Assembly (NCBI GenBank): GCA_964016885.1
Contig: OZ024741.1
Coordinates: 119,908,001 to 119,972,000 of the forward strand
Reading direction: 5' to 3'
DNA from: Eledone cirrhosa
Lineage: Eukaryota
DNA: 64,000 nucleotides
Shown: positions 1 through 64,000 of the stretch, one piece after another
How positions within the stretch are numbered: position 1 is the stretch's first letter
Layout of the letters: every line of letters begins with the position of its first letter
Position numbers and translations under genes: made by a program
Notes under the pieces: model-generated
What the model saw: the letters and a program-made list of their open reading frames with translations, nothing else
Told to the model about the DNA's origin: nothing
Databases searched by the model: none

Positions 1-44
1 GGGGGGGGGTTAAAGAGGGGGGAGTAGACAGATAGATAGATATC

Positions 45-1265
45 TTTATTTGCCACAAGGGCGCATAAGGAATGGGACATTTCAAGATGTGACAGTGGGG
101 GTTTTACAATAAATCGTGTAAATAAATTAAACAATTATAAATAAACAATCAAAATCCCCAATATGGGGAAATGTTACTGCGATGTTGCTTTACACCTCGT
201 AGATAGAACAACTCTCAACACCAGGAGCACGTTTTGTAGGTCTTCCTGTCTATTCACTCGGGCCATTTTCGCCACATTCACCCACCTTTCAGCGAATTTA
301 CTGGGGTGTAGCACCTCTCTCTCCTCTCTCACCCTTCTTTTGAAGTGGTATTTAAAGAAGGGGATGAGGTGTTGTCCGGACAGGAAAGTGTTTGCCCTCA
401 ATCCTTTTCACCTCGTCCACCATATTACCTCTTTCGCCATAGCCATCAGACAGAGGAAAACCGCCTCACCTTCATTCTTAAATGATGGCGGCGGGGTGTT
501 CCTCGTGATGGACTCAGCTGACAACTGGATGCGTCCCACACGTGACACTAGCTGTTCGACATAATTCCACAGGTCGGTCATCTGAGCACAATTGCGTGCA
601 GAACAGTTTCGATGTCCTGCTTGCGTCTAGGACAGGTCATTTTGGCAGGGTACCTGCCAGGGCGTCCGTGCCTGTAGATTTTGTCTCGAACTGGTAGAGC
701 TCCTCGGTAGCACTGCCAGGCCAGAGACCTCTGGAAGTTATCCATAGGCCCCGGACGGAAAGTCCTCCCGAACAGACTGGCCTATTTGATGCCTAGAGTC
801 TCCCCGAGAATGTCATCGCACTTATCCTCCACTAATCCCCTATAGAATGTCAAAGTGGAGTCTCCGCTGATTGCCGTTTCCGCTTGGTAGAGGGCTGTGA
901 GCGGCTGAAGACTACAGCTTTGTTAACGAGATGAGTTGTGGAAAAGCTCGTCTCACAAACGACAACCACACCGGTTCACAGGTCAGGAATACCTGGAGAT
1001 GGCGTAGCCTCAGCACGCGTTTGCACATCAGCAGCCATGGCATGCCCAGCCCTCCGTTAGAAGAGGTGTTGACAGCAGATGGATCTCCTCACCAATGGAA
1101 CCTGTTTCTTCCAAAGGAACTTGAAGAAAAGATGCTCCATTTTTCTGGAGTGATCGCGGAGACAAGGCACGACAGTCAATCGGTAGTAGATGACGGACGC
1201 TATGTAATCCCCCCTTCTGGGTGAGTCCAAACACCTTCGCCGTGACCTCGTTCCTGGAGGTCTGG
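45..1265 (-). mobile_element. Tx1/L1-clade non-LTR retrotransposon, degenerate 3' fragment (ORF2 C-terminus and 3' end with (GATA)n-like tail)
   Basis: Frameshifted peptides YIASVIYYRLTVVPC..KMEHLFFKFLW and FLSGQHLIPFFKYHFKRRVREERE..FAERW resemble the L1/Tx1 ORF2 C-terminus. AATAAA plus a simple-repeat tail lies at ~25-55. Homologous to 21268-22560. Confidence 0.8.
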
Positions 1266-1477
1266 ACCAAACCATTGTTGTAACTATCAATTATCTTTAA
1301 CGTACTGGCTGCTGAACTGGGGAATCCTAAAAACTATTCAAATCCAACATCATCAGAGCATGTTAACCCCCCGCCCATCCTCGCTGACTTGAGACGGCGT
1401 GCGGTATTTTTGCACTGGAGTGTAGGGAGATGCCTGAAAAGATAAAATGCCGGTATACCAGCCGTACGGGCCAGCTA

Positions 1478-1580
<103 letters not shown>

Positions 1581-1711
1581 TTAATAAGGAAAGTTATATA
1601 TATTTACATATACTTACACGCACACAAGCACACACACATACATACATACATAGACATAGTTGGTCTTGAACTTATACTGTTGAAACGGGGGGGCTTTTCC
1701 TATGGGACTAT

Positions 1712-1776
<65 letters not shown>

Positions 1777-1778
<2 letters not shown>

Positions 1779-1950
1779 GTGGGAAAGTAAAAAATCGGAG
1801 AATAGACCGTTAAAACATGTTTATTTAAAACAGCAACTACGTACGTTTCGCCCAGTTGGGCTTCTCAAGGGCATAAATAATCACAAGTGTTCCTTATATT
1901 GCTCGGAAAGAGTTTTTGGGGTTAAATCCACATCAAGGTTCATTGCTCGC
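1777..1950 (-). mobile_element. Solo pLTR fragment of a Naiad-like Penelope element with an HHR-like motif (same family as 7405-8461)
   Basis: Near-identical to 7566-7738 and abuts (TA)n. The minus strand reads TTGAGAA-gccc aact gggc-GAAA-cgtacg-TA (1838-1868). Confidence 0.75.
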
Positions 1951-2715
1951 AATGTGTGTGTGTGTGTACGTACTGAATGTATGGATGTGTAAGTGTGCGT
2001 ATGTATATAGGCATGTATATTTTTGTGTGTGTGTATGTGTGAGTGTATATACAGTCGCGTGCGTGCGCGTGATTAGATATACATGGGGCGAGGCGTATAT
2101 ACGTATATATGTGCATCCTGTGTGCGTATGTATGCTTGCATACGCTTTTGTCTGCACGTTTTTTGCGTGTATATATATATATTTGTTATAGATATACGTT
2201 TCTTGTAGATATGTGTATGTGTGTACGCGTGTACCTTGTTTGTCTTCTTTTCTTTAATTTTTTCTTTCTAAATTATTGTTCCATTTTTATAAATATATCG
2301 AGAATTATATTCTTTTTACGATTATACTCCCTTACCTCTTTTTCTTCCGCATATAAGTGTACGTGCGTGTGTGTTTATACGCGTGCCTTCATATTCTTAT
2401 AATGTATCTAATACTCTGTTTTTCTGTGTGCCTGTCAACCGGACAATCACATCATGTCTGTCTGTAGTTACAGATACACAGATACACTTGCCCTAACATA
2501 TATATTTACGCACACTTTTTCACTATACGTACACATTTGTACATACACACATATGTACATCTGTGAGCGTATATACATACATATACACACACCTAACTAT
2601 ATTTCTTGAAAGATTTTTATATATTTCATATGGCTATTGTAATTCTTTTATCTATATTTATATAATTTTTTTGCTTTTCTTGATGAGACTTTCCAAGTAT
2701 TTAGCCATGTTTTAT

Positions 2716-2793
2716 ATTGCCTCGTCTGACGAACGAATGCAGACGTTTCTTTCGTATTTGCCTCATTCGGGAAACCTCTGGTAATGAGGTAAT
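2716..2793 (+). ncRNA. Type I hammerhead ribozyme motif
   Basis: Stem I attgcctcgt/atgaggtaat (10 bp incl. G:U), core CTGACGA (2726-2732), stem II cgaatg...cattcg, GAAA (2771-2774), stem III cc-tct-gg, TA cleavage site. Confidence 0.85.
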
Positions 2794-2880
2794 TATATTG
2801 TATTGATTTTTATACATTAAATTTTGCTCTGGTACTCTTCACTTCTATGACCTTTTCTGTTTTCAACGGAAATTTCAATA

Positions 2881-2940
<60 letters not shown>

Positions 2941-2944
<4 letters not shown>

Positions 2945-3128
2945 AACAAGTAGAACCCGACGGCTGAGCTCAAGCCGTTTCGACATTTTTTAGTCCAGTA
3001 TTAGCCGTCGAAACGGCTTGAGCTCAGCCGTCGGGGTCCTACTCGTTCCTATTACCCACTCTACTACCCTAAGTATTGAGTACTTTGGTGCGTTATGGTC
3101 CGCCTGGTTCCTTACCACATTTCCTTCG

Positions 3129-3130
<2 letters not shown>
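2941..3130 (+). mobile_element. Hairpin-plus-tail element in (TA)n carrying the 3' half of an HHR
   Basis: Inverted arms 2941-2984 and 3007-3051. GAAA-cggcttgagctcagccg-TC at 3010-3032. The CUGANGA half is absent (truncated). Confidence 0.65.
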
Positions 3131-3207
<77 letters not shown>

Positions 3208-3211
<4 letters not shown>

Positions 3212-3471
3212 TAAACGGAATAGAAAATGGTGACAAATTGTTCACAGTTGAAAAATGGTTTAATTAGGAATAAAAGAGTATTAGTGATTGTATGGGTTAG
3301 TATTCAGTTGTGGTTAAAACTTAAAACCACGACTGAATACTAACCCATACAATCACTAATACTCTTTTATTCCTAATTAAACCATTTTTCAACTGTGAAC
3401 AATTTGTCAGCATTTTCTATTCCGTTTACCAATATATAATAACTTGTGTGTTACGCCTCTATTCTTTTAAC
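3208..3471. repeat. Near-perfect ~108-bp-arm hairpin plus short tail between (TA)n tracts
   Basis: Arms 3208-3315 and 3325-3432 are reverse complements with about 2 mismatches. Confidence 0.85.
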
Positions 3472-3495
3472 TATATATATATATATATATATATA

Positions 3496-3839
3496 TGGAA
3501 AGTTATATTTAAATTGTTGGGTTACAACTAGTAAATATTTATAACTGATATAAAAGCACTCAACAAGTATTTGGAGTATATTTACGATATTAAATAAATG
3601 GAAACTATATTTATAAAACCATATTTATTTCATTATATATATTTCAGGGATATCTGCCAAATCAACTTTTTCAAATACAAGTCGATGTTGAACGGTATGT
3701 CAAATCTATTTATCTATAAAACTGTCTATATTGTATTTTGTCTGAAGAAGGCATAACATATTGTTAATATGATATCCCTGAAATATATATAATGAAATAA
3801 ATATGGTTTTATAAATATAGTTTCCATTTATTTAATATC

Positions 3840-3842
<3 letters not shown>
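3496..3842. mobile_element. PLE-type inverted-pLTR element with HHR (3734-3799, +); same family as 19529-20139
   Basis: tattttgt-CTGAAGA-aggcataacatatt gtt aatatgatatccct-GAAA-tatata-TA-atgaaata. Inverted arms at 3584-3654 and 3772-3842. Flanked by (TA)n. Confidence 0.8.
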
Positions 3843-3898
<56 letters not shown>

Positions 3899-4344
3899 GG
3901 CATAAAATACTGTAATAGACTGTTATATATTTCTGACTAATTATAGCTACAAACCACCACAGATCGAGTTATAAAACAGAATCTTAATTTGGTAATACTG
4001 GAATTATTGGCGCAGTAGTCAGAGAGATTTAGCTGTAAACAATATATTAGATGTATATTACGGAATAACTTCTAGGAGAGTAACGGAATTTTCAAACACT
4101 CTACTATCTCGTAAGTTGAAATATTATTTACTAAATATTAATTCTCGTTTATATTCTTTATTCCTACCAATTTATTTTGACGGCGTTGTTTAGATACGAA
4201 ATTCTAAATTCTAAAATATATGATGTGTATAGTTCTGTATTGTGTAGAAGTGAAATGACAGATTGAATAAAACTATCAGAATTGTTAGGTATGAATTGTG
4301 AATCTAACTCTTCTCTAGAAGTGTGAGTGTGTTTACATGTGAAA

Positions 4345-5478
4345 ATACATACACACACACACACACACACTCTCTCTCTCCTCACACACACAGGCACACA
4401 CACACCATACACACACCACACACACACACCACACCACACCACACCACACACACACACACACGCACTCTCTCTCTCACACACACACAGACACACACACACT
4501 ACATCACACCACACCACACACACACACTCTCTCTCTCACATACACACACACTACACGACACCACACGACACCACACGACACCACACACACACACACTCTC
4601 TCTCTCTCACACACATACACACACACGCTACACCACACCACACCACACCACGCCCCACCACACACACACCACACCACACACACATACCACACAACACCAC
4701 CTCCACACACACACCACACCACACACACACATACACTCTCTCTCTCTCTCTTTCTCACACACACACAGACACACACACACTACACCACATCACACCACAC
4801 ACACACTACACCACACCACACCACACACTCTCTCTCTCACACACACAGACACACACACACACCATACACACACCACACCACACCACACACACACACCATA
4901 CACACACACACCACACCATACCACACACACACACACACTCTCTCTCTCTCACACACACAGACACACACACACCACACCACACACACACACACGCTCTCTC
5001 TCTCACACGCTCTCTCTCTCACACACACACATACACACACTACATCACACACACTCTCTCTCTGTTTCTCATACACACAGACACACACACACCACACCAC
5101 ACACCACACACACACACTCACCACACATACACACACACACACACACAGACACACACACACCACACCACTCACACACACACACACCACACCACACCACATA
5201 CACACACACTATCTCTCTCTCACACACACAGACACACAAACATCATACCACACACCACACACCACACCACACCACATACACACACACACACACACACACC
5301 ACACCACTCACACCCACACACACAAACACCACACCACATACACATACACACACACCACACGACACCACACACACACCACACAACACACACCTACCACACC
5401 AGACACACACACACAATCTCTGTCTCTCTCACACACACTCACAGACACACACACAGACACACACACACCACACCACAC

Positions 5479-5500
<22 letters not shown>
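4345..5500. repeat. Complex (CA)n/(CACAC)n/(CT)n low-complexity tract
   Basis: Direct reading. It produces spurious His/Thr and Cys/Val ORFs. Confidence 0.9.
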
Positions 5501-5511
<11 letters not shown>

Positions 5512-5909
5512 TTATGTTCGTGTGTGTATTCACACATGCGCGTACGTAGACACACTTATATATATGTATGCATGTTCGTGTGTGAATTAGTGGGAATATC
5601 AACACGTGTGTATATACATATTTATGTATCTGTCCGATGTTTTCATGTTGTGAAATGTCTGTGTGTGTGTGTGTGTATGCGTTTAAATTTGTGTGATAGT
5701 GTTTGCGAGTGTGCGAGTAAATATACATTTGTCTAATTATAGACATTTGCATATATGTGTGTGTGGTGTATATAAATATAAGAAAAATGGAGTGCTGCGT
5801 GGTTACACATGGGTTACATATTAATAAAATTAGTCCTTCATCAGTGATCTTCCAACCTTCATTGGAATTTCATCGCTTTAAAAATCATATACCTCTGGTT
5901 GGTGCGAGC

Positions 5910-6087
<178 letters not shown>

Positions 6088-6562
6088 TATAAAATAACAG
6101 GAGATTGGACTGGTATAATTCCTTAAAGGTTTATTATAGTATGAACATTTCAATGACGGCGACATCATCCGGTATTCGAAATTTAACAAAGGAATATAAT
6201 CCATGGGGCTGAAAAGGCAGAGTGACAAGAAGGCGAACATATATTTAGCAGTTTCGAGCTCGGTCGGCCACCTTCAAGCGTACTCGCACCACCAACAACA
6301 CAAACGAAGACGGGTGAGTTGCATTACGTCGAGTGCTCTCCCTAATATTACATCGAGGTTGATCATACGGAATGACCAGTTCTATCCACTGGTGAACCAA
6401 CAAACCTGAAGGAATATATATATATATATACTTGTGTATAATGGTAGCTATGGTGCTTCCATAGGCGGTATGCCAAAATTAGCACTCAATATTCAGCAGA
6501 GTAGAGAGTAGATAGTATAAAGAAAACGAAAAATCAGTGATGCATCTGGACTCAATTTATTG

Positions 6563-6653
6563 CGTGTTACAATTGTTTCGCCGGCAGGTAGCTCGAGACA
6601 TGGTCCCTGTATGGATCTGGCTGATTCTACGACTGCAGGTTTCTTCAGACACG
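6563..6653 (-). ncRNA. Type I HHR motif with extended stem II in a PLE pLTR (related to 14880-15130)
   Basis: Minus strand: cgtgt-CTGAAGA-[~62-nt stem II region]-GAAA-caattg-TA-acacg. Confidence 0.75.
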
Positions 6654-7334
6654 GATAGTTCGTTCGGAGCAAATTTTATCACTGGGGTGTTATCATAACC
6701 CCCCACCCCCCAAAAAACCTCTTCCAATCTTGCCATGCCATTGGCTGTTGTTACTCCACGTCATCTTAAGTTCTGGTCAGTATTTACTGCTACACGGGTC
6801 ATCAGCCATTTTCCGTCCGACACACTTCAATGGAGTCATGCTGGGTTCAGTATCTCACACGTCTGTTCACACTCCAGAGCAAGCGCCCACACATACGAAT
6901 ACACACACACACATATACACACACAGGCAGACACAGACACATGCGTGCATACACACTTGTACGCACACATGCGTAGACACCCCCCCACACGTATACATAT
7001 ATGTATATATACGCACACACGCTCTCCTTCCTTCCACGGACCCAGGCACACCCAATTCTAGATACATACCGCCACAAGCCTTTTAACGGCTGCTTAAATC
7101 GCGCCATATATCCGGTCCGACAGGCGGCACGGCCCACGCAAACATACACATATACACGCACATACGGGCGCACACATACCTACGCATAACCTTATATACA
7201 TCTATATATATACACTCATACATACACATATATATATACACACACACACACACATACACACATATATATATATATATACATGCACACACATACATACAAA
7301 ATACACATACGTACACAAAATTACATACACACAT

Positions 7335-7404
<70 letters not shown>

Positions 7405-7408
<4 letters not shown>

Positions 7409-8458
7409 TTTACGTATCGAGAAAGAGAAAAAAAGGGGAGATAGGTGATACATATAGTTATTTGCCAAGTAGCGTATGCCAAAGGTGCTCGATACTAGTG
7501 CCGGCAGTATTAAATATTCGAAGTGTTAATATTTAGTGGGCTAGAGAGTTAGCAGAGCGTAAGCACGTGGGAAAGTAAAAAATCGGAGAATAGACCGTTA
7601 AAACATGTTTATTTAAAATTCACCTACGTACGTTTCGCCCAGTTGGGCTTCTCAAGGGCATAAATAATCACAAGTGTTCCTTATATTGTTCGGAAAGAGT
7701 TTTTGGGGTTAAATCCACATCAAGGTTCATTGCTCGCAAAAATATCTTGTTTTGATTTTGCAGCAGGTCAAGGGAGGTAACTCTGGCCGGTGTTAGGGCA
7801 GTCTTTCGCGGACAAATCTTTTTTTTTTTTTTTTTTGCCGCATCCGTTTGTCTGAGGCTGGGTCTGGTATGCAAGGATTGTTTCCTGGGTGTTATTTTGC
7901 AGCGCCTGCCCGCCGGGGTGTTAAGACTTGTTGCAGGGAGATCCAGTGTACTATTTCACTCTTCATCCTTAACCCATCTGAAGAAGGATATTTTTAAGCG
8001 ATGTGTACAACTTATCGCTGTTTCAGCTCTGCTGTTGATGAGCTCGTGGGGTGCAGTTATGATGTGGTAGAGTTCCATGAGGCAAAGATCGCATTTCCTC
8101 TTGAAGTTGTACGGTGAAGCCCTGCCAACAATCTCCCAGTGCGTGGAGAAGCTGCATACCAGACCCAGCCTCAGACAAACGGATGCGGCAAAAAAAAAAA
8201 AAAAAAATTTGTCCGGGAAAGACTGCCCTAACACCGGCCAGAGTTATCTCCCTTGACCTGCTGCAAAATCAAAACAAGATATTTTTGCGAGCAATGAACC
8301 TTGATGTGGATTTAACCCCCAAAACTCTTTCCGAACAATATAAGGAACACTTGTGATTATTTATGCCCTTGAGAAGCCCAACTGGGCGAAACGTACGTAG
8401 GTGATATTTTAAATAAACATGTTTTAACGGTCTATTCTCCGATTTTTTACTTTCCCAC

Positions 8459-8461
<3 letters not shown>
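7405..8461 (-). mobile_element. 5'-truncated Naiad-like Penelope element with inverted pLTR; HHR-like motifs at 7621-7661 (-) and 8363-8403 (+)
   Basis: ORF 7956-8150 encodes WEIVGRASPY..KCDLCLMELYHI..LINSRAE..SCTHR (GIY-YIG C-terminal CxxC/CxH segment). Inverted arms at ~7565-7872 and ~8153-8461. (TA)n on both sides. Confidence 0.85.
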
Positions 8462-8503
<42 letters not shown>

Positions 8504-8746
8504 AAAAAACACTACATACATACGCACACCCACACATATATATACATATATACATCTACATATACATACGCATACGGACTGCCACATGCAGACACCTGCA
8601 CATATGCATATTTGCTTACACACACGTTTCCACATATACATATATAAACAAAACCGTAAATTAAAAATACATTATATAATAAAAAACACAATATACCATA
8701 AAATAACGGTAAAATAGAAATAGGAACTTTGTAATATTTAATTAAG

Positions 8747-8963
8747 GGTGGTGGATTGGCAGTATCGGTGGAGCGTCGCACAAAACCTTCATGGTATAGA
8801 GTTATGGCCCTTTACGATCTGAGTTCAAATCCTGTCGAGGTTAGCTTTGCCTTTTATCCTTACAGGATCGATAAAATAGAGTACCAGTAATGAACTGGCG
8901 TCGATTCAATCGACTTTCCCCTTCCCTAAAATTGTTGGTCTTGTTCCTAAATCAGAAACAAAT
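8747..8963 (+). mobile_element. tRNA-derived SINE (family 1)
   Basis: A-box-like TGGCAGTATCGG, B-box-like GAGTTCAAATCC and shared core ctttgccttt.atcc..cggggtcgataaaataaagtaccagt. At least 9 copies in the window. Confidence 0.8.
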
Positions 8964-9002
8964 ATTTAATTATCTCCTGTTACGCTACAAGTTTATATTA
9001 TA

Positions 9003-9519
9003 CTAGCTGGCGTACTCAGATTCGCCCGGGTAAACATGATAAGAGAAGACAGGTAGAAGAGAAAATGACTGTATTGGACGTTTGTCTGGTTTAGAGTATG
9101 AGGCGAGAACGTGGTGTGTGTGTTACAAAAAATAAACAGCCAAAAAATCTTCCAGGTACACTAGATTCTTCGTTTTACCGTTCGTGCATAGTATATGAAG
9201 ATTTCTAAATGTTTCCACTCGTGAACAACCTACATATAACTATCCATGGGTAAAAATTCTCTTGTATTCAATTCTACAATTCTTGAAACTCTGAGCCTGA
9301 GCTTTATTTATGGTCATAGCAAAACTGGCTCTAACAGGAAACTGAAGTCTTGAGAATTTGAATGGCAGCTCGGTAGAGGAAGGGATAAGAGGAATCTTTG
9401 GAATACATTTTCTCCTTGATGATTGCCTGCAAGAATAGTGACCTCTACTTCCATAGAAGTAGCGTGTCCACGTTTCTCAAAAAGATATGGAAGTTCCAAT
9501 ATTTTATATTATATATAGA
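9003..9519 (-). mobile_element. Probable non-autonomous Helitron remnant
   Basis: The minus strand starts TCTATATA and ends with a GC-rich subterminal segment followed by CTAG|T. Confidence 0.5.
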
Positions 9520-9994
9520 AAAAGATAATTGTATATAAATGTGTATGTGTGTGTTAACCAGCACACACACACACACACATACACACACGCGCGCACACCC
9601 ACACCCACACACACATTCATATACAAAATGTAACGTCGTCGTCGTGTTATAAAATATCCGTTTTCTTGTAGTTGTCTATAGTAGATTATTTTAGATAAAG
9701 TGTTATATTGTTTTAATCCAAATGAAAAGGAGAATTATATGTTGTCACTCCCGGCGTATAATACTGTTGTAAAATTTGATTTGATTTGGTCGAGCCATTT
9801 GGAAATGCATAAGGAAAAGACAGAGAGACAAAGAATTTTATATATAGAGAGATTTAGGTTATAAATGAAGTTAACGCATACTTTGATATTCTGACATCAT
9901 AATGTTATTTTAATCACGTGGTTTCTATTTTACAATATTATAATAATTTAATGTATTTGCAACATTATTACATTGTTAATATTTATTGTAATAT

Positions 9995-10015
9995 ATTCTT
10001 TCTTTATTTTCACAG
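9995..10015 (+). promoter_or_regulatory. 3' splice acceptor of a 5'-UTR intron of GPCR1
   Basis: Polypyrimidine tract plus cacag|ATACAT. The same cag|ATACAT junction occurs upstream of GPCR2 (35757-35770, -). Confidence 0.6.
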
Positions 10016-10217
10016 ATACATTACGAAATAACTTATTTTAACGAAACCGTGTGTTACTATTTAAGAATCGATCCATAATAATTGCTAATGGAAAGACAAC
10101 TCTTGATATAGCTTAACATTGAAGTGAATGAAGACGTTACACTCTGGAAAAATATATTGATTCGCTTAAAATTCTATAAAATATATCTGGTTCCAATATT
10201 TAACAATAATATTGAAA

Positions 10218-12197
10218 ATGTCGCACTATTTGAGAAATCTAATATACATTTTACTGATAACTTTTGGAAACGAAATTATTCATCAGTCATATTGTTTGGT
10301 AGAAAATCCTGAATGTTCTTCGACTCTGTGTTATGCTGGAAGTTCAGAAATAAGATGTTCTTGTCATAAATACTGTTATCTATATAATGAATGTTGTTCA
10401 GATAAGATCAACCAAACTAGTATTCAGCATAGAAGACATTCAATAGATTATAGTTGCAGGAAAATTAATGAGGAGAAATTAGACCGTTATTTTATATTTG
10501 ACCGTTGTCTAAACGACCATACAGTACCAGAACATGTTACTTATTGTGAAACTCCTGATATAAATGACAGAATATCCAATATACCAGCTTTAGGAAAACA
10601 AACTAAAAGACTTTACAGGAATTTGTTTTGTGCTCTGTGTAATGGAGAGGAATACATATTATGGACAATTCATTACAGATGTAGAAATCAGATCGATATA
10701 GATGTTACACTCTTCCCAGATATTTTAATAAAGAATCACTGTAATTTATCAATTGAAGCACCATTAAACTATAGTGATTACCAATATCCATGTATAGATT
10801 ACGTTTCAAAGTGTCCCTCACATGATACCAATAAAACTTTACTTTATTCTTGTATGTTTGAACCAATGGCTATTGTACGATCCAATGGAACTAATTTTAA
10901 AAACATTCACTGTGCAGTCTGTAATGGTATTGACGTTAATGATATTGACTGTAATGTATCTATGTTGAGTAGATCGGATTATGGATTTGAGGTGTATCCT
11001 ATAATAGCAATATTTAACTATAATGATAATAATGTTGAAGTTTGGAATACATTGAATGGAAGTGAAGATGTGAAAGAATTACCCTCTTGTTCACCAGGAT
11101 TTCTTTACAATGAATTGAAGACAGAATGTCAACAAGTGGACTATACATCCTTGTTAAATTGTACATTTGAAAGATTAAATGAATCTGAATATTACATCAC
11201 TAATGATGGCTTCCTTTACTTAAATAATACCCAACGTTTCCTAAACAGATCAGAATTCAGCCAGGATCCTCAAGGCATAACTATCTGTTTATACAATAAT
11301 CCATATACCCATTACCATTTAGTTCTTGTTGTTTACTATTTGATATTTGTGGGACTACTAACATCAATTCCAGCTCTAGCAATCACTATTATGGTCTACC
11401 TCTGTATATCTGAACTCCGTACCTTACCTGGTAAATTACTCATTAGTTTTTTATCAGCACTATTTTTAGCAGATCTTCTGTTTTTGACCTCAAAAACAAT
11501 TGCTACACCAAGTTTTCTGTGTTTTCCAATAGCTATTTTAAAGCATTATTTCTATCTGGCGACTTTCTTCTGGATGAATGTCTTGTCCTTTGATGCCTGG
11601 TACACTTTCTCGGGACTCACACCTCTACGAAATACAGAAAAACATACCAAAAGACTCGTCTATTATTCTCTTTATGCCTGGGTCTGTCCACTTATAATAG
11701 TGACAGTGTCACTTATATTTCAATATGTCCCAGGTAATCACGGCCTTTCTCCAGAATATGGGAAACGAATCGTTTGTTGGATTACAAATGTAAAAGTTCA
11801 ATTGTGGTTATTTTTCGTACCGATAATAATAATTTTATGTTTGAATGCATTATCTTTCATACTCACCGCTAGAGGTCTGTATTTAGCTAGTAAAGAATCA
11901 TCGAAATATCTCAACATACCCAATAAAACTAAATTTATAGTATATTTTAAATTAAGCCTTATAATGGGCATAACATGGATATTTATTTTCCTTCCCACTT
12001 CGCACACATTTCCTATAATTATCACTATAGCCTTCGTTTTAAATTCTTTTATTGGTTTAATAATAAGTATATTATTTTTATCATCGAAGGTTGTAAGACG
12101 CCATATTTTCAAAAATTGCCGCCAAATATACTACACAAGAAAACGCAAACATATTGAAAATTCTACCAGTTCCAACAAAACTGTGTCAACAAATTAA
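10218..12197 (+). CDS. Single-coding-exon class B3 (Methuselah-like, 7tm_2) GPCR with Cys-rich SMB-like ectodomain (GPCR1)
   Basis: Intact 659-aa ORF from ATG 10218. Signal-peptide-like N-terminus; CSCHKYCYLYNECCSD (SMB-like); YRNLFCALCNG; seven hydrophobic helices with LRTLPGKLL, HYFYLATFFWMNVLSFD, YSLYAWVCP, PEYG..CWI and KLSLIMGITW motifs. Confidence 0.92.
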   Translation: MSHYLRNLIYILLITFGNEIIHQSYCLVENPECSSTLCYAGSSEIRCSCHKYCYLYNECCSDKINQTSIQHRRHSIDYSCRKINEEKLDRYFIFDRCLNDHTVPEHVTYCETPDINDRISNIPALGKQTKRLYRNLFCALCNGEEYILWTIHYRCRNQIDIDVTLFPDILIKNHCNLSIEAPLNYSDYQYPCIDYVSKCPSHDTNKTLLYSCMFEPMAIVRSNGTNFKNIHCAVCNGIDVNDIDCNVSMLSRSDYGFEVYPIIAIFNYNDNNVEVWNTLNGSEDVKELPSCSPGFLYNELKTECQQVDYTSLLNCTFERLNESEYYITNDGFLYLNNTQRFLNRSEFSQDPQGITICLYNNPYTHYHLVLVVYYLIFVGLLTSIPALAITIMVYLCISELRTLPGKLLISFLSALFLADLLFLTSKTIATPSFLCFPIAILKHYFYLATFFWMNVLSFDAWYTFSGLTPLRNTEKHTKRLVYYSLYAWVCPLIIVTVSLIFQYVPGNHGLSPEYGKRIVCWITNVKVQLWLFFVPIIIILCLNALSFILTARGLYLASKESSKYLNIPNKTKFIVYFKLSLIMGITWIFIFLPTSHTFPIIITIAFVLNSFIGLIISILFLSSKVVRRHIFKNCRQIYYTRKRKHIENSTSSNKTVSTN

Positions 12198-12334
12198 TAT
12201 ATGACACACTGGAAAGTTTTAAATATTTAAATTAATATTCAGTTTATAATCAAATCTAAAAGATAAATCCCTTATCGTCGAAAATATGATACTTCGTTGT
12301 TTCAATGCTCAGACGTACATACGCGCAGCCACAT

Positions 12335-12374
<40 letters not shown>

Positions 12375-12499
12375 GTAAATTTACACACACACACACACAC
12401 ACGCACACACACATACACACACACATACACATATATATATGTATGTAAATGTACACGCACAAACACACACACGCCTACACACACATATATATATATATA

Positions 12500-15130
12500 T
12501 ATGTTCTGCCGACACGGTGGTCTCACCTCCGCAACTCATTACCGCCCGGCGTTGGGTTGTATCGTCTTCCGCAGGCGTGGCGGCCGCTGCACGGGCCGGG
12601 TTGTAGTTGGAGGACCGGTCTGCGAGGGTCCCTCCCGGCTCCGATGGACGGTCATTCGGCCGCCGCTGTTGCCAGTCGAGGTTCCCCATCTTCGCCGCGT
12701 TGGTTTTGGCTATGTAGTCGGCCATGTTAGGTACGATGGAAAAGGAGAACTTCACCGTGTGGCGGTTGAAAATCTTGTGGTATTTGCTCGACGGCGGGAG
12801 GCACTCGTCTAACGCTCGGAAGAAGAGGCCTGGTACATTTCTGCATACATGCTTAGAATACGGCGCGTCGGCAGAACACCGTGTCGGCAGAACATCACCC
12901 AGAGAATCGGGAGAGGGCCCTTGGCAGATCAAGGGCCAGGCATCCGAAACGAACAATATAACGATAGAACCTGCAACTGCAGAGCGGGTACACAGTGCCC
13001 CCTACAGGGAAGATGCCTAACGAAGGGCCTGGTATATAAATGTGTGGTTAGCACGCACAATATAAAGCGCACCTACATCGGAGTAACATCCACGACTTTT
13101 AAATTGTGGATGTATAACCACACGAACTCTTTCAAGGACCGGAGCAAGAGGCACTCAACTAGGCTGGCGGACCTGGTGTGGGACTTGAAAGACAAAGGCA
13201 CCTCGTATGCCCTTAACTGGAGTATCGTTCGGCACGCGAGTGCTTATTCGGCTGGAAATAGAAAGTGCAGGCTATGCCTATCCGAGGCCATGGAGATAGT
13301 CAGACTGAAGGATGATGCGGTCAACCTGAAATCAGAAATATTCATGACGTGCAGACACCAGAGAATGTGCACACTCTCCGCATGGAATCCACCGAGCAGC
13401 CCAAGCTAAAAGCAGGCGGCGGAGCGCACGCCGACCAAAGCGGCGAAACGGGTCAAGAGATCAGACACGATACCCCGTTGACCATATATGCAGGTGTATC
13501 TTTTCAATAGAGAGTGCATACCCTCCACGTATTTCTTTTTGTAACACCTAACGCATTTTCCGTATGCAGACCCACGTGTGTTTATCATTCTTATCTTGTG
13601 TACAACCTCATATGCATACACGTTCCTTCTGTTTTTTTAAAAAATATATATTCTGTACGCATTTTCTTTGTACGGTCTGAGCATACTATGTACTGTAATA
13701 CCATGAACGCCCATTATGTGGCCTTGCGCGAAGATTCCATACATGGATTGATCCATGGTCGCAACGTAACAACATACAACTGGGTGCACTCTTTCATGTA
13801 TAGAACAGTGTGTATCTCTATGTGCCGTTATATGTATATTTTTAATATTGTTAATATTGTTAATATTTTTAATATTTTTAATATATCTTATATTTTATTT
13901 TATTTTTTCTATATATGTATATGCGTATATGTATGTATATGTATATATATATGTGTATGTATGTATTTTTCATATGTGTACATGTTTATAACAAGATGCA
14001 TCCTTTCATGTACGACCCATTGTGTATCTTTATATGACTTTGTGTGTTTATTCTGTTTATGTGTATATATATATGTATAGATATATATATATGTATAATA
14101 TTATTCAAATCCCGCCGAGGCTGACTTTGCCTTTCATCTTTACGGGGTCGATAAAATAAAGTACCAGTAATGTACTGGGTAATTGCTGGCCTTGTGCCTA
14201 AAGTAGAAACAATTATATATATTTTTTAATATATTTTTTTATGCGCGCGTGGGTGTGTATGGGAATATGCGCATATTTGTAGGAGTGTATATGGGCCTGT
14301 GTGTACAAGCACCCCTGTAGGGAAAGGGCTTGTTTCTGTGTGTGTGTGTATATATATATATATGCGTGTTTACGAGCGAGTGTGTATCTGCGTGTATATA
14401 TGGGTACGTGTGTATATATATGTGTGTGTGTGCGTGGGTGGAGGGGGGGGGGGTCTACGTACATGTCTGTACGTGTTTGTGTGTACGTGAATACATACGC
14501 GTATGCATTTGTATGAGCATATGTGTGTGCGTGTTTATGTATATAGGCCTGTGGGCATGTGTCTATGTATATACGTACCTCTCTGGATGAATGTATGCGT
14601 ATGTTTATATGTTTATATGTTCTCTTTAATGTGTGGGTATAGCGGGAGCCCATGCGTACGACTGTCGGTATCTATGTGGTTGTGTGTGTGTGTGTATGTG
14701 ATTGTGTGTGGATGAGTGGATGTGTGGACTACCAAACACAGCAGTAATTCATTGAAGCGCAGCAGACATGCGACAGCGAAATAATACCTGTGGTCAGTAT
14801 TTATGATGACGTAGGCAACCAGCGGCCAATCACTGGACGCGCGAAATGGATGAAGATTTTGTCAGTACTGGCCCATAGGGTCAGATAACCCAGTGGAAGA
14901 ATATGCCCCGAAATCATTAGACGTGTCCGTCGAACCTGCGGGTCCAGAATCAGACAGATCCACACAATGATCGCGTCTCGAGCTGTCCGCCGGCGAAACA
15001 ATTGTAACACAATAAATTGAGTTCAGATGCATCACTGATTTTTCGTTATATATTATATCATGCTCTGCTCTGAAAGAGCATAGAGTGCTCAACCGCCATA
15101 CCACCTATGGAAGCATCTTAGCTACCATCC
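12500..15130 (+). mobile_element. Truncated Naiad-like Penelope element: inverted 5' segment, GIY-YIG ORF, microsatellite-rich 3' region and pLTR with degenerate HHR (14922-15010)
   Basis: 12890-13409 (+) encodes CNCR..CPLQGRCL..LVYKC..TYIGVT..CRLCLSE..CRH. 12520-12870 (-) encodes FFRALDECLP..HKIFNRHTVKFSFS..PNM (the upstream PLE linker). The pLTR is homologous to 6440-6700. Confidence 0.8.
14103..14213 (+). mobile_element. SINE family 1, 3' half
   Basis: ttcaaatcccgccgagg..ctttgcctttcatc..gtcgataaaataaagtaccagt core. Confidence 0.75.
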
Positions 15131-15720
<590 letters not shown>

Positions 15721-15724
<4 letters not shown>

Positions 15725-16256
15725 CTTTCTCTGTATCTTTACCCTCTCTAGCAGTCACTCTCTCTGTTAGCCTCTTCCTCACCCTTCACTCACTCATTCT
15801 CTGTTACTACCTCTCCTCCTCCTCCTTCTTCCCGTTTGACCTGTGCGTAATTCTTTTCTTTCGCACCCTTGGTCTGGCAGGTCGCTTTTTTTCTCTCTCT
15901 CGTCTACGATTTCACAGAACTTACGTTCACCGAAATCACAGACTAGATCCCTTCTTCCTCCCGTTAGACCTGTACGGAATTCCTTCCTTACTCACATTCC
16001 AACCAGGTTTGATGGTCTTTATTCTCTCTCGTTCACGATTTCACCGAATTTAAATTCATAGAAATTTGGGACTTGACTCCTTCTTCCTCACTTTTCGTTG
16101 CTTCACCATTTTTGTTTGTTTACACTCGTGTCACCTTTATTTACGTGTCCCAACGACTTTTTTTAGCCGTTGCTCGCACCAACCGGAGGTATATGGTCTT
16201 TAAAGCGATGAAATACCAATGATGGTTGGAAGATCACTGATGAAGGACTAACTTTA

Positions 16257-16260
<4 letters not shown>
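15721..16260 (+). mobile_element. Pyrimidine-rich element with ~125-bp internal repeats ending in a half-HHR (CTGATGA); family shared with 5815-5915 (-)
   Basis: Repeats at ~15826, 15951 and 16078. The segment ggttggaagatcaCTGATGAaggactaa is also present in reverse at 5829-5860. Confidence 0.55.
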
Positions 16261-20167
<3,907 letters not shown>

Positions 20168-20173
<6 letters not shown>

Positions 20174-20747
20174 TGTACTTATTTGTTAGATAGAATACGC
20201 TAGAATTTTCTTTATGAGTTCACTTTTAATGCCACGTATAATGTATTGCATGAGTATATACAATACACACCCATATATATTATATATATATATACAGATA
20301 AATCCACCACTCAACGGTAGGGTCTAAACCGTATAAAGAACTCAATGTAATCCGTATGTAGAAGATGTCGTGATCCAAAGTTTAAAATACAAACATTTTT
20401 TTTATCAACGATATAATTCAGTTGGATACAGAGTCAAAATAGAAATATTAAAACAATGAAATTAAACACAAAACTGTTAATTCATAGTAAAACACATTAT
20501 TTTACGATCGTTTCTGGGGGTAGTCCTCTGCATGTTCATTTAATTATTGATCTATGTAAAACATATTACAAAATATTATAGTGAGAAAAGAATACATACG
20601 TCTTCACTACCCGCCGTCTTCAGAAATAATGTAATATGTTTTACATAGATCAATAATTAAATGAACATGCAGAGGACTACCCCCCAGAAACGATCGTAAA
20701 ATAATGTGTTTTACTATGAATTAACAGTTTTGTGTTTAATTTCATTG

Positions 20748-20817
<70 letters not shown>

Positions 20818-20980
20818 TGTGTATTGTATATACTCATGCAATACATTATACGTGGCATTAAAAGTGAACTCATAAAGAAAACTCTAGCGTATTCTATCTA
20901 ACAAATAAGTACAATATAATATACAATACATAAGACATGTGATCTACTGTGTTGAAGTAATTTTTGGTTTTGTCTTTTTT
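20168..20980. mobile_element. Nested hairpin elements: outer arms 20168-20270/20817-20918; inner element 20296-20755 with HHR 20495-20631 (-)
   Basis: Inner minus strand: cattattt-CTGAAGA-cggcgggtagt...actacccccca-GAAA-cgatcg-TA-aaataatg. Confidence 0.8.
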
Positions 20981-21267
20981 ATTTCTCTAGACATTTATAC
21001 ATTGCTAAAAGAAAAATAAAAGAATATGTATTTATGGTGAATTCTATTGATATTTCCTTTATAAAAACCGGCCATGTGTTCCTATAGTTACAGAGGGAAT
21101 ATAGATTAAAATGTGCTTCCCAGACACTCAACGAAATACCTGCAGGATATTTGAACTCGCAATCCATTAGCAAGTTGCAGAAAGTCTTAACGATTCTGCC
21201 ATTTCTCTGGTAGATAGTTCGGCAGGTAACTATACATGTAGATAGAGAGATAGAGAGACAGATATAT

Positions 21268-24178
21268 TTCTTTATTTGCCACAAGGGCGCACAAGAAAAG
21301 GGGACAATACAAAGACACATGCCGGGGATTTTACATACAGTCGTGTAAAAATATTGAAACAAACAATTATAACAATCGAAATCCCCAATAGGGGGGAAGC
21401 ACCACAAATGGGTTGTTTAATACCACGTCTATAGAACAACCCTCAACCTCAGGAGCGTGTTGTGAAAGTGCTCCTTCTTCCTTTTGCTCTCTTCTTTAAC
21501 CTTGCAGGCTTATAAACAGAAAAGGCCCAATCACTCGGGCCATTTTCGCTTCATTCACCCACCTTTCAGTAAATTTACTGTGGTGCAGTGCCTCTCTCTC
21601 CACTTTGATTCTCCTTCTAAAGTGATACTTAAAGAAGCGAATCAATTGTTGTCCGGAGAGAAAGGCATCTGTCCTCAGTCCTCTCAATCTCGTCCACCAT
21701 ATAACCTCTTTCACCATAGCCACTGTACAGAGGAAAACCGCCTCTCTTTCGTTTTTGAAAGAGGCTGGCGGTTTGATCCTTACTATGGACTCGGCAGTCA
21801 ACTGGATTTGTCCCATACGCGACAGCAATTGTTCTGCATAGTTCCACAGGTCGCTTACGCCTGGGCAGTGTACATTTGCGTGCAGGACGGTTTCAATGTC
21901 CTGCGCGCATCTTGGACACGTCCTCTTGGAAGGATCCCTACCGGGGCGTCCGTGCCTGTAGATCTTATCTCGAAAGGGTAGAGCTCCTCGGTAGCACTGC
22001 CAGGCCAGGGACCTCTAGAAGTTGTCCATAGATCCCGGGCGGAAAGCCCTACCGAACAGACTGGTGAGCTCGTTGTCTTCGACGCCTAGAGTTTCCCCGA
22101 GCACGTCGTCGCACTTGTAAAGTACTAACCCTCTATAGAATGTCGAAGTGGAGTCTCCACTGATTGCTGTGCCCGCTTGACAGAGGACTGTGAGCGCCTG
22201 GGCGCATTCAATGTGCCAGCCCCCCATCGTTTTCTGTCTTCGTTTGACCCAGGACTGCAGCTCCGTCAGCGAGACAAGTTGTGGGAAGGCCTGTCTCACA
22301 AACGGTGCCCACACCAGTTGGTCGGTGAGGAATACCTGGAGATGCCGTAGCCTCAGCGCATGTTTGCGCATCATTACCACGGCATGCCCAGCCCTCCGTT
22401 GGAAGGGTGTTGACAGCAGACGGATCTCCTCACCAGTGGAGCCTGCTTCTTCTATAGGAACTGGAAGAGCATGCGTTCCATCTTGGTGAGGTATTCACGG
22501 GGACAAGGCACGACAGTCAAGCGGTAGTAGATGACGGACGCTATGAAAGTCTTCGCCACCTCCGCTCGACCTTTCAAAGACAGTTTACACTTTGCCCACT
22601 TCTGGGTGAGCGCAAATACCTTAGCCATGACCTCGCTCCAGTTTTTCTCCACCTGGAGGTCTGAACCGAACCAGACTCCGACCAATTTCACCGGTCCTTC
22701 CGTCCAGCGTCCGACGACGCTGTCGGACGGCATCGTTTTGCCTCTCCACGTTCCGAGTTGAAAACCGACAGACTCGTCCGGGTTCAGTTTTGCTCCTGTG
22801 AACCTTTTGTATTCCTGTAGTAGGTTGCCGATTACCTCGATTTCCGAGGTTTTCGACACCATTACCGTCCCGTCGTCGTCATCAGCCGACGCCGCTTTTC
22901 GCAGTCCCAGTTCTAAAGGTATGCCCTGCAAAAGCTCCAACCTCCGCAGTAGTGGCTCTAGAGTCAATACGTACAGAATGGAGGAGAGAAGGCATCCCTG
23001 CCGAATGGAACGAGGGATTGCGAACGGCTCCGATAGGTAGCCGTTCACATTGACCTTCGAGCAGATGCTGGTGTGCATCGCTTTGATCCAGCCTCTGAAA
23101 ACGGGACCGAATCGTGGACTTGTTGCCACTTTTCGCTTCCGCCACTCGGGCCCAACTAACAGCTTTTACTCCCTGATTTCCTATAGCACGTGATTTACTT
23201 CTGACCACGCAGCCTTCGTGTTTCGCGTCGAAGAACTGGTCCAGTGCCGTTCTCGATGCTAGCACTCTAGCTGCGTTGCCACTCCTAAGCGCCTCTTCTA
23301 CCTTGGCTACTAGTTCTGTTTCTGATTTGTTTTCTCTAAAGCTAATTCTCTGCTAAACCCTATCGATTCTACTCTAATTGCTCTCTTGAGAGAGTACCAC
23401 TATCTATTGTTGACAATGGCTACCGTCAACTCTTGCTTAACTAATCTACTTATCCGTTCACTGTAGGCTTTTCGTGCCGGCAAAGACACGTTCAGCTTTC
23501 AGTATCCGGGTCCTTGTCTATGTATTCTATCACGGTTGACTATGCAGACGACTAGTTTGTCATCTGAATAGGCAATCATGTGCATTTGTGGACAGCTTAA
23601 CATCTTCTTGTCCTTCTCTCTAATGAAAAACCTATCTAGATACGACCTAGATGTCCCGCTGCGGTTTGCCCACGTCCACTGTGGTGCAGTCGGGAAATCT
23701 AGTCGATATCTATCGGCCAGTTGGAATTGGCCGATTAGATTTTTGAGGTTGTTGCAGCCCGCTCTACTGGGACATCCTCCCACATAGTCCCATCGTGCAT
23801 CTAGGATACCATTCCAGTCCCCCACTAAAAGCAAGGAGCGAGACGTTCCCAGAAAAGACTCTAGACGCTTAAAGAAGTCTGGCCGCGATTGTGATTGCCC
23901 GGTTGGGGCATAAACGGTCACAAGTCTGAAGGCTCCACCTTCAATACTGTTCACGTCTAGGACTACCAGTCTACCTTCCGGGTCCAAGTGTACTTGCTGT
24001 ACTTCGAGATCCAGGTTTTTACGAAACATGACAGTCATTCCCTCTCCACCTCCCGGCTGACAGAGAGATGCGTAGATATCAAAGTCATTGAAGATGGGGG
24101 TTAGTTGCTGCCTGTTGTGGATCCTGGACTCGGTGATGGCTATTACATCTATACCGTGTGACCTAAGGTCGTTTAAAA
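21268..24178 (-). mobile_element. Tx1/L1-clade LINE, internally deleted ORF2 (APE endonuclease, RT and C-terminus)
   Basis: IDVIAITES..LVTVYAPT..LLVGDWN..SYLDRF..YSDDKLV (APE) and SIRQGCLLSSILYVLTLEPLL..ADDD (RT). Simple-repeat tail at ~21240. Confidence 0.88.
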
Positions 24179-24180
24179 TG

Positions 24181-24241
<61 letters not shown>

Positions 24242-24652
24242 TAGGTCGTCAAGTATGAAATTTGTAGAAGTTTTTTTTTTTCCTACAGATATCTACAAAT
24301 TTCATACTTGGCGATCCAATATATGTAATATATATTTGTGAAATGGGTGGTGGTTGAAATTCAGTTGTACACGGTTAAATGGTAGTAGACGTAGTCGGAC
24401 GGACATGAAAATTTACACACCTATGTAAAATGTGCCACGAAGCAAATAAAGGAGGTTTCAAATCTCTAACTTGAAAAATATGGTCCCTGGGGCCTCAAAA
24501 CTGTCTATTTACTATCGCGTTCGGTGAGTTATTTCCCCCTGTTCTAATACTTTTGTCTTATTTACAATTTCATACAAATAAAGCAGTAAATAAAGGATTA
24601 TGAGTTCATGCAATTTACTTATGTTTCGTCACTATATATATATATATATATA

Positions 24653-24958
24653 TCAAGTAAGAATATTTTCGAAACAGCGAGTGGGTTTGAAATTATTAGA
24701 AATGTAAGCTCGTATTTTGACTAAAGAAATTAAAGAAATTATTTAGCCGGGTAGTGGGGTTAAGAACCCTCGGAGAAATGGAAAAAGATGAGTATTGACG
24801 TACATGGGAGTCGAACCCACATATTTGGTTATCCGGACCACTGTGCTACCATTTACACCAACACATGACCCGTCTTTTTCCATTCAAATTAGAACCTATA
24901 AACTTAGCGACTGTAATGTCAAGTAAGAATATTTTCGAAACAGCGAGTGTGTTTGAAG
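24653..24958 (-). repeat. tRNA-like-cassette-bearing partial tandem element (~266-bp unit); second locus at 38521-38933
   Basis: Minus strand TGGTGTAAATGGTAGCAC..GTGGGTTCGACTCCCA (A/B-box-like). Terminal direct redundancy tcaagtaagaatattttcgaaacagcgagtg. Confidence 0.6.
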
Positions 24959-25211
24959 CTTTACATACCGAAAATGTTGACATCTTTATAGGTAATCTTC
25001 GTTAAAGTTTACATTTAGGAAAATATTCAACAGAGTAAATTTTCCTTTCGCTGGCCAGGTAAATCCTTTAAATTTTATCCTCATAAAATTCTGAAGTTTA
25101 GAAATGTTAACACACTTATAGAATTTATAAAATTAATAAATATAAATAACCAGCAACTTTTAAAAAAACCTAAAATCTTGATTCTTCACCCTTAAAATAA
25201 CATATGTAAAA

Positions 25212-26930
25212 GCTTCAACTTCCACAGTAGTGGCTCGAGAGTCAGTACGTACAGAATGGAGGAGAAAGGGCATCGCTGTCGGATGGAACGCGTGATTCGG
25301 AACGGCTCCGATAGGTAGCCCTTCACCTTGACTGTCGAACAGATGTTGGTGTGCATGGCTGTGATCCAGCCTCTGAAGACGGGTCCGAAACCGGCCGCCT
25401 TCAGAACTGCTTCCAAGTATCGATGGTCGACTCTATCAAAAGCTTTAGACTGATCTAAATTGATCAGAACCTCACCGAAGCCGGGTTTACACCCACCCTC
25501 TCTATGATTTATCGCATGAGGTAGAGGTTGTCATGTATGGAACTGGTTGAGATTGCACGAGTTTGTGCTTTCCCCACCAAGTTCTCGACGACAAACGCCA
25601 GCCTCGCTGCTAACACCTTGGCCAAAATCTTTAACTCTGTGTTTAGGAGAGTTAAACGCCTGAAATTGCCTATTTCGTCCCCTTTGTTCTCGTCTATCCT
25701 GATCAGCGTTACTACGCCCCTGCCTACAGAACCGGAAATTCTCCCGTTCTGCTGCCAGTTACAGTAGACAACTTCGAGGGCGCCAGAGAACAAGTCCGGC
25801 ATGCCTATGTAAAACTGATGCTCGAGAGTCGCGGTAGGCCGTCGAGGTATGAACCAAAGTCCATTGCCTCATTCGGCGCACCGCTCTGCCCGAAGAGTTG
25901 TGCAAAGTGCTGCTGGAAGGCCGTGCACATCTGATTGGATTCAAGTAGCACGCGTCCGTTTTGGTCTTTCAAAGACCGAATCGTGGACTTGTTGCCACTT
26001 TTCGCCTCTGCCACTCGGGCCCAGCTAACAACTTTTGCTCCTTCGTTTCCTAGAGCACGTGATCTACTCCTGACAACGCAGCCTTCGTGTTTCGCGTCGA
26101 AGAACTGCTCCAGTGCCGTTCTCGTTACTAGCACGCTAGCTGCGTTGCCACTCCTAAGCGCCTCTTCTACTTTAGCCACAAGTTCTTTTTCTATTTTATC
26201 TTTTTCCAAAGCTAGTTCTTTGCTATGGATTCTAATCTAATTGTTCTCTTGAGAGAGCACCGCCAACTATTGTTGACGATGGCTCCCGTCAACGGGTGCT
26301 TAACTAAACTACTTATCCGTCTACTGTAGGCTTTGCGTCTGGCTTTTGAAAAGCACCGAAATGTTTCCGTATTGTTTGGCCCTTTGCTTAAAGTCAATGT
26401 CCGGCAAAGCCTCCTTCAAGACTGTTTCAACCTCACTTGAGTGAGAAATGCTGTTTTTTTTAATGTGTCCTGAAAATGACTTCCTTGCGAAGAGTCTGAG
26501 CACGAATTTCGGGGGGTGAATTTATTTTAAACCCTCCCTTTTCTTCAAACATAATGTGTTTTCTCTTCCTTCACTGATCACTTCTTTCGCATGAGAAATG
26601 TCCAAATGAATGAAGTGTTGTTGGCTGGCTGCAGTTTCAGCGAAAGATCTTTTCTTGTTGTTGTTGTTGTTTTCTTCAATTGCTGTTTCGTTTTTGGTGG
26701 GGGAATTTGTCTGTATAATTGTGGTGTGTTTTTCCTATTTAGTATCTAGTGTATTTAGTGTAACATTATTTTCTTTACGAAAATTAAATATGTTGCTGTC
26801 AACAGACGTTGGTATAGCAACATCTATAGAGGCAGACGAGTTAGCGACATTCAAGTCTACACCCCCTTGCCCATTTGTAGTAACAGTTTCTAGCGTTTGT
26901 TGTTCACGGCTCATTTTTTGTGTGTGATTT
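25212..26930 (-). mobile_element. Tx1/L1-clade LINE fragment (RT region, linker and ORF1 remnant)
   Basis: NFRRLTLLNTELKILAKVLAARL, LDQSKAFDRVDH and SIRQRCPFSSILYVLTLEPLL. Shares sequence with 22920-23470. Confidence 0.8.
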
Positions 26931-27419
26931 TAAAAAACAAATTTGGGTGGGTGGGGGTGAGATGACCCTCCCGCTGACAATTCAGACGGAGTGGGGTCAA
27001 TCTATAAAATTATATATTTTTTAACAAGAAATTCTGGTTTTCTGCATGTAATATTGACAACAGATTTACCAACGAAGTGGCATACAGTTATTCCTATCCG
27101 TGATAGATTGATAGATATAGATTGAGAGAGTGTGAGAGAGAGAGGGAGAGAGAGAGAGAGGGAGAGGTGAGGGGGGATAGAGGGAAAACTCCGAAATGTA
27201 TTTAACTGACTTGGCTGAGGTGTAAGAGAGAAATAAACAAATAAAGAAAGGTTTTTTCTGGTAATTTATCTCGCCTAACGAGGCACATCAGATGGAATCT
27301 GATAAAATGTTAGATTTTTTCAAATATTTTGGGAGGAACTAAGAAGGAAAAAAAGGAAACTGCACCTTGGTTATTTGCCACTAGTATCGCTAACAGGATA
27401 TCTATCAAAATATCTGCTG

Positions 27420-27495
<76 letters not shown>

Positions 27496-27906
27496 AGACA
27501 CACACAGACACACACATATACACAGACACACACACACACATATATACACACACTCACACACACACTCATATACACACACACTCACATAGACACAGACACA
27601 CACAAACATACACACACATATACACACACATTCACACACACAAACTCACACACATACACACACAGACCCATACACACACGCACACTCAGGCACACTCACA
27701 CACAGACACACACACACACGCACTCACACACACACACACTCACACACACACATATTCACACACACATTCACACATATGCACACTCACACACACACGTACA
27801 CACACATACATACACTCACACGCACATTCACACAGACACACACACCCACTCAGACTCACACACACACAGACACACACACACTCACACACACATATTTATT
27901 ATTCCC

Positions 27907-28128
27907 AGGGTGGTGGATTGGCAGTATCGGTAGAGCGTCGAGCAACGTGCTTTGTGGCATATAGTTACGACTTTTTACTTTCTGAGTTCAAATCCCGCCG
28001 AGCTTAGCTTTACCTTCCATCCTTACGGGGTCGATAAAATAAAGCACCAGTAACACACTGGGGTCGATTTAATCGACTTTCCCCTTCCCTTCAAATTGCT
28101 GGCCTTGTGTCAAATGTAGAAATAATAA
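27907..28128 (+). mobile_element. SINE family 1
   Basis: Full head and core, matching 8747-8963. Confidence 0.8.
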
Positions 28129-28949
28129 TTTATTATTCACGATATATTTCTATTTTGATTCTCCGAAAACTTCGAAAGTATAAGAGAGTTTAGCTTTTCT
28201 CCATACAGCTTGTGCTGGAGTTGTTACAACAGTGCCTGAAATTACAATGGAATGGTCATGCTTGGGACACTTTGATCATAGGAATCCTACATTAACATTG
28301 ACATGGGGCTTAATAACAACAATAGGCCCCACAACACCACAACCAACACTAATCCCCCGCCCCCTCCAAACCACCACCACCGCCACGAAGATGTCTATTA
28401 AAAAACATCGGTAACAATAAAACACCCCCCAAATCATCACCAGTAACAACATCACCCCTCAAAACCACCACCAACAACAATATCTCCCCTTTCCCCCAAA
28501 CAACAAAAAATGGCAAACTAGTATAAAATGAAGAAACAAAATCCTGCCACAAGGAACGATGAGGAAATTGTAGACAATTATTTTACTTGATGAAAATTAG
28601 TTACGATTCAACAAAGTGTGAAATCAGCTTGTCTAGTAGATTGGGGACTGAGCTACTGATCCTAATGTCGGTCGTGAATTTAATTCTCAGACCGGGTGGC
28701 GTGCTGTATCCTTGAACAAAAACATTCACTTTCACATTGATCTTGTTCACTCGTCTTGTTCAACTCATTTAATCCGATGCCCTAATGACTGTCAATTCAG
28801 AACCTTTCTGATTCATTTATGCAAAGCTTATTACTGTAGAAACATATATAACGACATATGAAACTGCAGCATCTGGCATAGGCAAGAACCAAACATTCCT
28901 ATAGGAGCACTTATATTTCTACGTATTTGAAAACAAAATGTTTGAGTAA

Positions 28950-29153
28950 TACTTGTTTCTACGTTTGGCACTAGACCAGCAATTTAAAGAGAAGGGGAAA
29001 GTCGATTAAATCGACACCAATGCGTTACTGGTGTTTTATTTTATCGATCCTGTAAAGTTGACAAGTAAAGCTAACCGCAGCGGAATTTGAACTCAGAACA
29101 CAAATGGCCGTTGCTATATGCCACACCAGATATCGGATGTTCTACCGATACTG
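28950..29153 (-). mobile_element. SINE family 1
   Basis: Reverse complement of the same head and core. Confidence 0.75.
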
Positions 29154-29699
29154 TATAAGTCAATAATGAAGCCTATAGTTTTAAGTTTGTTGATTTGAGG
29201 AACTGTAAGTAGGTACGTCCCATTTCCCGTAATAATTTGGCGCAGTTTCTGATAACTTTACACTCACACACACTCACAAGAGACACTCTCACATATACAG
29301 CACTCTCACACATACAGCACTCTCACACATACACACACAGATACACACACATCTGTATATTTATATAAACATGTAAAATTCCTCTGTTTTGAAAATAAGA
29401 TAAGAATTGTCAAATTAGACGTGCCTATGGACGAATTACTAAAAAGAAAGCAGATTTTTCCTTGCTTATTTCTGTTTTTCAGGAAAGAAGTGATAACTGT
29501 AGATAACTGTGTGTAACACACTCTTTAAGCAGAGGCGTTAGAACCTCGAATTACAGTGTTTGATCCAGCTCTGATATTAAATGTTATTTTCCTTCTTTCT
29601 AGGTCGGTAAATAAAATACCACTCCAATATTAGGTAGATTCTCACTCAATATCTCTTTCTCCCTTTTTCTCTCACTCTATATATTTCTATGGAAGAAAT

Positions 29700-30470
29700 G
29701 CACTATGTTCAGACTTGGTGAGAGATGGACCCCATTACGTTTAAAATAGACAAGTTACAGCGGCGCCCCTACGGCTGCATCAAAACTACAGAATCTATAG
29801 ATGGACAAGGTTAAAGAACTATATGTTTACTAAGATATCGATAGCAAGAAATTCAGTGAAGCTCTTAAACAACTGATAAGAAATGAGGAAAAATGGTGAT
29901 TATGTTGCATTTCGGTGGAAGTTGTTACATATGTGGCCAAGAGCTTCCACCACCCCTCCCTCAATATCGTTAAACAAGATGTTATTGCGAAAACATATAC
30001 AATGTCATTTGTAAGAGAGACTGTCCTGGCGTAACTATAAAAATATTTCTGTTGTTATGTACATCAATAAGTTTCAACAGAAAGAAATATTATTGGAACG
30101 TTTCTATCAAAACTTCTGTGAAATACATACATAACAAGACTTATATATTGTCACTTGAGATAGAAAAGAAAAGTCATGTACAGTTATAAAGATGAACTGC
30201 TTTACAGATGTGATCATTTCTTTCAAAATCAACGGGGAAGAGAATATGAAAGGACAGCCGTTTAGAAATCTACATCATCTATACCCAGATTATAAATTTA
30301 CATTTGTATCTATAGTTATTGATGCATTAACTAAACATGATAGTAATAATCTTGAAAACTTTGGTTTTCCGGCAGAGAAACTAAATATTCGAAACGAGTT
30401 CTTCAAAGTTCGAAGCAAAGAAGCGTTATATATCAAGGAAGGCCACCATTAGTTAGTCAGCCTTAAATCG
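29700..30470 (+). mobile_element. Highly degraded retroelement remnants (RLE-type non-LTR C-terminus, then a PLE GIY-YIG tail)
   Basis: WNVSIKTSVK, RNLHHLYPDYKFTFVSIVI and FFKVRSKEALYIK-like peptides in broken frames. Confidence 0.4.
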
Positions 30471-31499
30471 TCGAAAGCTAGTTCAAATGACTTCGGATAT
30501 GTCACCAAACAATAGAAAGAACAATCAAAATGATCGAGCGAGGTGAGTCATTCATAGAAGCGGGAATCAGCTTATTATTTCTAAATGCGAACTCGCAGAC
30601 TACATCACTGGAGGTTGGAACATAAGCCCAATGAGTTTAAGTGTCGTCGTTAAGTCGGTTGTTGGATCAGCTACGGTAATGCAAATGAACCCCAAAATGC
30701 CGTTCACGGAATCGGTTCATCGGGAGATATAGCTGTAGAACGCCACATTTCAGGCACTGTCCATCGGCCCTGGAAACGCTGGATCATTAATTATTTGTAA
30801 ATCTTATGTCGGTTCCTTCACGTTATCTACTGTAATATCTAAGATGTACAACCTCTCACTGATAGTATCACTGTAGGAAGGATTGTTGGCAAAATTGATG
30901 GTTCCCGTTTTTATAGGGATTAAGGGTGTAAAACATTTCTGAAATTCATAAACGAATATGTTTGAAGTTGATTTAGAAGTCGTGAAATAATTTAAAACTG
31001 TTTTAGAACATTTTTCTTGAAATGTTAAACCTCTAGATTAATGTGCTAGTTCAAAAAATATGTGATAGCTCTCTCCAGTCGGGGTGTCGGAGAATGTAAA
31101 AATTACATTCTCTATTTTTTTTATTTCCACTATTTTCCACAGAAGACTGGAAAATAAGTAAAATTTCACGTGAACGTTTTTATCAAGACCAACACGCTTT
31201 GTTTATTGAAAAATAAAATATTCGATGGCGATGAAGATTAGAAAGTTAATATAATGGCGGATTAAATGTTGTTGTTGGAAACAGGAAAAACACCAAATAA
31301 AACATACATTGAAAAAAAGAAGAAAAAGAAAACAAATAATATGAATAAATATTTAAGTTTTATTGTTTCATATTACTGTTATAAGTATGTTTTTATATGA
31401 ACATTTATTTAAGTAGTCTGATATGATAAAAATAGTCCTTTATAATAGATAACGACTCTTGACTTCTATAATTTTTGTTAAGGGATAATGAATGCATCT

Positions 31500-31790
31500 A
31501 ATAACATTCTAAAAGTCTGCATGCAATAAGGTAAATTGTAATTCAGTATTTAGAAACGCTCTTATCTGCAAATATAGACAAAGATGTTTCATGAATTTAA
31601 ATAAAAAATATTTTGCTGACTAAATAGGGACATCTAGCAGTGAGAATAAATGTTATATTAAGGCTAGTGGAATTACAAAGAGATACGAAAGTCCTTTTTT
31701 GTTTGTAATCGACAAATTCCATTGCCATATTCCTGAGAAATATTCCATGATTTCCTGGAATGTACTCAAATACAAGTGACACTTATAAAG
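31500..31790 (-). pseudogene. Frameshifted fragment of a paralogous Mth-like GPCR (TM4-TM6 region)
   Basis: VSLVFEYIPGNHGI and LNIT-FILTAR..YLVSK match GPCR1/2 (VSLIFEYLPGNHGISPEYG; LNITAFIFTARGLYLASK) with indels. Confidence 0.75.
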
Positions 31791-32707
31791 AATACTATAC
31801 AGATCACTTTTTCTTTTTTATTTTTCTCATATTTTTTCGAGTGAATCATAAATACGTATAGGTTGTGCATTTGGCAGAGCACGTTTTCCTTAATTAAATT
31901 TCTTTTTCTGCTTCTGCCATTATTCTAACTTTGCTGGATAACAACAAAATAAATATTAGATTATTTCTATGTTCTGTGGTAATTTATATATGTATGTGTA
32001 TCTTGACTGTAATATTCTGTGTGATCGGTAACTTATGAGTGGAACTCCTGTTTACATATATTGTTTCTTTATGGAGTCTACAGTATAGGTTGTGCTTGCT
32101 GATGTTTATTGTTGTATCTAGGATGTTTAATATCTTAGGTTTTGTAATGATCGAAATTTTAAAATAAATTCTTTTATGTTTTGTCTACCTGAGTTGCTGA
32201 TGGTGCACTGTTCATATTGTGGGATTATCCGATCCTGTCGACGCTGTAATGTCGATGTTAATGCTAGTGAGATTAAGTCCAGTTTTTTTGTTCAGTATTT
32301 GTAGTGTTGTATATTCTAAGCAGCTCTAGAATTTCGTTCCCGTCTTCACTAAAAGTTGAGACATGAAGAGTTAATAATTGTGTTATTTGACACAGAAAAA
32401 TTACACGAATAAAGATTTCTGTGACCATGGAAAACCAAAATATTTAACTGAATTCTATGAAATAATTGTTTCGTATTGAGAAAGAAGCAAATATTGAATA
32501 AATGGAATTTCTGTAGAAGTGAAACTTTCCAGTAATAAATATGCATAGAGAATTTATTTATAAATATGTTTATATGATAAAACAGTTAACATTTATAGAT
32601 ATAAACCCTGTGTATCGTCACAGGATCAAGAATATAATTATTGTTATTAGGATTTAATCTTATTAAAAATAATAAAAATTGATTTCTACTGAATAACATT
32701 TGTAGTA

Positions 32708-35350
32708 TTATTGAACCGAAATGTTTGTTGATATTTGAGATGTAACTGTTTTACCGGAAGTTGAAGATACTTTAATAGATTTAGTGGTAGACCATTGGGA
32801 AATCACATCTAACTTCTTCAGTAAACTACGGTAGACAATCTTTGTTAGAAGAAACGATAAACAAATAATGAAACCAATAAAGGAGTTTAAAATACAAAAC
32901 AGCAGAGAAAATTCTTCAATTTTTGTAAAGGTATATAGGAATGCGAATATCCATGTTAATCCCATGACAAAGCTTAGTTTTATGTATATGAAGAACTCAT
33001 TTTTATTATGTTTAGATAAATATTTTGAAGAATGTTTGCTAGCCAAATATAGCCCTCTTGCGGTGAAGATAAATGCAGTTATATTAAGACATAATAGAAC
33101 CATTACTGGAATTGCAAAGAGGTACAAAAGACCTTTTCCATTTGTAATCCAACAAATACCCTTGCCATATTCTGGAGATATTCCATGATTTCCTGGTAAG
33201 TATTCAAATATAAGTGACACTGCTACTATTACAAATGGAGAAATCCAAGCATATAAAGAATACAATATAAATCTCTTGCTACCCTTTCCTCTACTGCGAA
33301 GTTGTGTAAGTCCTGAGAAAGTGTACCAGGCATCAAATGACATGACATTCATCCAGAAGAAAGCAGATAGAAAGGTATAATGAATCACAACAGCTAAAGA
33401 TGTACACACAGCTGTAGATGTAGTAACATATGGTGTGATCAGAAACAGAAGCTCAGCTAGAAATAGTGCTGATAAAAGACTAATGAGTAATTTACCTGGT
33501 AAGGTACGGAGTTTAGGTATACATAGATAGACTATAATAGTGATGGCTAGAGCTGGAATAGAGATTATTAGTCCTATAAGTGTGATATAACCCTCAACAG
33601 TGGAATATTTTGATATTACATTGGTACCATTTTTTACACAGATACTTACACCTTGAGAATCTTGACTGAATTCTGATTGGTTCAACAGACGTTGTGTCTT
33701 ATTTAAGTAAAGGAGGCCATCACTAGTGATATGATATTCAGTTTCATTTAATATTGTTGTAGTACAGTTTAACTGTGTATGAAAGATAACCTGTCTACAT
33801 TGCCTGGTAATTATATCGTAGACAGTGTGTTTTGGACACGAAGGAAACGGGGTTACTTTCTCTGAATTTTCATATGCTCCATTTTTTATTTCCATTAATT
33901 TGGTATCATAGTTGAAAAGCAAAGTTAAACTAAGCGATTGGCTCATATCTCTCTCTCGCTCACTGTATTCTTTTTCCCTCATACATTCACGACAATATAT
34001 GTTCCTGAATATTTCATATCCAGTTTTTACTAACGCCATAGGTCCATATTCACACGCAATCGTTTGTTCTGTATTATTGTAATCTCCTGGACATTTAGAT
34101 ATATGTGGAGTACATTTATGCAAATATTGTTCTAAATCGTATATAGGTGGCTTTACAATTGAAAACCATTGTTCATAAACTGATATGTTTTCAGGGCTTT
34201 TAAGTATTGGATATTCATACTCGAGATTCCATGGAATGAATTCCTCTCCGTGACACAGAGCACAGTATAAATTCCTGAAGAGTTTTTTACTTGTTTTACC
34301 AAAAGCAGGTATGTTGTGTAGTTGATCATCCGGGTTAGGACTTTCACAGTTGATTACATGCTCTGTAATGTCATGGTTAGGTGGACAGTGGTCAAATTGA
34401 TAATAGAAATCGTCATTAACTCTACTACAACTATAATACATTGATGGATATGGCTGTTTATTGTTAGAACTGGTGTTATTAATCATGTCAACACAACAGT
34501 CATTGTAGAGGTAACAATCTTGGCGGCACGAACACTGGTCTGTTTTGGGATTTTCAGAACATAAAACTGGTCTAAAAGGGGTTAACTTCTCAGCAGCATT
34601 TTCTTCTTCAATATTGCAAACATAATCGAATTCTTCAATCCCATTACATTCAAGGCAATGTTTGTTCCTGAATACTTCATATCTAGCTTCTACTAACGCC
34701 ATAGGCTCAGATTCACACGCAATCTTTTGTTCTGTATTATTGTAATCTCCTGGACATTTAGATACACGTGGATTACATTTATGTAAATAATGTTCTAAAT
34801 CACCTGAGGGGACATTTACAGATGAATTACAGTATCCATTAATGAGAAACTTTGATATGTTTTCAAGGCTTATATTTCCGCGTATATAGCATTCATACTG
34901 AAGATTCCATAGAATGAATTCCTCTCCGTGACACAGAGCACAATATAAATTCCTGAAGAGTTTTTTACTTGTTTTACCAAAAGCAGGTATGTTGTGTAGT
35001 TGGTCATCCGGGTTAGGACTTTCACAGTTGATTACATGCTCTGTAATGTCATGGTTAGGTGGACAGTGGTCAAATTGATAATAGTAATCGTCATTAACTC
35101 TACTACAACTATAATACATTGATGGATATGGCTGTTTGTTGTTAGAACTTGTGTTATTAATCATGTCAACACAACAGTCATTGTAGAGGTAACAATCTTG
35201 GCGGCACGAACACTGATCTGTTTCAGGACTTTCAGAACATAAAATTGGTGGACATACATTAGAATCTAGGACATTGTAGGTTGATGTTTGTAATACATGG
35301 TTTGAAAGCAGTAAAAATGGAACCATAAAGAATTGAAGGAAATTTTCCAT
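32708..35350 (-). CDS. Single-coding-exon Mth-like class B3 GPCR with tandemly duplicated Cys-rich ectodomain (GPCR2)
   Basis: Intact 880-aa ORF with signal peptide, two copies of CSCRQDCYLYNDCCVD...FRNLYCALCHGEE 226 aa apart, and a 7TM region homologous to GPCR1. Confidence 0.93.
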   Translation of the reverse strand: MENFLQFFMVPFLLLSNHVLQTSTYNVLDSNVCPPILCSESPETDQCSCRQDCYLYNDCCVDMINNTSSNNKQPYPSMYYSCSRVNDDYYYQFDHCPPNHDITEHVINCESPNPDDQLHNIPAFGKTSKKLFRNLYCALCHGEEFILWNLQYECYIRGNISLENISKFLINGYCNSSVNVPSGDLEHYLHKCNPRVSKCPGDYNNTEQKIACESEPMALVEARYEVFRNKHCLECNGIEEFDYVCNIEEENAAEKLTPFRPVLCSENPKTDQCSCRQDCYLYNDCCVDMINNTSSNNKQPYPSMYYSCSRVNDDFYYQFDHCPPNHDITEHVINCESPNPDDQLHNIPAFGKTSKKLFRNLYCALCHGEEFIPWNLEYEYPILKSPENISVYEQWFSIVKPPIYDLEQYLHKCTPHISKCPGDYNNTEQTIACEYGPMALVKTGYEIFRNIYCRECMREKEYSERERDMSQSLSLTLLFNYDTKLMEIKNGAYENSEKVTPFPSCPKHTVYDIITRQCRQVIFHTQLNCTTTILNETEYHITSDGLLYLNKTQRLLNQSEFSQDSQGVSICVKNGTNVISKYSTVEGYITLIGLIISIPALAITIIVYLCIPKLRTLPGKLLISLLSALFLAELLFLITPYVTTSTAVCTSLAVVIHYTFLSAFFWMNVMSFDAWYTFSGLTQLRSRGKGSKRFILYSLYAWISPFVIVAVSLIFEYLPGNHGISPEYGKGICWITNGKGLLYLFAIPVMVLLCLNITAFIFTARGLYLASKHSSKYLSKHNKNEFFIYIKLSFVMGLTWIFAFLYTFTKIEEFSLLFCILNSFIGFIICLSFLLTKIVYRSLLKKLDVISQWSTTKSIKVSSTSGKTVTSQISTNISVQ

Positions 35351-35798
35351 TTTAAAATACTTTAAAATACTAATTACGATAAGTTTTGAGTATATATTTT
35401 TGTGTATAATTTAATATTTAATTTAATTTCCGTGATTTAAAAACTCTCTAATTTGTACTTTTCAAGAAAGTTTGCCTGAAATACAGTAATTAGGTGGACA
35501 GTAGTCACATTGATAATAGTAATCGTCATTTATCATCGTGTATGGCCAGTATCGTAGAGTAAAATTGAAGATTTTTGTATTTTAGTCTTCACGTAATGGC
35601 TGTCATACGGAATGAACACTATTTCACTATAATTGTCTTACAGGGAAGAATAGAATTAGTTTCATATTGATTTTGGTAGTTGGATGATATCGATATTAAA
35701 TATTGAATGTCAGTATTGTGTCTCTTTGATGACGTAATTAAATATAGTAGATGTATCTGTAAAAGAAGACATATTTAGTAACACACACATATATATAT

Positions 35799-36209
35799 AC
35801 TAGACCTGAAAATGCGCAAGCTCAAAAGAGCCACAGAATGTTATAATAAACCTCCAAAAGTGTGGGACTAGAGTTGTTGCTAAAAAATATTGTAATCAAA
35901 AAGAAACTCATAACGAACTCAAGACGACACGATAATTATTTAAGCTAATGTTCAATATCTCATATTAGATGTTTAGTAATGATTAATACGAAATGCACTT
36001 AAACTGAATTCTATATTATAAATTCACTTAAGTAATTATCGTGTCGTCTTGAGTTCGTTATGAGTCTCTTTTTTATAAAAGGATGCCACAGAGTGTACGA
36101 TAGATAATGATTAAAATATTTTTGAGCAGCAACTCTAGTCCCACACTTTTGAAGGTTTATTATAACATTCTGTAGCTCTTTTGAGCTTGCGAATTTTTCA
36201 GGTCTAGTT
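35799..36209. repeat. Imperfect long hairpin element in the putative 5'-UTR intron of GPCR2
   Basis: Arms ~35799-35940 and ~36030-36209 are reverse complements with an indel. It starts at a short (TA)n. Confidence 0.75.
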
Positions 36210-38459
36210 TAATATTTTTTTAAGACAACGCTTGTAATAACTCTAGTTAAACATGATATATATTAATAATAAATTATCGTTGTAATGTAATTAGATTATA
36301 TAATTGTTATTTTATAAATGATCTTATAAATATTATCGTAAGATGTATAAAAATATTTTCAGACTTTTAATAGTTAATATAAATTTAAAAAGTCATATAT
36401 AAATTAACAATATAACTTACCAAAACGAGAAAAATATTTTGGACGAAATGCTGGAGGAAGATTCGAAAGCGAAACGATAAATAAACGTGGAAACAAATTG
36501 GCGGATGCTTTTGAGCAACAATTACTCTCGTTGGTTGATTAGCCAACAAGACGATGAAATTAGCCAATAAGACGATACATTACAAAAGATATTTTGGAGG
36601 CATCACCACGGCCAGCGATACCCCTTGAAATTTTTATTCACAAGCTACGCATGTATGTCACAAACAAACAAGTCACAGTCACACAGACACGCAGACTTAA
36701 AACATTCTGTTATTAGTCACTGCGTGTCTAACATATAGTAAACACAAACACACATTTACATATACACATATTTAGTTTTATTTTTTATTAATTCCTCCCC
36801 AATAACAAGAGAGTCGGTTTCTAACACAGAATCAAGACTCTTTCAGTACAATTTTGACATCAGCTTGGTAATTATGTATATGTATTTATGTCTGCTTGTG
36901 TGTGAGAGGGGGAGGGGTGTTTCTGTGTGCACGCAAGTCTGGTTATTAATGCATGAGAGGGTCTGTGTTTTTTTAATTATATGTCACATACACATATGCT
37001 TCTGTATCTCAACGTGTGTATATGCAGTTATTTCATGCTACATTTCTGGAATGCTTTACAAACTTTACAGTTCCATTATTATCGTCAAAGTGACCCTGAA
37101 GGAGTATGTTCAGACAGGTTGTTTACATTTTATACAATCGTTCAATATTGTTTGGCCAAATGAGTTTCTTTGTTTTGGAGGACCAATCTTGTCTCCGTCA
37201 ATGCCAACCAGCTTGGCATATGTATGTCTCTATTAAGAGTTTACTGGTAGACTTTAATAAGATACCTCTTATATAAAAAGAACATTTTTGTACCAATATC
37301 CGAATATCAATTCTCTTCTTGGTGCTTAATATTCCTATCCTAGTATCGAGAGTATCACCATTGATACTCTACGATTTTGGTGTAATGCAGGGACAATAGT
37401 TCGTTCAAATTTCTATTCACTCTGTATCTTAGTTAAACTTCTTTCCCTCGCTCCATATTTTTCTTCAGAATGAATCTGTCTTTCTGGGACAATGCCTCAG
37501 TGACCTTTATTGATTTTCCCTCATATCTCTATAAACTGATGAATAGTTTCGAAGAAATTTCATATTAATTAAAATTCGTTCATCTACTCTCTTCTGGTAT
37601 CGGGGTTTTTCTCTGACAATACTAAACTCTTGTTTGATGGGAATCAATTTATATTCCATTTTTTTCTCTCTTTACTGTCTCTAAAAATGACTTCTATCAT
37701 ATTTTTCAGTCTTTGTTGGGGAGGAGTGTAGTTTTGGTTTTTTGTTTACATGTGATAAGCATCAACCTATGACCGATAGTTTTTTGTAGGTGGTGTTTTT
37801 TTTTCTTTTTAGAAATATCCGATGGTATTTTATTTGTTGTTTTGTCTCTTTATATCCGTGGTATCACTACAATAGTACTTAACAGGCATTGATAGGGCAT
37901 ATACGCAAGCGTTAATTTTCCAAAATGTAGGGGCATGGGTCTGCCGTAAATATTCACCTCCGATTTCGTTGATATCATGTAAAGTTTTATTATTCTGTCT
38001 CTTCCTCAATATCGGGAGGTGTTGTCACTTTTAAAATGGCTGTTTAAAAAATAAATTGCTGTATATGCCGGCGTACAAGTCAACGTTTGGAGCCTAAAAA
38101 TATCTTTCCAAAAACGGAGGTCGACTTGTCCGCCGAATATAAAATGTGAACCTTTACCACTGAGGGGTAAACAGTGATACTGCCTGCCTAAAACTCGTTG
38201 TACACCACTTAGCATAACTCTAGCAGCCGACTAGAATTATTTCCTACTGAATCTCATATTTGTTAAGTCTATTTGACGTAGAAATTATAATAATATCAAT
38301 GACTTGCCGTAGCTCATAGAGTAGGTTACCATAGGTTCGTTAAGGTTAGGCTACGCTGGTTTACTCAGTGAGTTAGAACTCACTTGCGACTGAAGTGTTT
38401 TAGAAGAAATGGCTTAGAATAGTCTAAACCAAAGGTTCTCAACCCATTTCTACCAAACG

Positions 38460-38520
<61 letters not shown>

Positions 38521-38521
<1 letters not shown>

Positions 38522-38933
38522 ATTAGAAATGTTAGCTATCGCCGTATTTTGACTAAAGAAATTATTTAGCCTGATAGTGGGGTTAAGAACCCTCGGAGAA
38601 ATGGAAAAAAAGATGAGTATTGACGTACATGGGAGTCGAACCCACATCTTTGGTAATCCGGACCACTGTGCTACCATTTACACCAACATATCACCCGCTT
38701 TTTCCATTCAAATTAGAAGCTATAAACTTAGCGACTCTAATGTCAAGTAAGAATATTTTCGAAACAGCGAGTGGATTTGAAATTATTAGAAATGTTAGCT
38801 ATCGCCGTATTTTGACTAAAGAAATTAAAGAAATTATTTAGCCTGATAGTGGGGTTAAGAACCCTCGAAGAAATGGAAAAAGATGAGTATTGACGCACAT
38901 GGGAGTCGAACCCACATCTTTGGTTATCCGGAC
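38521..38933 (-). repeat. 1.5-mer tandem of the tRNA-like-cassette element
   Basis: tattagaaatgttagctatcgccg repeats at 38521 and ~38784. B-box-like GGTTCGACTCC occurs twice. Abuts (TA)n. Confidence 0.65.
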
Positions 38934-39106
38934 TGGGATCGATGTAATCGACGGGACCCTAAACCCTAAATTTCATGCCTTGTGCTTATAGTAGAAATGA
39001 TTATAACTGGTGAAAATCATCATCCACCACCACGTTTGGCTCACTGTGCCTCTCCTCCAGGACGTAATGGCCCTTTTATGTCCTTCAGTTTGAGACCCCC
39101 TCTTCT

Positions 39107-39143
<37 letters not shown>

Positions 39144-39149
39144 CATTTT

Positions 39150-39410
39150 ACTTTTTTTCTGTCTCTGGACTACGCCCATGCTGGAGCATCACCTTGGTTA
39201 GTTATGGGGACGTCAACAAACCAACAAGCATTGGTGGGAGCGCAAACACAAACGCAAAGACACACACAGACATATATACATATATACGACGGGCTTCTTT
39301 TAGTTTTGATCTATCAAATCCACTCACAGGGCTTTGGTCGGCCCGGTCAGTGGGACTGAACCCGGAAACATGTGGTTGGGAAGCAAGCTTCTTGTCAAAC
39401 TGCGCATATA
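39150..39410 (-). mobile_element. SINE family 2 (tRNA-derived); inverted near-identical copy at 43525-43770
   Basis: aagaagcttgcttcccaaccacatgtttccgggttcagtcccactg..ccgaccaaagc..gtggatttgatagac. Confidence 0.6.
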
Positions 39411-39433
39411 TATATATGCGTGTATGTGCGTGC

Positions 39434-39535
<102 letters not shown>

Positions 39536-39869
39536 GCGTGTGAGTGTGTGTGTGTTATCAAATTAACAATAAAAATAAAAAGGAAAATGTCAAGTTACAT
39601 ACACATATATACACACACAGGCCGGCGTTGGTGTTTGATGAGGTTGAGAACCTGACCAGTTTTCAGCCAGAGCTGTGGTATTTAATCTCCCTAGGTAATA
39701 AAATCTGGAGGCAACATTTTCTCCTTACCAAAAAAAACCCATAAATCATGTCAACATCCTTACACACTTAAATATAAATGCATGTATAGATACAAATTTA
39801 TAAATGCATAGCTATATACATAGGTAAATGTATGTATGTATATATGTATGTATGTAGATTTATGTATGT

Positions 39870-40465
39870 CAGGTCACCAGTTGGTGCTACTGGTAACATG
39901 TATCCCAGTACAACCAGTCTCATGGTCGAGTCGTTGGCGACTAAACTGGCAACCCCACCAAGGTTTCTTGGTGAGGAGGGTGACTTTGGACATCCTGCAG
40001 GACTAAAAGAGCAAAGGAGCTCTTAAGAGTCAATGGCCATCCAAAATCACCGGGAGAGATGACCCCTTAGCCTTTGTCAAGGCAGAATTCTAGGAGAAGG
40101 AAAACTCTGATATAACACCTACAACCCTGATGGTATCCAATGATGTTGACTTGTTCTTCTTTTTGGTAAATATCATCTTGGTTAAGAGAGTTGGACTGGC
40201 TTTGTGCAGTGCCTTTGTTCACTATAAAAGCTTCACGGCACAGGCATTGCTTTATATCTGGAGATCTCTCTGCACTTGTCGTCACATGGTACCATGGGCC
40301 CAGTACTATGTGTCAATAATTGTCACAAGTGTAGTGTTTGTACCAGAGTTTTCAAGTCGCTGGCTGGAATAAAAAGTCACACTCGTTCAGCGCATAGGTA
40401 GGGGTTCTCCTACATGGATATAAAGTAGTGGCCGGCCGTACTCGAAAACGAGTTGGCAGCCACCA
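39870..40465 (+). mobile_element. RTE-type LINE 5'-UTR-like fragments; inverted copy at 44768-45167, related piece at 45880-46040
   Basis: Motif cttagcctttgtcaaggc..ggagaaggaaaactctga resembles RTE 5' UTRs and is repeated in the window. Confidence 0.5.
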
Positions 40466-40470
40466 TGTAG

Positions 40471-40538
<68 letters not shown>

Positions 40539-40539
40539 T

Positions 40540-41481
40540 CCCCTTCACCACCTCTTCTACGGCTTCGATATAAATACCCCCTCCGCCTCCGTGGTATTTT
40601 CTTCGGGGTTATAAGAGGCTTAGCTCTGTTTCTCGACCGTTATATCGCGTGACTATCTCCCCCTCCGCCTTTTGGGATTCTTTCTCACGTCGTGTAGACG
40701 CGTTCTTGAGGTTAGTAAAATGAGGTATCCTCTTGATAAGTCGGCAGACCTCGCAGGGACTCTATATCTTTATGATGTATTGTTTTTGTTTATGCCACGA
40801 AACTACGTAGTCGAGGAATCTAGAAGCAGTTTAGGTATGATACATTTTATTACTAATTATATCTAAATGTTTCTTCTCTCTTCATAATGTATTTTTTAAC
40901 TCTGATACTGGTTCAGTCTAGTTCAACCGGATTGGTCTGTCCCAGTCATTCATTGAGCAACATCGGTGAGGTTGGCACCCTTAACTCACGGTTGGGTGTG
41001 GATGCATTCATGTATATGTGTGTGTCCGCATGTATCTGTGTGTTTCTAAATATATTGTTAATAACTCCCTCTGGTTGAGTAATCTTGGAAGTGTGGTGAC
41101 TGCTGGAAAGCTGCCATTACTCATACTTCTCGCCCCTTCACCACCTCTTCTACGGCTTCGATATAAATACCCCCTCCGCCTCCGTGGTATTTTCTTCGGG
41201 GTTATAAGAGGCTTAGCTCTGTTTCTCGACCGTTATATCGCGTGACTATCTCCCCCTCCGCCTTTTGGGATTCTTTCTCACGTCGTGTAGACGCGTTCTT
41301 GAGGCTAGTAAAATGAGGTATCCTCTTGATAAGTCGGCAGACCTCGCAGGGACTCTATATCTTTATGATGTATTGTTTTTGTTTATGCCACGAAACTACG
41401 TAGTCGAGGAATCTAGAAGCAGTTTAGGTATGATACATTTTATTACTAATTATATCTAAATGTTTCTTCTCTCTTCATAAT
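40540..41481 (+). mobile_element. Retrozyme-like non-coding element: two 349-bp direct repeats, each with an HHR (40728-40817, 41321-41410), period 593 bp
   Basis: Repeats 40540-40888 and 41133-41481 differ at about 1 nt. tcctc-TTGATAA-gtcggca...tgccac-GAAA-ctacgtag-TC-gagga. (TA)n flanks. Confidence 0.85.
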
Positions 41482-41504
41482 ATATATATATATATATTAC
41501 ACAC

Positions 41505-41542
<38 letters not shown>

Positions 41543-41562
41543 TACACACACACACACACACG

Positions 41563-41655
<93 letters not shown>

Positions 41656-41866
41656 TCTTTTTTCAGTCTGGTCTGCGTCTGGATAGAACTCAATGTAATC
41701 TTGTAAAATCCACAGATAAGTTCTGTGTTTCGCTGAATTAATTCTTTAGATAGAGAGTCAGATATTAGGTATTAAATTAACAAAAATATATAAAAACAAA
41801 GTTATAAAGTAACTTGACTTTTTTCTTTTTATTTTCATTGTTAATTAGACAACATACACACACACA

Positions 41867-41899
<33 letters not shown>

Positions 41900-41903
<4 letters not shown>

Positions 41904-42061
41904 CCCAAGGCTCTGATACCATCAACACTATACACACAGAGCTGGCATATCTGAGAACTGACTAACTGCCTGATGGGGTGATAGCCATTCAATGGCTATC
42001 ATCGTAATATATATAGCAGTAAATAAAGGATTATGAGTTCATGAAATTGACTTATGTTTCG

Positions 42062-42108
<47 letters not shown>

Positions 42109-42220
42109 TATATTTCGATGATAGCCATTGAATGGCTATGACCCCATCAGGCAGTTAGTCAGTTCTCAGATATGCCAGCTCTGTGTGTATAGTGTTGATG
42201 GTATCAGAGCCTTGGGACAT
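41900..42220. mobile_element. Inverted-pLTR-type element with variant HHR (41965-42020 +; partial inverted copy ~42105-42156)
   Basis: actgc-CTGATGG-ggtgatagccatt c aatggctatcatc-G(T/A)AA-tatata-TA-gcagt. The tail is also found at 24583-24632. Confidence 0.7.
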
Positions 42221-42245
42221 ATATATATATGTGCGTGTGTGTGTA

Positions 42246-42357
<112 letters not shown>

Positions 42358-42390
42358 AAATCTTTTACGTAGGAACATATACTTTATTAT

Positions 42391-42547
42391 TTGGATTGGC
42401 AGTATCGGTAGAGTGTCGGACGCCATGCTTTCCAGCATAGTTACGTCCCTTTACGATCTGAATTCAAATCCCGCCGAGGTCGATAAAATAAAGTACCAGT
42501 AATGCACTGGGCATTTGCTGGCCTTGTGCCTAAAGTAGAAACAATTA
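42391..42547 (+). mobile_element. SINE family 1 (internally deleted)
   Basis: Head and 3' core match the other copies. Confidence 0.75.
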
Positions 42548-42550
42548 TTA

Positions 42551-43451
42551 TCTATATATATAAAACTGAGGATGTCTGTCTGTGTGTGTGTGAGTTTGAA
42601 TCCCTAAAACTAGAGAACCACCCAACCGACTGTTTTCAAACTTTACACATGTAATACTTATGTTTCAGGGAGTGTTCTGAGCAAAATAAAATTTCAAATT
42701 TTCAATGCCCTAAGGACCGCATTAGGCGATTTAGCGATCTCTCTCTATAATTCTTAGTCTTTCTCTTTTTAGATAGATACATAGATATAACGTCGCGCCC
42801 TTATAATATCTGTCTGTATGGCTAGCTGTCTGCATTACGTCATTTCCCTGAGGATGTCTGTCTGTGTGTGTGTCTGTGCGTTTGAATCCCTAAAACTCGA
42901 GAAGTACCCAACCGACTTTTTTCAAACTTTACATGTGTATTACTTATGTTTCAGGGAGTGTTATGCACATACAAAAATTCAATTTTTTTTATCTCCTAGG
43001 TATTCGGTGAAAATCTGCGTTTTTTTTAGGTTTTTAAGGGTTTTTTGAGGCGTTACGTCAGACCGATTTCCTTGAAATTGTTATTAGTCAGTCTCTTCTT
43101 CATACTGTGAGCAAAGAAAATCCAACTTTTTTATGGCATTAGGTGAAAAACTTCATTTTTTTCAGCTTTTTAGGGCATTTTAGCGTTAGGTCTAGCCGCT
43201 TTTCCCGAAATTTCAAGGCATATTATGCACATAAAAAAATTATTTTCTTGATCTCCTAGGGCCCGCATTAGGTGAAAACCTGCATTTTCCCTGCTTCATC
43301 GAGGAAAATCTTAAAGATTATCCAGCTATCAGAGGATTCGGTTTATTTTCTTTACATATTGTCAAGGCATGCAGTTCTTCCACGATTAGGTCTGTTGGCG
43401 GCCCGCGTTCCAGAATACCTTATCCCGTGCAACGCCGGGTACCACTGCTAG
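42551..43451 (+). mobile_element. Non-autonomous Helitron
   Basis: A|TC start, subterminal hairpin cccgtgcaacgccggg, CTAG|T end and no TSD. Second copy at 57467-58057. Confidence 0.85.
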
Positions 43452-43528
<77 letters not shown>

Positions 43529-43784
43529 CAGTGTGACAAGAAGCTTGCTTCCCAACCACATGTTTCCGGGTTCAGTCCCACTGCCCGGGCCGACCAAAGC
43601 TGTAAGTGGATTTGATAGACCGAACTAAAAGATGCGCATCGTATATATGTATATATGTCTGTGTATGTCTTTGCGTTTGTGTTTGCGCTCCCACCAACGC
43701 TTGTTGGTTTGTTGACGTCCCCATAACTAACCAAGGTGATGCTCCAGCATGGGCGTAGTCCAGAGACAGAAAAAAAGTAAAATG

Positions 43785-43815
<31 letters not shown>

Positions 43816-43923
43816 AGAAGAGGGGGGGTCACAAACTGAAGGACATAAAAGGGCCATTACGTCCTGGAGGAGAGGCACAGTGGGCCAAACGTGGTGGTGG
43901 ATGATGATTTTCACTAGTTATAA

Positions 43924-44138
43924 TCATTTCTACTATAGGCACAAGGCATGAAATTTAGGGTTTAGGGTCCCGTCGATTACATCGATCCCAGTTCACAACT
44001 GGTACTTAATTTATCGACTCCAAAAGGATGAAAGGCAAAGTTGAGATCGGCGGAATTTGAACTCGGAACGTAAAAACGGAAGAAGTACCACTAAGCATTT
44101 CGCCAGATGTGCTAACCATTCCACCAGCTCACCGCCTT
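43924..44138 (-). mobile_element. SINE family 1 with ~18-bp target-site duplication
   Basis: Flanked by attttcactagttataat (43906-43923) and attttcaccagttataat (44139-44156). Confidence 0.8.
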
Positions 44139-44283
44139 ATTTTCACCAGTTATAATGGAATATTGGTTCTACCACGGGCCATAGAAAAGTAGTTCGCGGG
44201 CCGCATGTTTAAGCCCTCTGTTGGAGAGATATATATATAGATAGATAGACGTGTACCAAATACACACACACACACACAATTTT

Positions 44284-44358
<75 letters not shown>

Positions 44359-44362
<4 letters not shown>

Positions 44363-44714
44363 AAGGAAAAGCGAAGTAGTTTCAGATGTTCAAGTCCTTT
44401 AATAATAATGCTGTGATATATATTTCAATGGCGAAAGTGGCCACACTGTTCTGTGGGCCAGTCTCGCGACATCGTCAGACAGCTTGTTACATAATAAGGT
44501 TATGTTTCCGAGGCAATCCAAATTGAATCGACAGACTGGTCCACAGAACAGTGTGGCCACTTTTGCCATTGAAATATATATCACAGCATTAATATTAAAG
44601 GACTTGAACATCTGAAACTACTTCGCTTTCCCTTATTCGATATTTACTCCGTCACTCCTATGTGGAATAAGTACGTTGAGTGATTGATTTGAATTGCATC
44701 AATGTTTACCCTAA

Positions 44715-44715
<1 letters not shown>
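44359..44715. mobile_element. Hairpin-plus-tail element with HHR 44410-44483 (-)
   Basis: Minus strand: gctgt-CTGACGA-tgtcgcgagactggcccac..gtggccactttcgccatt-GAAA-tatata-TC-acagc. Arms ~44359-44465 and ~44534-44638. Confidence 0.8.
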
Positions 44716-44770
<55 letters not shown>

Positions 44771-45167
44771 TGGCTGCCAACTCGTTTTCGAGTACGGCCA
44801 CTACTTTATATCCATGTAGGAGAACCCCTACCGATGCGCTGAACGAGTGTGACTTTTTAGTCCAGCCAGCGACTTGAAAACTCTGGTACAAACACTACAC
44901 TTGTGACAATTATTGACACATAGTGCTGGGCCCATGGTACCATGTGAGGACAAGTGCAGAGAGATCTCCAGATATAAAGCAATGCCTGTGCCGTGAAGCT
45001 TTTATAGTGAGCAAAGGCACTGCACAAAGCCAGTCCCACTCTCTTAACCAAGATGATATTTACCAAAAAGAAGAACAAGTCAACATCATTGGATACCATC
45101 AGGGTTGCAGGTGTTATATCAGAGTTTTCCTTCTCCTAGAATTCTGCCTTGACAAAGGCTAAGGGGT

Positions 45168-45335
<168 letters not shown>

Positions 45336-45443
45336 GTTGTTATTTGACGTTGTTGAAAAGAGGAGTGGCCTTTGACACGGCAAAACTGGAGACAAAATTC
45401 TTCCTGAACCAAAAACAAGGCACACACAGACACACACACAAGT

Positions 45444-45527
<84 letters not shown>

Positions 45528-45713
45528 TATTATTATTATTATTGTTATTAATGTATGTGTGTATATATGTGTGAGTGTATGTGTATGTGTGTGTGTATGT
45601 ATATATGTATGTATGTATATATATATACGTATATATATATACGTATATATATATATATATATATATATATTTCTTTTTTTTATTTTTTTTTTAATTTTTT
45701 TTTTTTATTTATT

Positions 45714-45758
<45 letters not shown>

Positions 45759-46852
45759 TTTTTTTTTCTTCTTTTTTTTTTTTTCTTGTGCAATGGTCAT
45801 ACTCGATAACGAGGGGGCAGCCATCACATCATGTATGTGTGTATGTATGTATGTATGTACATGTATACATGTGTGTATATATGTGCGAGGACATAGAAAT
45901 AATCAGGCTGCATACCGATCGTGCGGTTAAACCTCTGGTAGTGACTCCTAGCCTTTGTCAGGTCATTCTTCTTGGAGAAGGCAACTCAGGAAACTGGGAT
46001 AACTCCGATATAAAACCTGCGGCAGTAGTTACCGATGATGTTGGTCTTTTCTTCTTTTGGGGTTATACCTTTCATCTATTTGAGGTTGTTAAAAGAAAGT
46101 ACCAATTGATTCTTCCACTATATCTCATTCTCACTTCCATTCTCTAATTCTCTATTCTTCTCTGACTCTCTATCTTTCCGTGGAAGAAATCTGCTCTGTT
46201 CAAAGAGGATAGAAAGTGAGAAAGAGATGAAGAGGAAGATTCAACCCTAGTACTAGACTGGTAAGGTGAACACAAGGTTATTATTTTCTGATCCACTCAA
46301 CGTGTAGTAAGCTGTCTTCACCTAACTGTAAATAAGATGATAGGAAGACAATATGTACTATTATATGTAATATTGGAGAGATTATTATAAATTGACATGT
46401 AATTAGTGAAGTGTAAAAACCCTGTAGGAAGGTATGTGTGATAACCAAACAAACTCAATATTATTAGAATTTTTTTTGTAAAGCTTTTATAGAAGGTGGG
46501 ATTATCTAAGGGTAAGAAGATTCAGTAGACTACAATCTGTACTGTGTAGAAATTGATGAACAAATTAGGAAGTTAATAATATAAATTTGACTTACATAAA
46601 GGCGGAAAATTCCAAGAACTGTTAAAACATCGGATAGAATGATCAGATAGAATGTTTTGTGGCATTCGTTCAACAAAGACAAATAACATTCAGGTTAATG
46701 GATATTGGTTGCTTTCCTATCTTGCAAGTATGAAGCCGAGAAATCTACTGAAATATATATGCATTCTGTCAGCCTTTTGTCAATGAAATTAACAATGGAA
46801 TAACGTTAATTATTTCTTAGTTGGTAAAAGGTCAGAGTATATATATATATAT

Positions 46853-47454
46853 AAATATTTCAAACAAATGTGGTTTTTCAACCCTTGTAATTTTAGACAC
46901 ACGGTTTACTGTGTTTCTTACTATATATTAATCGGCTCAGTATTGGAGCTTAATAGTTACAGGGTTCCAATTGGAGTTTTAACTCTAATTTTCATATATA
47001 TTTCTGCTCCCTCACAAGTTGAGCTTATTAAGTTGTGTGTGTTGGACTGTTATTTCTATTCAATACGCGCTTACCACGTTTGACTAGCGGCGCACGACGT
47101 GACAAATTCATCTTTCTGTGTGAACGTTGGCAAATAGTGTTTGTTGCATTTAATCAGATTCTCTCGCTGATGATGCCCAAGATTATCTGTTACAAACACA
47201 CTCAGGGCGAAACAGATTAGGGATAATCTGTCCGAGAGATATAATGGTTATTGAGGCGGTTTGTATAATAATATATTTTTATTTTATCATTCTGTCTGCT
47301 TCTTGGTTAAATATTTCAAACAAATGTGGTTTTTCAACCCTTGTAATTTTAGACACACGGTTTACTGTGTTTCTTACTATATATTAATCGGCTCAGTATT
47401 TTTATACTTGGAGCTTAATAGTTACAGGGTTCCAATTGGAGTTTTAACTCTAAT

Positions 47455-47462
<8 letters not shown>
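46853..47462 (+). mobile_element. Partial-tandem non-coding element (~456-bp unit) with a full canonical HHR at 47160-47239
   Basis: Direct repeats ~46853-47000 and ~47309-47462. tctctcg-CTGATGA-tgccc...gggc-GAAA-cagatta ggga taatctg-TC-cgagaga. Confidence 0.85.
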
Positions 47463-47516
<54 letters not shown>

Positions 47517-47525
<9 letters not shown>

Positions 47526-48351
47526 TAAACAAATAATGAATAAAACAATGAAACAGTTCCTTATATTAAACAAAAAAAGTTCATTATTTAACGATCGTTT
47601 CTAGGATATATATGTGTTAGAATTGGCATGCATATTCAACAGATCTATGTACAAAATTATACAAAATTATACAAACTATCAAGATTAAATATACATACCA
47701 AACACACATATACGCCGTCTTCAGAAATAATGAAATATATTTATTGATAATAACAACAATTCAAAATTTCAGGTCCGTTTGGGAACAGAGTTCAAAATTG
47801 ACCAATGAAAATACAAAAGGTTTTATGCAGTTTGGTGTGTGTATATACATGTAACTAAACCCGTACACATATTTATACAAAGACATATGCTCAACATGCA
47901 TACGCATGCCAAAAAGATGCATGCAAATACAAAATTTCAAGGCTAATGTCTCTGTAAGTTTATAATGCACAGATAAAATGCGTATAGACACATAAATATG
48001 AAATAAGTGTATACACATATTCTCATACTCACACATATCCGTACACTCACACACACGCGCGCGTATATGCATAAACATACACATAATTACGAACATACAC
48101 ACACACACACACACCCACACACATATATATGTGGATATAATATTATCATAAGCACATGGATATTAATTCACTCACATAAACACTGCCACACACATTTAGA
48201 TCAAGATACAGAAATTAGGTGGGAGGGGGGGAGAGGTCAGTATTCAACGGTTTGGGCAGACTGCTTATTTATAGATGTATCTATAAACTAAGAAATAAAA
48301 AATAAAAAGGAAAGAAAAGAAAAAGAAAAAAGAAAAAAGAAATATATCAAG

Positions 48352-48423
<72 letters not shown>

Positions 48424-48497
48424 TACACACATCTACATATAGAACACACACACACACACATATATAAATATATACATATACATACATACACACATAT

Positions 48498-48546
<49 letters not shown>

Positions 48547-48833
48547 TACACATATAATCACACATACATATATAGACACACATATATATACACATACACA
48601 CACATATACATACACATACATACTTATATACATACAGACATACACATACATACCTATATATACACACACAAATACATACAGACATACATACATACATACA
48701 CACAAATACTTACACATCCATATATCGGTATATACATACAAACACCACTACACTCTCACACAACTCAGACATACAAAGAAAAAGGTATATACATATACAC
48801 ATATACACATACAAATAGAGATACATATACAAA

Positions 48834-48873
<40 letters not shown>

Positions 48874-49067
48874 CATACACATATACACACGTATATATAC
48901 ATACACATACATACATGTACACACACATACACATACATACATACACACATACACACATACATATATAGTCATACACACACATACACCTACACGAACATAC
49001 ACATACACATATATAAAGATACATATACACACACACATACACACACACATATATATAAAAAATAAAG

Positions 49068-49102
<35 letters not shown>

Positions 49103-49151
49103 TATACATACACATATACATACATACACATACATACATACATATACACAC

Positions 49152-49182
<31 letters not shown>

Positions 49183-49721
49183 TACATACATACACACACA
49201 ACATACATACACACACATATATACTCATACATAGACATAGATATATATTCATACATACATACGCACTTACATATACTCATATATACAAATACATACGCAT
49301 CCATATATGCGTATATACATACAAACACCACTACACTCTCACACAACTCAGACATACAAAGAAAAAGGTATATACATATATATATATATACACACATTAA
49401 TAGAGATACATATACACATATATATATATATATATATATACACATACATTTATATATATACCCACACACACATACAACCATAAACACACATACAAACACA
49501 TACAAACACATACATACACACATATATACATACATATATATACACACACACAAAAAACACACATACACATATATATTTTTACACATATATATACATATAT
49601 ATACATATACACACCCTCACATATATACACATACACATAAGTTATATTATAATAATAAATAATATATATATATATATATATACACATACGAATATACATA
49701 TATATACACACATAGATATAC

Positions 49722-49756
<35 letters not shown>

Positions 49757-51304
49757 CTCACATATATATGTGCGCACACGTACATTTGATTTCTATTTGC
49801 ATATAATTATATTCTGCTTTTGATAAAATACAATATCTGTTTTATTTATTATATACCTAATTAACATATACTATAGAAATTAATATATAATTTTTAATTT
49901 AGTTAACCTATAATTTATATTCTACTACCGATGTAATACTTTATTTGTTTTTTCCCTATTACTAAATTCATCTCCTAATATTGATACCATAACGTTAATA
50001 ACTTTAATTTAGTTATACTATAATTAATACTCTACTACTATTTAACTTCAAAATTCTGCTTCAAATATTATAAACCTAACTAATTTACACCTTAGAAATC
50101 AATATGTTAACTATCTTTAGTTTAGTTAACATATAATTAATGGTATACTTATTTTGAAATGCATAATTTTGCCTTATTTCTTGCATTTCCTAACACTGAA
50201 ACTATGTAAAAACATATATTGGGATCCAAATACAGATTAATATTCTATGTTTCTTGAAACATATATTTACTATAATCCCCTTCTCCACCCCCCCTTTCCC
50301 CCATACTATTATCATCTGTGTTTGTAAGCGTGTATGTATGAATATATATGTAGGTAGGTGTATATATGTTTGGGTGTTTATATCTGAGTATAAAAATACA
50401 TATATGCGCATGCAAATAAGAATGTATGATTGTGTGTGTATATATATGTGTGTATATATATATGTGTATATATGCATGTGTATATATATGTGTATATGTA
50501 TATATATATATATGAGTATATGTGTATATGTGTGTGGGCGTGTATGTGTATGTATATGTATATATATATATATGTGTGTATGTATGTGTATGTATATATG
50601 TGTATATTTATGTATGTCTCTCTATATATATGTATATCTTCGTATCTATGTGGGTATATGTGTGTATGTACATGTATGCACATGTATATGTTTATGTGTA
50701 TATGTGTGTATGTGTATATATGTACGTGTGCGCACATATATATGTGAGTGTGCGTGTGTATATATATATATATATATATGTATATCTATGTGTGTATATA
50801 TATGTATATTCGTATGTGTATATATATATATATATATTATTTATTATTATAATATAACTTATGTGTATGTGTATATATGTGAGGGTGTGTATATGTATAT
50901 ATATGTATATATATGTGTAAAAATATATATGTGTATGTGTGTTTTTTGTGTGTGTGTATATATATGTATGTATATATGTGTGTATGTATGTGTTTGTATG
51001 TGTGTTTATGGTTGTATGTGTGTGTGGGTATATATATAAATGTATGTGTATATATATATATATATATATGTGTATATGTATCTCTATTAATGTGTGTATA
51101 TATATATATATGTATATACCTTTTTCTTTGTATGTCTGAGTTGTGTGAGAGTGTAGTGGTGTTTGTATGTATATACGCATATATGGATGCGTATGTATTT
51201 GTATATATGAGTATATGTAAGTGCGTATGTATGTATGAATATATATCTATGTCTATGTATGAGTATATATGTGTGTGTATGTATGTTGTGTGTGTATGTA
51301 TGTA

Positions 51305-51335
<31 letters not shown>

Positions 51336-51400
51336 GTGTGTATATGTATGTATGTATGTGTATGTATGTACATATATGTGTATGTATATGTGTATGTATA

Positions 51401-51435
<35 letters not shown>

Positions 51436-51629
51436 TTATTTTTTATATATATGTGTGTGTGTGTATGTGTGTGTGTATATGTATCTTTATATATGTGTAT
51501 GTGTATGTTCGTGTAGGTGTATGTGTGTGTATGACTATATATGTATGTGTGTATGTGTGTATGTATGTATGTGTATGTGTGTGTACATGTATGTATGTGT
51601 ATGTATATATACGTGTGTATATGTGTATG

Positions 51630-51671
<42 letters not shown>

Positions 51672-51956
51672 TGTATATGTATCTCTATTTGTATGTGTAT
51701 ATGTGTATATGTATATACCTTTTTCTTTGTATGTCTGAGTTGTGTGAGAGTGTAGTGGTGTTTGTATGTATATACCGATATATGGATGTGTAAGTATTTG
51801 TGTGTATGTATGTATGTATGTCTGTATGTATTTGTGTGTGTATATATAGGTATGTATGTGTATGTCTGTATGTATATAAGTATGTATGTGTATGTATATG
51901 TGTGTGTATGTGTATATATATGTGTGTCTATATATGTATGTGTGATTATATGTGTA

Positions 51957-52013
<57 letters not shown>

Positions 52014-52087
52014 ATATGTGTGTATGTATGTATATGTATATGTTTATATATGTGTGTGTGTGTGTGTTCTATATGTAGATGTGTGTA

Positions 52088-52173
<86 letters not shown>

Positions 52174-53142
52174 CTTGATATATTTCTTTTTTCTTTTTTC
52201 TTTTTCTTTTCTTTCCTTTTTATTTTTTATTTCTTAGTTTATAGATACATCTATAAATAAGCAGTCTGCCCAAACCGTTGAATACTGACCTCTCCCCCCC
52301 TCCCACCTAATTTCTGTATCTTGATCTAAATGTGTGTGGCAGTGTTTATGTGAGTGAATTAATATCCATGTGCTTATGATAATATTATATCCACATATAT
52401 ATGTGTGTGGGTGTGTGTGTGTGTGTGTATGTTCGTAATTATGTGTATGTTTATGCATATACGCGCGCGTGTGTGTGAGTGTACGGATATGTGTGAGTAT
52501 GAGAATATGTGTATACACTTATTTCATATTTATGTGTCTATACGCATTTTATCTGTGCATTATAAACTTACAGAGACATTAGCCTTGAAATTTTGTATTT
52601 GCATGCATCTTTTTGGCATGCGTATGCATGTTGAGCATATGTCTTTGTATAAATATGTGTACGGGTTTAGTTACATGTATATACACACACCAAACTGCAT
52701 AAAACCTTTTGTATTTTCATTGGTCAATTTTGAACTCTGTTCCCAAACGGACCTGAAATTTTGAATTGTTGTTATTATCAATAAATATATTTCATTATTT
52801 CTGAAGACGGCGTATATGTGTGTTTGGTATGTATATTTAATCTTGATAGTTTGTATAATTTTGTATAATTTTGTACATAGATCTGTTGAATATGCATGCC
52901 AATTCTAACACATATATATCCTAGAAACGATCGTTAAATAATGAACTTTTTTTGTTTAATATAAGGAACTGTTTCATTGTTTTATTCATTATTTGTTTAA
53001 TATTTTATCTTGACTCTGTATACCGTTTATCTTTCACCGAAAGTGATTTTTCATTACATCTCTTCTTTCCATGATATCCGGAATACATTGAGTTCTTCAT
53101 ACGGATTGGACACTACCGTAAACGCTTGGTAGATTTATCTAC
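47517..53142. mobile_element. 5.5-kb inverted-repeat non-coding element with microsatellite-like body; HHRs at 47580-47734 (-) and 52791-52945 (+)
   Basis: Arms 47517-49785 and 50720-53008 are near-identical reverse complements. The tail 53009-53142 is homologous to the reverse complement of 20296-20440. Confidence 0.85.
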
Positions 53143-53475
53143 ATATATATATATATATGAATAATAGAAAAAACAAACGTCAGATTCGCTCGAAATTATT
53201 GTTTCAATTTACGTTTCAAGAGTTCCACGGTCATATACACAAACTAGAGAAGGCACACTGGTACATATTCTCTATCTTTCTCTCTTTCTCCCCCCTTCCC
53301 CTCTCTCTCTGTCTCTCCCTCTCTCCCTCTCTCTTTCACACACACACACATATACACATACACAATATATAGGTTCGATCATACCGTCTTCTTCGGAAAG
53401 TTATAACTACGGTATAGACCCTACAACAAAAGGTAGACCCCATTGAATGTGTGTGTGTGTATATATATATATATA

Positions 53476-55885
53476 TCATCATCATCATTTTACGTCCGCT
53501 TTTCCCTGCTTGCAAGGGTTGGACGGGTCCTATTCAGCACAGCATCTCTCCACTTGTCACTGTCCTTCGTCATCTCCTCGGTGAGTTTCAGCGATCTGAG
53601 GTCTGCTCTCACCGCCTCCCCCCATGTCTCACTACCATGCAGCATCGCGCATCTCACACAAGCATCATATAACCGCCCTTTCGTATGCAGGGAGAAACCC
53701 TTCTTTGTCAACAGAGGAAGCAGCTCCCTAAACTTCTTCCAACTCGTCCTTATTCTAGATACTATGGCCTCGGAACACCCCCCTCCCATACTAATCTGAT
53801 CACCTAGGTACCGGAAGCTATCAACCACTTCTATAGAACCCACCTGCATTGGAAAAATGAGTCTATCAGCGATTTCTACTGCCAACTTTCCCTGTACATC
53901 TACTGCATACGTAGTTTTCCCTACCTGTTAGTTTGCCTGCTATCTCACTACATCTCTTGTGTACCCAAGATCTGCATTGCGTACATTTTATGGAATTTAT
54001 GTCAGTTCTTTCTTACATATCGAACATGGCCATTTCCCTGATGGAATCAAAGTATTGTCCTCTCTTCTACTTATCAACACTTTTGTTTTAGCTATGTTCA
54101 CTCTCAGACCTCTTGATTCCAACTGCTGTTTCCATAACCAGAATTCATTCTCTAGCTCCTCTACTGATTCTGCTATAAGAACCAGATCATCAGCATAGAG
54201 AAGTTATGGCTTGGGGGACTATAATGAACAAGAGTGGGCTGAGGACCGAACCCTGATGTACACCTACTTGTATCTGGAATTCCTCACTAAACTCCATTCC
54301 TATTCTCACTTTACTGACAGCACCTCTGTACATAGCTTGCACTGTCCTCACAAGCCATTCCTCTACACCTAGTTTCCTTAGGGACCACCAGATGACAGAT
54401 CGGGGTACCCTATCAAAGGCCTTCTCTAGGTCAACAAAATCTAAGTATAGTGGCTTATTCTTCTCTAAGAACCTCTCTTGTAGTTGTCTCACTAAGAAGA
54501 GGGCATCTATTGTACTTTTCCGAGACACAAAACCAAACTACATCTCATCTAAATTGACCCTTTCTCTAATCAGTTGCGCTAATATTCATAACCTGATCCA
54601 TCAGCTTTATGCCCCTATAATTGCTTCTCTCTAGAGCATCCCCTTTAGCTTTGTAGCAATTTATGAGAATACTGCTGCACCAGTCTTTGGGTATGACACC
54701 ACCATATATAGCTTGATTAATGATGCATGCAACTAGTTTAGTGCCTACTTCTCCTGATGCCATCAGCACCTCAGCAACTATCCCCGACGGTCCAGCAGCC
54801 TTACCATTCTTCATTTACTTAATTGCCTCTTGTACCCTATATTCGTCAATCTCAATAGCTGGTCTCTCTGTCGGGTCTACTGAGGGTAATTCCTCTCTGT
54901 CCCATTCATTCTCTACATTCATCAGTCTCTCATAATGACATTTCCAGGCCTTCTTCTTTTGATCATTTGTGACACTAAGTACACCGGCATCATTCCTGAC
55001 ACATTTATATCCAACAATATCCTGATTCGCACTGACACACTGCCTTGCAATGCGGAACACCGCACATCTCTGATCTTCCCGTCGCAGCACATTGGAAAAC
55101 CTGCTACTCTCAACCTCCCTGCTTGCCAAGTACACCTGACGTCTAGCTTCTCTCTTAGCAGCTGTGTATCCGTCTCTAGTCCCACCATTTTTCCAAGCTT
55201 TCTATGCCAATCTTTTGTCTCTAATGGCCCTATCTACCGTGCTGTTCCACCACCATGTCACTCTCTTCTCTGGTCTGAGCTCTGCCCCAACCACAAGTTT
55301 CTTCAGTAGCCTGCAGTAAGTTGTCACGCAAGAAATTCCAGTTATCATCTATGTCATACAACTCTAAATCGTCTTCTTTTTCGTCGTATACATCTTGAAG
55401 GGCTTTGCTAAATTTATATTTTAATGAAAGGTCTTTTAGCTTCCAGACCTTTCTTTTACACACCTTCCTGTATGTCTCATTCTTTCTCTTGCTTACTGAG
55501 ATGTCACTAACGACTAACCTATACTGTGGGGGTACATTCTTCCCCAGGGTATGCCTTAGTATTTGACACCATCCGTCTGTCTCGCTGTCTAACTAGCAGG
55601 AAGTCAATCTGGCTTATGTGCTCGCCTGATTTGTAGGTTATTAGGTGGTTGGTAGGCTTCTGGAAGTTAGTGTTGCAAATGGTCAGTGCATTTGAATCAC
55701 AAAATTCAAGAAGCCTCACTCCTTCTTCATTTCTTGAGCCGTAACCGTGCCCACCCTGTACCCCAGTGTATCCATCCTGGAGCTGTCCAATATGTCCATT
55801 GAAGTCCCCTGCTAGCATAACGATGTCTCTGTCATTGAGGCTATCGGTAAAAGTTGCTCGTAAAAGCCGTCCTTCTCTTCTTTAG
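53476..55885 (-). mobile_element. RTE-clade LINE, degenerate, with (GAT)n 3' tail
   Basis: AGDFNGHIG..SQIDFLL (APE), NGKAAGPSGI..NYRGIKL, FVDLEKAFDRVP..GVHQGSVLSPLLF, YADDLVL and FRYLGD..KGRLYDACVR. Confidence 0.9.
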
Positions 55886-55894
55886 CAACCGCTA

Positions 55895-56510
55895 AAACTA
55901 TGATTTAGTCTTGTTGAATTTTATTCAATAATAGGTTTATGAAAACGATTTTACCAATTCCACCCGGAGCATCGATAAAAAAGTAAGTATTCTTTTGTGT
56001 ATTCTGTTGTGTAATTGACTCAAGTATAATGTTATATACTGCATTTTGATCATCTAGTAGTTTTGGCTCGTTTTCGTTAAATAGGATATGAGGTCTTCTA
56101 AGTCGTATGCAGTTTCTCGCTCAATTTCATTCCTTAGGTCATAAAAATATTTCTATCGGTGAGAGGAAGGACTGATAAATGCAGAGCAGGTCCATTTATC
56201 TTCAATCGCGATCAAAGCTGTGTTATACTGTTCGTATGAAAAAGTTACTTCTATGCCAGGGTTTCTCAATTGCGCTTGGTGTTTGATGTCTTCGGACATG
56301 TCGACCCTATACTTTAGCCAAAGCGCCAATGAATTTGCTATGCCACAATGTTTTAGTATAATTCCGAATAATTTTCGAATATATTTGGCGGTCAGAGATA
56401 GAGTTGCCTCTGCAAATGTTGCATCCCATTGACTGTCGTGTTCCAACAGACATCTCCGCAAACAGGCTTCTTGATAGGTGTTACAAACAGTGCCATTGCT
56501 TTTAAGAGGC
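55895..56510 (-). mobile_element. Helitron RepHel fragment (linker and start of PIF1 helicase)
   Basis: WDATFAEATLS..IRKLFGIILKHC and YFFIDAPGGIGKIVFINLLL (Walker A-like). Confidence 0.75.
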
Positions 56511-57091
56511 TCTCAAAGAATTGAGGGCTATTAAAGAAATTGGGGGGGGGGGGGGCAGTTGAGTCCATGCGGGAAACAGGACCCAAGGTGGTAAATCAGA
56601 CTGTTCAGTCTTGGTGCACGAGGCCTGTGATCCATGATGATAAAGAGAACGGAAATGGCGGGCGACGGGAAGTATCCAAATCAAGCCGTATGTCCCTCAA
56701 ATGTTCAGCAAAACGGTCCGCTAAACGGCGTCCGTTAGTCCGTGTGTCAGTCCACGGATGGAAGTGGGATGGTGAACATTCTACAGCGAGAAAATAGTCA
56801 GTGTTTCAACTTTTCTGTGTGTGTGAATGTATATATTTATAAAAGGGAGGAAGAAGGATGGTGAAAAAACTAAGGCAAAAACAAACTTCCGAACCTTTCC
56901 ACGCTCTGCGTGAGTGTATGTGTGTGTGTTTGTGTAAATGTATGTGTGTGTTTGTGTGAATTTATGTGTGTGTTTGTGTGAATGTATGTGTGTGTATTTG
57001 TCTGAGTGATTGTCTGTATGCGCGTGTATTTGTGTGCGTTTATCGGTGTTTGTGAGTTTAGATTTATACACACAAATATTTACTAATATAT

Positions 57092-57258
57092 AATTATTTC
57101 TACTTTTGGCACAAGGCCAGCACTTACCCTAGTGTATTACTGCTACTTTATTTTATCAACCCCGTAAGGATGAAAGTTAACCTCGGCAGGATTTGAACTC
57201 AGACCACAAAGGGCCCTAACTCTTTGCTGCAAAGCATGGCGGCCGACCTCTACCGATA
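57092..57258 (-). mobile_element. SINE family 1
   Basis: Reverse complement of the core. Confidence 0.7.
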
Positions 57259-57466
57259 AATGCCCTTGTGTTTTTGTCCGTCAGAAGAAAGGACTAACGA
57301 AGGAAGGGGTGATGACAAATTGACGAAGGAAGGGACGATAGCCAAACTCGAGAAAATGGTGTCTGTGTGTGTATATGTATAGCGAATTGGCTACACAAAT
57401 TGGTTGTCATGATTATGTGAATGTTTGTGTGTGTATATATATATGTGTTTGTGAAAAATATATTTA

Positions 57467-58057
57467 TCTATATATATAAAACTCAGGATGTCTGTCTGTG
57501 TGTGTGTGTGAGTTTGAATCCCTAAAACTCGAGAAGCACCCAACCGACTGTTTTCAAACTTTACACATGTAATACTTATGTTTCAGGGAATGTTCTGACA
57601 AAATAAATTTCAAATTTTCTATGCCCTAGGGACCGCATTAGGCGATTTAGCGATCTCTCTCTATAATTCTTAGTCTTTCTCATTTTAGATAGATACATAC
57701 ATATAACGTCGCGCTCTTATAATATATGTCTGTATGTCTGCCTGTCTGCTTTACGTCACTTCCCACAATTCCATCTGCGTCCAGAACGCGCCCTTATAAT
57801 ATCTGTTTGTATGTCTGGCTCTCTGCTGCCTCCGGTTATTCCGCCACCCTTGCTCAAGACAAATATCACACTCATTCCCCAAACAGTTGGTAAGTGCACA
57901 ACTTCTTCCTCACGTTTTAAGCCACAGTGTTACTTACTTACGTACCACCAGACCCTTACTTCTTTGCTAGCCGTGGTTGTGGCAATACTAAGTTTAGCTA
58001 AGGCGGTTAAACATTTCACAATACCTTATCCTGTGCAACGCCGGCTACCACTGCTAG
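57467..58057 (+). mobile_element. Non-autonomous Helitron (same family as 42551-43451)
   Basis: A|TCTATATATATAAAAC start and ...gtgcaacgccggctaccactgCTAG|T end. Confidence 0.85.
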
Positions 58058-58276
58058 TATATAATATTTGAGTGAGTGTATATGTGTTTCTGTATGTTTA
58101 TTTAGAAAGATACATAGACAATTATAATTACAGACACACATGCATTTATACATACATATATACAGACATACTTAGAAAAGATAATTATTACATGCACACA
58201 CAAAGTACAAAGTATAGAAAACAGTGAACAGCGCTCGCTACACCTGTGTTACTCATACATATAAATGTATACATAT

Positions 58277-58372
<96 letters not shown>

Positions 58373-58929
58373 GTATATCTTTGTGCAGATGTGTATGTAT
58401 GTAATAATTATTTTTAACCAGCGTTCTTTCAGTAACTAAAATCAAATGTATTCAAATACGATGATTGATGTCACATCTCAAAATAAAACCCTTAGATAAC
58501 ATTAAGAAGTGTATTAACTTGAATTACCATCCATATTCTATCTGTTTTGTTAAACATATTTATTACAATCGCACACATGTACACAAACATATACATATAC
58601 AATCTCATTAGAGAAAATAATTATTATCTGAGTGTATCAAGAATATAAAACGACCGCAGTTGAAAGGTATATTATAAATACGCATCTACCCTTAATTTAA
58701 CAGTTAATGCATGTGCTTAATTTATTTATATTAAGGAATGTCTAATAAATTTTGAATAGGGAGTTTTTACATCAACTATAAGTCACGGTCTGCTTTTTGT
58801 GGCTTTAAGTCGTACGTGTTTAGGTTGGTTTCAGTAACGGAGAGCGTAATTGAAAGGAAACGTCGTTTAGCAAAAGACAGAGGAATAGAAGACAAGCCTC
58901 TCAGCTGAAAGATCAGCTGCCATCAGAAA

Positions 58930-60345
58930 CCAAGACAGAATTCGACAAACACGTCGCCGTGGAAAGGCTGCGCCTCATTGACGCTCACCCCGCGCTCTTC
59001 CTCTTGAGGAATTGTTTCGCCCTCTCCAAACTCACATTCACGCTGCGCGGTGCACCTTGCCCCGCAGATATTCTCGGGGAATTTGACGCCACCATTCGAC
59101 GCTGTGCGGAACTCATCTGCAATGTCAGTTTCGACAGCGTAGGCTGGCAAAAGGCGACACCCCCAGCGAGGTCCGGTGGCCTCGGCCTCCAATCAGCTTC
59201 GGACCTAGCTTTACCTGCCTACCTCCCCTCTATCTCTCTCGTCGCGCTCTTGTCAGCGAGGTTCTCAGCCAGACGGCCGAACCTGACCTTGCCCCCGAGA
59301 TGGAACAGGCTCTGGCCTACTGGACAGGCGAAGGCTTTTCTATTCGCCAGTATACTGCAGTCCAACGTAGCTGGGACGACATCAATTGCAGGTCCTCTGT
59401 CAGGTGAATCGAGTCCGACTTGGACCAACACCACCTCGCCTGCCTCCGCTTCTCTTCTCAGCTCAACAGCGGCACATGACTCAATTTGGTACCCAACTTG
59501 ATGATGAGGGCACTCGCATCGGAATAGCCCAACGCCTTTGCCTCCGCGTGTGTGAGCCTCATAAATACCGCTGCGGGGCGATTGTTGACAAGTTCGGCCT
59601 GTACCCTTTGTCTTGCCACCAGAGCGCAGGCCGATTCCCCCGACCCGCCGCTCTCAACAACATATTGAGAAGAAGCCTGGAGCCAGCAAGCCTAGTTCGC
59701 AGAGTTGGCAAGAGCCCAGACGTAATCACCCTCTTCCCATTCGAAGGAGATAGAGCCCTCATCTGGGACGCCACCTGCTGCGACACGTTCTCCGCCTCCA
59801 ACTTAGTCATTTCGGCCACAAACCGCAGCTCGCAGCCCGCCTCGCAAAAGAGCGTAAAATAAATAAATACCGGGGTTTGTCCGGCCGCTTCCTCTTCGCA
59901 CAGGTCGTCCTCGAGACCTCAGACGTACTTGGATCCCGTACTGCCGACGCTCCTCCGCAAAATCGGAGCGTCGGAGGCCCGTCTGACGAGGGAGCCCCGA
60001 GAGGTTGGATGGCTGCTGCAGCGGGTGTCACTGGCCATCGTCCGCCGGAATGCTATTGCCGTCTTGTCCGCCGGGCGCAGTACTTCTGCCCTCTTGCCCT
60101 AGGCCCAAAACCTAATCCACCTCACTTGCTCTTGCCATCCCCTCCCTTTCGTGTCCTTTTTCTTCTACATTTCTCTCTTCTTTTTTTTCTATATTTCCCT
60201 ATTTTTATTTTTTATTACTTTTAAGCTTGAAATAAGTAAATCATTTGTTCTATTGTGTATTACGTGATTTCACTCTCATAAAAGTTGTGATTATATGTAC
60301 AATATGTTTTTATTAATAAATTAAAATTTTATTCCGTTAAAAAAT
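58930..60345 (+). mobile_element. CRE-like non-LTR retrotransposon 3' fragment (post-RT region and restriction-like endonuclease)
   Basis: GC-rich island. HPALFLLRNCFA..P.R.GGLGL, HKYRCGAIVDKFGLYPLSC, EPASLVRRVGKSPDVITLFP..LIWDATCCDT. A-rich end. Confidence 0.75.
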
Positions 60346-60476
60346 GAAACTGATTTTGAAACTGATGCAAGGAATATCAGAGAGAAAGAGTTTCGCAAAG
60401 GATTGCAAACGAAACAGAAGAGACTATTCAAAGACGGCAAAGGAATACCAATGTAATGAGAGCTGCCCTGGGTAAT

Positions 60477-60858
60477 TTTGGCACAAGGCCAGCAATTACC
60501 CAGTGTATTCCTGTTACTTTATTTTATCGACCCCGTAAGGATGAAAGGCAAAGTTAGCCTCGGCGGGATTTGAACTCAGACCATAAAGGGACGTAACTAT
60601 GCTCGAAAGCATGGCGTCCGACCCTCTACCGATACTGCCAATCCACCAACCTTATTATATATATTATTTTATACCTAATAATTGTTTCTACTTTAGGCAC
60701 AAGGCCAGCAATTACCCAGTGCATTACTGGTACTTTATTTTATCGACCCCGTAAGGATGAAAGGCAAAGTCAACCTCGGCGGGATTTGAACTCAGATCGT
60801 AAAGGGACGTAACTATGCTGGAAAGCATGGCGTCCGACCCTCCACCGATACTGTCAAT
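60477..60858 (-). mobile_element. Two tandem SINE family 1 copies (60477-60650, 60679-60858)
   Basis: Two adjacent reverse-complement copies of head and core. Confidence 0.8.
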
Positions 60859-60899
60859 AAAACAGAATTCAGACTCCAATTGTTAGTTTTGCTCAGGAA

Positions 60900-61740
60900 A
60901 ACATTTTTCTGCAGAGAAACCATCAGATGGACGTTTTAATAATTGTTGTCACGAAGGCAAAATTTTAAGTCCTATCAGAAGAGAATTTCCACCATATTTA
61001 GTTTCATTGCTATTCGATCAAAACCATCTTCATTATAGGAATTTCGGTCATATAATTTATCACTATGATTCGCTTCGATTTGTGCTCAAGTGCAGAATCC
61101 ACCAGGATAAGGCCCATTTTGTTTCCGCGTGCATGGACAAATTTACCACAGAACTTCCCATATTCATTCAAATGAAGGCAAACAAAGACAATAAGCTCAG
61201 CTTTATATTGTACACAGTGTCCAAGCAACAGATATAAGAGCTCAGAATCACGCCAATTCAGGCTGCCTCGAAGAAGTTCTCGAAAATTTGGATAATATTA
61301 TTGGTAAAGATAATGTGTATGCTCAGCAAACACTTCGTGAAATTGAAGTACAACAAGAACAGCGTGCTCAAGAAAAAAACATTGATATGCTAAGCGTGAA
61401 CTTAGTATTCAACAGAGATCGTAACACCGACAGAAGGAGGTACAATTTGCCAATAGAACTTGCTGACCATTTAGCCAATGCAGTAAATACTGAAGATGCT
61501 CGAATCGGGCGGACTGTCATTCTTCCATCATCATTTCAAGGATTAGCAAGAAATATGAGAGAACGGTACCAAGATGCATTAGTAAGTTGAGGAAATTTGG
61601 TCCACTCGATATATTTCTTATGACATGCAACCCTAATTAGCCCGAGATACAAAACAACCTTTTCCCAGGTCAAACAGCCTCCAGTAGACCAGATTTAGTG
61701 GCTCGGGTGTTCAATATTAAGTTGCAGGAACTAACGAAAG
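60900..61740 (+). mobile_element. Helitron Rep-domain fragment
   Basis: IGRTVILPSSFQGLARNMRERYQDAL; MTCNPN*PEI..RPDLVARVFNIKL. Confidence 0.8.
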
Positions 61741-61957
61741 GTATGGGAAATATATTAAAATGCGTAAACCCACCTTTATAACTATATAACAGCTGTACAG
61801 AATCAGAGAGAATGTTTCACCATGAACAGTGTAAGAATCAAATCGTCTCAGGGATCTTTAGCAGGTGTAAAGATGATATGTCCCACACTTCTAAATAAAC
61901 ATCAGATAACTGAATTGTCGCACGTGGAAAGAGAAGGAAATTGCGTCCACCCCGAGC

Positions 61958-62300
61958 AAGAAGAAGAAGAAGAAGAAGAAGAAGAAGAAGAAGAAGAAGA
62001 GTCTAGAGGGTATTAATGGTAAAGCGTTCTTCCCTGAATCACCTCCATCTCCATGAATTTTATAATGTTTCTTAAGGCCACTAGGTGATTTGCATCTTTT
62101 TTGACAGAACTGACATATAAAGTCTGTGTTCAATTTATTTGCAAATTGGTTTATATTGTGTGACATTAAATGGGATTTCTGACCAGCATTTAATAAGCAT
62201 ACTCTATCACAATGTGAACAAAGGAAAAGTCTATAATCATTATTTCCAGCAAGGGACGATATGTCCTGTTTTCGTGCAGCCCTTTTGAGCACAGAATATC
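61958..62300 (-). mobile_element. 3' end of an RTE-like LINE with C2H2-like zinc fingers and (TTC)n tail
   Basis: [17 protein letters not shown] and CQFCQKRCKSPSGLKKHYKIH followed by a trinucleotide tail. Confidence 0.5.
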
Positions 62301-63337
62301 TGTGTGTGTGTGTGTGTGCGTGCGTATGTGTGTGTGTGTGTGTGTGCGTGCGTGCGTATGTATGTGGGGGGGGGGAGGGTATGTGTGTCTGTGTCTGTGT
62401 CTGTGTGTGTCTGTGTATGTGTCTGTGTGTGCGTGTGTGTTTATATGCAGGCATAAATAATATACATGCATTGGGTGTTTCCAGGTGAAGAGAATCCAGC
62501 ATATTGAATCGAACGACTATAATTAAGCTATGCAAAACTTATTTGTGATGTCCCGCATTTCATTTTGTTTGGATTACATTTTTTCATTATTTATATTAAT
62601 GTCATCTTTGACGTCATCAAACACTGCGATATCCTGTGTTATTTCTGGAGAGATCTTGTTCAGTTTTTCAGTATGTGTAGTGTCGTATTGTCCAAGCAAC
62701 ATTACAATTCGTGTTCCGTCTTCAATAATGTTGATAGATAAAAATTTAATAATCGTGTTCTTTAACATAGAAGGAATACAAGAATAAAGATCTCTCTTTG
62801 TTTATTAAAATATTGATATCAGTGCTGGTTATGGTAGTGTAGTGAATCCAATGTATTTTATCATTTTAATACTTGCATTTTTATAGAATTGATCCAACAA
62901 TACAATTGATCCAATAATGTTGCAATAATGTTCTTATCAATGGGAGAAAAACAGCTGACAAAATGGTATTTGACAGAATTGAAAAAACAAAAACAGAAGT
63001 GATAGAAGTATATAGTTTAAAATATTGGAATTCTTAATTTTGTCCCACAACAAAATTATGGATGGCAAAATATTTAACTGAATTCTATGAAATAACTGTT
63101 TCGAATTGAGAAAGAAGCAAATATAGAATAAATGGAATTTCTGCAGAAATGAAACTTTCCAGTAATAAATATATATAGAGAATTTATTTATACATATGTT
63201 TATATGATAAAACAGTTAACATTTATAAATATACACCCTGTGTATCATCACATCACCAAGGTGATATTTATTGTTATTAGGATTTAATCTTATTAAAAAT
63301 AATAGAAATTGATTTCTACTGAATAACATTTGCAGTA

Positions 63338-64000
63338 TTATTGAACCGAAATGTTTGTTGATATTTGAGATGATACTGTTTTACCGGAAGTTGAAGATAC
63401 TTTAGTAGATTTAGTGGTAGACCATTGTGAAATCACATCTAACTTCTTCAGTAAACTACGGTAGACAATCTTTGTTAGAAGAAACGATAAACAAATAATG
63501 AAACCAATAAAGGAGTTTAAAATACAAAACAGCAGAGAAAATTTTTCAATTTTTGTAAAGGTATATAGGAATGCGAATATCCATGTTAATCCCATGACAA
63601 AGCTTAGTTTTATGTATATGAAGAATTCATTTTTATTATGTTTAGATACAAATTTTGCAGAATATAGCCCTCTTGCGATGAAGATAAATGCAGTTATATT
63701 AAGACATAATATAACCATTACCGGAATTGCAAAGAGGTACAAAAGACCTTTTCCATTTGTAATCCAACAAATACCCTTGCCATATTCTGGAGATATTCCA
63801 TGATTTCCTGGTAAGTATTCAAATAAAAGTGACACTGCTACTATTACAAATGGAGAAATCCAAGCATATAAAGAATACAATATAAATCTCTTGCTACCCT
63901 TTCCTCTACTGCGAAGTTGTGTAAGTCCTGAGAAAGTGTACCAGGCATCAAATGACATGACATTCATCCAGAAGAAAGCAGATAGAAAGGTATAATGAAT
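63338..64000 (-). CDS. Mth-like class B3 GPCR paralog (GPCR3), 3' part; continues beyond the window
   Basis: Open frame from the window edge (IHYTFLSAFFWMNVMSFD...ISTNISVQ*), nearly identical to GPCR2 TM3 to C-terminus. The 3' UTR 63067-63337 is homologous to 32438-32707. Confidence 0.88.
   Translation of the reverse strand: MHYTFLSAFFWMNVMSFDAWYTFSGLTQLRSRGKGSKRFILYSLYAWISPFVIVAVSLLFEYLPGNHGISPEYGKGICWITNGKGLLYLFAIPVMVILCLNITAFIFIARGLYSAKFVSKHNKNEFFIYIKLSFVMGLTWIFAFLYTFTKIEKFSLLFCILNSFIGFIICLSFLLTKIVYRSLLKKLDVISQWSTTKSTKVSSTSGKTVSSQISTNISVQ

What the first reader, a model, noticed from the sequence alone, without database searches (positions are those of the whole stretch)
47517..53142. 5.5-kb palindrome whose body is microsatellite-like, with a hammerhead in each arm
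Seen: two ~2.27-kb arms (47517-49785, 50720-53008) that are reverse complements even through degenerate (TG/TA)n sequence, a 0.93-kb spacer and a 135-bp tail. An HHR with a 10-bp stem I (ttcattattt/aaataatgaa) lies in each arm. This is the same hairpin-plus-tail geometry as the 300-600-bp elements but ten times larger. Inference: a non-autonomous PLE-type element that retrotransposes kilobases of simple-repeat sequence, a possible route for spreading cephalopod low-complexity DNA. 1950-2880 and 13410-15130 show the same TG/TA-rich body followed by an HHR. A transcript would form ~2.3 kb of dsRNA (ADAR or siRNA substrate).
Basis: partly seen in the sequence, partly recalled or inferred. Interest (0 to 1): 0.75.

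Follow-up and report, generated by a model that had tools for sequence, protein, structure and literature searches.

The report
Penelope retrotransposon carrying a growing microsatellite
The 5.6-kb palindrome is two back-to-back, truncated copies of a protein-coding Penelope-like jumping gene, likely written into a TA repeat from both cut DNA ends at once; the kind is known, but this lineage carries about 1.5 kb of simple-repeat DNA that its older-looking relatives lack or hold in small form, likely a record of a microsatellite being born and growing inside an active transposon.

Summary
The palindrome is real: arms 47517-49785 and 50720-53008 are 97% reverse-complementary, each with a predicted hammerhead. 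It is not a non-autonomous element. It is a 5'-truncated insertion of a Hydra-clade Penelope-like retrotransposon. Full copies elsewhere in the genome are 5.9-6.9 kb and encode an 813-aa telomerase-like RT plus GIY-YIG endonuclease; the simple-repeat body is their 3' UTR. Insertions sit in (TA)n and mostly have two arms that end at two fixed sites 137 nt apart. Arm lengths vary freely, and either arm can reach further in. This fits cDNA synthesis from both cut ends followed by end-joining (inferred). The two-arm/one-tail layout is published, and this scan found it earlier in other families of this genome. Penelope-borne SSRs are published for shrimp. What I did not find described is a subfamily ladder: the 3' UTR goes from about 0.72 kb with no microsatellite, to 1.25 kb with 0.23 kb, to 3.5 kb with 1.5 kb, always TG-rich on the sense strand. 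The long-UTR subfamilies add roughly 2.4 Mb, or 0.08% of the genome, so they are a real but minor route of spread. dsRNA, editing and siRNA claims are untested.

The parts
47460..47516 (.). (TA)n target run, left flank; a separate small hammerhead repeat ends in the same run
   Evidence: sequence; all terminal ends of this family abut TA-like runs
47517..49785 (-). left arm: 2269-bp antisense copy of the element 3' end, starting at fixed site D (no tail)
47580..47734 (-). type I hammerhead motif, copy in left arm
48355..49785 (-). microsatellite-like body, partial antisense copy
49785..49786 (.). head-to-head junction of the two arms; 1-nt overlap read by eye; junction sequence occurs once in the genome
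   Evidence: script did not resolve this junction
49785..53145 (+). right arm: 3361-bp sense copy of the 3' UTR, hammerhead and tail of the Hydra-clade PLE, truncated about 0.6 kb downstream of the ORF stop
49786..50330 (+). unique AT-rich UTR segment (part of the 'spacer'); 2095 first-look candidates genome-wide, best 40 at 98-100%
50331..52170 (+). microsatellite-like UTR body, 75% alternating tract, TG far above CA on the sense strand, inherited among copies
52719..52797 (+). candidate promoter block: conserved ATTGG motif at 52719 and initiator-like TCATT; many short arms of the family end at the A at 52794 (candidate transcript start, inferred)
52791..52945 (+). type I hammerhead motif: 10-bp stem I, CUGAAGA core, 116-nt stem II region, 3-bp stem III with palindromic loop, predicted cleavage after 52935 (GUU)
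53008..53008 (+). fixed end D (inferred RT start site 1); D followed by TA occurs 2244 times as an exact 24-mer
53009..53145 (+). 137-bp tail between the two fixed ends; fixed end T at 53145 (inferred RT start site 2); T followed by TA occurs 6609 times as an exact 22-mer, shared with older subfamilies and other repeats
53146..53158 (.). (TA)n target run, right flank

Best explanation
The palindrome is one recent insertion of an autonomous Hydra-clade Penelope-like retrotransposon, made of two head-to-head truncated copies of the element's 3' end that were likely synthesised from both cut ends of a (TA)n target and joined in the middle. SHOWN: the family has a 5.9-6.9-kb unit with an 813-aa RT+GIY-YIG ORF and a ~3.5-kb 3' UTR. 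Arms end at two fixed sites 137 nt apart, always against TA-like runs, nearly always one of each. Arm lengths vary, and either arm may reach further in. The two arms share private variants. Junctions show 0-4-nt overlaps or short insertions. INFERRED: the endonuclease cuts both strands in (TA)n, and each 3' end primes reverse transcription on RNA from one source locus, one at site D and one at site T, helped by 2-3 nt of TA pairing. The two incomplete cDNAs are joined by microhomology-type end-joining. Short 250-800-bp hairpins arise when copying runs off an RNA 5' end just before the hammerhead core. SHOWN: the simple-repeat body is inherited UTR sequence, absent in subfamily D, ~0.23 kb in C and ~1.5 kb in A/B. 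INFERRED: it was born at one UTR site and grew by slippage and unit duplication in successive source elements, each round of retrotransposition fixing the longer version.
For: ORF and Hydra motifs; model pLDDT 85, best fold matches are telomerase RTs. Copy maps. Ends: of 90 matches (some insertions fetched twice), 21 stop at D, 60 at T (base 193-200), 9 run on into a tandem unit. Pairing: among loci taken in order along C1 with both ends in view, 10 of 11 D-anchored had a T partner and 7 of 7 T-anchored had a D partner (p = 0.00014 for 17 of 18 against 0.5). D arm reaches further than the T arm in 4 of 14 simple two-armed insertions. Arms differ less than the median to other copies in 18 of 19 inverted pairs; window 0 differences in 598 against median 11. 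Junctions: 15 of 29 with 1-4-nt overlap, 2 blunt, 12 with insertions or unresolved. 17 of 48 hammerhead-bearing arms end at the 52794-equivalent A. Body inherited. Ladder: (100/100; alternative rejected, p-AU 3e-5), ages in the same order. In vitro precedent: a PLE protein cuts and extends both strands and starts RT at two sites that bound the tail (PMC11167929).
Against: No de novo insertion, RNA or enzyme was observed; all mechanism steps come from genomic footprints. A protein tree with very distant outgroups put the root near A/B instead (SH-aLRT 94, quick search, decayed D rows), and the short 350-column DNA tree did not reject that alternative (p-AU 0.057). Two D/D insertions were seen (L061, L080), and L061 is palindromic for over 200 bp into its flanks, which suggests a different origin there. 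Arm likeness could partly come from gene conversion. C and D sets were chosen by likeness to one copy each, with 1.5-kb flanks: 4 of 24 C loci and 5 of 24 D loci gave no UTR measurement, and a long UTR would have been missed there. Beyond the body, A does not align with C except for the last ~70 bp, so the shared site rests mainly on the left flank and some A/B UTR may be captured host DNA.
Confidence: 0.8

Rival explanations
1. One arm is a copy of the other, made by fold-back or self-priming of the first cDNA or of an antisense template, or by an inverted duplication after insertion, rather than by a second priming on RNA.
For: Arms are near-identical in unique sequence. Self-priming on an antisense template was proposed for rotifer PLE inverted junctions (PMC3846280, passages). 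L061 is symmetric into its flanks; L039 has a near-symmetric junction.
Against: In 4 of 14 insertions the tail-less arm holds sequence missing from the tailed arm while the tailed arm holds the tail, so neither can be a copy of the other. Most junctions join unrelated positions. The D end is fixed at 2244 exact sites.
Confidence: 0.1
2. A dedicated non-autonomous family with a microsatellite body, mobilised in trans.
For: The window copy has no ORF. Only 86 exact ORF starts against 2244 D ends. The three full units of one tandem array share a reading frame that stops at 164 aa, so trans mobilisation of broken copies likely occurs.
Against: The body runs straight into the ORF in most long copies, with truncation points scattered along UTR and ORF. 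The window's junction occurs once in the genome.
Confidence: 0.04
3. The long UTR was gained in one step by capture of host low-complexity DNA, not by growth of an internal microsatellite.
For: Pen1_Av has 0.9-1.5-kb 3' spacers ascribed to host DNA capture (PMC3846280, passages). The segment between body and hammerhead in A does not align with C or D except the last ~70 bp. No intermediate between 1.6 and 2.8 kb was sampled.
Against: C already has a 170-418-bp tract inserted between two segments that are adjacent in D, and the A body follows the same left flank. The 5' part of the A UTR is made of internal duplications of C/D-like sequence.
Confidence: 0.2
4. Assembly or fold-back read artefact.
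For: Long low-complexity palindromes are error-prone. The read-laying tool skipped the repeat side of the junction, so this locus was not checked in reads.
Against: 934-bp spacer and one-sided tail. Different flanks. Arms differ by 7 indels and 11 substitutions. Both ends fall on the family's fixed sites shared by thousands of loci.
Confidence: 0.02

Closest known systems
Hydra clade of C-terminal EN+ Penelope-like elements (Craig et al. 2021, PMC8557442; includes Hydra-1_Obim, 2507 bp)
   Same: RW(K/R), DKT, CxCx5C linker, CxxC and CxH around conserved E and N, no GxKF; (TA)n target; hammerhead with extra base after the core; inverted 5'-truncated copy, partial tandems and one-sided tail
   Different: Unit 5.9-6.9 kb against 1.1-3.0 kb for the 27 families listed (supplement S1); ~3.5-kb 3' UTR with ~1.5 kb of simple repeat; 137-nt tail against the 30-40 bp described; hammerhead stem II region of 100-125 nt; a ~95-aa low-confidence N/K/T-rich linker in the ORF
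Poseidon_Ac in vitro mechanism (Frangieh et al. 2024, PMC11167929)
   Same: Two fixed ends bounding a tail; AT-rich target; copying passes through the uncut hammerhead
   Different: There the start sites are 111-118 nt into the ORF and lack homology to the cut DNA; here they lie upstream of the ORF, 137 nt apart, and end in TAT or ATA that could pair with a TA primer. In the parts I read, that paper does not model the inverted arm as a second priming.
SSR-carrying Penelope copies of Litopenaeus vannamei (Yuan et al. 2021, PMC7878876)
   Same: Young (>98% identical) Penelope copies whose internal SSRs move with the element and lengthen
   Different: In the passages read, no subfamily series from no microsatellite to kilobases, no strand polarity, no two-armed doubling of the cargo
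Pen1_Av of Adineta vaga (Arkhipova et al. 2013, PMC3846280)
   Same: Long non-coding spacer between ORF and 3' pLTR; inverted pLTRs; microhomology junctions
   Different: Those spacers differ between copies and were ascribed to host capture; here the spacer is shared by all young copies and is simple-repeat
L1 twin priming (recalled; listed in search, papers not read)
   Same: Two primers, inverted cDNAs joined by microhomology
   Different: Twin priming copies adjacent, non-overlapping parts of one RNA; here both cDNAs start at fixed 3' sites and overlap by kilobases, giving a palindrome

Membership tests
Penelope-like elements (EN+) | Single ORF with telomerase-like RT | tested here: met
   813-aa ORF; YRDD motif; model's best fold matches are TERTs, E 6e-9. 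Pfam gave no hit for this protein itself.
Penelope-like elements (EN+) | C-terminal GIY-YIG endonuclease | tested here: met
   VY...YIG motif at 694-709, Y694, Y707 and G709 invariant in 65 homologues; 3 of 65 members hit PF01541 weakly. Activity not tested.
Penelope-like elements (EN+) | Partial tandems (pLTR), inverted 5'-truncated copy, one-sided tail | tested here: met
   definition from PMC8557442 passages
Penelope-like elements (EN+) | Hammerhead ribozyme in the pLTR | tested here: met
   motif and fold, kept over subfamilies A-F; not called by Rfam
Penelope-like elements (EN+) | Hammerhead self-cleavage and retrotransposition activity | not testable with these tools
   needs bench work
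Hydra clade | RWK motif, DKT in place of DKG, no GxKF/Y | tested here: met
   RWR at 37, DKT at 115, no G.KF (definition)
Hydra clade | CxCX5C linker; CxxC and CxH around conserved E and N | tested here: met
   positions 673, 771, 790
Hydra clade | Insertion into (TA)n | tested here: met
   exact counts
Hydra clade | Short length (<3 kb, described as general) | tested here: not met
   units 5872-6900 bp; descriptive trait, and older subfamilies with 0.5-0.9-kb UTRs are close to that size
Hydra clade | Placement among named Hydra RTs in a tree | not tested
   named Hydra sequences were seen only in the supplement and compared by eye: motifs are colinear
Non-autonomous PLE derivative / non-LTR retrozyme | No coding capacity in the family; short tandem monomers or a shared internal deletion | tested here: not met
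   family has an ORF, truncation points are scattered, junction is unique

The most novel reading that the evidence does not exclude
The element is a microsatellite ratchet driven by RNA editing: (UA)n tracts in its RNA fold into duplexes, ADAR turns some A into I, reverse transcription fixes them as G, and each new copy both lengthens the tract and makes new (TA)n targets. This would explain why the UTR tracts of this lineage and of at least three other PLE families are TG-rich and almost CA-free on the sense strand (316:19 here; flanks 193:221), and would make PLEs a writer of strand-polarised TG/TA DNA.
Probability: 0.12. Interest if true: 0.8.

Novelty: new variant of a known kind. Interest (0 to 1): 0.45.

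Why it matters
It explains the palindrome and the small hairpin-plus-tail repeats as long and short products of one reaction. It also gives a young family with open ORFs, two base-exact start sites and thousands of footprints for testing how Penelope elements make inverted ends, which is still unresolved. The subfamily ladder is an ordered record of a microsatellite appearing and growing five-fold a retrotransposon's UTR, so slippage rate, strand bias and any editing can be measured.

Tried and rejected
Rfam scan: no hammerhead family at gathering score. Pfam on the ORF: nothing useful; PDB sequence search only a weak retron RT hit with the profile, E 0.017. RNA: no RNA holder listed, so nothing follows on expression. 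Reads over the junction: the tool skipped 49690-49780 as repeat, so the junction was not tested. The second lay showed contigs of the family over 30, 30, 23 and 29 of 30 bins in four coded runs from three studies, and no strand-change joint was listed. A-to-I signature in unique sequence: none. ORF A>G 10 vs T>C 11, 3' unique part 10 vs 10 among young copies; lineage branches 9 vs 15, 7 vs 8, 8 vs 9. In the body A>G exceeds T>C (35 vs 11 and 16 vs 0; isolated TG 52 vs CA 1), but slippage that shifts or duplicates existing TG units can give the same counts, so I do not count it as proof. A>G changes in the hammerhead stems are also expected from selection for pairing. Rooting with distant proteins disagreed with the ladder and was superseded by a closer outgroup on 1237 columns, not discarded. 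The automatic end-pairing mislabelled internal tandem joints as T/T (L032, L050, L070, L083); these were not counted as outer pairs. Target-site duplication cannot be read inside (TA)n. A search of earlier notes by this sequence found nothing. Literature searches for a subfamily series of UTR microsatellite growth, a two-ended priming model for PLEs, or edited copies fixed by retrotransposition (listings only for most hits) showed none. The library lacks most subscription papers and Repbase, and bioRxiv supplements were not readable.
Full report
1. Observation. The two arms are real and lie where stated: 47517-49785 against the reverse complement of 50720-53008, 97.3% over 2307 columns. They are identical for the first 838 bp, and the 11 substitutions and 7 indel events all lie from 48354 inwards. 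Each arm has a type I hammerhead motif with a 10-bp stem I. It folds far better than shuffles (z -6.7) but is not called by Rfam. The body 50331-52170 is 75% alternating purine/pyrimidine tract, against 8.9% for the rest of the window.

2. What it belongs to. Searching the genome (3.0 Gb) with the two unique segments gave 1878 and 2095 first-look candidates, the best 40 of each at 98-100%. I fetched 40 stretches around such hits and mapped them. The 'spacer' continues upstream into a long ORF: 813 aa, open in L035, L047 and L070; L064 gives 822 aa with a changed end; L032, L050 and three array units are interrupted. It has the Hydra-clade motifs defined by Craig et al. (PMC8557442, section 11 read): RWR, DKT, CxCx5C, CxxC and CxH, and no GxKF. 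107 homologues of 33-48% identity were found, essentially unnamed. A model built on 65 rows (pLDDT 85) matches telomerase RTs best, as expected for a PLE RT. Full units are 5872-6900 bp and occur in head-to-tail arrays of up to four or five. So the window holds a 5'-truncated insertion of an autonomous family, and the simple-repeat body is 3' UTR. The junction of the arms occurs once in the genome, which argues against a separate non-autonomous family.

3. How the palindrome is likely made. Of 90 matches to the segment behind the hammerhead (some insertions were fetched twice), 21 end at site D (window 53008), 60 at site T (53145, range of 7 nt) and 9 run on into a tandem unit; all terminal ones abut TA-like runs. 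Exact counts are 2244 for D followed by TA and 6609 for T followed by TA, the latter shared with older subfamilies and other repeats. In 40 stretches chosen from the first listed hits along C1, both outer ends were called in 18: 17 were D/T and 1 was D/D (internal tandem joints removed; p 0.00014 against 0.5). The rest had no partner end in the fetched stretch or belonged to other families. In 4 of 14 simple two-armed insertions the tail-less arm reaches further into the element than the tailed arm, so neither is a copy of the other. Yet arms of one insertion share private variants: 18 of 19 inverted pairs differ less than the median to other copies, and the window pair differs at 0 of 598 bases against a median of 11. 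Of 29 junctions, 15 show 1-4-nt overlaps, 2 are blunt, and 12 have insertions or were unresolved; two insertions copy neighbouring sequence. That pattern is, from my own knowledge, typical of microhomology-mediated end-joining. Frangieh et al. (PMC11167929, parts 1-2 of 4 read) showed that a PLE protein cuts and extends both strands, starts at two RNA sites that bound the tail, and uses uncut RNA. I infer that both ends of a break in (TA)n prime on RNA from one source, one at D and one at T, and that the two cDNAs are joined. The inverted copy and tail are long-known PLE traits (PMC8557442 passages; PMC3846280 passages), and earlier notes of this scan reached a similar reading for other families here. 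One added feature: 17 of 48 hammerhead-bearing arms in the in-order sample stop within about 3 nt of the A at 52794, inside an initiator-like TCATT with a conserved ATTGG motif upstream. This may be the transcript start and would explain many 250-800-bp hairpins; a stop caused by cDNA folding is the alternative. PLE hammerheads with short palindromic helix III are reported to work weakly and as dimers (PMC4209133 passages); activity here is untested.

4. The microsatellite cargo. All 31 other copies with both flanking anchors carry the body (1057-2641 bp) and share 30-70% of collapsed 24-mers with the window's; eight control regions rich in simple repeats share at most 1%. An exact internal marker occurs 700 times, up to twice per body. 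The in-order sample also contained more distant relatives, which I followed with two more searches. Measuring ORF stop to hammerhead: subfamily D (about 85% identical in the endonuclease region, n = 19) has a median UTR of 721 bp and no tract; C (about 90%, n = 22) 1248 bp with a median 232 bp of tract; A and B (95-100%, n = 29 and 9, four rows from one array) about 3.5 kb with about 1.5 kb. Four of 24 C loci and 5 of 24 D loci gave no measurement, and the 1.5-kb flanks would hide a long UTR there. The C tract sits between two segments that are adjacent in D, and the A body follows the same left flank; the 5' part of the A UTR consists of internal duplications. With a sister family F (63-66% amino-acid identity in the endonuclease, UTR about 530 bp) as outgroup, 1237 ORF columns give F,(E,(D,(C,(A,B)))) with 100/100 support for C+A+B and reject C+D+E as a clade (p-AU 3e-5). 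A 350-column version gave the same tree without rejecting the alternative, and a protein tree with far outgroups rooted near A/B. Copy decay follows the ladder: 1.9%, 0.8% and 0.16% from each set's majority, though each set was picked by likeness to one copy. The 27 Hydra families in Craig's supplement are 1.1-3.0 kb. SSRs moving with young Penelope copies are reported in shrimp (PMC7878876 passages), and microsatellite birth inside L1 and Alu is reviewed in PMC3812793 (passages). I found no report of such a subfamily series (searches; open-access library only). Passages of PMC13282606 and PMC3124438 and the abstract of 10.64898/2026.07.22.740005 added only context.

5. Size of the effect. Twenty-one insertions in the D-anchored stretches hold a mean of 1077 bp of tract, 13 of them over 500 bp, some cut by the stretch edge. 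Times 2244 this is about 2.4 Mb, 0.08% of the genome. If the window's 8.9% tract content were typical, that is about 1% of such DNA. The route is real and minor for these subfamilies; other PLE families in the window have their own TG/TA-rich UTRs.

6. Strand polarity and editing. New-looking A>G exceeds T>C in the body, but slippage of existing TG units can mimic this, and ORF and unique UTR show no excess. A TG seed amplified by slippage is the simpler account; editing fixed by reverse transcription stays open at low odds. No RNA data were available, so the dsRNA claim is untested.

7. Verdict. Observation confirmed; interpretation partly supported. It is a new, unusually long variant of a known clade. 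The architecture is known; the ladder of UTR microsatellite growth, the strand polarity and the truncation hot spot are the parts worth following. Interest 0.45.

Noticed in passing
L068, L108, L109, L138, L143, L145, L147, L151, L152, L156, L159, L160, L186; same repeat at window ~14105-14220: A ~200-bp SINE-like repeat (label recalled, not tested) is inserted at the same spot, directly before the hammerhead core, in 13 loci of several subfamilies, twice in some. It suggests a sequence-specific insertion into the PLE ribozyme.
   Followed up: no
G000:C1:126835400-126863940 (L051-L054): Array of one inverted arm plus about four tandem units, identical in unique 3' sequence (0-1 differences in 598) but with bodies of 1739-2150 bp; the three full ORFs all stop at 164 aa. 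It suggests copying from one multimeric or circular template in trans.
   Followed up: partly
L061:1290-7595: D/D insertion whose two flanks are inverted copies for over 200 bp: inverted duplication after insertion or an assembly artefact.
   Followed up: partly
window 46852-47466: A ~456-bp direct-repeat unit with a canonical-looking hammerhead at 47160-47239 ends in the same (TA)n run as the left arm; retrozyme-like.
   Followed up: no
window 20297-20752: Short hairpin-plus-tail insertion of sister family F with the same hammerhead layout and matching D and T ends; its full copies have a ~530-bp UTR with a small separate TG/TA tract.
   Followed up: yes
window 12690-15130 and 7983-8138: Remnants of other Hydra-type ORFs (37-43% identity); the first is two-armed and has a 1.7-kb TG/TA-rich 3' UTR with a decayed hammerhead.
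   Followed up: partly
window 24796-24867 and 38621-38692: Two similar tRNA-like hits on the minus strand inside a repeat, probably SINE heads.
   Followed up: no
L073:~4900-4960: The T-side arm is only about 16 nt long and is repeated three times before the long D arm: repeated re-priming at site T.
   Followed up: no
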